Notes: generated by a model not told the origin, from the sequence alone. DNA of 64,000 nucleotides from an uncultured Nitrososphaerales archaeon (GCA_963713605.1 CAVQMO010000005.1:128001-192000), one strand, 5' to 3'. Counted from the first letter of the stretch, positions 1 to 64,000 are shown. Translations and numbers: made by a program.

Positions 1-1596
1 TCTAATAGCGTTTCTGCTTATCACTTCTATTACCTGATCCGTCTTTTCTGGATAGTATTTCAATAGACCACTCATACCAAGGATAGCTTGTATCGGTGTT
101 TTTAACTCATGAGCTGCAATACTGATAAACTCTTTTTGCATTCTATCTGCTTTCTTTAATTCTTCAACCAGCATGCGTTCATTCCAAAGTAATTCGAAGA
201 CTGACTCGAAAGAGTCAACGGTCGCTCTTCTATTAGAGTATACCACTAGACCAATTGCATCTGAGAATTTATCAGCGTTTGGTTTCTTGAGCTCTGCTCT
301 AAGAAACTTTTCACGGTCAATTATGTACATGCCGTAGGGAGAGCTGTTCCCATCTAGTATTTTGATATCTGGTGCGTTCTCCATTATTTTTCTCTGAATT
401 CCTAAATTATCATCAGACAATGGACAGATAATCTTTACATTCGCTCCATTCTGTGATGCCCTCACAAGATAATCAATCATACCTAGTCTATCGATCCTCA
501 CCATCGCTTTATCGTTAGGCAGGAAGATTAGGGCTTCTTTGCTTGTAGATTTTGTCATATCAACAAGGATCTGACTTGCTTTTTCGTTGTCAGTGATTAC
601 CTCATAAAATTCTGCTTCGGTTCCTTCTTCAATCTCTCGTATTCTGTCTACTGCATCAATTCCACTCTCCCATAATCGTTGAAAAACGGAAGAAAAGTGC
701 TTTATATATTGAGATTCGTTGCTTAATAGAAGGCTTTGAACAACTTTTCCATTCTCCATCTTCTCTATAGTAACGGCTATTTTCTTATCTGAAACACCAA
801 AGCTCATTGGAGGCAGATTTCTAACATGCTTAATCCTTATACCATGATCTAGATATAGCTTGACCAGCTCTAGATTTTCGTTATCTATATTGGTAATGTA
901 TCTAAGACCTTTGTGATCTCCTCTCTTTTGTTTATCTAATAACTTTTTCTTAATGTCAAAGAAGTGTTTGTGACTATATTGCATCCCACCTGAGGTTAGA
1001 CAAGTATCAAGTTCATTTGAGCTAGCGGTAAGAGAATAAATCTCTCTTATAATCTCGTCTGAATTATCTATTATAACGGTTTCATAACGTATAATTCCTT
1101 CTTCAATCTCTCGTATTCGATGCTCTGCGGGGATCGTTTTACTCCATAAGGTTTCAAAAACGTACTTTTGATGTTCAATTAATTCCTTGACATTGCTATA
1201 GATGATCTGTGCTGCTGACTCTCCAGCTTCATGGAAGGTAGCAGGAGCAATGTATCCTGTTTCACTGATGTAAAAGTTTCCCTTAATTCCATCTAAATGT
1301 CGAAGCTCGTCAACCATCGTCATGATCTGTTTGCAATAAGAGATGTTATCTTTGGTAATCTCAGTAACATATCTCAGTTTAACACCCCTCTTTTTAGCAG
1401 CAAGAAAAGCTTCCTTTAATAATAAAATGTCGATTGCTAATGAAGGTCGAGTGTAGTCAACACAGGCATCGATTCTACTATCAGATTGGTGAAAGAAGTG
1501 TAATATAGCATTCATTACAACGTCAACTCCATGAAAAACCTCAGTAGCCTCCCTAATTATTTTTCTATCACTTTGATGAGAACCCGACAGTGTCAA
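1..1596 (-). CDS. Sensor histidine kinase (HisKA) with long cytoplasmic N-terminal region; C-terminus runs off the window
   Basis: Manual minus-strand translation from TTG 1596 gives ...MQKEFISIAAHELKTPIQAILG... (H-box). TATA-like element near 1620-1627. Not in the ORF track because it is open-ended. Confidence 0.9.
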   Translation of the reverse strand, partial: MTLSGSHQSDRKIIREATEVFHGVDVVMNAILHFFHQSDSRIDACVDYTRPSLAIDILLLKEAFLAAKKRGVKLRYVTEITKDNISYCKQIMTMVDELRHLDGIKGNFYISETGYIAPATFHEAGESAAQIIYSNVKELIEHQKYVFETLWSKTIPAEHRIREIEEGIIRYETVIIDNSDEIIREIYSLTASSNELDTCLTSGGMQYSHKHFFDIKKKLLDKQKRGDHKGLRYITNIDNENLELVKLYLDHGIRIKHVRNLPPMSFGVSDKKIAVTIEKMENGKVVQSLLLSNESQYIKHFSSVFQRLWESGIDAVDRIREIEEGTEAEFYEVITDNEKASQILVDMTKSTSKEALIFLPNDKAMVRIDRLGMIDYLVRASQNGANVKIICPLSDDNLGIQRKIMENAPDIKILDGNSSPYGMYIIDREKFLRAELKKPNADKFSDAIGLVVYSNRRATVDSFESVFELLWNERMLVEELKKADRMQKEFISIAAHELKTPIQAILGMSGLLKYYPEKTDQVIEVISRNAIR

Positions 1597-1756
1597 CCTA
1601 AGTACTATGTAGAATTGGCTATATAAGGTGCTTTATGTACAAATGTCTCCAATTGTAATATAAAAATATAATATTGCGTAGAAAACAGACCTTTTGTATC
1701 AGAATTTGCTACAAATGGCCATGATATACGGAGAAGTAAATGTTGGCGACGATGAA

Positions 1757-1988
1757 TTGTTCGTAGTTCCTGTACATTTCAGCAGAGCGCAATATTATGT
1801 TAGCACACCGCAAGCAGTTGCTAGAGTATAACAATGGATGCATTGCAATTAATCCGGTCAAAGATGGCAAATTATTCACTGCCCTGCTCACTTCCGTGGA
1901 AAATGGCGAAGGTGCACTAGACAAGGAAGCAACAAGCGATGCAGACGTCCTCGATTCCCTTCGTATGTCGTTGCAGTTCTGGCACTGA
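1757..1988 (+). pseudogene. 3'-terminal fragment of a putative terminase large subunit-like gene (copy 1, longest)
   Basis: LFVVPVHFS / frameshift / MLAHRKQLLEY...KLFTALLTSVENGEGALDKEATSDADVLDSLRMSLQFWH*. Aligns with four other fragments in the window. TerL identity is inferred from their HDDxxDA motif. Confidence 0.6.
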
Positions 1989-2219
1989 ACCTTATGCTAT
2001 GACGCGAAGCAGTAGTAAGGCTGGCAATATTAATATTCTTTAATGTTAATCAATGGCCAATCGACCGACATGATAGGGTTGCTTGATAGGAAACGAATCC
2101 CGGCATCGTAGCAGAGGCAATACATAATATCTTAAAAATATCCGAAATCAACAATGAGGATCCATCGAAGCTTTAGAATGAGGCAACTAGAGCCTGACTC
2201 CAGTTTTATGTTACAGAGG

Positions 2220-2255
2220 CACGTATTCAGGTTGTCCATGCAGTTCTGGCACTAG
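2220..2255 (+). pseudogene. TerL-like 3' fragment (copy 2)
   Basis: CAC GTA TTC AGG TTG TCC ATG CAG TTC TGG CAC TAG = HVFRLSMQFWH*. Confidence 0.5.
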
Positions 2256-2332
2256 GTTTGTGTCGAGCCCAACTCACAGATAAGAGACGATAGTAGCCAG
2301 AACCGAAAATACTACTTTTGTCCCGAGTCTTG

Positions 2333-2899
2333 TCAATCCTGAGGGAATGCCTCATCAATCAATTTATTCACAGGCTCTCCTGAAGGTAAGGGAGCATTTC
2401 TGTCAAGCTCGTATTTGAATATGTCAGGAAAATTTATGTCCAAAATCACATTTCTACCAACCGCAATTATATGGGACTTTGGTATATCAAATCTCGAATT
2501 CGAATATCCGAACACAACTATCTTGTCATTTGTTTCTTTCATAACATGCCCCACATCGTCTTCATTATTAGCCCTGACTCCTTTATTGAACAATGACATT
2601 GGATACTTTCCTTCATAAGTTCCAAGATCTACCACTTTATCGTCATCTGGCCACGGGTCTTTCCTGCTAGTGGGTAAGGGTTCCTTTCGGCTAACGGTAT
2701 ATTTTTTGATTATATCCGCAAATGGGAGTCCGATAAGAACGTTTCCGCCCACCTGCTGTATTTCTTTGATCGGGATGTCGTATCTTTCTTGTTTTCCACC
2801 AAAAACTACTACTTTATCAGGGGTTTCTCTAACTACATGCCCTATGTGAGGAGCGTCTAATGCCTTCACACCCTTATTGAAATATTTGCCCGATGTCAA
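2333..2899 (-). CDS. Hypothetical protein with two tandem PRC-barrel-like repeats
   Basis: Internal duplication FNKGVKA..HIGHVVRET.DKVVVFG...RYDIP / FNKGVRA..DVGHVMKET.DKIVVFG...RFDIP. Confidence 0.75.
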   Translation of the reverse strand: MTSGKYFNKGVKALDAPHIGHVVRETPDKVVVFGGKQERYDIPIKEIQQVGGNVLIGLPFADIIKKYTVSRKEPLPTSRKDPWPDDDKVVDLGTYEGKYPMSLFNKGVRANNEDDVGHVMKETNDKIVVFGYSNSRFDIPKSHIIAVGRNVILDINFPDIFKYELDRNAPLPSGEPVNKLIDEAFPQD

Positions 2900-3027
2900 A
2901 CCTGGTAATATTCATCAACCTCGGGTTTTAAATAGTTGCCTAGGCATTCGAATGTTTCCGAAGATGTATTATCCTAGGTTTAAGAATATTCGATGCTAGA
3001 GGCAAATTCATTGTAACAATTCTTATT

Positions 3028-3564
3028 TTGTTACATTTTGGGTCTTCAAGCAAGAATTGTTTTAAGTATGAACCAACTAATAATACGTTGTACTTGAGCT
3101 TAGAAGGGATAGATTCTTCCACACAAGCTGAAGATAACCGTTTGTTTGATGATGACGCTCGAAGTGTTGGGGTGACCAAACCAGACCATTCACATAAAAT
3201 TCTGGTGGTAGATGATGAGCAAGACATAGTCTTCACGTTGAAGACTATCTTAACTGAGGCTGGGTTTTCTGTAGACGCCTTCACCAATCCTTCGGTTGCA
3301 TTCGAAATGTTTAGACCTGAAAAGTATGAGTTAATCATCTTGGACATCAGAATGCCAGGTCTCAATGGATTTGAATTGTATATGAAATTGTTGGAACAGG
3401 ATACTTCTATCAAAGTATTGTTCCTGACAGCCGTTAACGAATTCTCAATGTATGCTAAATTCAAGAGTAGTGTATCTCCAATGTCAGGCAAAAGATATTA
3501 TTTGCAAAAACCCGTAGACTTTACGAAGCTATTGCAACGCGTTGACGACATGTTAAGTCTTTGA
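3028..3564 (+). CDS. Stand-alone response regulator receiver protein (true start probably ~3088-3094)
   Basis: ILVVDDE, LDIRMPGLNG, FLTA and QKP receiver motifs. Confidence 0.9.
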   Translation: MLHFGSSSKNCFKYEPTNNTLYLSLEGIDSSTQAEDNRLFDDDARSVGVTKPDHSHKILVVDDEQDIVFTLKTILTEAGFSVDAFTNPSVAFEMFRPEKYELIILDIRMPGLNGFELYMKLLEQDTSIKVLFLTAVNEFSMYAKFKSSVSPMSGKRYYLQKPVDFTKLLQRVDDMLSL

Positions 3565-3713
3565 CGAATTACATTTTGCGTTGCCTGGTAGGTTTTAGTT
3601 GAAAATAATCTATTTCATGGGCGTCTATCTGCGCAAAGTCAAGAGACAGGGTGTTGGTATTGGTATTGGTATTGGTGGAAAGGTTCATCTACGACTGTGT
3701 ATATCACTAAACC

Positions 3714-4079
3714 ATGAGAGTGACTGCCACGGTCCAGCGGCAAGAAATTGATAAAGCCGACAACCACTCGGTAACTGAAAATTACCTAACGCTAAAGGAT
3801 ATTTCACCAAAATGGTTCGAGAGGCTATTCGGTAAAGAAATGAGCCTTCCCTTCCCTTTATCTCCAGTTTGGTTTAAATGGTATTTTGATTTGGATTCAC
3901 CTACTAAATGTATAGTAGGAGAAGCACATGGTTATTCCTCTTCGTACGAACAGACGTGTAAAGAATGCGATCGATTGGGGTGGAGTTTTGGTAAATCCTT
4001 TTTTCTCCGATCACGCGCAAGACTAGAGGACGACGTCAGCGAATTCATCCATCATTGGAACACAAAGCATTTAAGATGA
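3714..4079 (+). CDS. Hypothetical protein with Cys/His motif (CIVGEAHG...CKEC)
   Basis: Intact 121-aa ORF with ATG start and a plausible metal-binding motif. Confidence 0.65.
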   Translation: MRVTATVQRQEIDKADNHSVTENYLTLKDISPKWFERLFGKEMSLPFPLSPVWFKWYFDLDSPTKCIVGEAHGYSSSYEQTCKECDRLGWSFGKSFFLRSRARLEDDVSEFIHHWNTKHLR

Positions 4080-4283
4080 TTTCCTTCCGTATGAACTTGG
4101 GGAACTATCTATTCTAGAATTTCTCAGTATTGCCGTTAAACGGGTTTTATTTTAATGGAATGGACATGGCGAGATATTCAGGGAGAGGTCGTTATCAACC
4201 AGTAACATGTCAGCTAAAGTTACTGGCATTGTATTTCATATATGGAGGGGGTCTCTAATATATGCAAATGATTAGCACAGTTG

Positions 4284-4733
4284 TTAAGAGATTGCACCGA
4301 TCCCATGTCCTATGTACCCATTGCTTGTTGCTTCTATTGAATAGCCCTGGGAAATTAATGTCTCAATACAGCCTTCTTGCTGCTGCTTTTTCTCCAAGGA
4401 TAAAGAAATCGCTGCGCTTCCCTCTTGGTCTGTGGTATTTGCTATAGTGCCAGCTAAGGGTGTATTGAACTCGACCAGTGCATCAGGGATAGATCTCATT
4501 GTCATATTATCCCACACCGAAACTAATACAAAGTATGAGCAATTATTTAACTGATTTTTTGCCTGAATGTTATGCTCAATTTTCAATCCTTGCTCAGCGT
4601 GTGCTAAGGGAAATAGATCTGCATTTGAATGGAAATTAGCGAATATTATAGCAAGAATACAGGTGCTCACTATGACGGTAATCTCGACAAGAATCTTTTC
4701 GATATGAAGTGCTCCATTGGGTTTAAGATACAT
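4284..4733 (-). CDS. Secreted/membrane-anchored hypothetical protein with small beta-sandwich-like domain
   Basis: N-terminal hydrophobic helix; IPDALVEF...TTDQEGSAAI; TATA-like TTTTATAA near 4758-4765. Confidence 0.6.
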   Translation of the reverse strand: MYLKPNGALHIEKILVEITVIVSTCILAIIFANFHSNADLFPLAHAEQGLKIEHNIQAKNQLNNCSYFVLVSVWDNMTMRSIPDALVEFNTPLAGTIANTTDQEGSAAISLSLEKKQQQEGCIETLISQGYSIEATSNGYIGHGIGAIS

Positions 4734-5127
4734 TTAACTCAATACTAGTCGGAATCTTTATAAAAACTGACGTGAGTGATAATTAGAAGAAAAGAAGTTA
4801 ATCCTAAATCAATAGTATTCTTCCTACCTAGATCTAAATGGTGATTCCAAACATTGGTAAGGATGATAGTTCATAATCTAGTGCGAATTTCGGGTCACAC
4901 CGGATCATTCCATAACAAACCCTAAATCGATGAAACGACATCATATCTCCAATGGAAGGAAGAAACAAACAATTGTTCCATGACTTCTTTAAGAATAAAA
5001 ACACAGATAAGGACATCATGTCCTCCGTCTTAAGCTAATTAATTTTGCCTATCCTCAAGTTATACTACGGTGCATGCTTGGAAAGGGTAAATGGTTATCA
5101 ATATGCATATTATACATATATGTTGTC

Positions 5128-5275
5128 ATGTTTGCAAAGGCTCGCTGCCAGATTGTGCAACGATCAGGTAAGGTTTGCATTGCGACATCTGAGGACCAAG
5201 CATCCAGAAGTTTTAAGCGACAAGGACGTAGTTAGGCTTAATATGCCGCAGATCATGAAAAGATTCTTCGTTTAA
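5128..5275 (+). CDS. Small C2H2 zinc-finger protein (one-base frameshift)
   Basis: MFAKARCQI + extra G + CNDQVRFALRHLRTKHPE...; CxxC...HxxxxH. Confidence 0.5.
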
Positions 5276-5950
5276 CGTATTTACCGATGAATGTTTCTCG
5301 CAATTTGCTACAGCCATCTACACTCGTGTTTATGAATGCTTCGTTTGGCCGGATCCACACGTGACAGCGTCGTGTCTACTATCAGGATTGGTTCTTGAAT
5401 TTAACGATGTGAAATCTAAGATGTCTCTGCCAGTAGTATTTGCTAAATTCAAATCATACTACCTGAGTAATTAGATACTGTCAAATTTAATCTAGTCATT
5501 AAAAACTCAACGGAAATGATACTACACATCGGTCTAAGAATCAAACTCCTCTTAGCTTTCGAAGGTTGATTAATTAGACTTGTGCCATGCCCGACACTGG
5601 AGATAGTCTCCTATCCTGTGGCGGAGCTGGTCAGGCTCATTCGGGGATGACATAGGTACAGTGTGTACGCAGCAAAAAGTAATGATTTTCCTAATAATAC
5701 TATCACATTATCAGAAAGATTTCTTTATAATAATTATTATGTAGACTCGACTGACCTTAAATCGTCCGTCGATTGAATGAATTCATTCGATTCAAGGCCC
5801 GATGAGTAACGGATTAAACCTAATATCAGACTGAAATGTCATTGCAATGACATCCTAAAAGCATAAATATATTCCATAGAAGAATTCTGACATTAAAGTA
5901 ATAGCCAGATCTCACAATCTCAGATAAACAAGAATAATTAACTGGTTCTC

Positions 5951-6623
5951 ATGACGAGACTGAAGGGTATTTGTTCGTTTCAAATTATCTTGTTCATAGT
6001 ATCATTATCTTTAGTTGCGATATTGATTTCATTCACTACCGTCGAGGAAGTAAGTGCGAGCAGTAGACTGGATTTGAATAGGAGATCTATTGACATTGAT
6101 ATTGATATTTGTATAAGGTGTGATTCGCCTGTTCCTGGCCCACCTGGTCCTCAAGGTCCTGCTGGCGAAGAGGGACCAACAGGACCCCAAGGTGAGACAG
6201 GCGCTACAGGACCCGCGGGAACAACGGGACCGCAGGGACCCCAGGGTGCGACAGGTGCGGACGAGGCCGCTACAGGATCACGCAGGACCGCAAGGACCCC
6301 AGGGTGAGATAGGTGCTACTGGACCAGCAGGACCTGATAAAATTTTAGAAAAGAGGCAGGCCGTATCTCAATCTCCTCCTGGCAGTATCCCTATTGTCCA
6401 ACCAGGAGGAACATTTACAGCCAATGCTGAATGCAATTCTGATGAGATAGTTACGGGTGGTGGATATTCTATCTCCTCCGGAGGACTCATAAGTGTTGCG
6501 TTCCAAGGAGAAACGGTCACGGATTCTATCCCTGCGTGGACTGTAACGGGTACAAATATAGGTGATACTCTATTCGTGTATCAAGCATTTGCAGAATGCG
6601 TAAAACTAGTCGACGCACCCTGA
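5951..6623 (+). CDS. Secreted collagen-like (Gly-X-Y) protein with C-terminal globular domain, frameshifted
   Basis: Signal peptide; [16 protein letters not shown]... repeats in ORF 5951 continue as [10 protein letters not shown]...[12 protein letters not shown] in ORF 6120. Confidence 0.8.
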
Positions 6624-6662
6624 CTCGACCATCCTCTCTCCTTTTCTTTAAATTTTCTAGTC

Positions 6663-6788
6663 TTAATGCCAGAACATTAGACTCAATCTGAAAGCATCAA
6701 AGCATTCATCATGTGAAGTTGTTTCCTTATCCAATGATCCCGTTCCATCTTCAACCTCTGTTCTAAGCGCAGTGATTAGCTTCGGATG
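6663..6788 (-). pseudogene. TerL-like 3' fragment (copy 3)
   Basis: HPKLITALRTEVEDGTGSLDKETTSHDECFDAFRLSLMFWH*; begins 6 nt after the cadD stop; no start codon. Confidence 0.65.
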
Positions 6789-6794
6789 CCTACA

Positions 6795-7438
6795 CTACCC
6801 AATGAGAAACGCTTGTGCTAGGATATATATTCCAAGTCCGATGAGCACAAATGGCATCACTACATGTCCTATACGGCGTATTCTCGAAGCAATCAATGGG
6901 TGATTTACAAGATAATATGCTGCTATACACCATACCGCAGTTATTAACATAAAAACTACTATTAGTGTAGTAACTTGACCTATAGAGTTATACTGTGCGA
7001 ACATAGGAGTATAGACCCCAATGTTGTCACCTCCATTTGAAAAAGTTACAGCAGCAACAGCCAGAAAAGGTAGATACTGTTTGTTCCTTCTTCTTCTATT
7101 GTTGCTCTCTTTTTGCTGCATCCATCGAAGGAGGGGCAGATGCCCTTTCTCCTTTGATTATGATCTGAACTAGTCTGCTAGTGCCTATTGCTATCGGCAC
7201 TATGCCTAGTAACCCTATGATATATGGCGGAACTATTAGTGAGATAAGCGAACCAAGTGCACTTATAGCGATAAGCAAATATTCCGATATACTGACCCAA
7301 TACTATCTGTCTAGTTGGAAAGGTCATGGAAGAAGAACAGGAAGAAGAAAAGAACATCATAAGCACAAAAATATCGTCAATATTAGTAGCAACGAAGGCT
7401 GAGATACCTATTGCTATTAGACTCATAAGGTCTGTCAA
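6795..7438 (-). CDS. cadD: Cadmium resistance transporter (CadD family), split by frameshifts
   Basis: FVATNIDD..., GQYIG, LLGIVPIAIG, VTFSNGGDNIGVYTP motifs across three overlapping ORFs. Confidence 0.85.
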
Positions 7439-7535
7439 CTCTCACTAACTCTTCTTCCTGTATTCTACAAGAGTCTTAAGTATGGCTAATGCGAGAATAA
7501 AAGTGATAACCTGAAAACATCAAACAAATCATCGT

Positions 7536-7862
7536 GTGAGGTTGCTTCTTTGTCTAAAGACCCTTCGCCATTCTCTTCTCCGTAGTATTTTTAAGCGAAA
7601 TCGGCCAGGTACAACTGAAAAATTGAATGCTGAGGAAGCCAAGGCATTGTTGAAAGAGAGAGGTATATCAGTTATGAATGTGCCTCACGGCTATATGGTA
7701 AAAGTATCCAAAAGGGAAGGCAGTCCGTCACGCCGTATCGATTTGGATGAAATGAATGCGATCCTGGCATTAGGCATGATTAGACTGCTTGCAGTTGAGG
7801 ACACTGTTGGAGACATCCTTATCGAAGTACTAAATAGATTAATGCCAGAACATCAAAGATAA
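7536..7862 (+). CDS. Hypothetical protein (start probably ~7624); 3' end overlaps the antisense TerL-like fragment
   Basis: ORF track; TATA-like TTTTAAG near 7589. Confidence 0.4.
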   Translation: MRLLLCLKTLRHSLLRSIFKRNRPGTTEKLNAEEAKALLKERGISVMNVPHGYMVKVSKREGSPSRRIDLDEMNAILALGMIRLLAVEDTVGDILIEVLNRLMPEHQR

Positions 7863-7940
7863 TCTAAACACGTCCATTAGATCATCATGGCTAATTGCTT
7901 CCTTGTCTAATGAGCCTTCTCCATTACCAAACGCTGTCTG
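7839..7940 (-). pseudogene. TerL-like 3' fragment (copy 4)
   Basis: QTAFGNGEGSLDKEAISHDDLMDVFRLSLMFWH*. Confidence 0.65.
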
Positions 7941-8162
7941 ACCAAAGAGAAGACTAATAATCTAGGCTTTTGATTTGGTTCATTAAGATAGTGGATAATC
8001 AAGAAATATGCGCTGGCCTAGATAACCATTGGGGAGGCTACCGTGTTACTTGATATAGGCAGAGCCCACGACGGTCTAACCTTGCTTGGTTCTGGCATTT
8101 TACGCTCAGGATTTAGTTATCTTGAACTAGTAACAGTCGTTAGTTACGCCGGTGCGTATCTG

Positions 8163-8450
8163 TTAGGTGTAAGAACGGTTAAACTTGTGAACTGGACTAC
8201 GTCGTACAATTGTGTATGCCTTGTATTTTCTTGTCGCGTTATAGATTCCATACTTATCTTGTCTCATCCATCCGATGTCTTTAAGGAAATTAGCAATTCC
8301 AGAAATTAATTTTGTATCATTGTCAAAGTCCATGGATATCCCCTCTATAGTCTCATGCTTGTTTACTAGACGGTCTAGTACGTTTCTTGCTAACGCCAGG
8401 CCAGAAAGTTGTTTATTATCAGTAGTTCCTACAGGTTGTGTCGAGGAAAT
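8163..8450 (-). CDS. Putative winged-helix-like small protein, start codon unclear
   Basis: 96-codon open frame ...LARNVLDRLVNKHETIEGISMDFDNDTKLISGIANFLKDIGWMRQDKYGIYNATRK... Confidence 0.4.
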   Translation of the reverse strand: MSSTQPVGTTDNKQLSGLALARNVLDRLVNKHETIEGISMDFDNDTKLISGIANFLKDIGWMRQDKYGIYNATRKYKAYTIVRRSPVHKFNRSYT

Positions 8451-8554
8451 TCATCTTACCCACCATTGTAATGATATACAGCCTACCTTTTCTCTCCTGA
8501 TATCTTATGATAGTACTCTTTCTTATAGTTGCCTGTTTGATATCATTGTTAGGA

Positions 8555-8720
8555 GGAAACGAAAGATAGGACGACCGCGAGGGCTAGACCATTGGTCGTC
8601 CTATCCTATTTGTCAATGCATTCTGTTACGACGTCAGTCAGGTGCCATTATCATGAATAAAAGGTATTCCGGAACATGGTTACCCGTGATTTATAATAAA
8701 AACAGACCTAATTGCGTAAC
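8555..8720 (-). ncRNA. Candidate promoter + hairpin sRNA unit 1
   Basis: TTCCGGAA-N4-TTTTATT, then perfect 12-bp stem GATAGGACGACC (8565-8576)/GGTCGTCCTATC (8594-8605), then a U-rich tail. Confidence 0.4.
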
Positions 8721-8754
8721 AAGCAAGAATTGTTACACAATTAGGTAATTATTA

Positions 8755-8911
8755 TTCAAAAGAAAGATAGGTTAGAGCGCGATTGCCGTCCTACCTGTCA
8801 ATGCACGATATCCCACTTTACATTGCGCTTTATAGTAATAAATAAAAGACATTCCGGAACTTGATTACCTTTATTTCTAGAAAAGGTAGTACGACCAGGG
8901 AATTTGGTAAC
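8755..8911 (-). ncRNA. Candidate promoter + hairpin sRNA unit 2 (diverged tandem copy of unit 1)
   Basis: TTCCGGAA (8852-8859)-N4-TTTTATT; TGCATTGACA shared with unit 1; imperfect GGTAGG...CCTATC stem; U-rich tail. Confidence 0.35.
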
Positions 8912-9539
8912 AAAAACTTAGCGGTACTACCCTATTCTTTATGCTTGCTTTTGGAGTAGTTCGTCCCGCCTTCAGAATATTTTCATGGGAGGCATTATCT
9001 TTGGTTTTTTTACCTCATCGTATTCTCCATCGGTCTGTATCTTCGGCAAGAATTACGCCATGGTAGGACAATATGATTTGGTAACACTTCAAAGAGTAGC
9101 CTAGGCTACTCCCCTTTATTTATATAGAAAGGCCCCCTTATTCGACGGTTTGCTACTGCGTCTGCTCTGGCTGTTGTTGCCTCTGTCGCTGCTGTTGGTA
9201 GGGAACCAGATACTTCTTGGTAAAGTCTTCGATGAGTAGCTTAGATTGTCGACTCGAGCAGTTTGTTACCATTTTATCTTGCATCTAATTATTTTCCCGT
9301 TTGTCAAGGGCATCAAATCGTCCTCGTTGGTCTATAAATAACGCTAGATATCGCTGTCCTCGCTTTGAAATTCGATACTGGTAGGGCCCTGTAAATTCAT
9401 CTGAATATTGCCAAAGCAAGAATTGTTTCTTACTAATTCATTCAGACATTGGTTAACACAAGCACGTGACCGACTTGGTAGCCTGTGAGCGATCTCTACT
9501 GGAGGTAATTCTGTGAAGAGAGTGAATTGAGTAAATTCA

Positions 9540-9866
9540 TCAGTTTTTGTAGGTGAGAGTATCGTCAAAATCTGTTGATAGGTCTCCATTTTGTAAGGCA
9601 TCATTCTTATTACTATTTTTATTTTTAACCAGTATATGACCCCATGGGGTGCTAACTCCATCATCGTTCCTATGCTTTTCACAAAAATAGACAATGAATG
9701 TGAAAGGCCGATCCATCATATCTCTAACTGTGATCTCCTTTTCATACTTCGCTTCTTGTTGACAATCGATTACATCACAAGTAATATCGAATAGCATTCG
9801 GTTTAATTTAGGACTAGAACGCGGACGAGTAGGAGGGGCGGCGGGTGAAGACATTGCTAGCCTCAA
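9540..9866 (-). CDS. Small hypothetical Zn-binding protein, virus-like
   Basis: CDVIDC...YFCEKH motif. Confidence 0.5.
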   Translation of the reverse strand: MRLAMSSPAAPPTRPRSSPKLNRMLFDITCDVIDCQQEAKYEKEITVRDMMDRPFTFIVYFCEKHRNDDGVSTPWGHILVKNKNSNKNDALQNGDLSTDFDDTLTYKN

Positions 9867-10137
9867 CCACGAAATAAGTTATTTCACAATTTGATACTGT
9901 ATCGAAGATAAATTAGTACCTGAATTTACTAGTGGAAGAATAATAAACTCATTCTGAATGCCGATCATACCATTTCCTGGGCCTTGGTGGGATTGATGGG
10001 CTTCCTACTTTCATAAATTAGCGGACAGGTTTGGTTAATCCAACCTATCTGCACGATAAAGACTCTTGTTACCCTTATTAGATTTCGACGTGAATATTCA
10101 AAGGATCAACTTATAGATTTATGGTTGCGCTTAATGA

Positions 10138-10188
10138 TTAATGCCAGAAGATTAGACTCATTCGAAATGCATCGAGCAAATCATCATG
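10138..10188 (-). pseudogene. TerL-like 3' fragment (copy 5)
   Basis: HDDLLDAFRMSLIFWH*; nucleotide similarity to 6663-6713 is visible by eye. Confidence 0.6.
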
Positions 10189-11277
10189 ATTCGCAGCATA
10201 GATCCTGCTTCGAGAAGAGATCTATGATTTAATATATAGACTGATAGGCCAGAACTTAAACGAAATCTGTCGGTCTTATTGTCAGATTGAAAGGAACTAG
10301 TTTGATGGCCATCATTATAGTAACTGTTGCTTCTTTAGCCCTTTTACTGGTGCTACTTCCTACCCTGTGGCAAACGCAAAGTATTCAAACAGATCATATA
10401 TAATAAAAATGGATTGATAAGCAGACAACCAGTATGTATGCGATCAGAAACCTGGTTGCCTGACCTATTATTCTTTATGCTTGAAAGTGAGGTTCTTTGA
10501 GTGACTTAAAGGCCTCAACTGCCTGCGACTATATGCACAATATAATATAAAAGTAGATAGAGAAGGACAGCCTACGTGCAAGAATTTAGGAAGGGTGTAG
10601 GCGCCCTTCTCCCCTTGCGAACTGACTGCTTGGATTTAACAATTCTTGATTAACTTCGTCAAGTGACAATTTTATGCTAAGCATAGCTCAATCAATAAAA
10701 TGATTAGCAAGGCTAGGGGGAATCTCTAACCAAACCCCCATACCTAACACTCAAAATGAATACATCAGACTAGGTGTATAGATAGTTAAATAGACCTGCT
10801 TAAGGTCTTTTAATTGTAAAACTTCGAAAAATAGGATTATTGGGATATTTGATTAGTTATTGCCTTAATCATGACATGACATAGCAGTAAAAGTAAAAAA
10901 GTAAATGGAAGATTACTTTGTTATTTATTCCTCTACCTCGGTAACAGTGACCTTAAACTCGGTTAATCCCCAGTTCTTATTCATAACGAATAAACAGTGA
11001 GTCATTCCCTGGGGTTTCCTCTTTGGTATATAGGTTATACTGCGGTGCTGAGTGATCTTCAAATGGCATTTCCTAATTATGGCCTCCAAATGAACCAAAT
11101 GATAACATTAGGTTACAAATTGCCACTGGTCTTCTTCATATGTTACTTTCTGCTGTCCACCATGGAATAGGTCTTTCTTTACTTCGCGAACCAAATACTT
11201 AGGAATTCGTTTTTCCAGGACACTTGGACGTACTTGTTTTCGTTTTCATTATATAATATCATAGTGTTTCGTTTTGC

Positions 11278-11495
11278 GTTACCAAATTGATATATTAACT
11301 ATGTCACTGGTTGGATTTTCATTTTGAGTTGCTGATAAGGTTTATACGGTTCTATGGAGACATAAGTGTAACCAAATTCCGGAAAGCATTTTAATCTTTA
11401 TACCTCAATCGAACAACATACTAGCATACAGTGGATAGGGCAGGGCAATAACCTGGTCTCCATATTGCCTTGGCTTGGCTAACCCCTATCCCGTG
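11278..11495 (+). ncRNA. Candidate promoter + hairpin sRNA unit 3
   Basis: GTTACCAAATT (11278); TTCCGGAA (11377-11384)-N4-TTTTAAT; stem GGATAGGG (11433)/CCCTATCC (11484) with inner AGGGCAATA/TATTGCCTT. Confidence 0.4.
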
Positions 11496-11644
11496 AATGT
11501 ATTTAGTATAGTCGACTCTATATAATCTTCAAATATTTTGTCTACCACAACTATACAAAGTTTTTTAGGACCCCTCGCTTTAGAGATAGTTTTCAATGAC
11601 GATAGGAAGACAAAAATAGATGAAAACGGCTAAGGAGGGCAGTT

Positions 11645-11782
11645 TTGCAAAGAAAAAGTGTAACGTGTACTTTTTGTGGAAATAGTGATGGGTATAACCA
11701 GGTTCGACTGGCTGGTGGTTGGGTATACCTATGTGCATGTTGTAAGAAGGAATTGGAATTAACGAATCAGGTTATCTCTTAG
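11645..11782 (+). CDS. 45-aa CxxC...CxxC zinc-finger microprotein
   Basis: MQRKSVTCTFCGNSDGYNQVRLAGGWVYLCACCKKELELTNQVIS*; AGGAGG upstream of the TTG. Confidence 0.55.
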   Translation: MQRKSVTCTFCGNSDGYNQVRLAGGWVYLCACCKKELELTNQVIS

Positions 11783-12050
11783 TTATCCAAGACCAGACAA
11801 GTGTAAGTGCAGTGGAGAATAATATCCCCCCTTTGCGGTCACGATTGCAAAGGGTATCATTGATTAGTATCTGACAAAGAACCAGTCTGACACTAAAGGC
11901 GAAGAATAAGGCGCCATTACGTAATACTATTTCTATGTTTGTAGTGAAACAATGGAAGTTACAACCGGGTGACGAATCAGAATGATCGTTCGAGGTATCT
12001 AAAGACGGAGACTTGGTATTAGTAGCGATAAAGATTAAACTAAGAAGTAA

Positions 12051-12176
12051 TTACTTTACATGTTTATGATTTAGTTTGTGCGTTACGCAGTATTTTTTAT
12101 CTGTGTTACAATCTTCACATTCTTCTGTGGCCATAAAAGTGCAGGCAAATTTACTGCACGTGTTACCCTCTGACAT
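12051..12176 (-). CDS. 41-aa B-box-like zinc-finger microprotein
   Basis: MSEGNTCSKFACTFMATEECEDCNTDKKYCVTHKLNHKHVK*; TATA CTTTATAA about 25 nt upstream. Confidence 0.6.
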   Translation of the reverse strand: MSEGNTCSKFACTFMATEECEDCNTDKKYCVTHKLNHKHVK

Positions 12177-12243
12177 TTACTCATTCAATCCTTTGTTGAC
12201 TTATAAAGTTAAAGTTAGAAGACGTTATATTATGATATGACAG

Positions 12244-12378
12244 TTATTGGTTCTTTCTATGCGTAGACGCATGTTCCTTAATATGGACTCCGCATAAATA
12301 TTGATTGCACTCTTGACATTGTTGAACACATACCCTTTGACAGACACTACAAATTCCTTGGGACAATTCATTACCCAA
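12244..12378 (-). CDS. 44-aa B-box-like zinc-finger microprotein
   Basis: MGNELSQGICSVCQRVCVQQCQECNQYLCGVHIKEHASTHRKNQ*. Confidence 0.6.
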   Translation of the reverse strand: MGNELSQGICSVCQRVCVQQCQECNQYLCGVHIKEHASTHRKNQ

Positions 12379-12387
12379 TGTGTTTGT

Positions 12388-12612
<225 letters not shown>

Positions 12613-13169
12613 CTATCATAAGGCTACTCACTAGTGCAAAAATCACGGCAAACCAAATATTGTTTAAAGATAGTTTGCGGTAATCTGACAACTTTGTCAT
12701 TCACTGAATACCCCCTCTTTATAGTTTTTAATTACTTACCTATGGAAACCAATTACAGAAGTATCTATGGAAAAATCATATGTGGTTTCGTTTTACCCAA
12801 ATTTTTGATATGCCGTAAAACTAATCATTTTCCCAAAAGGGGTAGTAGGAGCACAAAATAATTGAATCAAGTCATTAAAGCCTAGGGATAATATTCACAG
12901 CGGCAGGAAAAAATGTTCTGGAGAAGATCATGTAAAAATCTTATATAAAGAGACTCAGTAATATTTCTCCAGAGTGCGAAGATGACCATCGGATGAGATG
13001 GATTTGCATTCACTGTAATAGCATAATGGACTGCACAAACTTTACGGAGTTCATAAAGCAAAGCGACAACAACAAAAACAGCAATCAAGAAGTGAAAGTA
13101 GAATATCACGCTTGGCGACTACTTGCAGACTAGAGTAATGCCCAAACTGTCGCGTCTCCCTGGACACAG

Positions 13170-13540
13170 CCAATTTATTGCCATGTTTATAGAGACAGAG
13201 TAGCTGTTGATTTTCTTAGAAAGCCTAAGAAGAGTACTCTAATTACAATTCCTTATGACTCTTTATGACTCTGACAGAAATGTCAAGTTTAGATGGAGGA
13301 AAAAAGCAGATTGGAATCGTGCCGCCCCGTTGGCGGTTATTGCATTACCTCTAGTACTCGCCGAAGGGTTTATGTAAAGACAGGCGGTAATTACAGTCAT
13401 CAAATATGAAGATTCTAATTCACAGGAACAAACGGTAGTAATAGATTTCCTAGTCGATGTAGGATCGGCACAACCACCCATATATACAAAATTCTTAGAG
13501 GCACAGGTAAGGAAACAGGACAAAGCCTACCCTACCTAGA
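13170..13540 (+). pseudogene. Degraded hypothetical gene (frameshift and internal stop)
   Basis: Protein-like stretches LITIPYDS...GGKKADWNRAAPLAVIALPLVL...*...TVIKYEDSNSQEQTVVIDF...AQPPIY. Confidence 0.35.
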
Positions 13541-13727
13541 AGTTCATTTCTCAGCAATTAAAAATTAAAGAGGGAAATCCAAGTCAGTCTATGAAACTGC
13601 TTGTGTCACTATCTCTCGCTCGACAGTAGTCCCTTATTATATGAATCTGCATTGGATCGTCTGAGGTCCGAGTACAAAAAAGTCTGGGAGTCTCACAAAG
13701 GAGGTCTCTGGTAATTATCCATGAAAT

Positions 13728-14133
13728 CTACGCGGAATATCCGGTGCTGATATGAAGCACGATACAGTCCCTCTTAAATCTCCAGGAGCAGTAACAGTAC
13801 ATTGTTATAATAATCCCCTGACCCTGGCAACTTTCTACCGTTACATGAAACGGTCCCGCAGGTGATTCTTTTACTTGCTCCTCCTCTTCATTAAACTTTG
13901 AAATCTGTAGGGTAGTAGGTGAGTTGGCTGTACCGGCATCCTGTGTTTGTGGGCTGGTTTTTACCACAGTTGGTACCAGTATCACAGTAAATACCATTTC
14001 CTTGTGACTGAGTAATGGTATTGGCGTATTTGGCGTTTGCATAATTTGTAATGCCGATGCCACCTGATAATAGTGGTAAACCCGAAGTTAAGACTAAAAC
14101 TACTGCAAATATCGAAATATATTTAATTTTCAC
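13728..14133 (-). pseudogene. Secreted hypothetical protein, frameshifted
   Basis: Signal peptide MKIKYISIFAVVLVLTSG...CDTGTNC continues in the overlapping frame as TSPQTQDAGTANSPTTLQISKFNEE. Confidence 0.5.
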
Positions 14134-14938
14134 ATAATGCTATTACGGAATGTGTTTTCATGGACTCGTAGACATTTCATTCCCTATAAGAAATAAGTCG
14201 AATTTACCTTAGTTTTTTTCATATAACTATATATACCGTATTTATAAGCACTCGCCGCCCATAGTACAATATCAAGAATTGATAAATACATTGAAGGACA
14301 ACGACACCAATAATGAAAACGCAAAGAAGAAATGTAGTTGGCTCGACTGTGATCTTCCGGCTACAGAAGAGTGTGCTTATTGCGGTAGAAAATATTGTAC
14401 AGAACACAGTGTTAGACACGAACTCGAACGGCATGGTAACAAAACCTAGTTAAATCTTGTAGCCGATCATTATTATTGGCAAAGGTGAGAGTGCAACGGA
14501 CAACCAACCTTTGAGTTAGGTTGGGTCTAATATTATGATTGTGTCTGGCACGTCATTTTTCCTCAGGAAATTTCTTGACAATGTTCTTTACATGTTTCTT
14601 ATGATTAGTATTCTGCCAACTCAAGTGAAAATCTCCAACATAAAGATCTTAATAACTAATGTAGTACATATCAGGTAATTCAAGGTAAGCCTCTTTTGCC
14701 TTGGATATATTGCTCTATCACGTTATTGAATACTTCAGGGTCGTAAGCATGTCTGTCATGTTGTTGTTGGGGAATCTGCTTGTACTGCTACTGCTGATGT
14801 TGTACGTCTGCTGTTGCTACCCCTTCGCCTTGAGTCTCATCTACTAGCACAACTAGTTCATGCGTAAACTATTATTTATTATCAATAAATCCTGATAATA
14901 CTATACATTATTATTAAGCACAAAATAAATCTTGACCA

Positions 14939-15517
14939 CTGACTACTGATCAATTTCGTCCTAGCAAGGAGGGGAAGAGATCACTCGCGATTCTATTCCT
15001 CATCCTTTTTGTTTCAATCACCTCTGCAACGATTCTGGACTGGGCCGTTCTACCTTACAATTTGCCCCCATTTGCCACATTAACAATCTGGTGGGTAATT
15101 TTTGCCATTATCACGCTTATCCTGTTATCCTACTTTCGTCACATGTTGCTCCCATTGCGGGATAGGATGAAAAACAGTAGCACTTGGCCTATGAGCGCCA
15201 AAGTGATAAACGGCATATGTTGGGCAGGTCCCTTTGCAATGATACCTATATTCCAATTTATGTATCCGTACTTGGTCCTATTGGGGATTGGGGCAGGGAA
15301 TATTTGCACCTACAGTCTGTTACGCAAATATAACCATGCGTCAAACAAGGAGCAATATTTAGTGGGCATTTTATCAATCTCATTTATACCTCTGGCATTA
15401 ATTATTAATTATACAATCCTTCACAATTTAACTGATCTTACTCCCTTGGCTTCTCGGTTATTGATAGGAATAGCCTATGGGATTGGGGGCCTTTATGCAC
15501 TATCCCTGGATCAGTGA
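14939..15517 (+). CDS. Multipass membrane hypothetical protein (~6 TM)
   Basis: Frame stays open upstream of TTG 15062 to CTG 14939 and adds a TM helix; TATA-like TTATTAAG near 14911. Confidence 0.7.
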   Translation: MTTDQFRPSKEGKRSLAILFLILFVSITSATILDWAVLPYNLPPFATLTIWWVIFAIITLILLSYFRHMLLPLRDRMKNSSTWPMSAKVINGICWAGPFAMIPIFQFMYPYLVLLGIGAGNICTYSLLRKYNHASNKEQYLVGILSISFIPLALIINYTILHNLTDLTPLASRLLIGIAYGIGGLYALSLDQ

Positions 15518-16761
15518 AATCATTCAGTTTAGAACACATGTCAAATCATAATTGATCGACAACCTGTTACCATTTTTCACTGTGTACAACTTTTGAATTG
15601 AGCCCTTTGATTTTTCCTATCATGGCAAGTCGTTGCATTATGCACTATCTATTTGACCAAAAATCATTTCTTACGACACAAGTTCAAAATTATCATCGAG
15701 TACGATATTCTCCATACACCAATTAATGAGTGGCGAGTAGACTGAGAGCCTCCGATCCTCTATGTCGAACTCAATCATCAAATTATTTTTCCTTTCGTAC
15801 TCAAAAGCTAACCTTTGGAATTTGTCATTCTTAAAAACAATATAAACGTCCTTCTCTCCTGCTGTTCACTATAGCGTTCGTTTCTTCATCCAAATATTCT
15901 GCAAATTCAAAGATATCTAGCTCTCTAAATTCTTCAATAAATCAAGGTGAACCTTAACCGCTGTCCTTTTTGTTTCGTTAGCCCGTATCCTCGTATCGCA
16001 ATTAATTCTCTAGCTATTCATTCTAATTGGGGTCTACTACGGTTTTTAATTGCTGGATTTTGAAAATATTGCATAAATAAATCTAGATTAGTATCTTATG
16101 CGCTAGTTTTATTCAGATTTGGAATACTTGTTTAGTCTTATAGTTATATTTTACGTATCCTAGAGATTATTATTACTTAAATGATATAAAAAAATGGATA
16201 GGAACTAGGGGATGCGGCAGGTTACGATATGGGTACTGTATGGATATAATTTAATAATTCACTCATTACCTTATGGATATGGAAAACGAAAATTTCTGAA
16301 TTCACAGAAGACTAAATTTTCCTACGTCTATTTTTAAGATTCTCTTAGTCGTTCCCAAGAGGTTCGTGTGGTGCTTCGGCAGGGGCGGCGATAACTCAGA
16401 TTCCAAACGCATCGTTGCAGATAAAGGATTTCAAGTTAGATAGTTGCACTGTAAAAACCAATATATATCGAAGTATCTTTATTGCCAAAATTGCTTCGTT
16501 CTTCATCAGCCCATTCCTAACTTGGCTGGAAAAGAGTTACGGAATCAAAAACCAATGCGGATTTGAGGTTCATTAAGCGTGACTTCAGTCGATTTATGGT
16601 TGATATTAGAATTGTTACATGAGCTGAACTCTGTCAATGTCAGGTAAGTGAAATGGATAAACTAGAATATGAGTATAAGAAAGGGGTTTCTGATGTGTTA
16701 CTATGTAATGATCTACTAGAAGTTCATCATAAAAAAGATATAATTCAAAGTATTATGTAGG

Positions 16762-16944
16762 TTGGTATTAACAGTGAGTAAAATCCGAACCCGAATATGT
16801 CACAGTTGCGGGGAAGAGAAGTTCATGGACTACGAACTCGAGAAAAAGTTAGGAACCAATATTCCAGTATGCCCTTGCTGCTATATTACAGCTGTTCTCG
16901 AATTGGATAAAGAAATTCATAATGAAACGCCAGTTGAACCTTAG
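16762..16944 (+). CDS. Small zinc-finger protein
   Basis: CHSC...CPCC. Confidence 0.55.
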   Translation: MVLTVSKIRTRICHSCGEEKFMDYELEKKLGTNIPVCPCCYITAVLELDKEIHNETPVEP

Positions 16945-17020
16945 CTATGCCCCCCACTATAGTAACAAGGCGATGAAACTCGATTAATGGTTGTACGATT
17001 GCAAACCTACAACCATTCGA

Positions 17021-17536
17021 TTATAGTAATCCACAATCACTTAGGCTATCAAGAATCGGTCTCAATTTAAGACCAATATCCTTTTCGTGCAAAACGAATT
17101 TACTATTCAATTGAAGGGCGATGGATAGCATGTTTCTGTCTTCTCTGGAGGTGTAAATTCCGTTTCCTATTATATTATATCTATCCGTATTAGATTTCAT
17201 CCACGTCTTCCATGTATCCATTCTTTTCAAATCTTCCTCCATCCTCCCATAAGCAAAATCTAAATCTACGTGTTCATCTTCGATGTCAAGAAGACCGAGT
17301 TTCACTAGCGGAACAAGAACCTCACCTCCAGGGACCTCTTTGTGCTCCTGGTTCATGGCCTCAATGATGGTCTCCTCATCCTCCTCTGTCTCATTACTTG
17401 ATTTCCGATCGGTTACAAATCCGTAGTTGGGAAAAAAGTACCCTGCTAAATCATTGCTCCTATCATATATCTTGTAAATCGTTTCCTCATATTCGATTTT
17501 CCATTTCTTTCTGTCCTTATCTCTCTTTAGGAACAC
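17021..17536 (-). CDS. Acidic hypothetical protein
   Basis: Intact 171-aa ORF with globular composition. Confidence 0.7.
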   Translation of the reverse strand: MFLKRDKDRKKWKIEYEETIYKIYDRSNDLAGYFFPNYGFVTDRKSSNETEEDEETIIEAMNQEHKEVPGGEVLVPLVKLGLLDIEDEHVDLDFAYGRMEEDLKRMDTWKTWMKSNTDRYNIIGNGIYTSREDRNMLSIALQLNSKFVLHEKDIGLKLRPILDSLSDCGLL

Positions 17537-18729
17537 GATATCGAAGGTATTTGTGAGCAGGCGATTTTAATCTTGTCCACGGTGTTGTGACTCTGCTTGT
17601 CTAATGTCGCGAATAGTGAGTTCGGCCCAGAATTCAGATCTACCAAATTCCATATATTGTGGCGGATGTCCCCCACAATATAGGAATAATTAAAGCATCT
17701 ATTTGTTTCAACGAGAAGTTTTTTTAATTAGGTTAGAGGAACTATTTTAATGTGGCTGGAACTGATGTGTCCTGTCCCTGAACTTAAAATCTAGGGGCTC
17801 GGCGCTTCAAAGGGGCCTCGTGCCGTTATGGTTTTCCGTTGAATTTAATGAACAATAACAAGATGTATACCTAAAAAATATTTGCTTTCGATATGAAAGA
17901 GAAGGGATCGAGGCCGAAGCTTTAATCATATTCCGTCAAGGTACTGATCTAAATATATCAGCGGATATAAAGTGAATCTGAAAAAGAGACCATTCAACTA
18001 TTGTTGCTCGTGAATTCAATCTATAAAATTCATAGGAGTGTTGCTTGGCTGTTTTGAACTTTAAAAGACATTTGTCGATCCTGACCAGCACTCTTATCAG
18101 TGATGTAATTAGTGATTTAACCGAAGAATAAAGTACCGGTTTGTTTTGCATAAGTATTCCACTCAATTTTTTGGATACCCAATTGAGGGCTTCAACCTGA
18201 TTTGCAATGTTCCATAATCGACTTGGATCCATATCGGTGTGCTGAAATTCCCATCTTTTCTGAGTAATTTGATCACTAACCACGGTATAAACTCGTTGAA
18301 TTACCAATTCATTAGCTCCTGGGTAGTATTGTTGTTGTTGCTGCTACTCCACGTTTGACCTAGGCATAAATGTAGATCATGAATTCGAGAATTTAAGATA
18401 TGGAATACCAATCCAGAAGGGGGAGGGGATACTTAAGTTCCCATTTACAGCAATAATGGTCAGTATTCCTTCCTTGAGTCCAATTCTACTCCTATTGGAA
18501 TCAAAAATGTGCCAAAGTGCTATCTTCACCTGGATGCAACTCTGGCACTAGCTGGGGTTAGCAGTTCAGGAGCTCCCCAGCGATAGAATTCGGGCATAAA
18601 AATAATTGTTGACTCCTATCTAATCAATACCCCAACTTGGTCACAGCTATGTATGTGATTTATCTATACTGGCTACAATGCATATGCCCATCGATGCATT
18701 GAGAGTTAAAATATTAGATATGATAACTC

Positions 18730-19014
18730 TCATGAATAGCTTTTGTGAACGTAACACCATCTCCACTGTTTGTTAGGTAAGGCTACCATGGTTGGGTGAC
18801 CGGTTCGCTCAAAGTGTTTAGTAGCATGAAGCCCTTCTGATGAATCGCAACAGCCCACATGACCGCACGTCAAACACATTCGTAATGCCACCCAGTCAGT
18901 ACCTTCTACTTCGCACTCCTGACATGACTTTGTACTAGGAGTTACTTTGCTTTCATCTAACCCGGCAAAATGTTCGCACCGACTCTCTTTGTCGGTTCCA
19001 CTAAGACCATACAT
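18730..19014 (-). CDS. UBP-type zinc finger (zf-UBP) protein
   Basis: CEH...CQEC...LRMCLTCGHVGCCDSS..HATKH...WCYVH. Confidence 0.9.
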   Translation of the reverse strand: MYGLSGTDKESRCEHFAGLDESKVTPSTKSCQECEVEGTDWVALRMCLTCGHVGCCDSSEGLHATKHFERTGHPTMVALPNKQWRWCYVHKSYS

Positions 19015-19156
19015 TAGAAAGACAATTGGTTAAGTGAAATTTATAAACTATTACCACAGAGCCATCCTCAGGTAGGACTTTATACTGTAGTCATTGGCGA
19101 GTGATTCATGCGACTATGCAGTGGGGCTAGAAGAAACAAGCGAATGCATGGGCACG

Positions 19157-19826
19157 TTAGTCTTCTGCACAACGCTTTACGGAGTGCTCCAGGTAAGTGC
19201 GAATTTGGTGAACTCTTCTATGTTCATAACTAGTCCATAATATCCACTTAACATTTTCTAAAGTCGACTGATAATGCTTTTCTATATTCGATGCTGTAGC
19301 ATCGGATATCAATATGACGTCATAACCCAGATTGAAGGCGTCTCTTAATGAGGATTCTACGGAGATTGAAGTATCTATTCCACAAAATATCAGAGTGTCT
19401 ACTCTTACACTCTTAAGCCATACTCCTATTTCGGTGTCATAGAATGCAGAATCACGTCGCTTTCTAATTACATGGTCTGAATCAGTTGGCTTTATTTCAT
19501 CCACGATCTCCGCATCCCAGAGTACCTCTCACACAAATGGGTTTCATTCTTATTCTTTCCTCACGAGATTTTGGAAGAATTCGGTGAACATTCGTTAGGA
19601 GATCAATTCCTGAGGGTTCGCGTATAGACTTGGGTATAAAAAATAGGAACCTTTGAGTTTCTACATACACTAATAAGTTTTGCAATCTTTGGAATAACAT
19701 TGATATACTTTGAAATATCGATACCCAATTGGTCGTAAGAACCACCTTTTGCCCAAAGCCATTTTGAACATCGATGACTAATAATGCGGGTCGAATTGTA
19801 TAGTCATTAACCTTCATAAATCTCAA
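19157..19826 (-). CDS. Isochorismatase-family cysteine hydrolase-like protein, several frameshifts
   Basis: PALLVIDVQNGF; KRRDSAFYDTE; GIDTSISVESSLRDAFNLGY. Catalytic Cys position reads Ser. Confidence 0.8.
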
Positions 19827-20828
19827 GCTGTTGTTAGGAATTCAACGTATGAAACCAAATATATTTGATCAAATTAGAAATTTCTCTGGCCATTCAATTA
19901 ATATAATAAGCCGCTTAAGTATTTGCAATATGATGGTTCCAATAATCTTGGAAATTTATTGCTTGCAACTTGTAATCGGCACTGATCAGCCAATAGCATT
20001 AATTAGTATAAGAGCGTGATCGAACTGTCGTTAATTAGCATAAGACCTTGATATCGCGTTCACAGAAAATCAAAATAGAATGCAGTAAAATTAACAGAAA
20101 CTTGAATAGGACAGTTGGGCAATCAATAAATCATCAATTTCTGTGTCATTATTACATTGAGACAAATCTTGTTAAGGAATCAGTTCTCTATCTTTAATCT
20201 ATTTTGGTGAAAGTTATACACTATTCAAGCTTATAACACGCATTTGCCGATCCTTCAAAGTAGAACGATATGGAATTTAAGACTGTTTAATTTCGACCCT
20301 TATTGGCATAGCGCTGAACTCATCAATTTCATTTATCACCTTGCTGCCTCCTCATACTAACATTCTTTTCTATGCCTCCAGTTATCAATCGGTACTCCAT
20401 ATCGCAAATGTTACACCTGTAAACCGTGAGATCTTCGGAAGTGAAACTTATAGCTGTCAATCTACTACAATTGACACATGTAAAATCCATATCTTTCACC
20501 TGTTAAATGCAGAGAGGGAGTTATTATGTTTATATGTCTAGATCATGAATAAGTATACTATTGATGAGTTTTCTAGTACCTTATACCAACTAGTGGAGAC
20601 CATTTCTTTTTGACCCGCCAGTCTATATCAATGACTACTCAGCATAAAACGTTTATAGATACTATATCCGTCTTTATTGAAATTAATAGTTATATTCAGC
20701 TATATCTATCTTATTTCAGATTCAAAAATACACAAATCATGAGCAGAGGAGTTCTAGAATAATATTATATAACTCATATTTAGTAGACTTATTAAGTACC
20801 TAAATGATCTTATCACATAGTATAGAAA

Positions 20829-21305
20829 GTGGCTACGGAGGCAATTATTCAGAATCAATTAGTCCTGAAGTTCTCTATGATGGGTATTGTTGCGGTTACT
20901 GCTGTTGTGCTGGCTTTCCTGTCATTACCTGAGATGGTGCCAGGTCAGGTGTCAGCTCAGATAACCCCATCGTCAAATGTAGAATCTTCAAATACTGGTA
21001 TAGGTTTTATGGCACAGAATTCAGCTGAGCCGGTGCAAAATAGTACTAGTGCGAACATAACCCAACTTGCTACTATCCCTTCAGCAGCTAATCAGCCAAT
21101 CACCCCCGCAACTTTTACTCCAATAAGTGAAGGAAATGTAGACTCTGACGATAGTTCTAGCAGCAATGATGACGACGAAAGCGATAGTGGTAGCAGCGAC
21201 AATAACAGTGATGATAGCGATGATAGTGATAATAGCGATGATGACGGAGACGGAGGTAGCAGCGCATCTGCAGGAGGGGGAGGAGCATTCGCATTTGCAG
21301 GTTAG
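20829..21305 (+). CDS. Secreted low-complexity protein with Asp/Ser-rich tail
   Basis: Signal peptide ending VSAQ; DSDDSSSSNDDDESDS...; Ala/Gly-rich C-terminus. Confidence 0.7.
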   Translation: MATEAIIQNQLVLKFSMMGIVAVTAVVLAFLSLPEMVPGQVSAQITPSSNVESSNTGIGFMAQNSAEPVQNSTSANITQLATIPSAANQPITPATFTPISEGNVDSDDSSSSNDDDESDSGSSDNNSDDSDDSDNSDDDGDGGSSASAGGGGAFAFAG

Positions 21306-21471
21306 TGGAATCTCTACTAGGAACCTGCTGACGCAATTGCTTCCCATTATTCACTTTTTCAGATTGCAATAGAACCCTTGATAATCTGGGAATTGGAATT
21401 AACTCAGTAATACTTTCTGTCGCTAACATATTCTGATAAATCGATACGAGTTCATCAAATAACACTTGATG

Positions 21472-21750
21472 CTACCCGCTTGAAACAGTAGGAAGCCCTG
21501 GGGGAGAGAACTCTTTACCTGTAGCCATTGAGACTCTTGTTATCCACTCACAATTAATCCCTACTTTGTTATGGTGTTTTACAACCGCCTCCTCATCAGG
21601 GGCATCGAGTAGGCAGAAGCAAACGTTTGCATCATGATTATAGAAGAGGTTAACATGGCTCACACCAAATTCGTCTTTGGGAGAGTGTACCAATTCCTTC
21701 AGTTGGTCTTCCTTAAAGGGCACTTTATGAACGTCCAAATAAGTAGGCAA
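21472..21750 (-). CDS. DUF4242 / SCO4226-like metal-binding protein
   Basis: YLDVH...FCLLDAPDEEAVVKHH..G..C..ITRV. Confidence 0.75.
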   Translation of the reverse strand: MPTYLDVHKVPFKEDQLKELVHSPKDEFGVSHVNLFYNHDANVCFCLLDAPDEEAVVKHHNKVGINCEWITRVSMATGKEFSPPGLPTVSSG

Positions 21751-21977
21751 ATCAGGGTATTACCTCCACTATAAGAGTTATAAGTGCTTTCTTGTTGGAT
21801 TATACGCATTAGATAATACGATCAAATATCCCCGAATGCCCAATTTCTAAACGTTAATCATTGATCCGTCTACTTTCAAACTGCCTTTTGATAAGCATTT
21901 ATATCTTTAGGATGAGGTAAAGAACTCAAGGTTCATTATATCTGCCTTCCACTGATTCAAATACCATTTCTGAGGAT

Positions 21978-23072
21978 TTGGGTAATGGTTATGATTTAAC
22001 GGAGGTAATGGGAGTGATTTCTAGAATCGTTTCCTCGGCGGTAAGGAATTATAATTGCATATTCGATGATGATTGGTTGGCTGTGCTTCTCGATGATTCA
22101 TTACTTTGGAACGAGCAAGTTCAACTAAAGTTCAGGCATGTCGCTTCTCGTTTTATAACGAGAATAAATCAGGAAAATCTAGAGCATTGCACTAGATTGA
22201 TGAAATACGTAGAGTTAAGGCACATCGATAACGTTACTGGTTACCTCGGAATAAAAGACCTCGATGAGCAATTTATCTATGTCTCAAGGGGATTAGAGAA
22301 CATTGCCGTTGAATCAACCAAACTGAACAATCCAGAATCTGATTTGATTCTCTCAACTAACCAATCGTTCATCCAGATGCAAAGCTACTTTTTTGAGAGA
22401 GTTTGGAGCGTGGCAACTCCTGCAATGCAAAAGATCGCAGAAATTGAAAGAGGTGTTTCTCAACATAATATGCCAAAGGAGCTACCAACCAATCCTTCAG
22501 AGATAAGTGATGCCGTGACAGAAATTATAGCGTCATCAAGAAGTGAAATTCTGGTTGTGTTTCCCAATGCAAATACGTTTTGGTGCGCAGAGAGCGCAGG
22601 AGTGATAGCATTGCTGGGGGATAAAATTAAACATAACGTCGTAGTCAGGGCGATCGTGCACATTGACAAAGATGAGGGTGAGGTCGAAACCATAAAAGAA
22701 AGGATTAGAGATGCATTGAGAAGCAAAAGTAATGACCTTTATGCAAATATATCTTTCCTGACTAGGGAATTGAGAGATATGAGAAACATGTTTTTTATTG
22801 TTGATCAGGTTGCATTACTCTCAGTAGATATAGTCGATAGCACGAAAAAGATGCTCGCAGAGATACTTGGTAAGGCTACGTTCTCCAATAATGAAACGAG
22901 GATTTCTGCTACAATTTCCGTATTTGATACTTTGTGGATCCAGTCGGAACTTGATAAGCAGAGTCATGCCAAGCAGGCCTATTTTAATATCTTTAAGGGA
23001 TTTAGATTGCGACAAGAAGAATACAGGCGAAAATGGCTTTTTGAGCAAAAAGGAGCAAGGAAACCTAACTAA
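21978..23072 (+). CDS. Kinase-less homolog of the histidine-kinase N-terminal sensory region
   Basis: FITRINQENLEHCTRLMKYVELRHIDNV versus the kinase's YVTEITKDNISYCKQIMTMVDELRHLDGI; FFERVWSVATPA versus VFETLWSKTIPA; no H-box. Confidence 0.7.
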   Translation: MGNGYDLTEVMGVISRIVSSAVRNYNCIFDDDWLAVLLDDSLLWNEQVQLKFRHVASRFITRINQENLEHCTRLMKYVELRHIDNVTGYLGIKDLDEQFIYVSRGLENIAVESTKLNNPESDLILSTNQSFIQMQSYFFERVWSVATPAMQKIAEIERGVSQHNMPKELPTNPSEISDAVTEIIASSRSEILVVFPNANTFWCAESAGVIALLGDKIKHNVVVRAIVHIDKDEGEVETIKERIRDALRSKSNDLYANISFLTRELRDMRNMFFIVDQVALLSVDIVDSTKKMLAEILGKATFSNNETRISATISVFDTLWIQSELDKQSHAKQAYFNIFKGFRLRQEEYRRKWLFEQKGARKPN

Positions 23073-23299
23073 TTATGATATGATGTTCTGGGGTTATCAT
23101 GAATCTCCAACAGATTGACTGACACTCACTCCAAGGTCATTCAGCCCACCAATGAGAATTAAGGTGACTTACATTTTAATAACGGTCACACCTACTTCAC
23201 TAGTTGAATACAGTATCCCAGAAATTATCTTCTGATAAGAAGTCTAATATCATTTAGTCTGATCTTAAATAAATATAGATCGAGGATATAGGAAATTCA

Positions 23300-23491
23300 A
23301 TGTTCTCTGAAACATCCGGAAACAAAGACCGAAGTACATATGTTTGTCCCCGCTGCAATTCTAAAGTATTAAGTATCTTGAACCATCCAGTCAAACAGAA
23401 CATGGTGATCGAAACTGCGAATTGCCCTCAATGTAATCTGGTGTGGCAAGATCAATGGATCTTGCCAGTGTTTCCTGTCTCTAAAAGGTAG
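23300..23491 (+). CDS. Small zinc-ribbon protein
   Basis: CPRC...CPQC; TATA-like element about 30 nt upstream. Confidence 0.65.
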   Translation: MFSETSGNKDRSTYVCPRCNSKVLSILNHPVKQNMVIETANCPQCNLVWQDQWILPVFPVSKR

Positions 23492-24553
23492 AATTGTAAC
23501 AACACAATAGGTGTGTATAGACCGATGGTCGCATGAAAGGTTCACCGTTTTTGGTAACACGGGTCAGAATTTCATTTGGCAATTATAACTCTTCTTGTTC
23601 ACAAGGTAATGTGGTAACAATATACAACTTCAAAGGCTGTTTCAATGGTATCGGTGCCCGAAATAACTCACTGTAGGAGCTACATCTAACCAATGTGTTT
23701 TAGTGTTCTGGCGTCAGAATTCGACCAGTCGCTGTTGAGATTGGAACATGTCTAGACCATAGTTGCTAATGATCATAAAACTTCGAGATATTACAATCTA
23801 AGTGTACGCGATTTGTTTGGCATAGTTGTAGAGAAGTAATAACAATGTGAGAATTCAAATCTTTAAGAGTTGCAATTGGGGAATTCAGATACGAGGTCCA
23901 TTGATAGAAATAGTCTGGGTAAAGTCGACATAGGTGAATCCAAGGAGTTGAAAGATAACTGCAATAATTTGGATCTGGACTTTCCTTCTTAAGACTGAGT
24001 ATTCCTTCACTATTGTTGAAAGTTAGAATGGCATCAATATTCCATCTAGTGTACACGAGATCACAGTGTCCTTCTTCGATGGAACAAATCATGTAATCGA
24101 AAACTATGCGATTTGGACAATCTTTTCATCTTCATTTCGTATCCTGGATTTCCTAGTCTGCGGTGGATTTTTCTAGCAGAGCACTCAAAGATACAAGAAA
24201 TGCTATATAACATTACATCTGAAAATTGACAACTAATTCAGTGGGAATCTCATCCAGGTTGTTGATCTGCGTTGGCACCTACAGTCCTAATACGAAATGG
24301 ATCCTCCATCTTTTTGCTACAGTAGCAAAACTCAGCAGGGTAATGCTGTGAGCAATTCTATTCCGCTCAAAGGTTGCACGACGATCCTTGAATCATAATC
24401 TGTTAAGTCAACGTCGTCAGATTCAGGTGGTCGAGAAGGAATATTCCTCACTACAAACCTAGCTGAAATTTAAGTGTCAGTTCGGACTAATTAACAATGG
24501 TGTCTATAAATTAATATTAACTTTATCTGGTCATACTTACAGAGCGAATAAAG

Positions 24554-25174
24554 ATGATTCACCAGAATTCCAAAGTATTTTCGGGCACAACAGATTTGTC
24601 TCAAACACCTAATAGGTTGTATCGATATATTTCTGCAGATGATCTAGTCAATTCCGAATCTTACAAAAATCTGACTTCACCGGATCCAAATCTCACTGTA
24701 CCATCACGATCGGAGAAAGCAGACTACAAAAAATACTGAGCCTTCCAAGGTAGGGGCTGAATTGGACAATGTTATCAAACAGGTTCTAGTAATAGATGAC
24801 GACATAGACAGTGCCATCGCAATTAGGACATGCCTTGAGAGCTGACTTCAAGAAAGATGCTCAAGGATCAGAATTTCAGGTAATGGAAGTTACTATGTAC
24901 TCAAACCCAGTAACGGCCATGGAAGATTTCAGACCATATTACTACGATCTCCTACTTGTTGATATTAATATGCCTACTGTGAATGGCTATGAGTGTAGTT
25001 GACAAAATAATAAAGCTTGATTTCAACATTAAGGTTTGCTTTATGTCATCTGGAGAAGTGAATTATGAAGCCATACGAGAAATCCGTCATCCTGTTAATA
25101 GTTTTGGCTGCTTTATAAAGAAACCAGCAACTAGAGACTATCTAATAAATCGTATGGTACAGGAACTATTCTAG
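24554..25174 (+). pseudogene. Response regulator receiver gene, multiply frameshifted
   Basis: VLVIDDDID / DLLLVDINMPTVNGYE / VCFMSS...FIKKP lie in successive frames. Confidence 0.75.
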
Positions 25175-25604
25175 ATCCCAGCATCCATCTAGTGGAGGGA
25201 CGAGAGTCGCTGTCTTCAATTGACAGGCATCAAAAATTATTCTATTCCGCTTAATTCGCTTCGTATTCTAAGGAATATTCAATGCTCCAGCTAATCGAGA
25301 ATTGCTGATTACAGTTAAGGCAGTGGTGTCTATATCTCTTATGGACAAACTGCACAACGATTATCCGGAGTAACTCCGGTCACTGTGTTTACCCACATTA
25401 AACTTGTATCGCGATAAATACTACTTAATCATTTGTTAGAAATATTTTCTAGTATGATTCGATACGCTAGACAGATGACCCGTTACGTTAATCTGCTAAC
25501 GTCTCATGTACACCTAGAGATATCAAAGAACACATACCGCTTTAACTAGATGTATCGTTAATTAGCATACCTGGCCAAATTTTTATGACCAACCCGGTCA
25601 CGAG

Positions 25605-26960
25605 TCATCGTCCACTCGATTTGTGTTTATCAACTTCCTGCAATACTTCTAAAAGGTACTGCTTAATATCCTGCTGTTCAATAGAAGATTGAATACCAGA
25701 TTTTTTCTCAAGTTCCATTCTCTGTTCCTTTACGACGTTCTCCAAGTCAAAAGCTTTTGCTTGAACCTTCTTCTCCATTTGAGCGTTCCCAATATTGCTT
25801 AGAAATCCTGAATCTGTTTTCGTCAATTCTCTAATAGACTGTCTTAGCCTGATATCCTGGGATATAGAGACCGCTGTTGAATAAAGCCCCATAATGACCA
25901 TTGATGCAGAAAGAGCCAAAATCGAGAAACTCGCGAAACCAAAAGGGGGATATGATGCTGCCGAAACCCCACCTACATCAGATATCATTTGAAAAACGAA
26001 TCCAAATGAACACAATTGGAGATAGCCTGCAACAGACTTGTTTGGACTAAGTGCTTTGGACACACGCCAAAAAGCGAATCCTAACAATAATCCTCCTACG
26101 ACTCCATTAAGTGAAACATATAGATAATAGTTAAAGAAGTCAGAGTCTGATTCCGGAACATATAATCCAAGTGTATCTATTAAAGTACTAACATAATACA
26201 CCAAAGGTAGTAAAAGAAGCGTCCAAAATTTGATTCGGCCTATCTTGGCCGCGTAATGATGTAACAGTGTCGCTGAGCCAACTACAAGCAGTAAAAATCC
26301 CCCTGTCGCAGCGTAGTCATAAAAGTCTCTAAAGAACGCCTCTGAACTATTTGGATGAAATGTGTCGGACGTGTAGATCACCTCAGAATCAGCTGTTACA
26401 ACCTGGTTCTTCTCGGATAAATAATACGTTCCATAGATGAGGAGATAGCTGTATGTATAGGCGCTAATTGCAAATGCTGTCGCAAAGACCAATGCCAAGT
26501 AAGAATTCCTATTGAATCTGTACCAGTCAACCAACGTCAGAGTGGATATAACCATTACCGTCGCGCCCGCGGAGTAACCTATCAACGCAGCCAAAATCAG
26601 GAAAATAGTGTAATATTCGGAAAAAATGATAATCTGACTGAGAATCAATCCATATATTCCTATCATCGCCAACTGCGCCGCTATTGAAATACCGTAGACG
26701 ATCCGAAGTTTCAAAGAGTTGGTTCTAATATCAGAAGTAATATACTTCATTAAGCGTATAAGGATAAAGGAAATAAGGATCAATACTGCAAAAAAGCATA
26801 GAAACAGGGCGATACCTTCAAATGATGTTGTCTGTTCTATGAGAAAATCTGCAACTTGGCTAATTGAAGCGTCAACAGCAAATACGACAACCGCTGTTGC
26901 AAAAATTATGAAAAAAGTTGAATTCCCCATTCGGTGGGAATTTTTCAGTTGCTCTGTCAA
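25605..26960 (-). CDS. ~10-TM membrane protein with cytoplasmic C-terminal tail (paralog A)
   Basis: Hydrophobic helices; YPPFG and SQDIRLRQSIR motifs shared with 28052-29418. Confidence 0.85.
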   Translation of the reverse strand: MTEQLKNSHRMGNSTFFIIFATAVVVFAVDASISQVADFLIEQTTSFEGIALFLCFFAVLILISFILIRLMKYITSDIRTNSLKLRIVYGISIAAQLAMIGIYGLILSQIIIFSEYYTIFLILAALIGYSAGATVMVISTLTLVDWYRFNRNSYLALVFATAFAISAYTYSYLLIYGTYYLSEKNQVVTADSEVIYTSDTFHPNSSEAFFRDFYDYAATGGFLLLVVGSATLLHHYAAKIGRIKFWTLLLLPLVYYVSTLIDTLGLYVPESDSDFFNYYLYVSLNGVVGGLLLGFAFWRVSKALSPNKSVAGYLQLCSFGFVFQMISDVGGVSAASYPPFGFASFSILALSASMVIMGLYSTAVSISQDIRLRQSIRELTKTDSGFLSNIGNAQMEKKVQAKAFDLENVVKEQRMELEKKSGIQSSIEQQDIKQYLLEVLQEVDKHKSSGR

Positions 26961-26974
26961 CGAATTTTTGCTTG

Positions 26975-27187
26975 TTACCCTCTACCTTGATACCCTGAAA
27001 TAGATCCTTCATCTACAGCAGTCATGTTTGCCCCACCTGTAGAATTCGTACTAGCGCTTTGATTAGCCATAGTTGTAGCGTTGTTCTGTGCAAAAGAGTC
27101 TGCTGTCAAATTCGTCACCAAGCTAACACTAAAGGTCAATGCCAAGGCGATCGTTAGAGCTGTCAATGCCGTCTTACAATTCTTCAT
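26975..27187 (-). CDS. Small secreted peptide precursor A
   Basis: Signal peptide ending SFAQ; N/T/M-rich linker; ends NMTAVDEGSISG-YQGRG; TATA near 27210-27217. Confidence 0.75.
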   Translation of the reverse strand: MKNCKTALTALTIALALTFSVSLVTNLTADSFAQNNATTMANQSASTNSTGGANMTAVDEGSISGYQGRG

Positions 27188-27818
27188 AACAAATAGATTA
27201 TTTGACTGGTATAAAAACGGTTTTGTATGCAGAAAAGTTTTTTTTAAGATTCCCCGAAAATGGAAATTCTACTCCATCCAATTCAGTGCTGTTTATATCC
27301 CTTGATGTAAGGTTGTACGGTCCAAGTCCAACTACTTTGGTTAATTGTCCCTAATGTCATTCTGCGCGTATAAGATGGCGCTAGAGCACTAAAGAAGAAT
27401 ATTCCGCTGACATTGGACACAATAGTACTTGGGATGTTTAAATAAGCTTCGACAACTGATTCGTCTTTATGCGTAAATCCTTAATCCATGTTGTTTTTGG
27501 AGGAGTTGCTGAGGAGGCACATCCTAATGCAAATACAAAAAATATATACTATGCATTGAGAATTTTTTTAATTATGAATTGCTCACAAAAATCAACGGTA
27601 AGGCCAGCCTATATGTGAAATGTTACCACTTTAGAAATGCGAAATTTGAAAGCAACTAATATTTTAGAGTCATTAATCTGGGTTGTTGACAAGCATAGGT
27701 ATACGTCAATCATTGTGTTAATAGCCTCCTCATAACCGGTACCGTAACTGGATTGTTTGAAGATTCTTCGCATTAAGGCAGTCAATAAACCGGCACTTGG
27801 CGTTTTGTAGACTGAAGC

Positions 27819-27826
27819 TTTATATA
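27819..27826 (+). promoter_or_regulatory. Archaeal TATA box of peptide B operon
   Basis: TTTATATA about 23 nt before ATG 27849 (leaderless spacing). Confidence 0.6.
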
Positions 27827-27848
27827 CTCACGCTCTGCTCGTAAAGCA

Positions 27849-28031
27849 ATGGCAAATATGATAATGATGGCATTGTTAGTAATGATAGCTCTTGTCGGAT
27901 TGGGAGCTGCAACAATGATGATGCCAGTAGTCTCAGAGGTTTCTGCACAAGGGAACATGACCGGGAATATGACAGGTAATATGACAGACCCCGGATCCGG
28001 TAATGTTTCGGGCATGGTAACGGCACCATAG
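27849..28031 (+). CDS. Small secreted peptide precursor B
   Basis: Signal peptide ending VSAQ; (GNMT)3; ends DPGSGNVSG-MVTAP. Confidence 0.75.
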   Translation: MANMIMMALLVMIALVGLGAATMMMPVVSEVSAQGNMTGNMTGNMTDPGSGNVSGMVTAP

Positions 28032-28051
28032 ATTGCCTTTCGGGTAAACTT

Positions 28052-29418
28052 GTGAAAGAAAAAAAATCTAATTTTTTCCAGTTTTCATTTTATAAAGCTA
28101 GAGATTTTGGCATAAGGCAAATTAGTATCATAGTCTATGTCCTCATTGCCGTTCTTTCTCTGGATACTATAATAAATCAATTAAGCGCCTCATTGGGTGC
28201 CAACTTACTTCCGTCGGAGGCGGGCATTATTATTTTTATTGTTACAGGACTCGTAACCATTACCTGCCAACTCTTTATTTTGCAATTTGTTAGCAGAACG
28301 AGCTTAGCAATTAGGAGTAAAGTTAACCACCTTAAACGAATGCATATTGCAGTAATGGTATCTCAGTATTTCATAATATTCCTATTTTTATTTGCTATTC
28401 TGGAAATTGTCTTAACAGATAAATATTCCTCAATCCTCTCTCTACTTCTAACAGCGGCGAGTTATCTAGTGAGCATCTCCTTGATGGGGATTTTCACTTT
28501 CCTCTTCCTTTCCTGGTATAGAATCAATCGCTCCTCAGTATTGGTGCTGCTATACGGTCTGTCATTTGCAACTGTTGTTATCTCGTCTGTAGCAATCTTA
28601 GCTCTCTGGGTACATCTTTACGGTGAACAGATTCCCGGCACAGTCTTTCCCACCTCCGATGTCCTTTATGCTAAATCTAAAGAAAGGTACTCAGCTGGAA
28701 GATTCTCAGCCAAATTTATCAATACAGCGATATTGCCTCTTTCTTTCTTAAATGGGGCGGAACTGCCTTAATTTTATATCATTATTCTCGCAAGATCGGA
28801 AAGGTGAAGTATTGGTTCTTGCTTAGTCTGCCGGTGGCATATTTTTCAACATTGCTAATTTACCATTTCCATATCTATGAACCACATGAGGAATTGGAAA
28901 CTTTGATATTCATAGGATTCACTTCTTTAAATTCAACTTTTGGCGGGATTCTTTTCTACCTAGCGTTTAAAATTACTTCGGAAAATTTTACAAGCAATCC
29001 AGTCTTAAGAGATTATTTACTAATGGCTGGCTTTGGATTTATGTTATTTTTCAGTGCGACCCAGGCTAATATAATAACCACAGTTTATCCTCCATTTGGA
29101 TTTGCAACCGTTTCAAGTTATGGCCTCGGTTCCTATCTTATACTTTTGGGGATTTATTTATCAGCTCTGTCAGTTTCTCAGGATGAACAATTGAGAACCA
29201 TGATAAGAAAGTCTACCCTGTCAGAATCAAAGTTTCTGCACAGCATCGGAACATCTGCAGGAGAACGGAAGAAGGAAATAGTCAATACTGTGCTAAACAA
29301 GGCAAAACGGCAGCAAGAGTCTATTGTCAAAGATATCGGAATAGGAACTTCTCTCTCTGAAGATGATATCAAGAATTACGTGGAGGAGGTAGAAGAGCAG
29401 GAAGAAAATAAGGTGTGA
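28052..29418 (+). CDS. ~10-TM membrane protein (paralog B), one frameshift near 28685
   Basis: WYRINRSS, HYSRKIGKVKYW, YPPFGFA and SQDEQLRTMIR are collinear with paralog A. Confidence 0.8.
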
Positions 29419-29802
29419 GCAAAGATGATAAGATATGTGGCCATCGTTACGGCTTTAGGATATTCCGAGTGAATGAAATAATAGTTAAATACTGTTTCGT
29501 TTACCAGAAATAAGATAGGATCGGTTAGCTTTTTTTAAGTTTGCTTTTCTCGACGTAGATATCACAAATGCAGGCAAGTACTAAAGCAAGGATTCGAATC
29601 ATGAATCGAATCGCGATGATTAGTAGCCTCACTACGAGGTACGAGCAAACCGATGAAATCGTTCTGTCAGCACGACTCGGTGTGCGACATACGTGTGGAG
29701 TTCCTATGAAGATAGAGCAAGCGAAATTAACGAACAAAAGAGGCCACAGTCTAATTAGCATAGGATGGGTAGCCGTTATACATGTAGGATTCGTGGTTGT
29801 TA

Positions 29803-30039
29803 TCAGTGGTGGCCTATGCTAATTTGGAGCATTTCTGCCTTCCTGGGGCAGGCTCGTACCAATATACGCAGTAGGTCTTTTTTAATTTCCTTGACCGAAC
29901 AAAAAACCTTCCTGCATTGGGTTTCGGATACCCCTATTTGCTTATATAGTCTTATAGTTACACTTTTACGTATCTGGCTAGAGGATTTTTCTAGATTAGT
30001 AACGAATGTGCTGGTTTTGTTTAGATTTCGGACACCCAA
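29803..30039 (-). mobile_element. Possible decayed IS4-superfamily (DDE) transposase remnant
   Basis: FVTNL...LYKQ(IGVS)ETQCRK; DNA caaataggggtatccgaa is two indels from a Q-RWGIE reading (YREK-like region). Confidence 0.3.
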
Positions 30040-30634
30040 AGTTTTATATATTCTGCGTAGTCTTATAGTTATATTTTACCTATCTGGACTTATGTCTATT
30101 ACTTAAGAGATATAAATAATGGTGTAAATTAGGGTATGTCACTGATAGACTATTGGCATACCATTGACAAATTTAAATATTAGCCCGGTTTATTATTGTA
30201 ATACTGTTGTCTGATTCCAATCTCAATTATACTAGAGTTGCAATATCTATATCGATTTCAAATGAGATTCTTTATGAAAGCTAGTGAGATGCGTAGTTAG
30301 AATGCTAATGTTTCTTCCCCGCGTCGCAGTCACAACCCCTTCCTGGTTGTGATGGGTACATAGTGCGTTTTCTAGCTGAGCCATTACTTTGATTTGACAT
30401 AAAAATGACATAACAGATATAGCCATTATGAGAAAATACGAGGTTGCTACCCATAGCCCTATCGTTAATTGAACAACGTCATGTAGCCACAGTTTTGCTT
30501 TAATACCTAAAACGGCCGATGTTCACCTAAAAAGGGTATAGGGACCATTTCCTAACACAAATATGCACTATGATGGAAAGGATATCTCATCAAGGCTTAA
30601 TAGCGGGAATATAACATCAATTCTTGATTGCAAC

Positions 30635-33600
30635 GTGCAAAAGAATGTACAGTATGTACTAGTATGTTTATTAATAAGTCTGACTTTGACCTCTTTTTTT
30701 CGGCTGCTTCGATTTATCGAAGCGCTATGTTCTCCCCGGTGTCAATCTCCCCTATTAGCTCTGTTGTAGCACAAGAAGAAGATGAGGAGGAGGATGACAA
30801 TAAGGATGAAGGCGATAATGCAGAAGATAGTGCAGATAGTGCAGATAGTTCAGATAGTTCAGATAGTGCAGATAGTGCAGATAGTGCAGATAGTGCAGAT
30901 AGTTCAGATAGTTCAGATAGTGCAGATAGTGCAGATAGTGCAGATAATGGCAGACAACAATGACGTAAACGATGCCAATAGCGAGAAGACATCTCAAAGC
31001 AACGAAGTTAGTGGTAACAGCGGGAGTACTTCCTCTTCTCAGCGTTTGGCTGAAAGCAGTAGCAATAACATAAAGAATCCTGATCAGAGTGCACGTCAAG
31101 TTAGCCGAACGTCCGATACTGCAGGCACTGGCGCTGCAGCATCTTCATCTGCAGGCACTGGCGCTGGAGCATCTTCATCTGCAGGCACTGGCGCTGCAGC
31201 ATCTTCATCTTCAGGCTCTGGCGCTGGAGCATCAACAAATTCCCCATTTGCATTCATTCCAGGCTTGGCTCTACCTACAGGCCAGGCTCTACCTCCGAGC
31301 CAGGCTCTACCTCCAGGCCAGACCCCTGGTAGTATTCCAGAGGACAAGTATGTGCAGATGGTAGTGATCCTGTAAGTGGTCAGTGTTCATCACAGGTTCC
31401 AGCTGACCAGTCATGTGCCGATGGTAGTGATCCTGTAGGTGGTCAGTGTTCATCACAGGTTCCAGGCTGACCAGTCATGTGCCGATGGAAGTGAGCCCGT
31501 TGAAGGTCAGTGTTCTTCACAGGTTCCAGCTGACCAGTCATGTGCCGATGGAAGTGAGCCCGTTGAAGGTCAGTGTTCTTCACAGGTTCCAGCTGACCAG
31601 TCATGTGCAGATGGTAGTGATCCTGCAGGCGGTCAGTGTACCGTTCAAGTCCCTGCGGACCAGTCATGTGCCGATGGTAGTGATCCTGTAGGTGGTCAGT
31701 GTTCATCACAGGTTCCAGCTGACCAGTCATGTGCAGATGGTAGTGATCCTGTAGGTGGTCAGTGTTCTTCACAGGTTCCAGCTGACCAGTCATGTGCAGA
31801 TGGTAGTGATCCTGTAGGTGGTCAATGTCCCGTTCAAGTCCCTGCGGACCAGTCATGTGCAGATGGTAGTGATCCTGTAGGTGGTCAGTGTTCATCACAG
31901 GTTCCAGCTGACCAGTCATGTGCAGATGGTAGTGATCCTGTAGGTGGTCAATGTACCGTTCAAGTCCCTGCGGACCAGTCATGTGCAGATGGTAGTGATC
32001 CTGTAGGTGGTCAATGTACCGTTCAAGTCCCTGTGGACCAGTCATGTGCAGATGGTAGTGATCCTGTAGGTGGTCAATGTACCGTTCAAGTCCCTGCGGA
32101 CCAGTCATGTGCAGATGGTAGTGATCCTGTAGGTGGTCAGTGTTCATCACAGGTTCCAGCTGACCAGTCATGTGCCGATGGTAGTGATCCTGTAGGCGGT
32201 CAATGTACCGTTCAAGTCCCTGCGGACCAGTCATGTGCAGATGGTAGTGATCCTGTAGGTGCTGAATGTCAAATAACAAAACCGCCGAATGATTGTCCTC
32301 CTAATAGTAATAGAATAAACCATGATGGGGCTAAATTCTGTGTGTATCCTCAGAATGAGAACAATGAATGCCAGTACGGGGATATAGCGGGATTACCGGG
32401 AAACTGTAGAATCGTGCCGCTTGAAACACGCTCGTGTTGGGATAGCCCCCAGAATAGCGCTGGACAGTGTGTTATTGACACTCTACCTGCGGACCAGTCA
32501 TGTGCCGATGGTAGCGAGCCCGTTGAAGGTCAGTGTTCATCACAGGTTCCAGCTGACCAGTCATGTGCCGATGGTAGCGAGCCCGTTGAAGGTCAGTGTT
32601 CATCACAGGTTCCAGCTGACCAGTCATGTGCAGATGGTAGTGATCCTGTAGGTGGTCAATGTACCGTTCAAGTCCCTGCGGACCAGTCATGTGCAGATGG
32701 TAGTGATCCTGTAGGTGGTCAGTGTTCATCACAGGTTCCAGCTGACCAGTCATGTGCAGATGGTAGTGATCCTGTAGGTGGTCAGTGTTCATCACAGGTT
32801 CCAGCTGACCAGTCATGTGCCGATGGTAGCGAGCCCGTTGAAGGTCAGTGTTCATCACAGGTTCCAGCTGACCAGTCATGTGCAGATGGTAGTGATCCTG
32901 TAGGTGGTCAGTGTTCATCACAGGTTCCAGGCTGGCCAGTCATGTGCAGATGGTAGTGATCCTGTAGGTGGTCAGTGTTCATCACAGGTTCCAGCTGGCC
33001 AGTCATGTGCCGATGGTAGCGAGCCCGTTGAAGGTCAGTGTTCATCACAGGTTCCAGCTGACCAGTCATGTGCCGATGGTAGCGAGCCCGTTGAAGGTCA
33101 GTGTTCATCACGGTTCCAGCTGACCAGTCATGTGCAGATGGTAGTGATCCTGTAGGTGGTCAATGTACCGTTCAAGTCCCTGCGGACCAGTCATGTGCAG
33201 ATGGTAGTGATCCTGTAGGTGGTCAATGTACCGTTCAAGTCCCTGCGGACCAGTCATGTGCAGATGGTAGTGATCCTGTAGGTGGTCAATGTACCGTTCA
33301 AGTCCCTGCGGACCAGTCATGTGCAGATGGTAGTGATCCTGTAGGTGGTCAATGTACCGTTCAAGTCCCTGCGGACCAGTCATGTGCAGATGGTAGTGAT
33401 CCTGTAGGTGGTCAATGCGTAGTACCCGAACCAACACCCGAACCAACACCCGAACCAACACCCGAACCAACACCCGAACCAACACCCGAACCGACAGATG
33501 ATAGTCCAGCACCAGCAGACTCCCCTACTCCAACTGAAGCAGCACCAGCTGCGGTACCAACCGATCTAGCAGCTTGCTTGAGCTCTGGTGTATGTCAGCT

Positions 33601-35042
33601 CGTAAACAGAGCTATTTATCAGAAAGTCTTCACTCCCATAGTACCAGAATACATATTGCAGCTAAGACCAGAGCTGTGCCTTGATATAAATATCAATGAT
33701 GTCGCAAATGAAATACAGGCAATCCCTGGTGTCGCATTGATACATGTCTATGATCTTCCTGGATATCAAGCTGTTTCATTCAGGGGTGACCCAGGTCCTG
33801 AGCTTCTCAACGATCAAAGATTTGTAGATAATAATGCCACCCGAGCTGATAGTAACGCCGAATTAGATCAATCATCAGGTCACACAGCTCAGGTAGCAGA
33901 AGACGTCGATAATAACACGGATATACTCACAGCAAGTCAAGAATTACCAACTGGACTAAAAAGAACCATTCTAGATCTGGCGTTTGCAAATAACACTTTT
34001 ATCGATACTGCAGATAATGCCACCACTACGAACGCAACAATCACTAACGCTACTTCATTGGCTGCATCTTGTGAAATTCAAAGAGTAGTTCCAGTTAGCT
34101 CGGATGCAAATATGTCGCCCTCTGACTTCAATGTGGATATCGCGGTACTAGATACAGGAGTTAGCATGACTCATCCTGACCTAAATGTGTATAGAGATGT
34201 AACCTTTATCAATGGAACTACAAACGGGAACGATGATAACGGGCATGGATCACATGTCGCAGGCATTGCAGCTGCCAAGGACAATGATATAGGTATTGTT
34301 GGCGTCGCTCCTGGAGCAAGAATTTGGGCGATAAAGGTTTGTGATACTACTGGCGAATGTAAGATTACTAACCAAATAAAGGGGATAGAGTATGCTATTC
34401 AACATGCTGATGAAATTGACGTTCTTAATATTAGTATCGAAAATCCGAACTCTCCTGCACTCAACAACATCATAAATGCGGCAGTCAAAGCTGGCATCAC
34501 AGTCCTAGTTTCTGCAGGAAATTGGGGTAAAGATGCTTCGATGACTACTCCAGCTAATAATCCCAATGTACTAACTGTTTCTGCAATAGGTGATAGTGAT
34601 GGGGTGTGCGGTGCGGAAGGGCCTGATCTCATACTTGAAGGCGACAACTCAACGGTAACTGATGATTCATTTGCATTCTTTAGCAACTTCGGTCCAGTAG
34701 TCAAGATCGCAGCACCTGGCGTAAATGTACTTTCGACTTACAATGGTACTGGATATGCCGTAGATAGTGGAACGAGTATGGCAGCGCCGTACGTTACAGG
34801 AGCAGCTGCCAGTATACAAAGCACAACATCCATATTCGATGCCGCCTGAAGTGATATCCGCCGTCTTAGGATCAGGTTCTAAACCAGATACTCCTTGTGA
34901 TGGAGCAGCACATGGTTACTTTTCGGGGGATCTAGACACCTTGGCAGAGCCTCTACTCTACAAGCAGACGACGCCGTCAGCATCGACCGTTACCCCCTCA
35001 TCTTCTCCTGTGAGCCCTGTTCTTTCTAAACTAAATAATTAA
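30635..35042 (+). CDS. Giant secreted subtilisin-like (S8) protease with acidic, Ala/Ser and Cys-rich repeat regions; several frameshifts
   Basis: Signal peptide; catalytic motifs AVLDTG, NGHGSHVAG, SAGN and SGTSMAAP in ORF 33101; overlapping ORFs join into one protein. Confidence 0.85.
30826..30946 (+). repeat. 9-bp coding tandem repeat (GATAGT[G/T]CA; DSA/DSS)
   Basis: About 13 units seen directly. Confidence 0.9.
31350..33420 (+). repeat. 63-bp coding tandem repeat (QVPADQSCADGS[D/E]PV[G/E]GQC[SS/TV]), about 15 + 15 units around a unique Cys-rich insert
   Basis: Counted from translations; insert at ~32270-32485. Confidence 0.95.
33425..33496 (+). repeat. 12-bp repeat encoding a (PEPT)6 linker
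   Basis: CCCGAACCAACA tandem units. Confidence 0.9.
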
Positions 35043-36184
35043 CGCAATAGCGATTCTATACAAGTCGGAGGACAGATGAGACTGGAAGAAAAGGAAAAAG
35101 AAGTGGCATTCGGTGGACATCCAGATTGAGTCTTTGTAGTCATTATGACTTATTCCGAGCTCCAGTTGGATTTGGATTTGAAGATTTATCATTATATTAG
35201 AGATACATGTTATTTATCTGAATTTTTGGTAATTTGGAGATCATTGAAAGATACGTCACATGAACTATGATGTGAAGCATATATCTACTTATATCATTGT
35301 GACTTCCACCATAGTAACGATGCAAAGTGGGCATATTTTGGATGCAGCCACTAAATAACATTCAACTTTTTTATCTTGTGGTTTAAAAGCAGAAACCTCT
35401 CTTTGCATTACAATTGGAAGGGGGTCTATCGGAAACGCGAAAATCATTTGGCATAGACTTCTGATCTCTAAGTCTTATGATGGAAGCTACCGATTTCTCT
35501 TGAGCCTGCACCGGTCCCGCGAAATCAACGACACTTATTTTAACTTTAGTCATTACTATGATCAAGAATATCAACATCTACTATCTCACTACTATTAGTA
35601 TTGATATCATTGATATATCTTGGATTCTTCTCTGTCGCCAAGACCCATATAATTTGTACTGTGTACTGTAGGGAGAAGAATCAATTTCGATATCTTTGCG
35701 TATCTCTTGGAAATCAGTTTACCTTTGTGATATCCCAATGGCTATTCCATATATTAGCAAGCATAGCTATTAGGCAATATAATGTACTAACACTCAAATA
35801 ATTTTGTACTGAATTTTATTCCTTTAGAACAAGGGGAGCAATTCTATTATTGGGGGTTGGTTGCACTCTTCGAGTTTGTTCATAGTATGCCTGGCAGATA
35901 TAATGTGCTGAAACGAGTCGGTTTAGGCGCTGAAGAGGTGTTATTCTTGTTGTGTCGAAGTTCCTCTACACGCTCAAGTCTTCGTCCTGCGAATAGGTTT
36001 CTTGTAGGAACCATATTAGTGGTCAGAATAATGAACAAATTGAAGCTCATCTACTTACATTATTTATGGTATAAACACTAAAACTTCCGAGCGTCAAACA
36101 ATATAAGGTATTCGAATTGTTAGCCGAACCAAACATTTAGAGTATCTATAATTATTGACAAACAATTATTAAGAATGCCAGATT

Positions 36185-36601
36185 CTGAAGGTTACGGCAA
36201 GAAAACAATTCGAAAATAACACAGACGCATCAGACATCACGAGGATATTTTTGGTCGATGACGATCCCGACGTACTATTTTCGATGGTGAGTGCTTTGGA
36301 GTCAAGTGGTTTTGCTGTTGACTCATACAGTTCCCCGGACATAGCACTGGAAAAGTTCATACCAAATTACTATGATTTATTATTATTGGACGTTAGAATG
36401 CCCGGAATGACGGGATTTGAGCTTTATGAGGAAATCAACAAAATGGATGCGAGGGCACATGTGATATTCATTACCGCCTTTGAGGTTTATTATGACGCAC
36501 TTAAGGAGATTTATCCCGATCTTGTCCCTTCATCATTTATTCAAAAACCGGTCTCAAATGACGATCTTATTGGGCGCATTAAACGAGAACTGAGTAAATG
36601 A
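36185..36601 (+). CDS. Stand-alone response regulator receiver protein (start uncertain)
   Basis: RIFLVDDDPD, LLDVRMPGMTG, FITA, IQKP. Confidence 0.9.
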   Translation: MKVTARKQFENNTDASDITRIFLVDDDPDVLFSMVSALESSGFAVDSYSSPDIALEKFIPNYYDLLLLDVRMPGMTGFELYEEINKMDARAHVIFITAFEVYYDALKEIYPDLVPSSFIQKPVSNDDLIGRIKRELSK

Positions 36602-37002
36602 CTTCTCCCCTTCAAGATAAGAAATCTATGAGAAAATTAGCATTAGATATTCAAACATAAATATATCCATTAAAACTTTAATCAAGACAATTAAGATTTC
36701 CTTAATACAAGGGCTACTATTTCCGATTGACATAGGAAAGAGCATCTGCTCTTTGCACAGAAGAAAGCAATCCTTGAAATTCTCTCCAATTTAATTAAAC
36801 ACGTATCCTCAAGAACATTGAGTTCTTATGCGGCAAACAAGCTTCTTCCCCCTAAATGATGATAAAGTACCTGGTTACTTTTGGACGTTTGATTCATATC
36901 AATGGCCTTTCAACTAGAAGGCCTCGTGTGCTAAAGACACACCACCTAAGCAAACAAAAGTCCCAAATATAGCCCCCCTCTTAGATTTAGTAAGATCTCC
37001 TC

Positions 37003-37923
37003 ATGAACCCAGTCTCGATAGCTTTTCATTCGTATAAGGGTGGTACTGGAAAGACTACCATCGCCTGTAATTTCGCTGCTCAGTTGGCCAAAAGGGGAAG
37101 TCAGGTCGGTTTACTTGATTTAGATATTTATGCACCAAGTATCCAGACATACTTCGAAATCGAGCCAAAAAGGTGGCTTAATAATTATCTCAATTCTTCG
37201 GCCGATTTGTCGGACGTAATTATTGATGGCAGTCAATTTGTCAGTTCGACAAAAGTTAATCCAGGCATTTACAATTCAAATGAAAAATCAATGAATCTGG
37301 AGGGCGGCAAATTGTGGCTAGGCTTTAGTAATCCACGCAGTGAGGAAATACTGCAGCTAGAAACAACCGGCACTAGTACTGCAAGGGAAATTTTGAAAAA
37401 GCTCATACTTCTGAAAGAAAAAATGCTTACGGATTTAAGGCTTGACTATCTTATTATCGACACAAGCCCAGGTATACGCACCTGGTCAATTAATGCCTTG
37501 GCAGTTTCTGATATTTTGCTTCTTACTCTAAAATCAGGAGACATTGACAGCAAGGGTACAAAACGTCTTGTTGAGGATATCTATGATACCTTCACCAAGC
37601 ATGGGAGCAAATCCTATCTGCTCTACAATAGGGTGCAAGGCTACTGTATGCCACCAAAAGATTTTCTTCGAGCCGGGACCACCGAACCTAACAGTCTCAA
37701 AGGGATTCCTGGGTCTGGAAAGGAGAATCTAATCAAACAGGGTATTTCGATGGGAGAACCTAAATTGTCTCAGGAGCTAGGTATCAAGACTATTACTTCT
37801 ATCCCATGCTTCTGTGATATTCAATTTTCGGAAAAAGAATTCTTGACAGTATTGAACTATCCTGACCACCCCTTTTCTTATTACGTTAATGAGCTTATCA
37901 CTGGAATTGGGACGACTGCTTAG
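37003..37923 (+). CDS. MinD/ParA-family ATPase
   Basis: Deviant Walker A KGGTGKT; DLD; IIDTSPG. Confidence 0.9.
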   Translation: MNPVSIAFHSYKGGTGKTTIACNFAAQLAKRGSQVGLLDLDIYAPSIQTYFEIEPKRWLNNYLNSSADLSDVIIDGSQFVSSTKVNPGIYNSNEKSMNLEGGKLWLGFSNPRSEEILQLETTGTSTAREILKKLILLKEKMLTDLRLDYLIIDTSPGIRTWSINALAVSDILLLTLKSGDIDSKGTKRLVEDIYDTFTKHGSKSYLLYNRVQGYCMPPKDFLRAGTTEPNSLKGIPGSGKENLIKQGISMGEPKLSQELGIKTITSIPCFCDIQFSEKEFLTVLNYPDHPFSYYVNELITGIGTTA

Positions 37924-38205
37924 GAAATACGAGGGAGGTGGCAATTATATATTTCAGCATGTCACAATGAATCTCCTTATGGGAGTAGAAGAAAGGTCTT
38001 GAAGGTCTTGTAGTTGTACCGAGTTTGATTGAGCCCCCCAAAGCCGAATTTTCTTGCCGGTCTGGTACCTACATCAATCGCCATAAATCCCAATTTAGAA
38101 CAGACCTCTATCATTAATTTGGAGACAACATGAAAATTCACCTTTGAGAAAAGTTTCATATACGTGTATAACAGTCCATAACTATTAATTCTCAGGTAGA
38201 ATAAG

Positions 38206-39669
38206 ATGCATATCCCTGGTTTGCTTGAACTCACTGATCGGGAAGAGATTACTAAAAGTATGATACTTTTGACAGGAAATTCAAACGTTGGAAAGAGTTG
38301 CTACAGCAGAGAATATTTGTTAGAACGGATAAATGACGGTTCAGATTGTGTTTTCATTTCATGCACTAACACAGAGGAACAATTTCAGAACTGGATGTTA
38401 GGTGCAGGAGTCTCCCGCGCTCAAATAGATTCTAGTCTGCACTTTATAAACCCGTACATACGAAGAAATACTGAAGAAAGTAGTTCAAAGTTACCTTGGA
38501 TCATTTCAGAAATAAAAGAGATCACTGCGAGTTATCTTGGCTCTACAGCTGAAATTCGTAATCTCGGCTCGGACAGAGAGTGGAATCGAACTGAGCACCT
38601 CATGGAAAAGAAGAAATCAAATTTCACCCTAATTATTGATTCCTTGAACCACCTGATCGCCCTATTCGGACTAAAAGAAGTTGAAGCTTTTGTGACAGAC
38701 ATTTATTTCACGTCTAAGATTCAAGAATTATCTGGAATCTGTTGCCTTACCGTTCCATCACTTGACCAGGAACAGTTTGAACGCCTAAGTCTTTCTTTTG
38801 ATGCCATCTTGGAAATGGCATTCAAAGAGGAAATAGAGTCTCGACTTCGAGCAATGAAGATGATTCTGATCAGGGGGGTAGTTTTTACCCCCAAATGGGT
38901 CGATTTTGAAATCACCGAGGAGGGCTTGGTTCGATTTCTCCAAAAAAGCTCTGATTTTATTTGCTATGTTTGCAAATCAAAAATCAACGAAAATCCTATT
39001 TCATATTCAGGACTCTATTTTCATGTAACTCATTTGGAAGTCTACAAGAAACTAGTAGGTATATATGGACTAAGTCTATCTGAACTAGGATTTTCATCGG
39101 AGGTCATGGACGCCAGTTTCTTCTTTATAGACATAGTCGGGCTCTCCGATCCAAGCTATTCTGTTAGTTCTCAAAGGCAAAAGATTGAAGTTCTTAACAA
39201 TTTGATTATGGCATGCACCGCGTACAACTTGGAAGAGAAGAAGATTATCTTGCCAACAGGGGATGGAATGGTAATTGGCTTTCTTATGAATCCGGAACTC
39301 TCATTAAAACTTGGCATCCAACTTCATCAGAAATTGAGGGTGTACAATAGGGGTAAAGGTGAAAGGGACAGAATAAAAGTAAGAATTGGACTAAGTTCTG
39401 GACCTGTTTTTTCTGTGAGCGACATAAAGAATAATCAAAATTTCTGGGGACCCGGGATCATATTAGCACGAAGGGTTATGGACATAGGAGGAGAAGGCCA
39501 CATTCTCTTATCTGATTCTTTGGCAAAGGCCTTGCTTGCATTGAAGGACGAGTATAAACCTATCATAAACTATATTGGCAATTATACTATAAAACACGGA
39601 CAAGTGTTGACGCTTTATTCGGCATATGCTGATGATTTTGGAAATCCTGACGCTCCTGAAAAGAGATAG
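38206..39669 (+). CDS. KaiC/RAD55-like ATPase domain fused to a class III nucleotide cyclase
   Basis: GNSNVGKS and LIIDSL; then FFIDIVG, TGDGM, VRIGLSSGPV, WGPGIILARR. Confidence 0.85.
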   Translation: MHIPGLLELTDREEITKSMILLTGNSNVGKSCYSREYLLERINDGSDCVFISCTNTEEQFQNWMLGAGVSRAQIDSSLHFINPYIRRNTEESSSKLPWIISEIKEITASYLGSTAEIRNLGSDREWNRTEHLMEKKKSNFTLIIDSLNHLIALFGLKEVEAFVTDIYFTSKIQELSGICCLTVPSLDQEQFERLSLSFDAILEMAFKEEIESRLRAMKMILIRGVVFTPKWVDFEITEEGLVRFLQKSSDFICYVCKSKINENPISYSGLYFHVTHLEVYKKLVGIYGLSLSELGFSSEVMDASFFFIDIVGLSDPSYSVSSQRQKIEVLNNLIMACTAYNLEEKKIILPTGDGMVIGFLMNPELSLKLGIQLHQKLRVYNRGKGERDRIKVRIGLSSGPVFSVSDIKNNQNFWGPGIILARRVMDIGGEGHILLSDSLAKALLALKDEYKPIINYIGNYTIKHGQVLTLYSAYADDFGNPDAPEKR

Positions 39670-40296
39670 CAAATCAAACCTCCCGGAAGTTCACCTTTAA
39701 GGTTATTTGCTGGATATAATCTTTAACTACTTCCCTATATCCCTTTCAATTAAACCGCCGTTTAAAAGAATTGTGCTTTATTTTTGTTGTTTTGTTCATT
39801 TTTTCACTTTTCCTCAACTAGAAGCATCATCTATTCCATTCATCCTGGTAGCGAGAGAGGCCAAATCCGAATCCTCCCTTTTTAGGGGTTTGTATTGTTC
39901 GCTCGACAATGATGAAGTAATCTTTCGGGCAATTTGGCGCTAACAATGTTGGATTTCTTGAGATCTTATTGGATGACGGTTTCTATGACAGATAGTGAAT
40001 GCTATCGTTTAGACACTATTCAAGATGGCTTTGTTGTCAAGACTGGTGTTGATTTCCACGGTGATGCCCTAACTAACATCATTTAATTTTGATACCAAAT
40101 TCGGAGGAATACTTGACAAATAACTTAAGGCTCCCTACATTCCAGCATCAAGATCATTTACTACTACAAATTTCTAGTTCAACCTCTATAGAATAAATAC
40201 ATACTAGAACATAGAATTAAGTGTAGAGAAGATTTATTAGATTTAGGTGGCTGTTTAAAGATTCTAATTCAAATATATCAAAAAAAGACGCTTTGA

Positions 40297-40494
40297 TTGA
40301 AACCCCCACCTGCGGCAGCGACAGTACAAGAAGAGGCCTTTGCAGGAAAGAAAAAGAAGTACGAGCAATATCTCAAGCAAATGATTGTGGAAAACGGCAA
40401 ACCTCCATTGAATGGCTATTGCCAGAATTTGGCTGCCCAAATTCAGGTTGATGGAAACGCAATGAATATCCTAGGCGTGCAGGGTATGGCTTAA
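40297..40494 (+). pseudogene. Fragment of a small secreted protein family related to the C-terminal domain of 57349-58262
   Basis: CQNLAAQIQVDGNAMNILGVQ versus CQNVANQLQGDGNAINIIAVQ. Confidence 0.5.
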
Positions 40495-40812
40495 ATGCCC
40501 TTAAGCCATTGAAAGGCTGAACCCTTACATGGTGACATTGTCTTTTGAGGGGTAATTTCTAGAATTGATGGGCTTATGAGATACTTTGAATTATCGTCTC
40601 TCGTCGCAAATAGAATTCACGTTTTTTTATCCGCCAAAGGAAAAGATGGACGGCGTATTCCCCTAATTATGATAGATTTATCATATAGTAAACATTCACA
40701 ATTGTTTTAAGTGACGTAATGCATATATTATGAATACGTATTCATGTTTGTTTACCTTTAATAGGATTGGTGTAGGTGATATCCTACTCGTGGTAAATGG
40801 AGGATTACAGAA

Positions 40813-42003
40813 ATGAAAAAGTCTTCAAATAGTCGTAATATTGGATTCTATCTAAAGGGTAAACCAAAAATTATTGCATCATTATTCATTGCCCTCATTG
40901 CGGTCTTTTTAGTTTTAATATTCGAGATGAGCACAGGCAATATCGGACATTCTCAGATTATGCCGGCGAACAATAGTGGTAATGTAATTGAAAATAATAA
41001 TTTGTCATCCCAGACGGCGGAAGAAAATATGACTTCAATTCAATCTGCAATCAATCACACTCAAAATTCTAACGTAACCGGTACTCTTTCTAATTCGCCA
41101 CTAATTAAGACAACGGCGACAAATAGTACGAATAATCTAGCAAACGCGACTAAAACACAAAGTCCTATCCCTCAAGTAAAGATTACTTCACATACCAAGA
41201 ATCAAATAGTTTCTGAAGGCACCTTGTCAATACATGGGGTGTCATCTGACAGTCCAGTTAGTACATGTGATGTTTATGTTTTACTAAATGGTATTAAACC
41301 TTATCAAAGAGTAACTCCCACAGAACAAAGTGGTATTAGTAATGGTACCAAGGATTATTCGCTATGGAAATTCACCTTTTTACCAACTTATGGACTGATT
41401 ACCGAAGGGGATAACAAAATGACCGCGAAAATCAGTTGTATGAATGGTAGTATAAATGCAACTAAGTTTAATAGTCTGAACGTGACTGGTGTATCTTCCA
41501 ATTCCACCAATTCAAATACCCTCTTAACACAGACTGCAGACCCTTTGCAAAGCGGTGAAAACGTCACCGCAAATAACCTTGATCCGGTTCAGGGTAACTC
41601 AACTTCTCTAATGTCGACATATTCTCCTCCTGAGAATGTACAACAACACCCTCCTGCAATCGGGGGTATAACACCACAACCTCAAACACCACAAACTAAC
41701 TACTATGGGATAACCCCCTCCTCTTCCCTATCCGATGAAATTCCTATTCAAAATTCTTCTATTACCCAGCAGGAAGAGCAAATACCTGCAAACAGCTTTT
41801 CAGTCCTTGAAGAGGGCAAGGAGCCAGGTAGTGGTCTGCTTGATTCAGTAGATCAGGAAATATCTACACAAACTAAGAAGGCAGTGGACAAATTTATTGC
41901 AAGAGTCCAAGGGACAGTTGAAGAGAGACTCGAAGAAGCCATTAAAATGAGAACTCCGTTTGAACTTGTTACTCCAACGCCATTTGATTCTGAAGATGAC
42001 TAA
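40813..42003 (+). CDS. Secreted/anchored protein with Ig-like domain and Asn/Thr/Gln-rich linkers
   Basis: N-terminal TM; VKITSH...GVSSD...C.V...PYQ...W.FTF...TAKISC; many NxS/T sequons. Confidence 0.75.
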   Translation: MKKSSNSRNIGFYLKGKPKIIASLFIALIAVFLVLIFEMSTGNIGHSQIMPANNSGNVIENNNLSSQTAEENMTSIQSAINHTQNSNVTGTLSNSPLIKTTATNSTNNLANATKTQSPIPQVKITSHTKNQIVSEGTLSIHGVSSDSPVSTCDVYVLLNGIKPYQRVTPTEQSGISNGTKDYSLWKFTFLPTYGLITEGDNKMTAKISCMNGSINATKFNSLNVTGVSSNSTNSNTLLTQTADPLQSGENVTANNLDPVQGNSTSLMSTYSPPENVQQHPPAIGGITPQPQTPQTNYYGITPSSSLSDEIPIQNSSITQQEEQIPANSFSVLEEGKEPGSGLLDSVDQEISTQTKKAVDKFIARVQGTVEERLEEAIKMRTPFELVTPTPFDSEDD

Positions 42004-42436
42004 TAAGCAAACTAAAAATTGACCTAAACCTTTTAGCCTTGAGGGTGTGTGTGCTAAAGTGATGAGAAAGAATAGATAGTACCAAATATTCTTCAAAGTT
42101 GTCTGCCACTAGCCAAGCCTGAAGCAATAATAAGCGTGATAACCTGAAGATAGGCTAAGTTAGTATTGGGTAGGATATTAAAAAAGCGTCTCATGTTATT
42201 CGAATAAGGAAACAACGCGAAGGCACAAGATAATATATAAGATAAAAGGAGGAAGCGATGAGTAGATGCAATACAATGAAAGATATTTTTTGAAATACTG
42301 CTTCAAAAGTTTTGTTATGTAATAGTTTATGAGGCTCTACTTTGATCGGGCGAATCCAGTTGCTAAGTCTCGTTTGAGGTCATTTCAATTGCTCGGATAG
42401 ATAGAGTTAGTTGTAATTACGTAAAAAAAGAATGTG

Positions 42437-43024
42437 TTATCTTATCAAACCTTGATTCACACACTTCCAGTCTGTAATATTCATATCAAAATCACATTTA
42501 ATATCTACAATTAGGACATCCAGTCTGTCCACTGATTCTAGTGCATTAGCGATTTTCTGGCTTATAGTATTGTTAATCGCGGCTGAATCCGCGAAAGGGT
42601 TAGGTAGAGTTAGGCTATTTGAAGGCTGGGAATCGGCGGTAGACGAAATTGAAGTATTTCCTGCCATAATATATCCGATTGTAGGGGATCTATTGAAGTC
42701 CTCTTGAATTACAGAAATGACAGCATCACGAGAACTCATCAATGAGTCGCTGTTTCCCGAAATAGTATAGGTTGTATCAAAAGTGCCGATGAATTCGGTC
42801 TCATTATTTACTATATTGTAGCTAGTCATTGAATCTTTAACTACTTTAACGACATTTTCTTCCAATTTGCCTATAGATTGAACTGAACCTGACGCCATAT
42901 CAGTTTCATTTAGCGAAAAAATTAATGTAGGCAACACAAAAGACAATATTCCGACAAACACAATCGCCGATCTTATTTGCGAGCTTGACAATTTATTCGA
43001 GATAACGTTCACTAGAAGTCTCAT
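42437..43024 (-). CDS. Secreted hypothetical protein
   Basis: N-terminal TM; C-terminal CDF......WKC pair. Confidence 0.7.
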   Translation of the reverse strand: MRLLVNVISNKLSSSQIRSAIVFVGILSFVLPTLIFSLNETDMASGSVQSIGKLEENVVKVVKDSMTSYNIVNNETEFIGTFDTTYTISGNSDSLMSSRDAVISVIQEDFNRSPTIGYIMAGNTSISSTADSQPSNSLTLPNPFADSAAINNTISQKIANALESVDRLDVLIVDIKCDFDMNITDWKCVNQGLIR

Positions 43025-43563
43025 CTAATGTTGAATTCAAAGAATATAAAGGCATTGTCCGACACAATTAGACAAGGCGATAATAATAGCTAGGGGTGTA
43101 CGGGTGAAAATGGGAGGATACTAGAAAATGGGATGGGTGAAAATGGGTTGCTGTCATTGGTCAATCAGGTAACGAGAGAGGTAGTGGAAGCCCCGCTAAA
43201 GAGACTTTGACCCTCCCAATAGAGATCGGATCGGCTCCAGGTATATCGTCGCCAACAATTGAGATAGATCGTAACATTTTCAATTTAGACTTTACCATTA
43301 ATCGGTTGGGTATTCAAATGATAATTCATCAGTAGTCAAATTTAAGGATCTTTAGCCATTAGGCATTAAGGCTAAAAAATCACTTGGAAAATACCGAGCT
43401 CAATTGATCAGAAACAAGTAAAGACACAGTTCACACTTGTCCAAATGGGATGGGGAATTTGTTTGATTAAAATATTGAGTGACTTGTAATTGTCCTCAAC
43501 ACCTTTTGATCCAGAATCAGAACAGATTATATTGCCCACCTTGAGCAAGGAGCATTAATAAAA

Positions 43564-44103
43564 TTGGGACGTTTACATAGATTTAGCACGGTCCTTGACT
43601 TTAAGACACTAATCGTATTTTTATCTGTGGTCCTCTTTGCAGTCTCCTTCTTCAATCTTCTATCAAGTGATGTTTTTGGGGAAGGTGAACGGTTAAATTC
43701 TGATGAGGCAAACACCAAGTCACTCCCCAATAAAGTTAACATTACAATCAACGATGTCATACTACAAGCGGACGTGGCACTTACTGCTGATGAGCAGACA
43801 AAAGGTCTTTCAATAAAGGATACCCTCCAATCTAATGAAGGAATGCTATTTCCGTACGAAGCGCCACGTATTCTAAGCTTCTGGATGAGAGATATGAAAT
43901 TTCCAATAGATATTCTATGGCTGGGTGCTGACAAAAAAGTGGTCCACATTGAAGAGAGCCTTCAACCATGTAGCCCATTGCTACCATGTCCATCGTATGC
44001 CCCAGATGTCCAGGCTCAATATGTTCTGGAAACGGTTGCAGGTTTTTCATCTTCCAACGGGATTACTGAGGGGACTCATGTTGAATTTAATCTTCCAACA
44101 TAG
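43564..44103 (+). CDS. DUF192 family protein
   Basis: KGLS...GMLF...FWMRDMKFPIDILW...YVLE..AG. Confidence 0.9.
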   Translation: MGRLHRFSTVLDFKTLIVFLSVVLFAVSFFNLLSSDVFGEGERLNSDEANTKSLPNKVNITINDVILQADVALTADEQTKGLSIKDTLQSNEGMLFPYEAPRILSFWMRDMKFPIDILWLGADKKVVHIEESLQPCSPLLPCPSYAPDVQAQYVLETVAGFSSSNGITEGTHVEFNLPT

Positions 44104-44507
44104 GAATTCTTATCGTAAGCCTTATTTTTCTAACGATGTTCTCTCTAAAGTAAGACCAAGTTCTAATATTCGATCAACGCGTTAAGGAGAATCTGGTCAT
44201 GGTATTTAGAGAAAATTAGAGAGGGGAATTATTGGTTAGCAAGTCAGCACTTCATTCTAGTACACTCAAATTATACATAACGTATAAAGTTATAGAAAGT
44301 TTTTCACGTAATATTGGAGCTTCATTAGCAAAATAGGTACCTTTTCCAATAATGATGAGTAGATAGTTCAAGAAGAGTCGATCTAAAATGAGAGTAAGAC
44401 CGTTTAGATAGAACCTTGTCATATTCTAAATACTTAACTCATTTCTGTAAAATAGTATCCTAATATTAATATTCATTACTGAAAACCTAGTTAATAGGAT
44501 TGGAACA

Positions 44508-44807
44508 GTGCTGCGGAATAATTTCATAGCAGTTATGATGGGGATATCTACGATGAGTTTTGTGGTGCTTACTATAATAAGCTCTTATGCCTTTGCTCAA
44601 AACGATTGCTCAGTTCAGGATAATGCAGCTTGTGCACAATCAGATCTGTCTTTGCCTGTTCCTTCAGAGAATGATATCGCGGCTCCAGGGTTACAACAAC
44701 AGCCAGGAGACCAATCACGTGATGCTGACGGAGATTCTATCGGTCAAGATGAGGAATCAGAAGATAGCGGTCATGATGGAAGTACTTTCCTTCTGCCATT
44801 CCCATGA
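44508..44807 (+). CDS. Small secreted acidic protein
   Basis: Signal peptide ending AFAQ; C-terminal LLPFP. Confidence 0.6.
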   Translation: MLRNNFIAVMMGISTMSFVVLTIISSYAFAQNDCSVQDNAACAQSDLSLPVPSENDIAAPGLQQQPGDQSRDADGDSIGQDEESEDSGHDGSTFLLPFP

Positions 44808-45081
44808 CTACCTGGCCGTGAGAAAGCCGATTCGAATTTGCTCCATCCCACTAGCTACAGTGAATGGTTATGATTTTACATTAAAACTAAGAAAAACTCG
44901 GAAACGCTCAATCATCACCTCGAGATTGAGGCGAAACGCATGCCATGCCGATACTGTTCACGACACTCACAATCTCACTCGAAATTATATTGAATATTAT
45001 CAAGCACTGTTCTTGATCGACTGTCATAGGCAGTGGAGTGAACCATTCACTTTGGACGGGACGGGCATACTCGTCATTAGC

Positions 45082-45513
45082 TTAATTGTCGTCGATACCC
45101 CAACTCCATTTTTTCGTAGGTGTTATTTTTATTAAATATACAGTCTCAAAATAGCCATATTCTTCTAAGGAAGCCCCCTGTCGTTTGGTGATCTCGGCGT
45201 CACCATACACTCTAACTCCTCGAGGGTGCCAGGGTTTGATGCTTTTTAAATCATCAATTACCAATGCGATTGAACTATTTCTGAGAACGTTCTTGTACTT
45301 GGTAGATCGAGACATATCGAATCCTCCAATGTAAAAATATTCACCGTCAAAGTGAAAACCAACAGGCACAACATCAGGTTGGACAATTTTCGAAAAACTA
45401 TCCTCTAATTTATTCACTGACCTTGCCTTCGCTTCAGCAACTGTCGCAATCCGTGCGATACTTTGAGATTTGATATACTCGACCTCTTTCCCGGAAAATA
45501 TCGATTTAATCAT
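45082..45513 (-). CDS. PPOX-class (pyridoxamine 5'-phosphate oxidase-like), probably F420-dependent, oxidoreductase
   Basis: ARIATV...QPDVVPVGF.FDG...KYKNV....IALVIDD...PW.PRGVRVYG. Confidence 0.85.
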   Translation of the reverse strand: MIKSIFSGKEVEYIKSQSIARIATVAEAKARSVNKLEDSFSKIVQPDVVPVGFHFDGEYFYIGGFDMSRSTKYKNVLRNSSIALVIDDLKSIKPWHPRGVRVYGDAEITKRQGASLEEYGYFETVYLIKITPTKKWSWGIDDN

Positions 45514-45551
45514 TAGATTCCGATTATTGCTTAGTTCTCATTACTTGTAAG

Positions 45552-46159
45552 TTAATTCATTGTTTTTTCGAGTCCAATTGGACTAGTAAACGTGGTCCCG
45601 CTGTCACGGCTTATGACTAAGTAAGGTGCTTGACTGCCAGTCTTATTATCCCAATAAGTGACGAATATGCTATCCATACCCCCGTCAGCATTATGAATAT
45701 CAATTTCAGGTCCTGTTGATGATCCGTTAGGTGAGTTGCTTAAATTAATTGGCGTGCCGAAGGTTTTTCCAGCATCAGAACTTTTTACAAAAAAGATTTC
45801 CCAATTCTGAGGCGTCGAAGTGGAGAGATTGGTCATTCTGTTAGCGCCAGACTTCCGCCGATACAAATGGCTTGGTGCTATTGTCTGGCCAGACTATAAA
45901 CACGCTATCACCACTGATCTTAATGGGTGCCAAAAGGATCGGTTGGACAGTAGAATTGTTTACGGCTATCCTTTCATTTGATAGTATAGGCAGCGGTACG
46001 ATTTGAATTAACAGTTGAATTTTGGTTGGTTGAGTTGATGACGGTCATACCGATAGCGTACTGTAGTCCCACAATAATCAAGAGCATTGAAATTACCGAA
46101 ACCAGAAGAATGGTCATTACAAATACATGATTTGGCATTAATAGGGTTTGGCCTTGCAT
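45552..46159 (-). CDS. Secreted BNR/Asp-box (sialidase-like repeat) protein, frameshifted
   Basis: Signal peptide in ORF 45974; Asp-boxes SSDAGKTF and SRDSGTTF. Confidence 0.65.
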
Positions 46160-46508
46160 GCATTTTCCTCTTTTTCTTTGCTTTAAGCTTTGTTTTCTTG
46201 CTCGATATTAAACTCTTCTGATACGGTCCAGCAATGATCTTAACTGACCTGATTTTGGAAGCAATTAATGAATCTGCTTTGTTTACTGCTATGAGAGGTA
46301 GACCACACCATTACTCCGGATTACTACCACATCCTGGAGTTTTGAATGATACAATTACTACTCTAACTACAGGACCTCGCCTGGGGTCAGACAAGAAAGA
46401 CTGACTATACAGATTCGTGTTCCAATGGGATAGGCTATCCTAAATGACAATACTACTTATTATGTTGCGATGAAATTATCCATAAGAGCGAGCAGAGATT
46501 ATTGACCA

Positions 46509-47888
46509 ATGAGATATCATCTTAGTCCAACAATGGTCAGAGTCATGTTAGTACTGCTAAGCATCCTGATAAGTTGTCACACCCCAATTGGACTCGAGGT
46601 AATTGATACTGGACTCTATGCTCAAGAGTCTTCAAATGTTGCGACGCCATCATCATCGTCTCCCTTTTTGGCTTCTACATCTGATGAGTTGTCTCCTTCC
46701 CCTATAATTCCTTTATTTTCTCGGCAAGAAGTAAATACTGGCGCAGGTAATGGAATACAAGTTTCCAGTACCGTTTCCAATTTCACGTCACTCTATGAAT
46801 ATGTTCAGGAGAGAGCCGACTATACTGGATTTTACGACAACTCAACCGATATCCAGACTATCACGTACTCTAACGCGAAGGGGAAAATTCTTAATGCGAC
46901 ACTGTGGCTCGGTGGGAAGGTGATGTCGAATCCATCAGTTTTAGGCGCTAAGGCTATAGTCTATGGAGTATTAGTGGATTCTGACAATAACCAAAATACA
47001 GGCAAATTTGGTGTCGACTTCCAACGAGAAATTCAATGGAATTCAACAATTGGAAACTGGAACAGTCTCTTAGTAGAATATTCTTCGCCAGAGCATTCAC
47101 GCACATTAGAGCTGGAAGGCAATTTTACTGGATTCTTTGACGAGAACCAGACACATGTTCTAATTCCACTTGAGCTAGAATCGATTACATCGCCATCTCG
47201 ATTCAAGGTTCTTTATTACGGCCTAGTAATTTATGGAGATACACCCATCCAAATAGATCAAGATAGTGATGATGAATCGACTTCGTCTCCTATCAATAAA
47301 GCGGCTGACAATGGCATATCCAAAATAGTTGTAGATCTTAGCAGTTGGATTGACATCCCTCCTCCCATCTATTCGTTTTTAACTACACCTTCTCCAATTG
47401 AAATCGTGCGCGGTGAGGAGAAAGAAGTAGGATTACAACTTGTGTCGAGCACTGGTACTCTTCCTAATTCTATTTCATTTTTGCCCGAAGCAGACTCTAC
47501 AGAAATCGAAATTCAAGAAATTAGCCCTGAAGCTGACAACGTTAGCTCGTCCATTAGCCAACCTGTTTCATTTAGGCTAAGGGTCCCAGAGGGAGCGAAC
47601 GTGGGATTCCACAGTGTGCCAGTGCTAGCGAACATATCAACAGGGACTCTATTTCCTTCAGAATTTATTGACCTGCCAGGTATGAATCTTTCAGTTCCAA
47701 CTGAGAATTTCGTTACCAAGTATGTTAACCTGACTTTTTCGGTGTTAGAACCACCTTCTACTCCGGAAATCCTTTATGATTTCTGGAGCTCTTATGGACT
47801 TTTGATATCCCTTGTGGCGGCAGGCTTTGTAGGTGGATTTTCTACCTACATGTTTGATTATGTAAGAAGCAAAAAGAAGAATAATTAA
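46509..47888 (+). CDS. Surface protein with N-terminal signal and C-terminal TM anchor
   Basis: 459-aa ORF; DSDNNQNTG motif; terminal hydrophobic helix followed by KKK. Confidence 0.8.
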   Translation: MRYHLSPTMVRVMLVLLSILISCHTPIGLEVIDTGLYAQESSNVATPSSSSPFLASTSDELSPSPIIPLFSRQEVNTGAGNGIQVSSTVSNFTSLYEYVQERADYTGFYDNSTDIQTITYSNAKGKILNATLWLGGKVMSNPSVLGAKAIVYGVLVDSDNNQNTGKFGVDFQREIQWNSTIGNWNSLLVEYSSPEHSRTLELEGNFTGFFDENQTHVLIPLELESITSPSRFKVLYYGLVIYGDTPIQIDQDSDDESTSSPINKAADNGISKIVVDLSSWIDIPPPIYSFLTTPSPIEIVRGEEKEVGLQLVSSTGTLPNSISFLPEADSTEIEIQEISPEADNVSSSISQPVSFRLRVPEGANVGFHSVPVLANISTGTLFPSEFIDLPGMNLSVPTENFVTKYVNLTFSVLEPPSTPEILYDFWSSYGLLISLVAAGFVGGFSTYMFDYVRSKKKNN

Positions 47889-48046
47889 AAAAATGAATTG
47901 CAAGGCCTCGGAATAATTTTGTTTCGAGCATACGAACGAATAAGGACGCAGGTTTGAGGTATAGGCCCAAATTTGAGATTGCAATTTAGTGTTACAACTT
48001 AACCTTCATATATCTTGAATGAATGTAGGATACAATTAGGATAAAT

Positions 48047-48280
48047 ATGGCATGTAAGGGGCTGTGCACAAGGTATAGGGCTCAGAAGCGTTATGGTGTG
48101 GGGAGATATGTGAGTGGTCAGAAGCGGTGTCAAATTTGTGAGGTTTTTGTGAATTGGTCAGGACTATGGTGTCCTTGCTGTAGACAAAGGTTAAGGCTCA
48201 AACCCCGTCTAATGAAGTTCAAAACAAGGATCCAGTCCCAATTTGTCGATGGTCCGATTCAAATTTCTCCACCTACCTAG
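48047..48280 (+). CDS. Small basic Cys-rich zinc-binding protein
   Basis: CKGLC...KRCQIC...WCPCC..RLR.KPR. Confidence 0.75.
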   Translation: MACKGLCTRYRAQKRYGVGRYVSGQKRCQICEVFVNWSGLWCPCCRQRLRLKPRLMKFKTRIQSQFVDGPIQISPPT

Positions 48281-48987
48281 AAAATACAGAAAAACAGAAG
48301 CTGGTTCCAATTAAGCATTTACGCCTTAATTCGAGATATTGATAGTATAAGTAAAAGAACTATTAGTGATGACTTATCTAACAAGAATGCCAAGTAGTAA
48401 ATTCGCGAGTGTTTAACTTTCATTAACTGAAGCAAAAACTGATTGAATATCATTTTGACAGCTAAGTTAGCATAGAGTCTCAAGAAGCTGGCCTCAAATT
48501 AGTTCTGAACTACCTCACTAAGTACTGCCACCAGCACATTGACTTTCTTGGCCATTTTTAGGATACTCCTTCGTTCCCGATTGTGTTCACAAATTTTGAT
48601 TCTGGCTCTATGTTTCCGCAGGATTACCTTGATCGATGAATTTTTCCCGCCGCCTAGTAAAGCGATGTGAACTGGTTTTCATAGGAGGCACCATGTGGAT
48701 GTCGCAATTGAATGAAATAAGAAATTAGTTATTTGATTTACAAGATTATCGTTTATCGGTCAAATGCGTACGTACAGTAATAACTAATACTAAAACAAAC
48801 TACTAGGGAGATATCATTCTCAACCAATCGGCGGACAAAAGTAATATCAAGTTGATTGGGAGCATGGGCTTTGAATACATTCTTCGCGGTAAACGGCTTC
48901 CGGAAGTGTCATACAGCTATAATATGATAAAAATAGTACGATCAAGATATCCATAATTAGGTTGTATGCATACCTTATTGTGAATGA

Positions 48988-49200
48988 ATGAAGCCGGAGG
49001 GTAGGCTAGGAAAATTTTGGGAGGATTTTCTCCAAGCAGAGGCAAGAAGGCACTTTGAAGAGTTATCATCTATTTCGTACGAATTAATTGCGGGTAGGAC
49101 CAATTATTGTCCTAAGCATGAAGAGATGTATCTGAAGCTTCTCAGAAGAGACATGGTATGGCTAATGGGTGATATGATATGGTTCAAAGACAAAGAGTAG
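48988..49200 (+). CDS. Hypothetical protein
   Basis: 70-aa ORF with ATG start and CPKH motif. Confidence 0.35.
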   Translation: MKPEGRLGKFWEDFLQAEARRHFEELSSISYELIAGRTNYCPKHEEMYLKLLRRDMVWLMGDMIWFKDKE

Positions 49201-49401
49201 CGTTCTAAAATGATCAGTATGTTGCTCCGCAAATTAATTGCATTGAATTTCAAATGGTCGATTCCTGTAGACCATCCTAATTAGCATAAGGTTAATTGAA
49301 TGTAGGAAAATATTGGGAGACGGAGTTTAGACTCATCTTCAAGATTGTCAGTTTTGATGAATGCTGCCTCGGCACAAGATATGAAGATCAGATTGTACGT
49401 C

Positions 49402-50127
49402 CTAGTACACCCCGCCTTCATCCATCCTATTTGCTTTTCTCTCTGGAATAATTCTACTTTTTACCATAAGCTTGGTAAGCGTTACGCCCGCCAAAAATCC
49501 TCCAATATGAGCAGTGAATGCAATGGGAATCGAAGCTAATGAACCTACGAACGCAAAAACTATTTGAATTATAAGCCAGTAGTATGCGCTTCGGTTTCCC
49601 ATTGCTGCAGCTATACCTAATACCCCCGAAATAGCACCTGATGCCCCTATCAATAATGTCTGACCGCTGCCCAAAACATAAGAGGCTATTACCCCATGGA
49701 ACAAGGCTGCACATATGCCAGATAAAAAATAGATTACAACATATCTACCTTTTCCAATTGACCTCTCTGAGTAACCTCCAATATATGCTAAGGCAGCCAG
49801 GTTGAAGACAATATGAGTAACACTGGCATGGATAAACATGGAAGACACCAATGGTACCAGAGTAGAAGTTGCACCATTTTCTAGGCTTGTCGAATCTACT
49901 TGAAACGTGTGGGACTGGCGAGGACTATCTACACTATTTCTTTCAAATACAGAATCAGGAACAAATCCGAAGTTTCTGATTATCCAGGTATGACTATCGG
50001 TGAGAGAACCAAACGCAAAAACCAGGAGATTTAATGCAATTAATGAAATAGTAGCAACTGGAAGTGTTTGAATGTTCATTGGCTGGAAGTGGCTTAAGGT
50101 TTTGGAACAATGTATCACCGCACCCAT
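49402..50127 (-). CDS. Rhomboid intramembrane serine protease (start may be ~50079)
   Basis: SMFIHAS..HIVFN, GASGAISG, AHIGG. Confidence 0.92.
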   Translation of the reverse strand: MGAVIHCSKTLSHFQPMNIQTLPVATISLIALNLLVFAFGSLTDSHTWIIRNFGFVPDSVFERNSVDSPRQSHTFQVDSTSLENGATSTLVPLVSSMFIHASVTHIVFNLAALAYIGGYSERSIGKGRYVVIYFLSGICAALFHGVIASYVLGSGQTLLIGASGAISGVLGIAAAMGNRSAYYWLIIQIVFAFVGSLASIPIAFTAHIGGFLAGVTLTKLMVKSRIIPERKANRMDEGGVY

Positions 50128-50377
50128 ATATAGTTACTATGATTTCCTTGATCCATAACTAACTCTATAGGCGAAGCTGTTCGCAGAATCAATCCATGAA
50201 TGTACATAAAATAACTTTAACTAAATTTCCATGAAATAGCTCATTTGTAAAGCGAAAATGTCTCTTGAATCAGCGGTGGTAATAATGATTCCACAGAATT
50301 ACCCATTAGTGGCTACTAATAGGTACTTTCTTTTTTTTAACATAATAATTTACTAGTTACTTTCAGAAAGTAATCAT

Positions 50378-51187
50378 ATGAAAAGAGTAAGGAGGCCAAA
50401 AACAAAATACGCCGTCGTCGACAATTTGACTATTCGCTATCAAGATAGTGCCACGATCGGAGCAAAGACCTTAGTATTTCTTCACGGCTTAGGCGGGTCC
50501 ATCGAAAGCTGGGACAATAATACGGGTAAGCTGGCTACAAAGTATAGGACTTTCGCCTTTGACCTTCCAGGGTTTGGACTTAGCGACAAACCACAAAGGA
50601 AATATACTGTAGAATTTTTTTCATCGTTCGTTATACGCGCAGTTCATGAACTAAATGTCGGGCTTCCAATTAATATCATAGGATCATCACTCGGAGGCCA
50701 AATCGCCGCTAATATTACTATAACAAACCCAAATGAAGTGAGCAAGCTAATACTCATAAGTCCTGCAGGCTTTACTCCCAAATCCTTTTCAGGTTCTCCT
50801 GGGCTTCAAAAATATGTCGGCATTATTAACAGTACCTCTAAGGCAGAAATTAAGAAAGCATTGTCTGAGACCACCACTGTGCAAGTCAGGGGCAAAGATG
50901 TCTCTATGGTCCAAAAAAGAATGTCAATGCCAGGAGCTAAAGATGCATTTGTTTCTGCCCTGAAATATAGTACCACTGCTAGAAGAATCAATATCGATAA
51001 GATAAAATCACCTACGTTTGTTATTTGGGGAAAAGAAGATCATGTAATCCCAGTCAGGTTCGTACTTCCCTTTTTAAAGATGAAAAACTGCCGGTTGTAC
51101 TTATTAGAGAATTGTGGTCATAGGCCACATGTTGAAAAGCCGATATTAATCAACGAAATCATTAAAGGATTTATTGAGGATAATTAG
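50378..51187 (+). CDS. Alpha/beta hydrolase
   Basis: FLHGLG, DLPGFG.S, GSSLGG nucleophile elbow, WGKED, CGH. Confidence 0.92.
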   Translation: MKRVRRPKTKYAVVDNLTIRYQDSATIGAKTLVFLHGLGGSIESWDNNTGKLATKYRTFAFDLPGFGLSDKPQRKYTVEFFSSFVIRAVHELNVGLPINIIGSSLGGQIAANITITNPNEVSKLILISPAGFTPKSFSGSPGLQKYVGIINSTSKAEIKKALSETTTVQVRGKDVSMVQKRMSMPGAKDAFVSALKYSTTARRINIDKIKSPTFVIWGKEDHVIPVRFVLPFLKMKNCRLYLLENCGHRPHVEKPILINEIIKGFIEDN

Positions 51188-51270
51188 GAGAATTTATTTT
51201 TAGATCCATTTCTACTGCATATTAGAGGAAAGGAGCTTTATATCATGGCATTCCGTTTATTTTTTTGGTA

Positions 51271-51873
51271 TTGTCAGAGCGTAATAAATTAAAATCTTAC
51301 TTGGAGTTTTTTTTCTGTGTGTGTTAGTAGAATGTTCACTATGGACATTTCACGATATTCGCATATTTGCACAAGGAACAACCTGGGCGGAGCACGATCT
51401 AGCCGCAAGAATCGAATGTTATTTATTTTCAAAGTTATAATGAGATTGGAGATGACGAAGTAGCGGTACTTCCAATTTCCAAAGGATACGCGCACGGGAA
51501 AGTTGCATACTTTGTTGCAACAGACGCTTCAAACAATGAAACTGCCAATTCAATCTTTGAGAACACTGGTTGGCGCGTGAATTTTGCTCCTCTTCTGACA
51601 CAGTTACCTATTAACGAACTAAGCCAGGGTTACGAATTTTTGAATGGTATAATGGGTCAAGGGGCCTTTGGTTTTCAGCTTCCTGTTGCAAGCAGCATCC
51701 CTGACGATGAGAATTATAGCCCTCTGGTTCATCTTAACCTTGTCAGATGGAATGAAAATGCGACGACAAGCATTCTGAAGTCTGCACCAGAAATCATTTT
51801 GGCAAATCACAAAGGAGACCTCCAGATCATTCCTACAAATATCACAATAAACAGCCCGGCTGTGATCTGGTAG
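51271..51873 (+). CDS. Secreted hypothetical protein, frameshifted near the N-terminus
   Basis: Frame LPISKGYAHGKVAYFVATDAS...F.NG...G..GFQ......YSPL...V.W...INSP is open from ~51403. Confidence 0.6.
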
Positions 51874-52246
51874 CGTATAAGGTAAGTTTGGACCATTGGA
51901 TTGACTTATAATCTTTTTTTCCATTCGGATGAATAGGCATAATCGAGTGCAATCACCTGATTCAGGACAGATTATCTCCTCTGAGGACAGGATATAGTCT
52001 TCTCACGGTCCCACTTATATTGAAACGTTATTACCAACAAGATATCTCTTCCTGTCATAACCCACTTTAACTTAGCAATTGTAGCGAAGAGGTGGTTCAC
52101 TGATGACCCACTCATTGTGTCCCGGAGGAATCACCGCGCAGTTTCAAAATACGTTTGTCTTCATGAAATACTATACCTAATTCAAAGTAGCTTGATTCGC
52201 ATACAAAAAAATATGAAGAGGCTGCTACTTTAATATTAATTAAGAA

Positions 52247-53233
52247 TTGAATATAGTGGGACTTTCGCAAGGTCTATCATTTAGAGAATCATTATCGAAA
52301 AAGTTAGAGGAGTACAATCTCGAGATCAAATACGTTGGGCCTGATAAATCTTTAATATCACAAATTGCCCCTGCTCAAATTATCGTAAATGGTTTCCATG
52401 TGATAGACAAATCAGTAATCGAAAGTTGTCCTGACCTTAAACTCATACAGCAATCAGGGATTGGAGTAGATAATATCGACATTAAATATTGCTCTACGAA
52501 GGGGATCTATGTAGCAAATGTTCCGCTTGCTAATGCAATCTCTGTTGCGGAACATACTCTTTTTCTTATCTTCCTCTTGTCCAAGAATGTGTCTATCTGG
52601 ACTAGGCACTCAACTCCAGCAATAAGCCTGTTGCATACAAGATCGAAAACTACTGCAGGTATGGAGTTACATGGTAAGACATTGGCAATTATTGGTTTAG
52701 GAGTAACTGGCATAGAAGTTGCAAAGATTGCACGAGGACTAGGCATGAGAGTGGAAGCCGTGACCAAACATCCTTCTACGAAAAGTCAGGGGTATGATAA
52801 GAGATACTTTGTTGACGAATTGGCCGGCATAGACCGTCTTCCGGAGGTCTTGGCCAGAGCGGATATTGTTTCAATTCATACCCCACTAACAGAAGAGACC
52901 AGAGATATGATCGGGGAGAAGGAATTTAGTGCGATGAAAAAATCTGCTTACTTGGTAAATGTTGCACGAGCCAGGATAGTAAACAAGGATGAACTCTTCA
53001 ATGCTTTGAGTGATCAAAGAATTGCAGGAGCTGCATTTGATGTGTTTTGGGATGAACCTCCTGATCCGACAGACAGGATTCTTTCACTGGAAAATTTTAT
53101 ACTTACGCCGCATATTGCAGGCTGGACTGCTGAAGCAATTGAGGCTATTACTACAATAATTTCGATAAATATCGAAAGGGTTTCGCGCGGAGAAGCGCCT
53201 CTTACAATTGTCAACAAGGAATTATTGAGATGA
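52247..53233 (+). CDS. D-isomer-specific 2-hydroxyacid dehydrogenase (SerA-like, no ACT domain)
   Basis: GVDNID, VAEH, GLGVTG, VNVARA, DVFWDEP, TPHIAG. Confidence 0.92.
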   Translation: MNIVGLSQGLSFRESLSKKLEEYNLEIKYVGPDKSLISQIAPAQIIVNGFHVIDKSVIESCPDLKLIQQSGIGVDNIDIKYCSTKGIYVANVPLANAISVAEHTLFLIFLLSKNVSIWTRHSTPAISLLHTRSKTTAGMELHGKTLAIIGLGVTGIEVAKIARGLGMRVEAVTKHPSTKSQGYDKRYFVDELAGIDRLPEVLARADIVSIHTPLTEETRDMIGEKEFSAMKKSAYLVNVARARIVNKDELFNALSDQRIAGAAFDVFWDEPPDPTDRILSLENFILTPHIAGWTAEAIEAITTIISINIERVSRGEAPLTIVNKELLR

Positions 53234-53587
53234 ATGGCGACGACCTTTACTGCCATGGGGTATTTGCATAATTTTAGGAAGTGTTGTCTGAATTGTCGGG
53301 AAAGTAATCCATTTTGCCATCGATCGGTTATGATGTCGTTAGCACTGTTCTTGGTGGGGAAAAATCGGACATCGTTAACATTTCTCTGTATGATATGCGA
53401 GTCGAATAAATTATACAGGCTAGTTACCTCCCGACCCCCCCTTTTCAAAGATTGGACGAACTAATTTCAAGAGATGCAAGTAAATAGAGGTTCAGCTTAG
53501 ATGGTATCCCTAGGAAAGAATACTCTAGAAACCTGTTCTAGCATAGGTAAAAGAGACAGTACCGATTTCAAATCGCCATCTAATTTC

Positions 53588-54839
53588 TCATAAATTACCA
53601 ACCGGAAGTTTCTTCTCTTTGAGTACTTCCATTAACAATCCCAGGTCGTAGATATTCTTCAGATCCGGTTTATTTCCCCTTCCTATCAAACTTAGATCAT
53701 AGGCGTCATCTGCCATTCTAAAAAGTGATTCTTCAATTGGATCATAGGTAAATTCTAACCTTCGCAGTGCATCCCTCAACTCATCATCAGGGTACTGTAT
53801 TACCAGTAATCCGCTCGAGTCCATCATTAAATGCGTGTATGAACTGCTCGACGCCATCATTATCAAATTCATCATTATTTGTTTGATTCTCAGCATTCCC
53901 TGAAATTCCACCGACATTGGTTTTCCGCAAATCCTTTAGAGTATCATTTATCCACATTGTCTCATCAATCTGGGCACTGATCAACCTTTTTATTATGTCT
54001 GGATTATTCTTGAGATAGTCAGTTCTAACGATAATGTTCGTCGTTACAAATTTGCCATCTGGCGGCCACAGATCCCTCTCATCTACAAATATCCTACCGT
54101 TGGATTCTTTGACGAGACGCGCTCCCCATGGTTCAGGAACCCATGCGCCATCGATTTCTTTCTTGAGCATCAGCGTAAGAATGTCCGATGGTTTTACTGG
54201 AACCACTGTAACATTGCCACCATTCTCCACTGTTTCGTAGCCGTTGTGAATCAGATATTTTCTTAACGCTACGTCCTGAGTATTTCCTAATTGAGGAGAA
54301 GCAAATTTCTTTCCGCCAAGGTCGGTTGCGGATAGTATACCAGAATCGTTTCTCACCACAAATACGGCCCCCCCGCTAGCAGATCCGGAAATTATTCTAA
54401 GATCCTCACCGTTGGATGCTAGGTAACCATTTATTGCAGGATTGGGTCCAACGTATGCCACATCGATTTGACCTGCATATAATGCTTCAATAGCTGATGG
54501 ACCAGCGCTAAACACATATTCTTTTATGTTGGTACCCTTACCCCCTCCTTCACTGCTATTAGAGTTAGTTTCTGACAGTGCCTTTTGGAAGTGCCCATTT
54601 GCTAATCCAATGATTACTTGAGCATGATTTAGATTGGGAAAATAGCCCAATCGCAACTCGTTCGATCGGGAACCTGACTCCTGTACTACTGCTTCTCGGA
54701 GGGATTTATTGTCACCACTATGAGCACCACCAATTAAGGAGTTAGTCATGCTCAACAAGAGATCCGAATTAAATTGTGAGCTAACGGCTACTACAAGGAT
54801 GATTACGCCCGATAATAAGAATTTAGTCCTTACCTTCAT
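53588..54839 (-). CDS. ABC transporter substrate-binding protein, SsuA/NMT1 (sulfonate/nitrate) type; frameshift near the 3' end
   Basis: LRLGYFPNLNHA, YVGPNPAINGY, ASPQLGNTQDVALR, AWVPEPW. Confidence 0.88.
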
Positions 54840-55407
54840 AGTTACCTATCAAATCCTCCTTGAAATATTCTGCCTCTCCAATTTTAGTGGTGTATTTAGA
54901 TCAGTTACGTCAACCAATATTATCTGTTTGAATTGTACGAATCAACCAAAATATGTGCCTCTCCTCCTTGGATCATATCAAGGACTGAATGAAATTACTT
55001 TGAATGGAATTAATACTGAACTCAAACATTGCTATTCCTGATGCCATGAGGATACTGCTTTTATCTCGATACTAGAAGAATATTTTTTGCCTGTTTGAGG
55101 GCACACTTTAGGCGTCTGCAGATAAGTCTTATTGAGCGAAGTATATGCAATCAATTCATCAAACAATTCAATTTGTCATATTTGAAGGCAATTATATATC
55201 CTGGTTTAGACTTGTCTTTAAGAAATGCCACATTTCGGTAATACCGAATTTTTCCGTACTTCAAATTCGGACACTTTGCTCATTAGCAATCGTGCAAGAT
55301 GCCCCTTAAAGTCAAATGATATCCCAAATTTAATCCGTTGTGCTCTGATTGAGGCCTATTGGAATGCACGACTCTTGAATTAAGGTTGAATTAAGTAACC
55401 CAACAAG

Positions 55408-56274
55408 ATGCAAAAGCGTGATTCTAGTGGAAGAGGCGAAACAATCCTGACCATTACTTCTGGTGCATCACCGATCAATCAAAAAAGAAAGATCAAGCTA
55501 GATATTGAGGATCTTGCTAATGTAACCCTATTCATTGCCGCCTTCTTAGGGATATGGCAACTAGTCTTCATGTTAGGGATATGGCCTCACGTGTCGTTGC
55601 CATCTCCAGCCATGGTTGCGGGATCCTTTGTTGACTTGGTCAAGAATTTGACCTTGATCATAAGTATTGCAGTAACCATGTACCGCCTTGTTATTGGCTT
55701 TGCCTTGTCAATTATCATCGGAGTTTCAGTTGGTTTAGCAATGGTAAAATTCCCTGGCTTCGGTAAAACTATGAGCTCTTTTGCTGTTGGCTTACAATCA
55801 TTTCCTAGCGTAGCATGGGTACCATTCGCTATACTATTAATAGGACTCAACGACGCAGGAATACTTTTCGTCGTGATTATGAGCCTCTGTCTTCTCGGTC
55901 ATGATGTCCACATATGGAGGTATAAGAAACATATCACCGATCTATATCCGTGCCAAAAAATATGGGTGCCAAAGGTTTCTCTTTGTTCAGGTATGTCATG
56001 ATTCCTGCAGCTACACCATCGCTGATCGTTGGAATAAAACAAGCATGGTCATTTGCGTGGCATGCATTAATAGGTGCAGAAATATTGATAACTGCTGCCA
56101 GTTGGATTAGGTCATATTCTATTGGTGGGTAGAGAGTTCCAACTCATGGATCAGATAATCGCATCTATGATCACCATATTCGCCATCGGACTTGTGTTTG
56201 ACCGTGTCCTTTTTTCGAAACTAGAGGATAGTGTAAGAGAAAGGTGGGGGTTGAATCAAGAGGGAGGGAACTAA
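55408..56274 (+). CDS. ABC transporter permease, SsuC/TauC type; several frameshifts
   Basis: LPSP, LQSFPSVAWVP, EAA-like loop (AKNMGAKG...VMIPAATP), WHALIGAE. Confidence 0.85.
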
Positions 56275-57348
56275 TATGAATATACTTTCTTTGACTATTT
56301 GCTGGACACTATATCATTTTGGAACCCTGCGAGCCTCCATGTCGTAGTCCCATCCAGAGACCGGTGACAAAGGTTCTATCCTCATATTTCCGTTCAACTT
56401 TGCATCGACGAGTCATCCCAACTATGATCCCTATACATTGAGTATTGGTGGAAAATCCTTTTCATTGATACCTTCAAAAGAATGCATTCTAGTGTTGTCA
56501 ATTGGTAAATGAACCTTATCATCTATGTTCTTAAGTTTCTCCACTCCGACAAGGATCCTTGAAGGTCATTGAACTATCAAAAAATTTTTGTCGGTCTTAG
56601 GGGAGATAAAAAGTACCTCCCGTATTGGAGAACTACGTTAAGATAAAACCGATATGTATACAGTTAACGGCCAAAGTCAATGACCATCTTGAAAGAACCA
56701 TTTTAACAGCGCTGCATTTGCAGACCTGCTTGACCTGCAAGTATAATGACGAAATCAACAGTGAAAAAATAGGAATAATCGTAGGCAAACTTACTGCTAA
56801 CTCCAACTAAAACTCTCGCGAAGCATTTCAGGACTTGGTTTACTGCCCACGAGAATTGCTGTATTGACTGCTCCGATTGAAGTCTAGCTACTATGTCAAT
56901 TTGGACTTTTCACTTTGCTAAACCATTATAAACGTCACAAGCGAAAGCACCCAGCCCCCCACCCCCGCTGGATTATGGGTACGTCGATGACCTTATTTTT
57001 TTCAGATGAAACCGATAATATGCCTGTGTTATTCTACCTCTGCATCAATTCGAATGCATATTTCCTCTTGTATCATTAATGCAAAAACTGAAAATGCGTC
57101 AGTATGCAATAGGACAATCGTTACTCCGTGAAAGAACGTGACGTTCATATCCGGTGTGATTTTCATTCTGTGAATCTTGTTTTAAACAATGATCTACCAT
57201 TACAAAATATTAGGAAAATTTAGGGGTTTACTTGTATACAATTATCATATTAGTATGATCACCTTTAAATAAATATATGAATATCGACTTGATTGTTTGT
57301 GCTTACTCTTTATTACAATCGATCGACAATAGCACGAGTAAGAACAAA

Positions 57349-58262
57349 AATGTATAGATCAATGTACTCCAAAAGATCTCTGATCCCCGGTATCTGGATA
57401 GCGATAACTACTCTTGCACTATTTGTAGTTGTAGGTTCAGTATCATTTGATAATGCTAAAAATGTGTATGCAGCAAAGGATCTAAACGTAAGAATCTCAG
57501 TAGATGACGATCAAATAGAAAAAGGAAACACACAGAAGATTACCGTTACTGTAACAGAAGATGGCAATTCCAACGATCGAGATCTCTGGAGCTGATGTTA
57601 AACTTACTGTGTATCCCCCAGAAACTGACACGACCACAGCCAACGATGAGACAGATGAAAATGGAAAGGCTAATTTCGATGTAAAAATATCTGATAATGC
57701 GGAGTATGGAACGTACGAGGTAAAAGCGAAGGTTTCCAAAGATAGTTTTGATACAAAGACTGAAGATTCGTCATTTGAAGTAACTGGCTCAGGAAATAAC
57801 GATAACGACGATTCAAATGATGGGGGTCATGAGAATGACAACGGTAAGAAGGGTGATGACAATAACGGAGGACATGATAGTGACAATGGAGGGAGCAATG
57901 GCGGAGAAGGTAACAATCAAGCTCTTTCACAAGGGAATGCTTGTGGTAACGGCGTTCTTTCAACCAATATCTTATGTCAGAACGTAGCGAATCAATTACA
58001 AGGTGATGGAAATGCAATTAACATTATAGCAGTCCAAAATGGAGGAGGAGATGACGAAAGCGGAGCCGAGAATGGTGTAGGCAGTCCACCATTAGCACCC
58101 TTACCCTCATCGTCAGCCCAGCCAACTCAGCATGCCATTCATCAACCTCAGGTGCCTACTAATGGATCGACAAATGATGATTCAACTGAATCGATAGTGG
58201 ACCAGTACGTGCAGACTAGACTTAATCATGCTATAGAAACTAGGCTAAACTATCTTAAATAA
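57349..58262 (+). CDS. Secreted protein with Ig-like domain, D/G/N-rich linker and CGNG...CQN domain; one frameshift
   Basis: ORF 57293 (signal peptide) continues into ORF 57561. Confidence 0.7.
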
Positions 58263-58557
58263 AACCATGAATCTTAACAGTTGACAATTCTGCCATCCAA
58301 TTGTTAATGAGAAATACCGAAACTACAGCTACTGACAAGATAAAAACCTAAGAATTGGGGTCAATCGTAATCAGATAAGACTCCGACCATATTTTTTGTT
58401 TTCTTCTAGGGCATTTTAAGTTGATGCCTCCCAAGTGCATTAGCGACATAGACTAGCCAATCCCCAAGAGTTGTTTAACACACTAGGTTAATTGGGTGTT
58501 TACTAGTGATATAGCTATTACGAGAGGTTCTTCAGGTGGAGATACTTGCCAAATTTA

Positions 58558-58903
58558 TTATACCATTTTAGTTTCTGTTCTACTTTGCTTCCTATTGATT
58601 TTCAGTTCCTTAGCAATCCACATGAGTGTTGATAGAGTATACACAGGGATGTAATCTCCGACAAAAGGGATGAATTCAATCATGTTCACAGCAGTGGACA
58701 TCTTGCTTCTCGTAATGTTATACAGCAAACTGACAATGACTGCATCAAATATATCTCCCAAAATTGGAATTCCGAAGAGAGGAGCTGCCAAAATAGTCTA
58801 GAGCATCAGCCACGACGGATATGAAGAGCGCAGAAGTTGCTCTAATTTTGAATAAAGAGTTATCTGCAGAACCATTTTGTTTAATTATTCCTAGGGTTCT
58901 CAT
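58558..58903 (-). CDS. Small membrane protein, one frameshift
   Basis: MRTLG...SVVADALDY / AAPLFGIPILGDIFD...EFIPFVGDYIPVYT. Confidence 0.6.
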
Positions 58904-60204
58904 GTACAAGATAGGATATCATCGTATATATAGATATCACTAGCGATACGACCCGTTTGTAATCAAGCCATACTCAAAATGCTCGTCATCATGCGATCTC
59001 CATTGTGGCTTCAATACGTCAATGTCAAGTTCCCATAATCTTAATCGTCCAATATTGAATCACCAAATAGTCAACCTCTTTTTACATTCGTGCTAATTGA
59101 TAATTATAGCTTGAGTATTCTCGGATGGTTATCAGCACAGTTAGACTGACAATCGCAATCGCTTTGATCTTGGGTTTGATATCGGCAGTACTATATGTAA
59201 CTACCCAGAGTATGCAAGTCTCGCCAACCTAACGAACTTTTAGAAAGTCGCCAGCAACGGTGCGCAGATCCTCAAGAGTGTACTCCTTCACCTGCAACAG
59301 CGCCGAATATCCGTTCGATCTTTTTGTTTGTTTATTGAAAGAAGGGGGTATAGCAGGTATAAGCGAGAGAATATCTTATGATTCTTTTACAATGCAACTA
59401 ATTTTCGTCAGAGGCCTGGGAGGCGCAGAGGAGGGTCAGATAGTGAAAATTACACAAGGAACAGAAGATAACCAAAAGAATCTGATAAGAAACAATAATT
59501 TGAAGAGGACTCAATCAAACTGTGCTCGTACTTGGAGTCTGCTTTCGATTGCATTGAAACTAAGCTCGCCCTTCCCACTTCAATTGCAGTCGCAGGAAAT
59601 TTGGTGGAATTGGTAAGCTCCTTTTATTAAAAAGACTGCTCTTTAATCGCTCATGCCGTGAACTTGTATTTATCTTCCTACATGGATTAAGAGAAAAACC
59701 GAGAGGCTTTAGCAAAGGAGTTATTTGAAGATGTAATGTATCTGTGCATTGTTGTTGTCTAAAGCGAAACATTTCAAGTGATCGAAAGGAGATCCTTTAG
59801 CTGCTTTTATGCTTGGTACACCAATACAAGGTGCAGTAGGATTACAGAGCGTTTTTGTTAGTAATATCTTTGAACCAAAATCTTCAATTGAAAGAAATTA
59901 CACTCATCCTGTCAACTGGTAGTTCAGAAAGGATTGTCCACCAGGACCAAGCGCTTAAAATTGCAATACAGCGAAGATCCTTTAGAGGGACAGGACAGTT
60001 AATAAAATCGCTTATAAAAGACAGAACGATAAAATATCGAATTGGAAAGGTTTAGCTGGAGCGAGAAAATTTTGTCCTATCAATTGATTACTTATAATGT
60101 TGCGAGCGCTAGTAGGCGTAATGTAAAAAAGTTGAATCTAGATAACGCTAATAGTGCCTTTGATTTTCCACAAGGCACTGTCGTAACCATGAGGTAGTTT
60201 TGAC

Positions 60205-60918
60205 ATGTCTTCTGCATCGTACAACCCAAAGGACTACTGGATAGAACAAGGAAAGGTCTACAAGAATAATTTTAGGTACAACAACAAATTTGAATTACAG
60301 GAGCGCTTTCTGATTGAATACTTAACAACTAACATATTTACTACAATAAATCCCGAGGACAAGCCAGTAGAATTGTCAGTTCTAGAGGTAGGCTGCGGAT
60401 TCGGTCGGATTACTCGATTGATTCTTGCAAACTTCGGCAAATTAATTACTAAGTATGTAGCAGTTGATCTGTCACCTGACCAGATTAGAAACGCTAAGCA
60501 GTTCGTCGAAGATTCCTATCTAGAAGGTAGGGACGTGCCGATTAATTCCGAAATTGAAAGCAGGGAAGTTGAACGTTTGGAATTTGTTGTATCTGATATT
60601 CAGTCACTGAGTTCTAATCAGAGATACGACCTGGTGCTTGCTTGCGAGGTTCTCCTACACGTGCTTCCCTCTGAAATCGAACAGGTCGTTCAGCACCTAA
60701 CAGGGATGTCTAGTAAACATGTCATAAACGTAGATTGGTATGAAGAGGAGGCGCCCAAAAAAATTGCCCCACACAATTTCATTCATCGGTATGAAGAGAT
60801 TTATGCAAACATTCCATCGGTGAAGCGAGTTCGTAGAATTCCAATTGTAAAGAAAGGGAAGCTTTCAAAATTGGATACCAAACAATCGATATTTCATGCT
60901 CCAAAGGAAGAAGATTGA
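60205..60918 (+). CDS. Class I SAM-dependent methyltransferase
   Basis: VLEVGCGFGR, AVDLS, YDLVLA.EVLLH. Confidence 0.9.
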   Translation: MSSASYNPKDYWIEQGKVYKNNFRYNNKFELQERFLIEYLTTNIFTTINPEDKPVELSVLEVGCGFGRITRLILANFGKLITKYVAVDLSPDQIRNAKQFVEDSYLEGRDVPINSEIESREVERLEFVVSDIQSLSSNQRYDLVLACEVLLHVLPSEIEQVVQHLTGMSSKHVINVDWYEEEAPKKIAPHNFIHRYEEIYANIPSVKRVRRIPIVKKGKLSKLDTKQSIFHAPKEED

Positions 60919-61147
60919 ACGGATCTTTACTTCACACACAATTACAGGAATGAGGTATATAAGTGAGAATAGGAAATGCCGGCTTCTTTTATGCAACGTC
61001 ATATTTAGTCAGGGTACTGATTTCATCTTGCATTCGATCGAATTTTTGAAGCCAATATCTTGCAAGTAACGTACCATTTGAGGCAAGTGATCTCCGAAGG
61101 ACAATATGACTCTTCTATGCTTGGAAGATTGAGTATTTTCTGAAAAT

Positions 61148-62158
61148 TCAAGACTTTGGGCCTTCTACCATCGTCATTATTTCCGTTTTCAGCTCACTAC
61201 ATCTGTTTCTGATTGTAACATCTGTAACTCCGGCAATATCTGCGAAATATCGCTGTGTCTTGGTGTCGTCTCCGTATTGCTGACAGATCAGGTAAAGTAC
61301 AGCGGCTGCCAGCCCCATAGGGTCCTTGCCGGCAGACAGTTCTTTTTTGATGATCTCATTCATGACCCTTATAGAATGCCGCTTCACCTTTTCGCCGACG
61401 CCCGTAGAGTTAGCGAGTCTAACCAGGTAGTGCATTTGGTCTATTGATGGCATCTTCAAATCAAACTTCAATACTATTAGCCTATATGCGCTAGAGATTT
61501 CCTTACACGTAATGTTGTTGGCTCTAGCAACATCAGTTAGAGTCCTTGGAATACCAACCTGTCGGCAAGCAATGTATACACATGCCGCTAATACGGCTTG
61601 AGTTGTCCTTCCCCTTACCAACTTATTAAGTTGAACTTTTCTGTAGATGCGTGCGGTTCTGTCAATTACTGAGTACTGCAATCCTAATTTTTCTCTGCAT
61701 CTTCTAATCAAAGAAATCACTTGATTTAGGTTCCTCGTTTCAGAGTCAAACTGCACTATGTGATCCCACTTTCTCAAATTCGACAACTTTTCATGTAACC
61801 TCGGATCCAAACGTCTCCCTGATGCATCGCGGTTTTCCTTGCCTATGACTGTGGACAAATTTGTGAACGGCAGATTTAATGAGAAAGAAACATTTACCCG
61901 ATCCCGCGTGAAACTCTGTACATCATGATGATTCATGTCCCAAGTTGGGGATATTTGGAACATCCTGTTTGTAATAACTGTTCCACACCCGACACAGATA
62001 ATCTCTCCCGACTCCGGATCGGCGACGACCGAAGAATGCTTTTCCCCATCGCAGTACTTGATTACCTCATTTCGCGGCGACACAAGCCTTCTACACATAC
62101 TCATGTACGCGAATCGAGGATTTAATACCTTTGACGCCATTGTGAGGAGGCATCTCAA
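61148..62158 (-). CDS. tfb: Transcription initiation factor IIB (TFB paralog)
   Basis: DPESGEIICVGCG, RGR....AACVYIACR, GKDPMGLAAA.LY, AGVTDVTIRNR. Confidence 0.95.
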   Translation of the reverse strand: MRCLLTMASKVLNPRFAYMSMCRRLVSPRNEVIKYCDGEKHSSVVADPESGEIICVGCGTVITNRMFQISPTWDMNHHDVQSFTRDRVNVSFSLNLPFTNLSTVIGKENRDASGRRLDPRLHEKLSNLRKWDHIVQFDSETRNLNQVISLIRRCREKLGLQYSVIDRTARIYRKVQLNKLVRGRTTQAVLAACVYIACRQVGIPRTLTDVARANNITCKEISSAYRLIVLKFDLKMPSIDQMHYLVRLANSTGVGEKVKRHSIRVMNEIIKKELSAGKDPMGLAAAVLYLICQQYGDDTKTQRYFADIAGVTDVTIRNRCSELKTEIMTMVEGPKS

Positions 62159-62374
62159 AATTTAGTTCAAGGACAACTTCTTGAATGAAAAATAAGTTGT
62201 CGATTCGTCCTCATGATACTTAATTCAATATCATGATGCCCGCCGTGGAAAATTCGATACTTTGACAAACCGAATTCGAACCTAAATCTAGTAGGTCGCA
62301 GGAATTATTCTCCTGTTATCAAATGTGAGTGAGATCCTGTGCCAAGCTTGCCTTCATCCACTTACCAGAATACC

Positions 62375-63992
62375 TCATACATCATAGTACATATAAAATT
62401 GCTGAAGTTTCGATTCACTTTTTCCCTCAAACCCTCGTACCTGAGAAATTTCATCCTGCTTAAGATCAATGTAGGTTCCAAGGCATTCGTCGTTGAAACA
62501 TGTATTAGTTAAATAGAGGTGATCACTTTTCAGTGAGGCAATGGATTCTTCAAGACTCCCTGGAACTGATTTAATCCCTAAGTCATTTCTTCGTGAATCA
62601 GACATCTTGTAAATGTTCTCATCAACAGGATCTCCAGGATCAATTTTTCTCTTCATGCCATCCAAACCAGCGGCTACAATAGCGGAGAATGCCAAATACG
62701 GATTACAAGAAGGATCAGGTGCCCTAAACTCTATACGTTTTGAATCCCTGCTAAGTTTGTCGTTAATAGGTATTCTCACAATCGCCGACCTATTTCCTCT
62801 AGACCAGGCTATGTAAACTGGCGCTTCAAACCCAGGAACCATTCGGTAATACGAGTTGACGGTGGGAGACGTTATCGCGACTAGCGATCTGGAGTGATCC
62901 AGGATGCCCCCGATAAAATATCTGCCCGACTGGCTGATGTTAGCATACTCATCATCTCCATCAAAGAAAATATTTTGGCTAGATAAGGTCTTACTAGAAG
63001 CGGAGTGTCTGGAAGATGCGGAGGGCGATGACGAGGATTTATCCCATAGACTCACGCTCACATGCATTCCCGAACCGTTATCTGCTTTAGCACCTGCAGG
63101 GTCAGTCTCATCGAACAAGGGTTTTGGCATGAAGTTTGCGATTTTATTGTGTCTTTTGGCTACGTTCCTTACAACGTCCTTATAGATTTGAACATTATCC
63201 GCAGCATCCGTAAGCTTGCTATGCATGAAATTGATCTCCATTTGTCCTGTGCTTGCAACTTCGTGATTCAAGTTTGTGACCTTTATTCCATAATACTTCT
63301 TCAGGAGGTTTGCAACTTCGAACCTAAATTCTACGAGAGAATCTTGGAATGGAGGTGCATCATAGCCCCCCTTTCTGTTTATTGGATACTTCCCTACACC
63401 GTACCTGCTCTTCAGACACAATCATATTTGATGCTGAAGATTGTGAGTTAGCGACGGATTCACTATCTTTATCGATGGAATGTCTCTGTCCACCAATAAC
63501 ATTCTCTACGTTATCCCGAAATGAAATATCATCAAATACGAAGCATTCCACTTCGGGCCCAATTTGACATGTCAAATTCGACTCCGCGAGAAATTCTTCC
63601 ATGTTTTCTGAGACGAATCTCGGGTCTTTAGATAGGCGTCCGAAGCCAAAGCCTTTGTGGACATTAGCAATTACCGAACCAAGAGTGAAGTTAGTAAAAA
63701 ATGGATTTAATCTCAATGTATGCCTATCAGGGACTAGAAGAAGATCTGATTCATTTATTTCTGCGAATCCCTTTACTGAGGAACCGTCTAGTCCAATGCC
63801 CTTTTTTAAAAACCCATATAGCTCATCATAGTCGCTCATCACGTATTTAGCCATAAATTTTCCAAGTAGATCAGTGTACCTAAACTGAAGAAACTCGATA
63901 CGTTGTAATTCTTCTGAAAATCCTATGCTACGATTAGCATCAACGTCTGTGATGTATGTATCATAATCACTTCCTTTGGGATGGTATGACAA
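62375..63992 (-). CDS. glnA: Glutamine synthetase type I, one frameshift near 63415
   Basis: FRYTDLLG, DGSSVKGF, GPEVECF, HEVA..Q.E, FMPKP...NGSGMH, NRSA.VRIP, RIEFRAPDPSCNPY. Confidence 0.95.
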
Positions 63993-64000
63993 TTTACTAT

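What the first reader, a model, noticed from the sequence alone, without database searches (positions are those of the whole stretch)
1757..10188. Five divergent, nested 5'-truncated terminase-like 3' ends sharing one stop codon, interleaved with cargo genes
Seen: fragments at 1757-1988(+), 2220-2255(+), 6663-6788(-), 7839-7940(-) and 10138-10188(-), about 77, 12, 42, 34 and 17 codons. They align to K.L.TAL.T.VE.G.G.LDKE..SHDD..DAFR.SL.FWH*. Homology stops exactly at the stop codon, begins at a different place in each, and codons differ, so these look like different donors rather than a recent duplication. Between them lie cadD, a collagen-like gene, small ORFs and sRNA-like units. Known: HDDxxDA is typical of the RNase H-fold nuclease C-terminus of terminase large subunits. 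Inference: the terL 3' end acts as a recurrent recombination handle or boundary through which whatever lies downstream of terL in related viruses or elements is captured in tandem, giving an integron-like cassette accretion island. Alternatively these are scars of repeated provirus integration, or antiviral decoy/antisense sequences.
Basis: partly seen in the sequence, partly recalled or inferred. Interest (0 to 1): 0.85.

Follow-up and report, generated by a model that had tools for sequence, protein, structure and literature searches.

The report
Terminase gene ends as cargo-swapping handles
A soil archaeon's genome holds about 140 short leftover ends of a virus DNA-packaging gene, left by shell-less virus-like elements, and the genes sitting behind these leftovers appear to be swapped by recombination within their last few dozen bases.

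Summary
The five fragments are real, and a sixth lies at 7486-7577(-). They are 3' ends of a true terminase large subunit (TerL) gene. The feature is genome-wide: 138 ends in 4.09 Mb, against 4-6-fold profile coverage of the N-terminal half. They cluster, and neighbours lie on the same strand in 62 of 70 pairs. The donors are not proviruses. Intact relatives are integrase-replicase-putative terS-terL-cargo elements, with a portal in only 1 of 159 loci. Their TerLs form one clade nested among archaeal head-tail viruses. terL is the last core gene before the cargo, so loss of the core leaves its 3' end against the cargo. The ends also act as crossover points. Near-identical cargo follows different terL alleles, and identity ends 11-70 nt before the stop in 25 of 28 pairs. 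The same upstream junction carries different cargo. No fixed att or pac motif was found. Helper-virus packaging and the recombinase are inferred, not shown. Verdict: a new variant of PICI-like satellite and additive-island biology, unusual in scale.

The parts
1757..1988 (+). terL 3' remnant 1 (about 77 codons, frameshift near 1790)
2220..2255 (+). terL 3' remnant 2 (about 11 codons); a near-identical strain lacks 2190-2226
2325..5275 (.). Conserved host block between the two converging arrays: ORFs 2333-2899(-), response-regulator receiver 3028-3564(+), 3714-4079(+), 4284-4733(-), 5045-5275(+). Context, not cargo
5951..6623 (+). Collagen-like cargo gene, frameshifted, convergent on remnant 3
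   Evidence: PF01391; same flank behind a terL end in G005:C360
6663..6792 (-). terL 3' remnant 3 (42 codons), starting right after the cadD stop
6795..7438 (-). cadD-like cadmium-resistance transporter cargo gene, frameshifted
   Evidence: PF03596; behind a different terL end in G005:C408
7536..7862 (+). Cassette Z (unique part 7579-7838): small ORF of unknown family whose last codons lie inside remnant 4 on the other strand; multicopy; found behind several terL alleles
7839..7940 (-). terL 3' remnant 4 (34 codons)
7941..8072 (.). Recurrent upstream junction segment U0, seen in 10 copies in front of at least 6 different downstream flanks
8653..8869 (.).
10138..10199 (-). terL 3' remnant 5 (17-20 codons)
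12993..13133 (+). Small Cys-rich ORF, a recurrent cargo: 14 other copies in the genome, 11 within 1 kb of a terL end
13135..13149 (-). Candidate degenerate seventh remnant in front of the Cys-rich cargo (by eye, below detection threshold)

Best explanation
The fragments are the cargo-side edges of a family of capsid-less integrative elements of Nitrososphaeraceae (tRNA - tyrosine integrase - divergent regulator - variable replicase - putative terS - terL - cargo), probably satellites of head-tail viruses. Step 1 (layout shown, satellite lifestyle inferred): elements integrate repeatedly and in one orientation, the newest being most intact. Step 2 (shown in about 10 of 138 cases, inferred for the rest): the core is lost by deletions while cargo is kept, so only the terL bases next to the cargo survive and they erode towards the stop codon. 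Step 3 (pattern shown, enzyme inferred): the surviving ends are short diverged direct repeats whose most invariant stretch is the final Phe-Trp-His-stop codons. Homeologous or microhomology recombination in the last ~10-70 nt exchanges, drops or adds whatever follows, among remnants and between remnants and long terL alleles. The result is modular cargo arrays without a site-specific cassette recombinase.
For: TerL identity: phrog_2 at E 1e-21 to 1e-23; the AlphaFold model's top Foldseek hits are T4, HK97, Sf6 and D6E terminases. Donor layout: 14 of 30 long loci have an integrase ORF upstream, two directly behind a tRNA; terS-like profile in 75 of 159 loci, portal and capsid profiles in 0 of 159 and 0 in the genome; portal only in L169 and L095 by tblastn. 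The 84 portal-less TerLs form one clade inside portal-bearing viruses (support 0.78). Polarity: extra 3' ends lie 14 downstream against 1 upstream of near-full terL in 118 loci, p=0.001; 62 of 70 neighbours within 5 kb share a strand. Erosion: the number of ends reaching at least 30/60/120/300/600 nt is 137/96/47/12/5, with no preferred length; 17 of 57 longer remnants carry stops; 6 ends abut an earlier terL piece across a gap and 4 abut terS. Handle: blocks of at least 85% identity shared with the cargo stop 11-70 nt before the terL stop in 25 of 28 pairs, and at least 15 nt inside both remnants in 26 of 28 (13 of 15 cargo clusters); 5 pairs sharing the upstream flank stop between -31 and +11. 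One 120-nt piece, 97.5% identical at two loci, ends at the stop codon with different flanks on both sides. G005 has U0-end-cadD where the window has U0-end-Z-end-cadD. The host encodes two intact Ku proteins.
Against: No att pair could be delimited for an intact element, and packaging by a helper virus was not testable. TerS identity rests on position and an HTH-plus-helices model; Foldseek gave no hit at E 0.001 or better. PHROG missed the presumed portals of L005 and L041, so a divergent portal could be missed; only 45 of 84 portal-less TerL loci have 2.5 kb or more downstream. 117 of 138 ends have no recognisable core gene in the 300 nt upstream, and integrase adjacency is no higher than the control, 3 against 4, so step 2 is seen directly only in a minority. 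The 28 pairs are not independent: 11 concern cassette Z, whose own last codons overlap the last 21 nt of terL, and only 6 of 15 clusters have a margin above 30 nt. The triad test is weak (15 triads, 8 in the informative windows). Of 11 upstream clusters with several downstream flanks, two are artefacts of a preceding terL end and one is weak. Eleven pairs share both flanks, which is plain duplication. The 3' bias is weak or absent in genus g5 with the query used (13 vs 14 and 19 vs 13).
Confidence: 0.68

Rival explanations
1. Passive scars only: tandem integration and deletion of the core next to selected cargo explain everything; the ends are never used for exchange, and mosaic junctions are independent illegitimate events that survive at gene borders.
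For: Monotonic, roughly 1/length decay; cassette Z needs the last 21 nt of terL for its own stop, and one soil contig keeps only about 19 nt of it; direct core-deletion joins exist.
Against: Near-identical cargo behind different terL alleles with the break inside both remnants; the same junction and the same lesions followed by different, known cargo; ends outnumber tRNA-like snippets (26 hits), terS loci (25) and integrase pieces (43) by 3-5 fold.
Confidence: 0.13
2. Terminase-made ends: TerS/TerL cut at a packaging site in or near the terL 3' end, DNA downstream is packaged, and the free end is joined into the recipient chromosome by Ku-dependent end joining. The remnants would then be residual pac sites that mobilise cargo.
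For: Variable 5' ends; strong one-way polarity; two intact Ku genes; the terL body is rarer than both terS and the 3' end.
Against: No preferred remnant length; no synonymous-site constraint at the 3' end in 79 intact genes or 38 long subfamily ends. From my own knowledge, known pac sites lie in or near terS, not at the end of terL.
Confidence: 0.08
3. Integron-like site-specific system: the element integrase recombines at a short core in the last terL codons.
For: Crossovers crowd near the stop; the exact Phe-Trp-His-stop 12-mer occurs 86 times against 7-25 for ten control motifs.
Against: All three stop codons and both Phe and His codons are used and nothing is conserved past the stop; other TerL subfamilies with other C-termini show the same bias; integrases sit behind tRNA genes.
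Confidence: 0.04
4. Relics of ordinary head-tail proviruses.
For: The family includes real viral TerLs followed by head and tail genes.
Against: No portal or capsid remnant in the genome; in viruses terL is followed by a head module, not variable cargo.
Confidence: 0.03
5. Antiviral decoys or antisense sequences kept by the host.
For: High copy number; remnants target a viral hallmark gene.
Against: 17 of 57 carry stops; lengths decay smoothly to about 12 nt; no RNA family.
Confidence: 0.03

Closest known systems
NitKor-E1, cryptic integrated element of Ca. Nitrosopumilus koreensis AR1 (PMC6563490; passages read, two supplement rows)
   Same: Thaumarchaeal element with tyrosine integrase, TerS and TerL and no other head-tail genes; called enigmatic by the authors
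   Different: A single element read as a likely viral relic. Here there is a family in 95 of 151 genomes with several intact copies per genome and about 140 3' remnants in one genome. I did not test whether NitKor-E1 TerL belongs to this clade.
PICI and cf-PICI phage satellites (PMC10085698; passages)
   Same: Integrase - regulator - primase/replicase - terS order, with accessory genes after terS
   Different: PICIs lack TerL; cf-PICIs have TerL together with capsid, portal and head-tail genes. These elements have TerL without capsid or portal, and are archaeal.
Tycheposon additive islands of Prochlorococcus (10.1101/2020.12.28.424599; passages)
   Same: Repeated integration at tRNAs pushes older elements outward and leaves remnants among cargo
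   Different: Their remnants are integrase pieces and tRNA snippets. Here the dominant remnant is one gene end, which also serves as a crossover point.
Short conserved flanks and homeologous recombination in lambdoid mosaicism (PMC2327257; passages)
   Same: Module exchange through short conserved or 65-78% identical flanks, often with one illegitimate junction
   Different: Described between phage genomes using Red-like recombinases. Here the flank is a decayed gene end dispersed through a host chromosome; no ERF-family gene was found and other annealase families were not searched.
Integron cassette arrays and IS26 translocatable units (recalled, not from a call)
   Same: Same-orientation arrays of boundary-plus-cargo units that are gained, lost and reshuffled
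   Different: No conserved attC-like site, no transposase, boundaries of variable length derived from a terminase gene

Membership tests
Terminase large subunit (TerL) | Full-length protein with N-terminal ATPase and C-terminal RNase H-fold nuclease | tested here: met
   About 495-aa homologues; phrog_2; T4 gp17 by profile; Foldseek to terminases, including isolated nuclease domains
Terminase large subunit (TerL) | Relatives in true head-tail viruses next to portal and capsid | tested here: met
   L005 and L041 carry major head protein hits; L169 carries a portal hit
PICI (donor elements) | Tyrosine integrase at one end | tested here: met
   PF00589; upstream of terL in 14 of 30 long loci
PICI (donor elements) | Primase/replicase module | tested here: met
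   D5-like, PriX, MCM, PolB in different members
PICI (donor elements) | AlpA/MerR/Stl-type regulator | tested here: inconclusive
   A divergent winged-helix ORF after the integrase in some loci, weak Pfam hits only
PICI (donor elements) | Small terminase subunit | tested here: inconclusive
   HTH plus two long helices upstream of terL; TerS PHROG hits in 4 and 2 of 49 members; no significant fold match
PICI (donor elements) | No large terminase of its own | tested here: not met
   Intact terL is the defining gene here, so these are not PICIs in the strict sense
PICI (donor elements) | Flanking att repeats | tested here: inconclusive
   No att pair within 10-kb flanks; 26 tRNA-like snippets in the genome
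PICI (donor elements) | Helper-induced excision and packaging | not testable with these tools
   Needs induction and virion sequencing
cf-PICI or head-tail provirus | Own portal and major capsid protein | tested here: not met
   0 of 159 loci and 0 in genome by profile; portal only in L169 and L095; sensitivity is limited
Integron | Conserved attC-like recombination site bounding cassettes | tested here: not met
   No synonymous constraint, no conserved bases past the stop
Integron | IntI-type integrase beside the array | not tested
   No IntI profile search was run; no integrase hit lies inside the window
5'-truncated retroposed copies | Reverse transcriptase and shared 3' tail | tested here: not met
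   No PF00078 match in an 87%-complete genome; flanks differ right after the stop
IS or MITE | Terminal inverted repeats and target-site duplications | tested here: inconclusive
   None around the remnants; target-site duplications were not tested systematically

The most novel reading that the evidence does not exclude
The remnants form a working, genome-wide, integrase-free cassette system. Any gene block behind a terL end can recombine into an incoming intact terS-terL satellite, rebuilding the last terL codons, and leave the cell in helper-virus particles. The ~140 ends would then be standing mobilisation handles that drive accessory-gene flux and genome expansion in soil ammonia-oxidising archaea.
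Probability: 0.3. Interest if true: 0.85.

Novelty: new variant of a known kind. Interest (0 to 1): 0.64.

Why it matters
Soil Nitrososphaeraceae have large, variable genomes and almost no described gene-transfer vehicles. This identifies a family-wide class of capsid-less terminase elements (TerL-profile matches in 95 of 151 genomes searched, 14 of 14 genera, some of them true proviruses). It also shows that their decayed gene ends mark, and apparently reshuffle, accessory cargo. The remnant gives a simple marker for dating and counting cargo acquisitions. It turns the open question of what orphan TerS-TerL pairs do in thaumarchaeal elements (PMC6563490) into testable predictions. Practical side: terL hits in these genomes should not be counted as proviruses.

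Tried and rejected
Cis-acting site at the terL 3' end: the synonymous-codon excess is 0.08-0.10 in the last windows, within the 0.01-0.14 range of the rest of the gene, in 79 of 87 intact genes kept after dereplication. There is no peak in 38 long subfamily ends. The first attempt had only 2 subfamily sequences and is uninformative. att repeats around intact elements were not found. Reverse transcriptase and ERF were not found in this genome. Rfam gave one sub-threshold chance hit in the collagen repeat. ESM Atlas gave no usable hit for cassette Z or for a 251-aa ORF downstream of some terL genes. The fold search for the putative TerS gave nothing significant. I first read upstream cluster U1 as an integrase-to-terL join; one search showed the integrase piece lies in front of only one copy, so I dropped that. 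Literature: ten searches were answered and none listed a description of multicopy terL 3' remnants. The library lacks most subscription journals and bioRxiv supplements are closed, so absence from print is not shown. Earlier scan notes had nothing by sequence or for this genome.
Full report
Observation. A sixth lies at 7486-7577(-). They are 54-80% identical in DNA, with differences concentrated at third codon positions, so they diverged while still coding and come from different donors. Soil contigs of two studies span several of the joins, and one strain has lost a further 37 nt at the 5' edge of fragment 2. The stretch 2325-5275 is conserved across the genus, and the islands on both sides point their terL ends at it in this genome and in G001, G002, G005 and G008. 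G002 has a terL of at least 389 codons, cut by the contig end, where this genome keeps 42.

Identity. A 215-aa remnant from the same genome finds 107 longer homologues, most near 495 aa. These match PHROG terminase family phrog_2 and T4 gp17, and the predicted structure (pLDDT 87.6) matches terminases best. Record titles of the genome hits are soil Nitrososphaeraceae and related labels.

Scale and bias. In the 4.09-Mb genome the profile gives 119 hits of 12 bits or more and none in reversed sequence. Coverage is 4-6 over the first 220 positions and 64 at positions 461-480. Merging protein and DNA profiles gives 138 3' ends. Of these, 96 reach 60 nt, 47 reach 120, 12 reach 300, 5 reach 600 and 1 spans the gene. 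Seventy neighbours lie within 5 kb against 21 expected, and 62 of the 70 share a strand. An exact 12-base end motif occurs 86 times against 7-25 for ten controls, so still shorter ends exist. With equal-sized C- and N-terminal queries the counts are 31/1, 48/12, 119/29, 41/8 and 22/6 in five genomes of the genus, and 71/14, 59/26 and 25/11 in genus g22. In genus g5 they are 13/14 and 19/13, where the query is distant and short remnants may be missed. The family is found in 13 of 13 genus relatives and 95 of 151 family genomes. These tallies include unpublished G013, and for one search also G145 and G165.

Donors. Distant members (27-52% identity) lie in real head-tail viruses. Close intact members do not. 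In 159 loci from metagenomes and genomes the recurrent neighbours are an HTH protein upstream of terL (putative TerS), tyrosine integrases, replicases of several kinds and highly variable genes downstream. Complete examples read tRNA - integrase - divergent regulator - replicase - terS - terL - cargo. Portal and capsid profiles hit 0 of 159 loci and nothing in the genome. tblastn with viral portals finds only L169 and L095 among the non-viral loci, and PHROG finds one portal among 56 downstream ORFs from 67 loci but misses two presumed viral portals used as controls. The 84 portal-less TerLs form one clade with support 0.78, sister to a soil virus TerL (FastTree, 96 sequences, 11 of 60 viral loci used). 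This is the PICI gene order plus TerL; packaging by a helper virus is inferred only.

Why 3' ends. terL is the last core gene. Extra ends lie downstream of near-full terL genes (14 against 1 upstream in 118 loci), and arrays in this genome begin behind tRNA genes, two of them with an integrase piece. That fits repeated integration with older material pushed outward, as described for tycheposon islands. The smooth length decay, the stops in 17 of 57 longer remnants and the direct joins of ends to terS or to earlier terL pieces (4 and 6 of 138) fit loss of the core beside retained cargo. In 10 of 31 downstream clusters the same cargo follows both an end of 225 nt or more and one of 90 nt or less. 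Against a purely passive reading, ends outnumber terS loci (25, only 5 directly followed by a terL piece), integrase pieces (43) and tRNA-like snippets (26), and 117 of 138 have no core gene just upstream.

The handle. Among 195 subfamily ends from this genome and relatives, 11 of 16 upstream clusters are followed by more than one downstream flank; 8 of these are clean on inspection. In the reverse test, blocks of at least 85% identity covering the cargo stop 11-70 nt before the terL stop in 25 of 28 pairs, and inside both remnants in 26 of 28. Five pairs sharing the upstream side stop between -31 and +11, and 11 pairs share both sides. Since coding DNA should be at least as conserved as its flank, this means different terL alleles in front of the same cargo. 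Caveats: 11 of the 28 pairs concern cassette Z, which overlaps the last 21 nt of terL; margins under 30 nt are soft; kin are not independent. In the window itself, U0-end-Z-end-cadD corresponds to U0-end-cadD in G005, a gain or loss of exactly one end-plus-cargo unit. A triad test points the same way but weakly. No fixed DNA site underlies this; the final Phe-Trp-His-stop codons simply give the longest near-invariant stretch. The host has two intact Ku genes, and no reverse transcriptase or ERF was found. Which enzyme acts, and whether exchange happens in the chromosome or in replicating elements, is open.

Comparison and novelty. Closest are NitKor-E1 (TerS, TerL, integrase, no capsid; PMC6563490, passages and two supplement rows), PICI and cf-PICI (PMC10085698, passages), tycheposon islands (bioRxiv 2020.12.28.424599, passages) and flank-mediated mosaicism in lambdoid phages (PMC2327257, passages). 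Passages read in PMC9618062, PMC11849493, PMC13573593, bioRxiv 2025.02.15.638363 and 2026.08.12.739948 describe no TerL-bearing capsid-less satellite and no terL remnants. The elements fail strict PICI, cf-PICI and integron membership but are laid out like a PICI, and their remnants work like boundary sequences. Earlier scan notes report capsid-less terminase elements in bacteria and one archaeon (unchecked), so the element type is not unique; among those notes the mass of 3' remnants and their use as crossover points is new. Verdict: new variant of a known kind, interest 0.64.

Noticed in passing
G000:C10:420787-421377 and G000:C11:9462-10028: Two intact Ku genes plus a fragment; end joining is uncommon in archaea (own knowledge). 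A partner ligase was not searched.
   Followed up: no
G000:C5:126547-126824 (about 1.2 kb before the window): An integrase fragment fused directly to a terL piece near the 3' end, a whole-core deletion in the left array.
   Followed up: partly
G000:C10:220816-222726: The only near-full terS-terL pair of the window's subfamily in this genome, frameshifted, with a ParB-methyltransferase remnant upstream.
   Followed up: partly
G000 genome-wide: 20 of 25 terS-like loci have no terL piece directly behind them, and 9 integrase hits lie in open frames of 323 codons or more; terS-only, PICI-like elements may coexist.
   Followed up: no
L169:8539-19954 and L095:8433-13062: TerL of this family with a portal gene: candidate helper-type proviruses of soil ammonia oxidisers.
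   Followed up: partly
L179 (G008:C315) and L193: Two terL genes in tandem within 4-8 kb, an intermediate of tandem accretion; the first locus also has MCM and PolB nearby.
   Followed up: partly
G000:C10:863769-1020059, C12:108858, C13:21938-23545: About ten snippets of the 3' end of the tRNA-Met gene, likely att remnants of repeated integration.
   Followed up: no
window 31439-34849: Long Cys-rich tandem-repeat protein, apparently split, ending in a subtilisin-like region (by eye).
   Followed up: no
window 1-1596: Histidine kinase with PLD-like domain, a family with many copies in the genus and often near terL loci.
   Followed up: no
L240, L249, L251, L257, downstream of terL: A conserved pair of ORFs (about 155 aa reverse, about 240 aa forward) of unknown family in one subgroup of elements; no PHROG or Atlas hit for the larger one.
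   Followed up: partly
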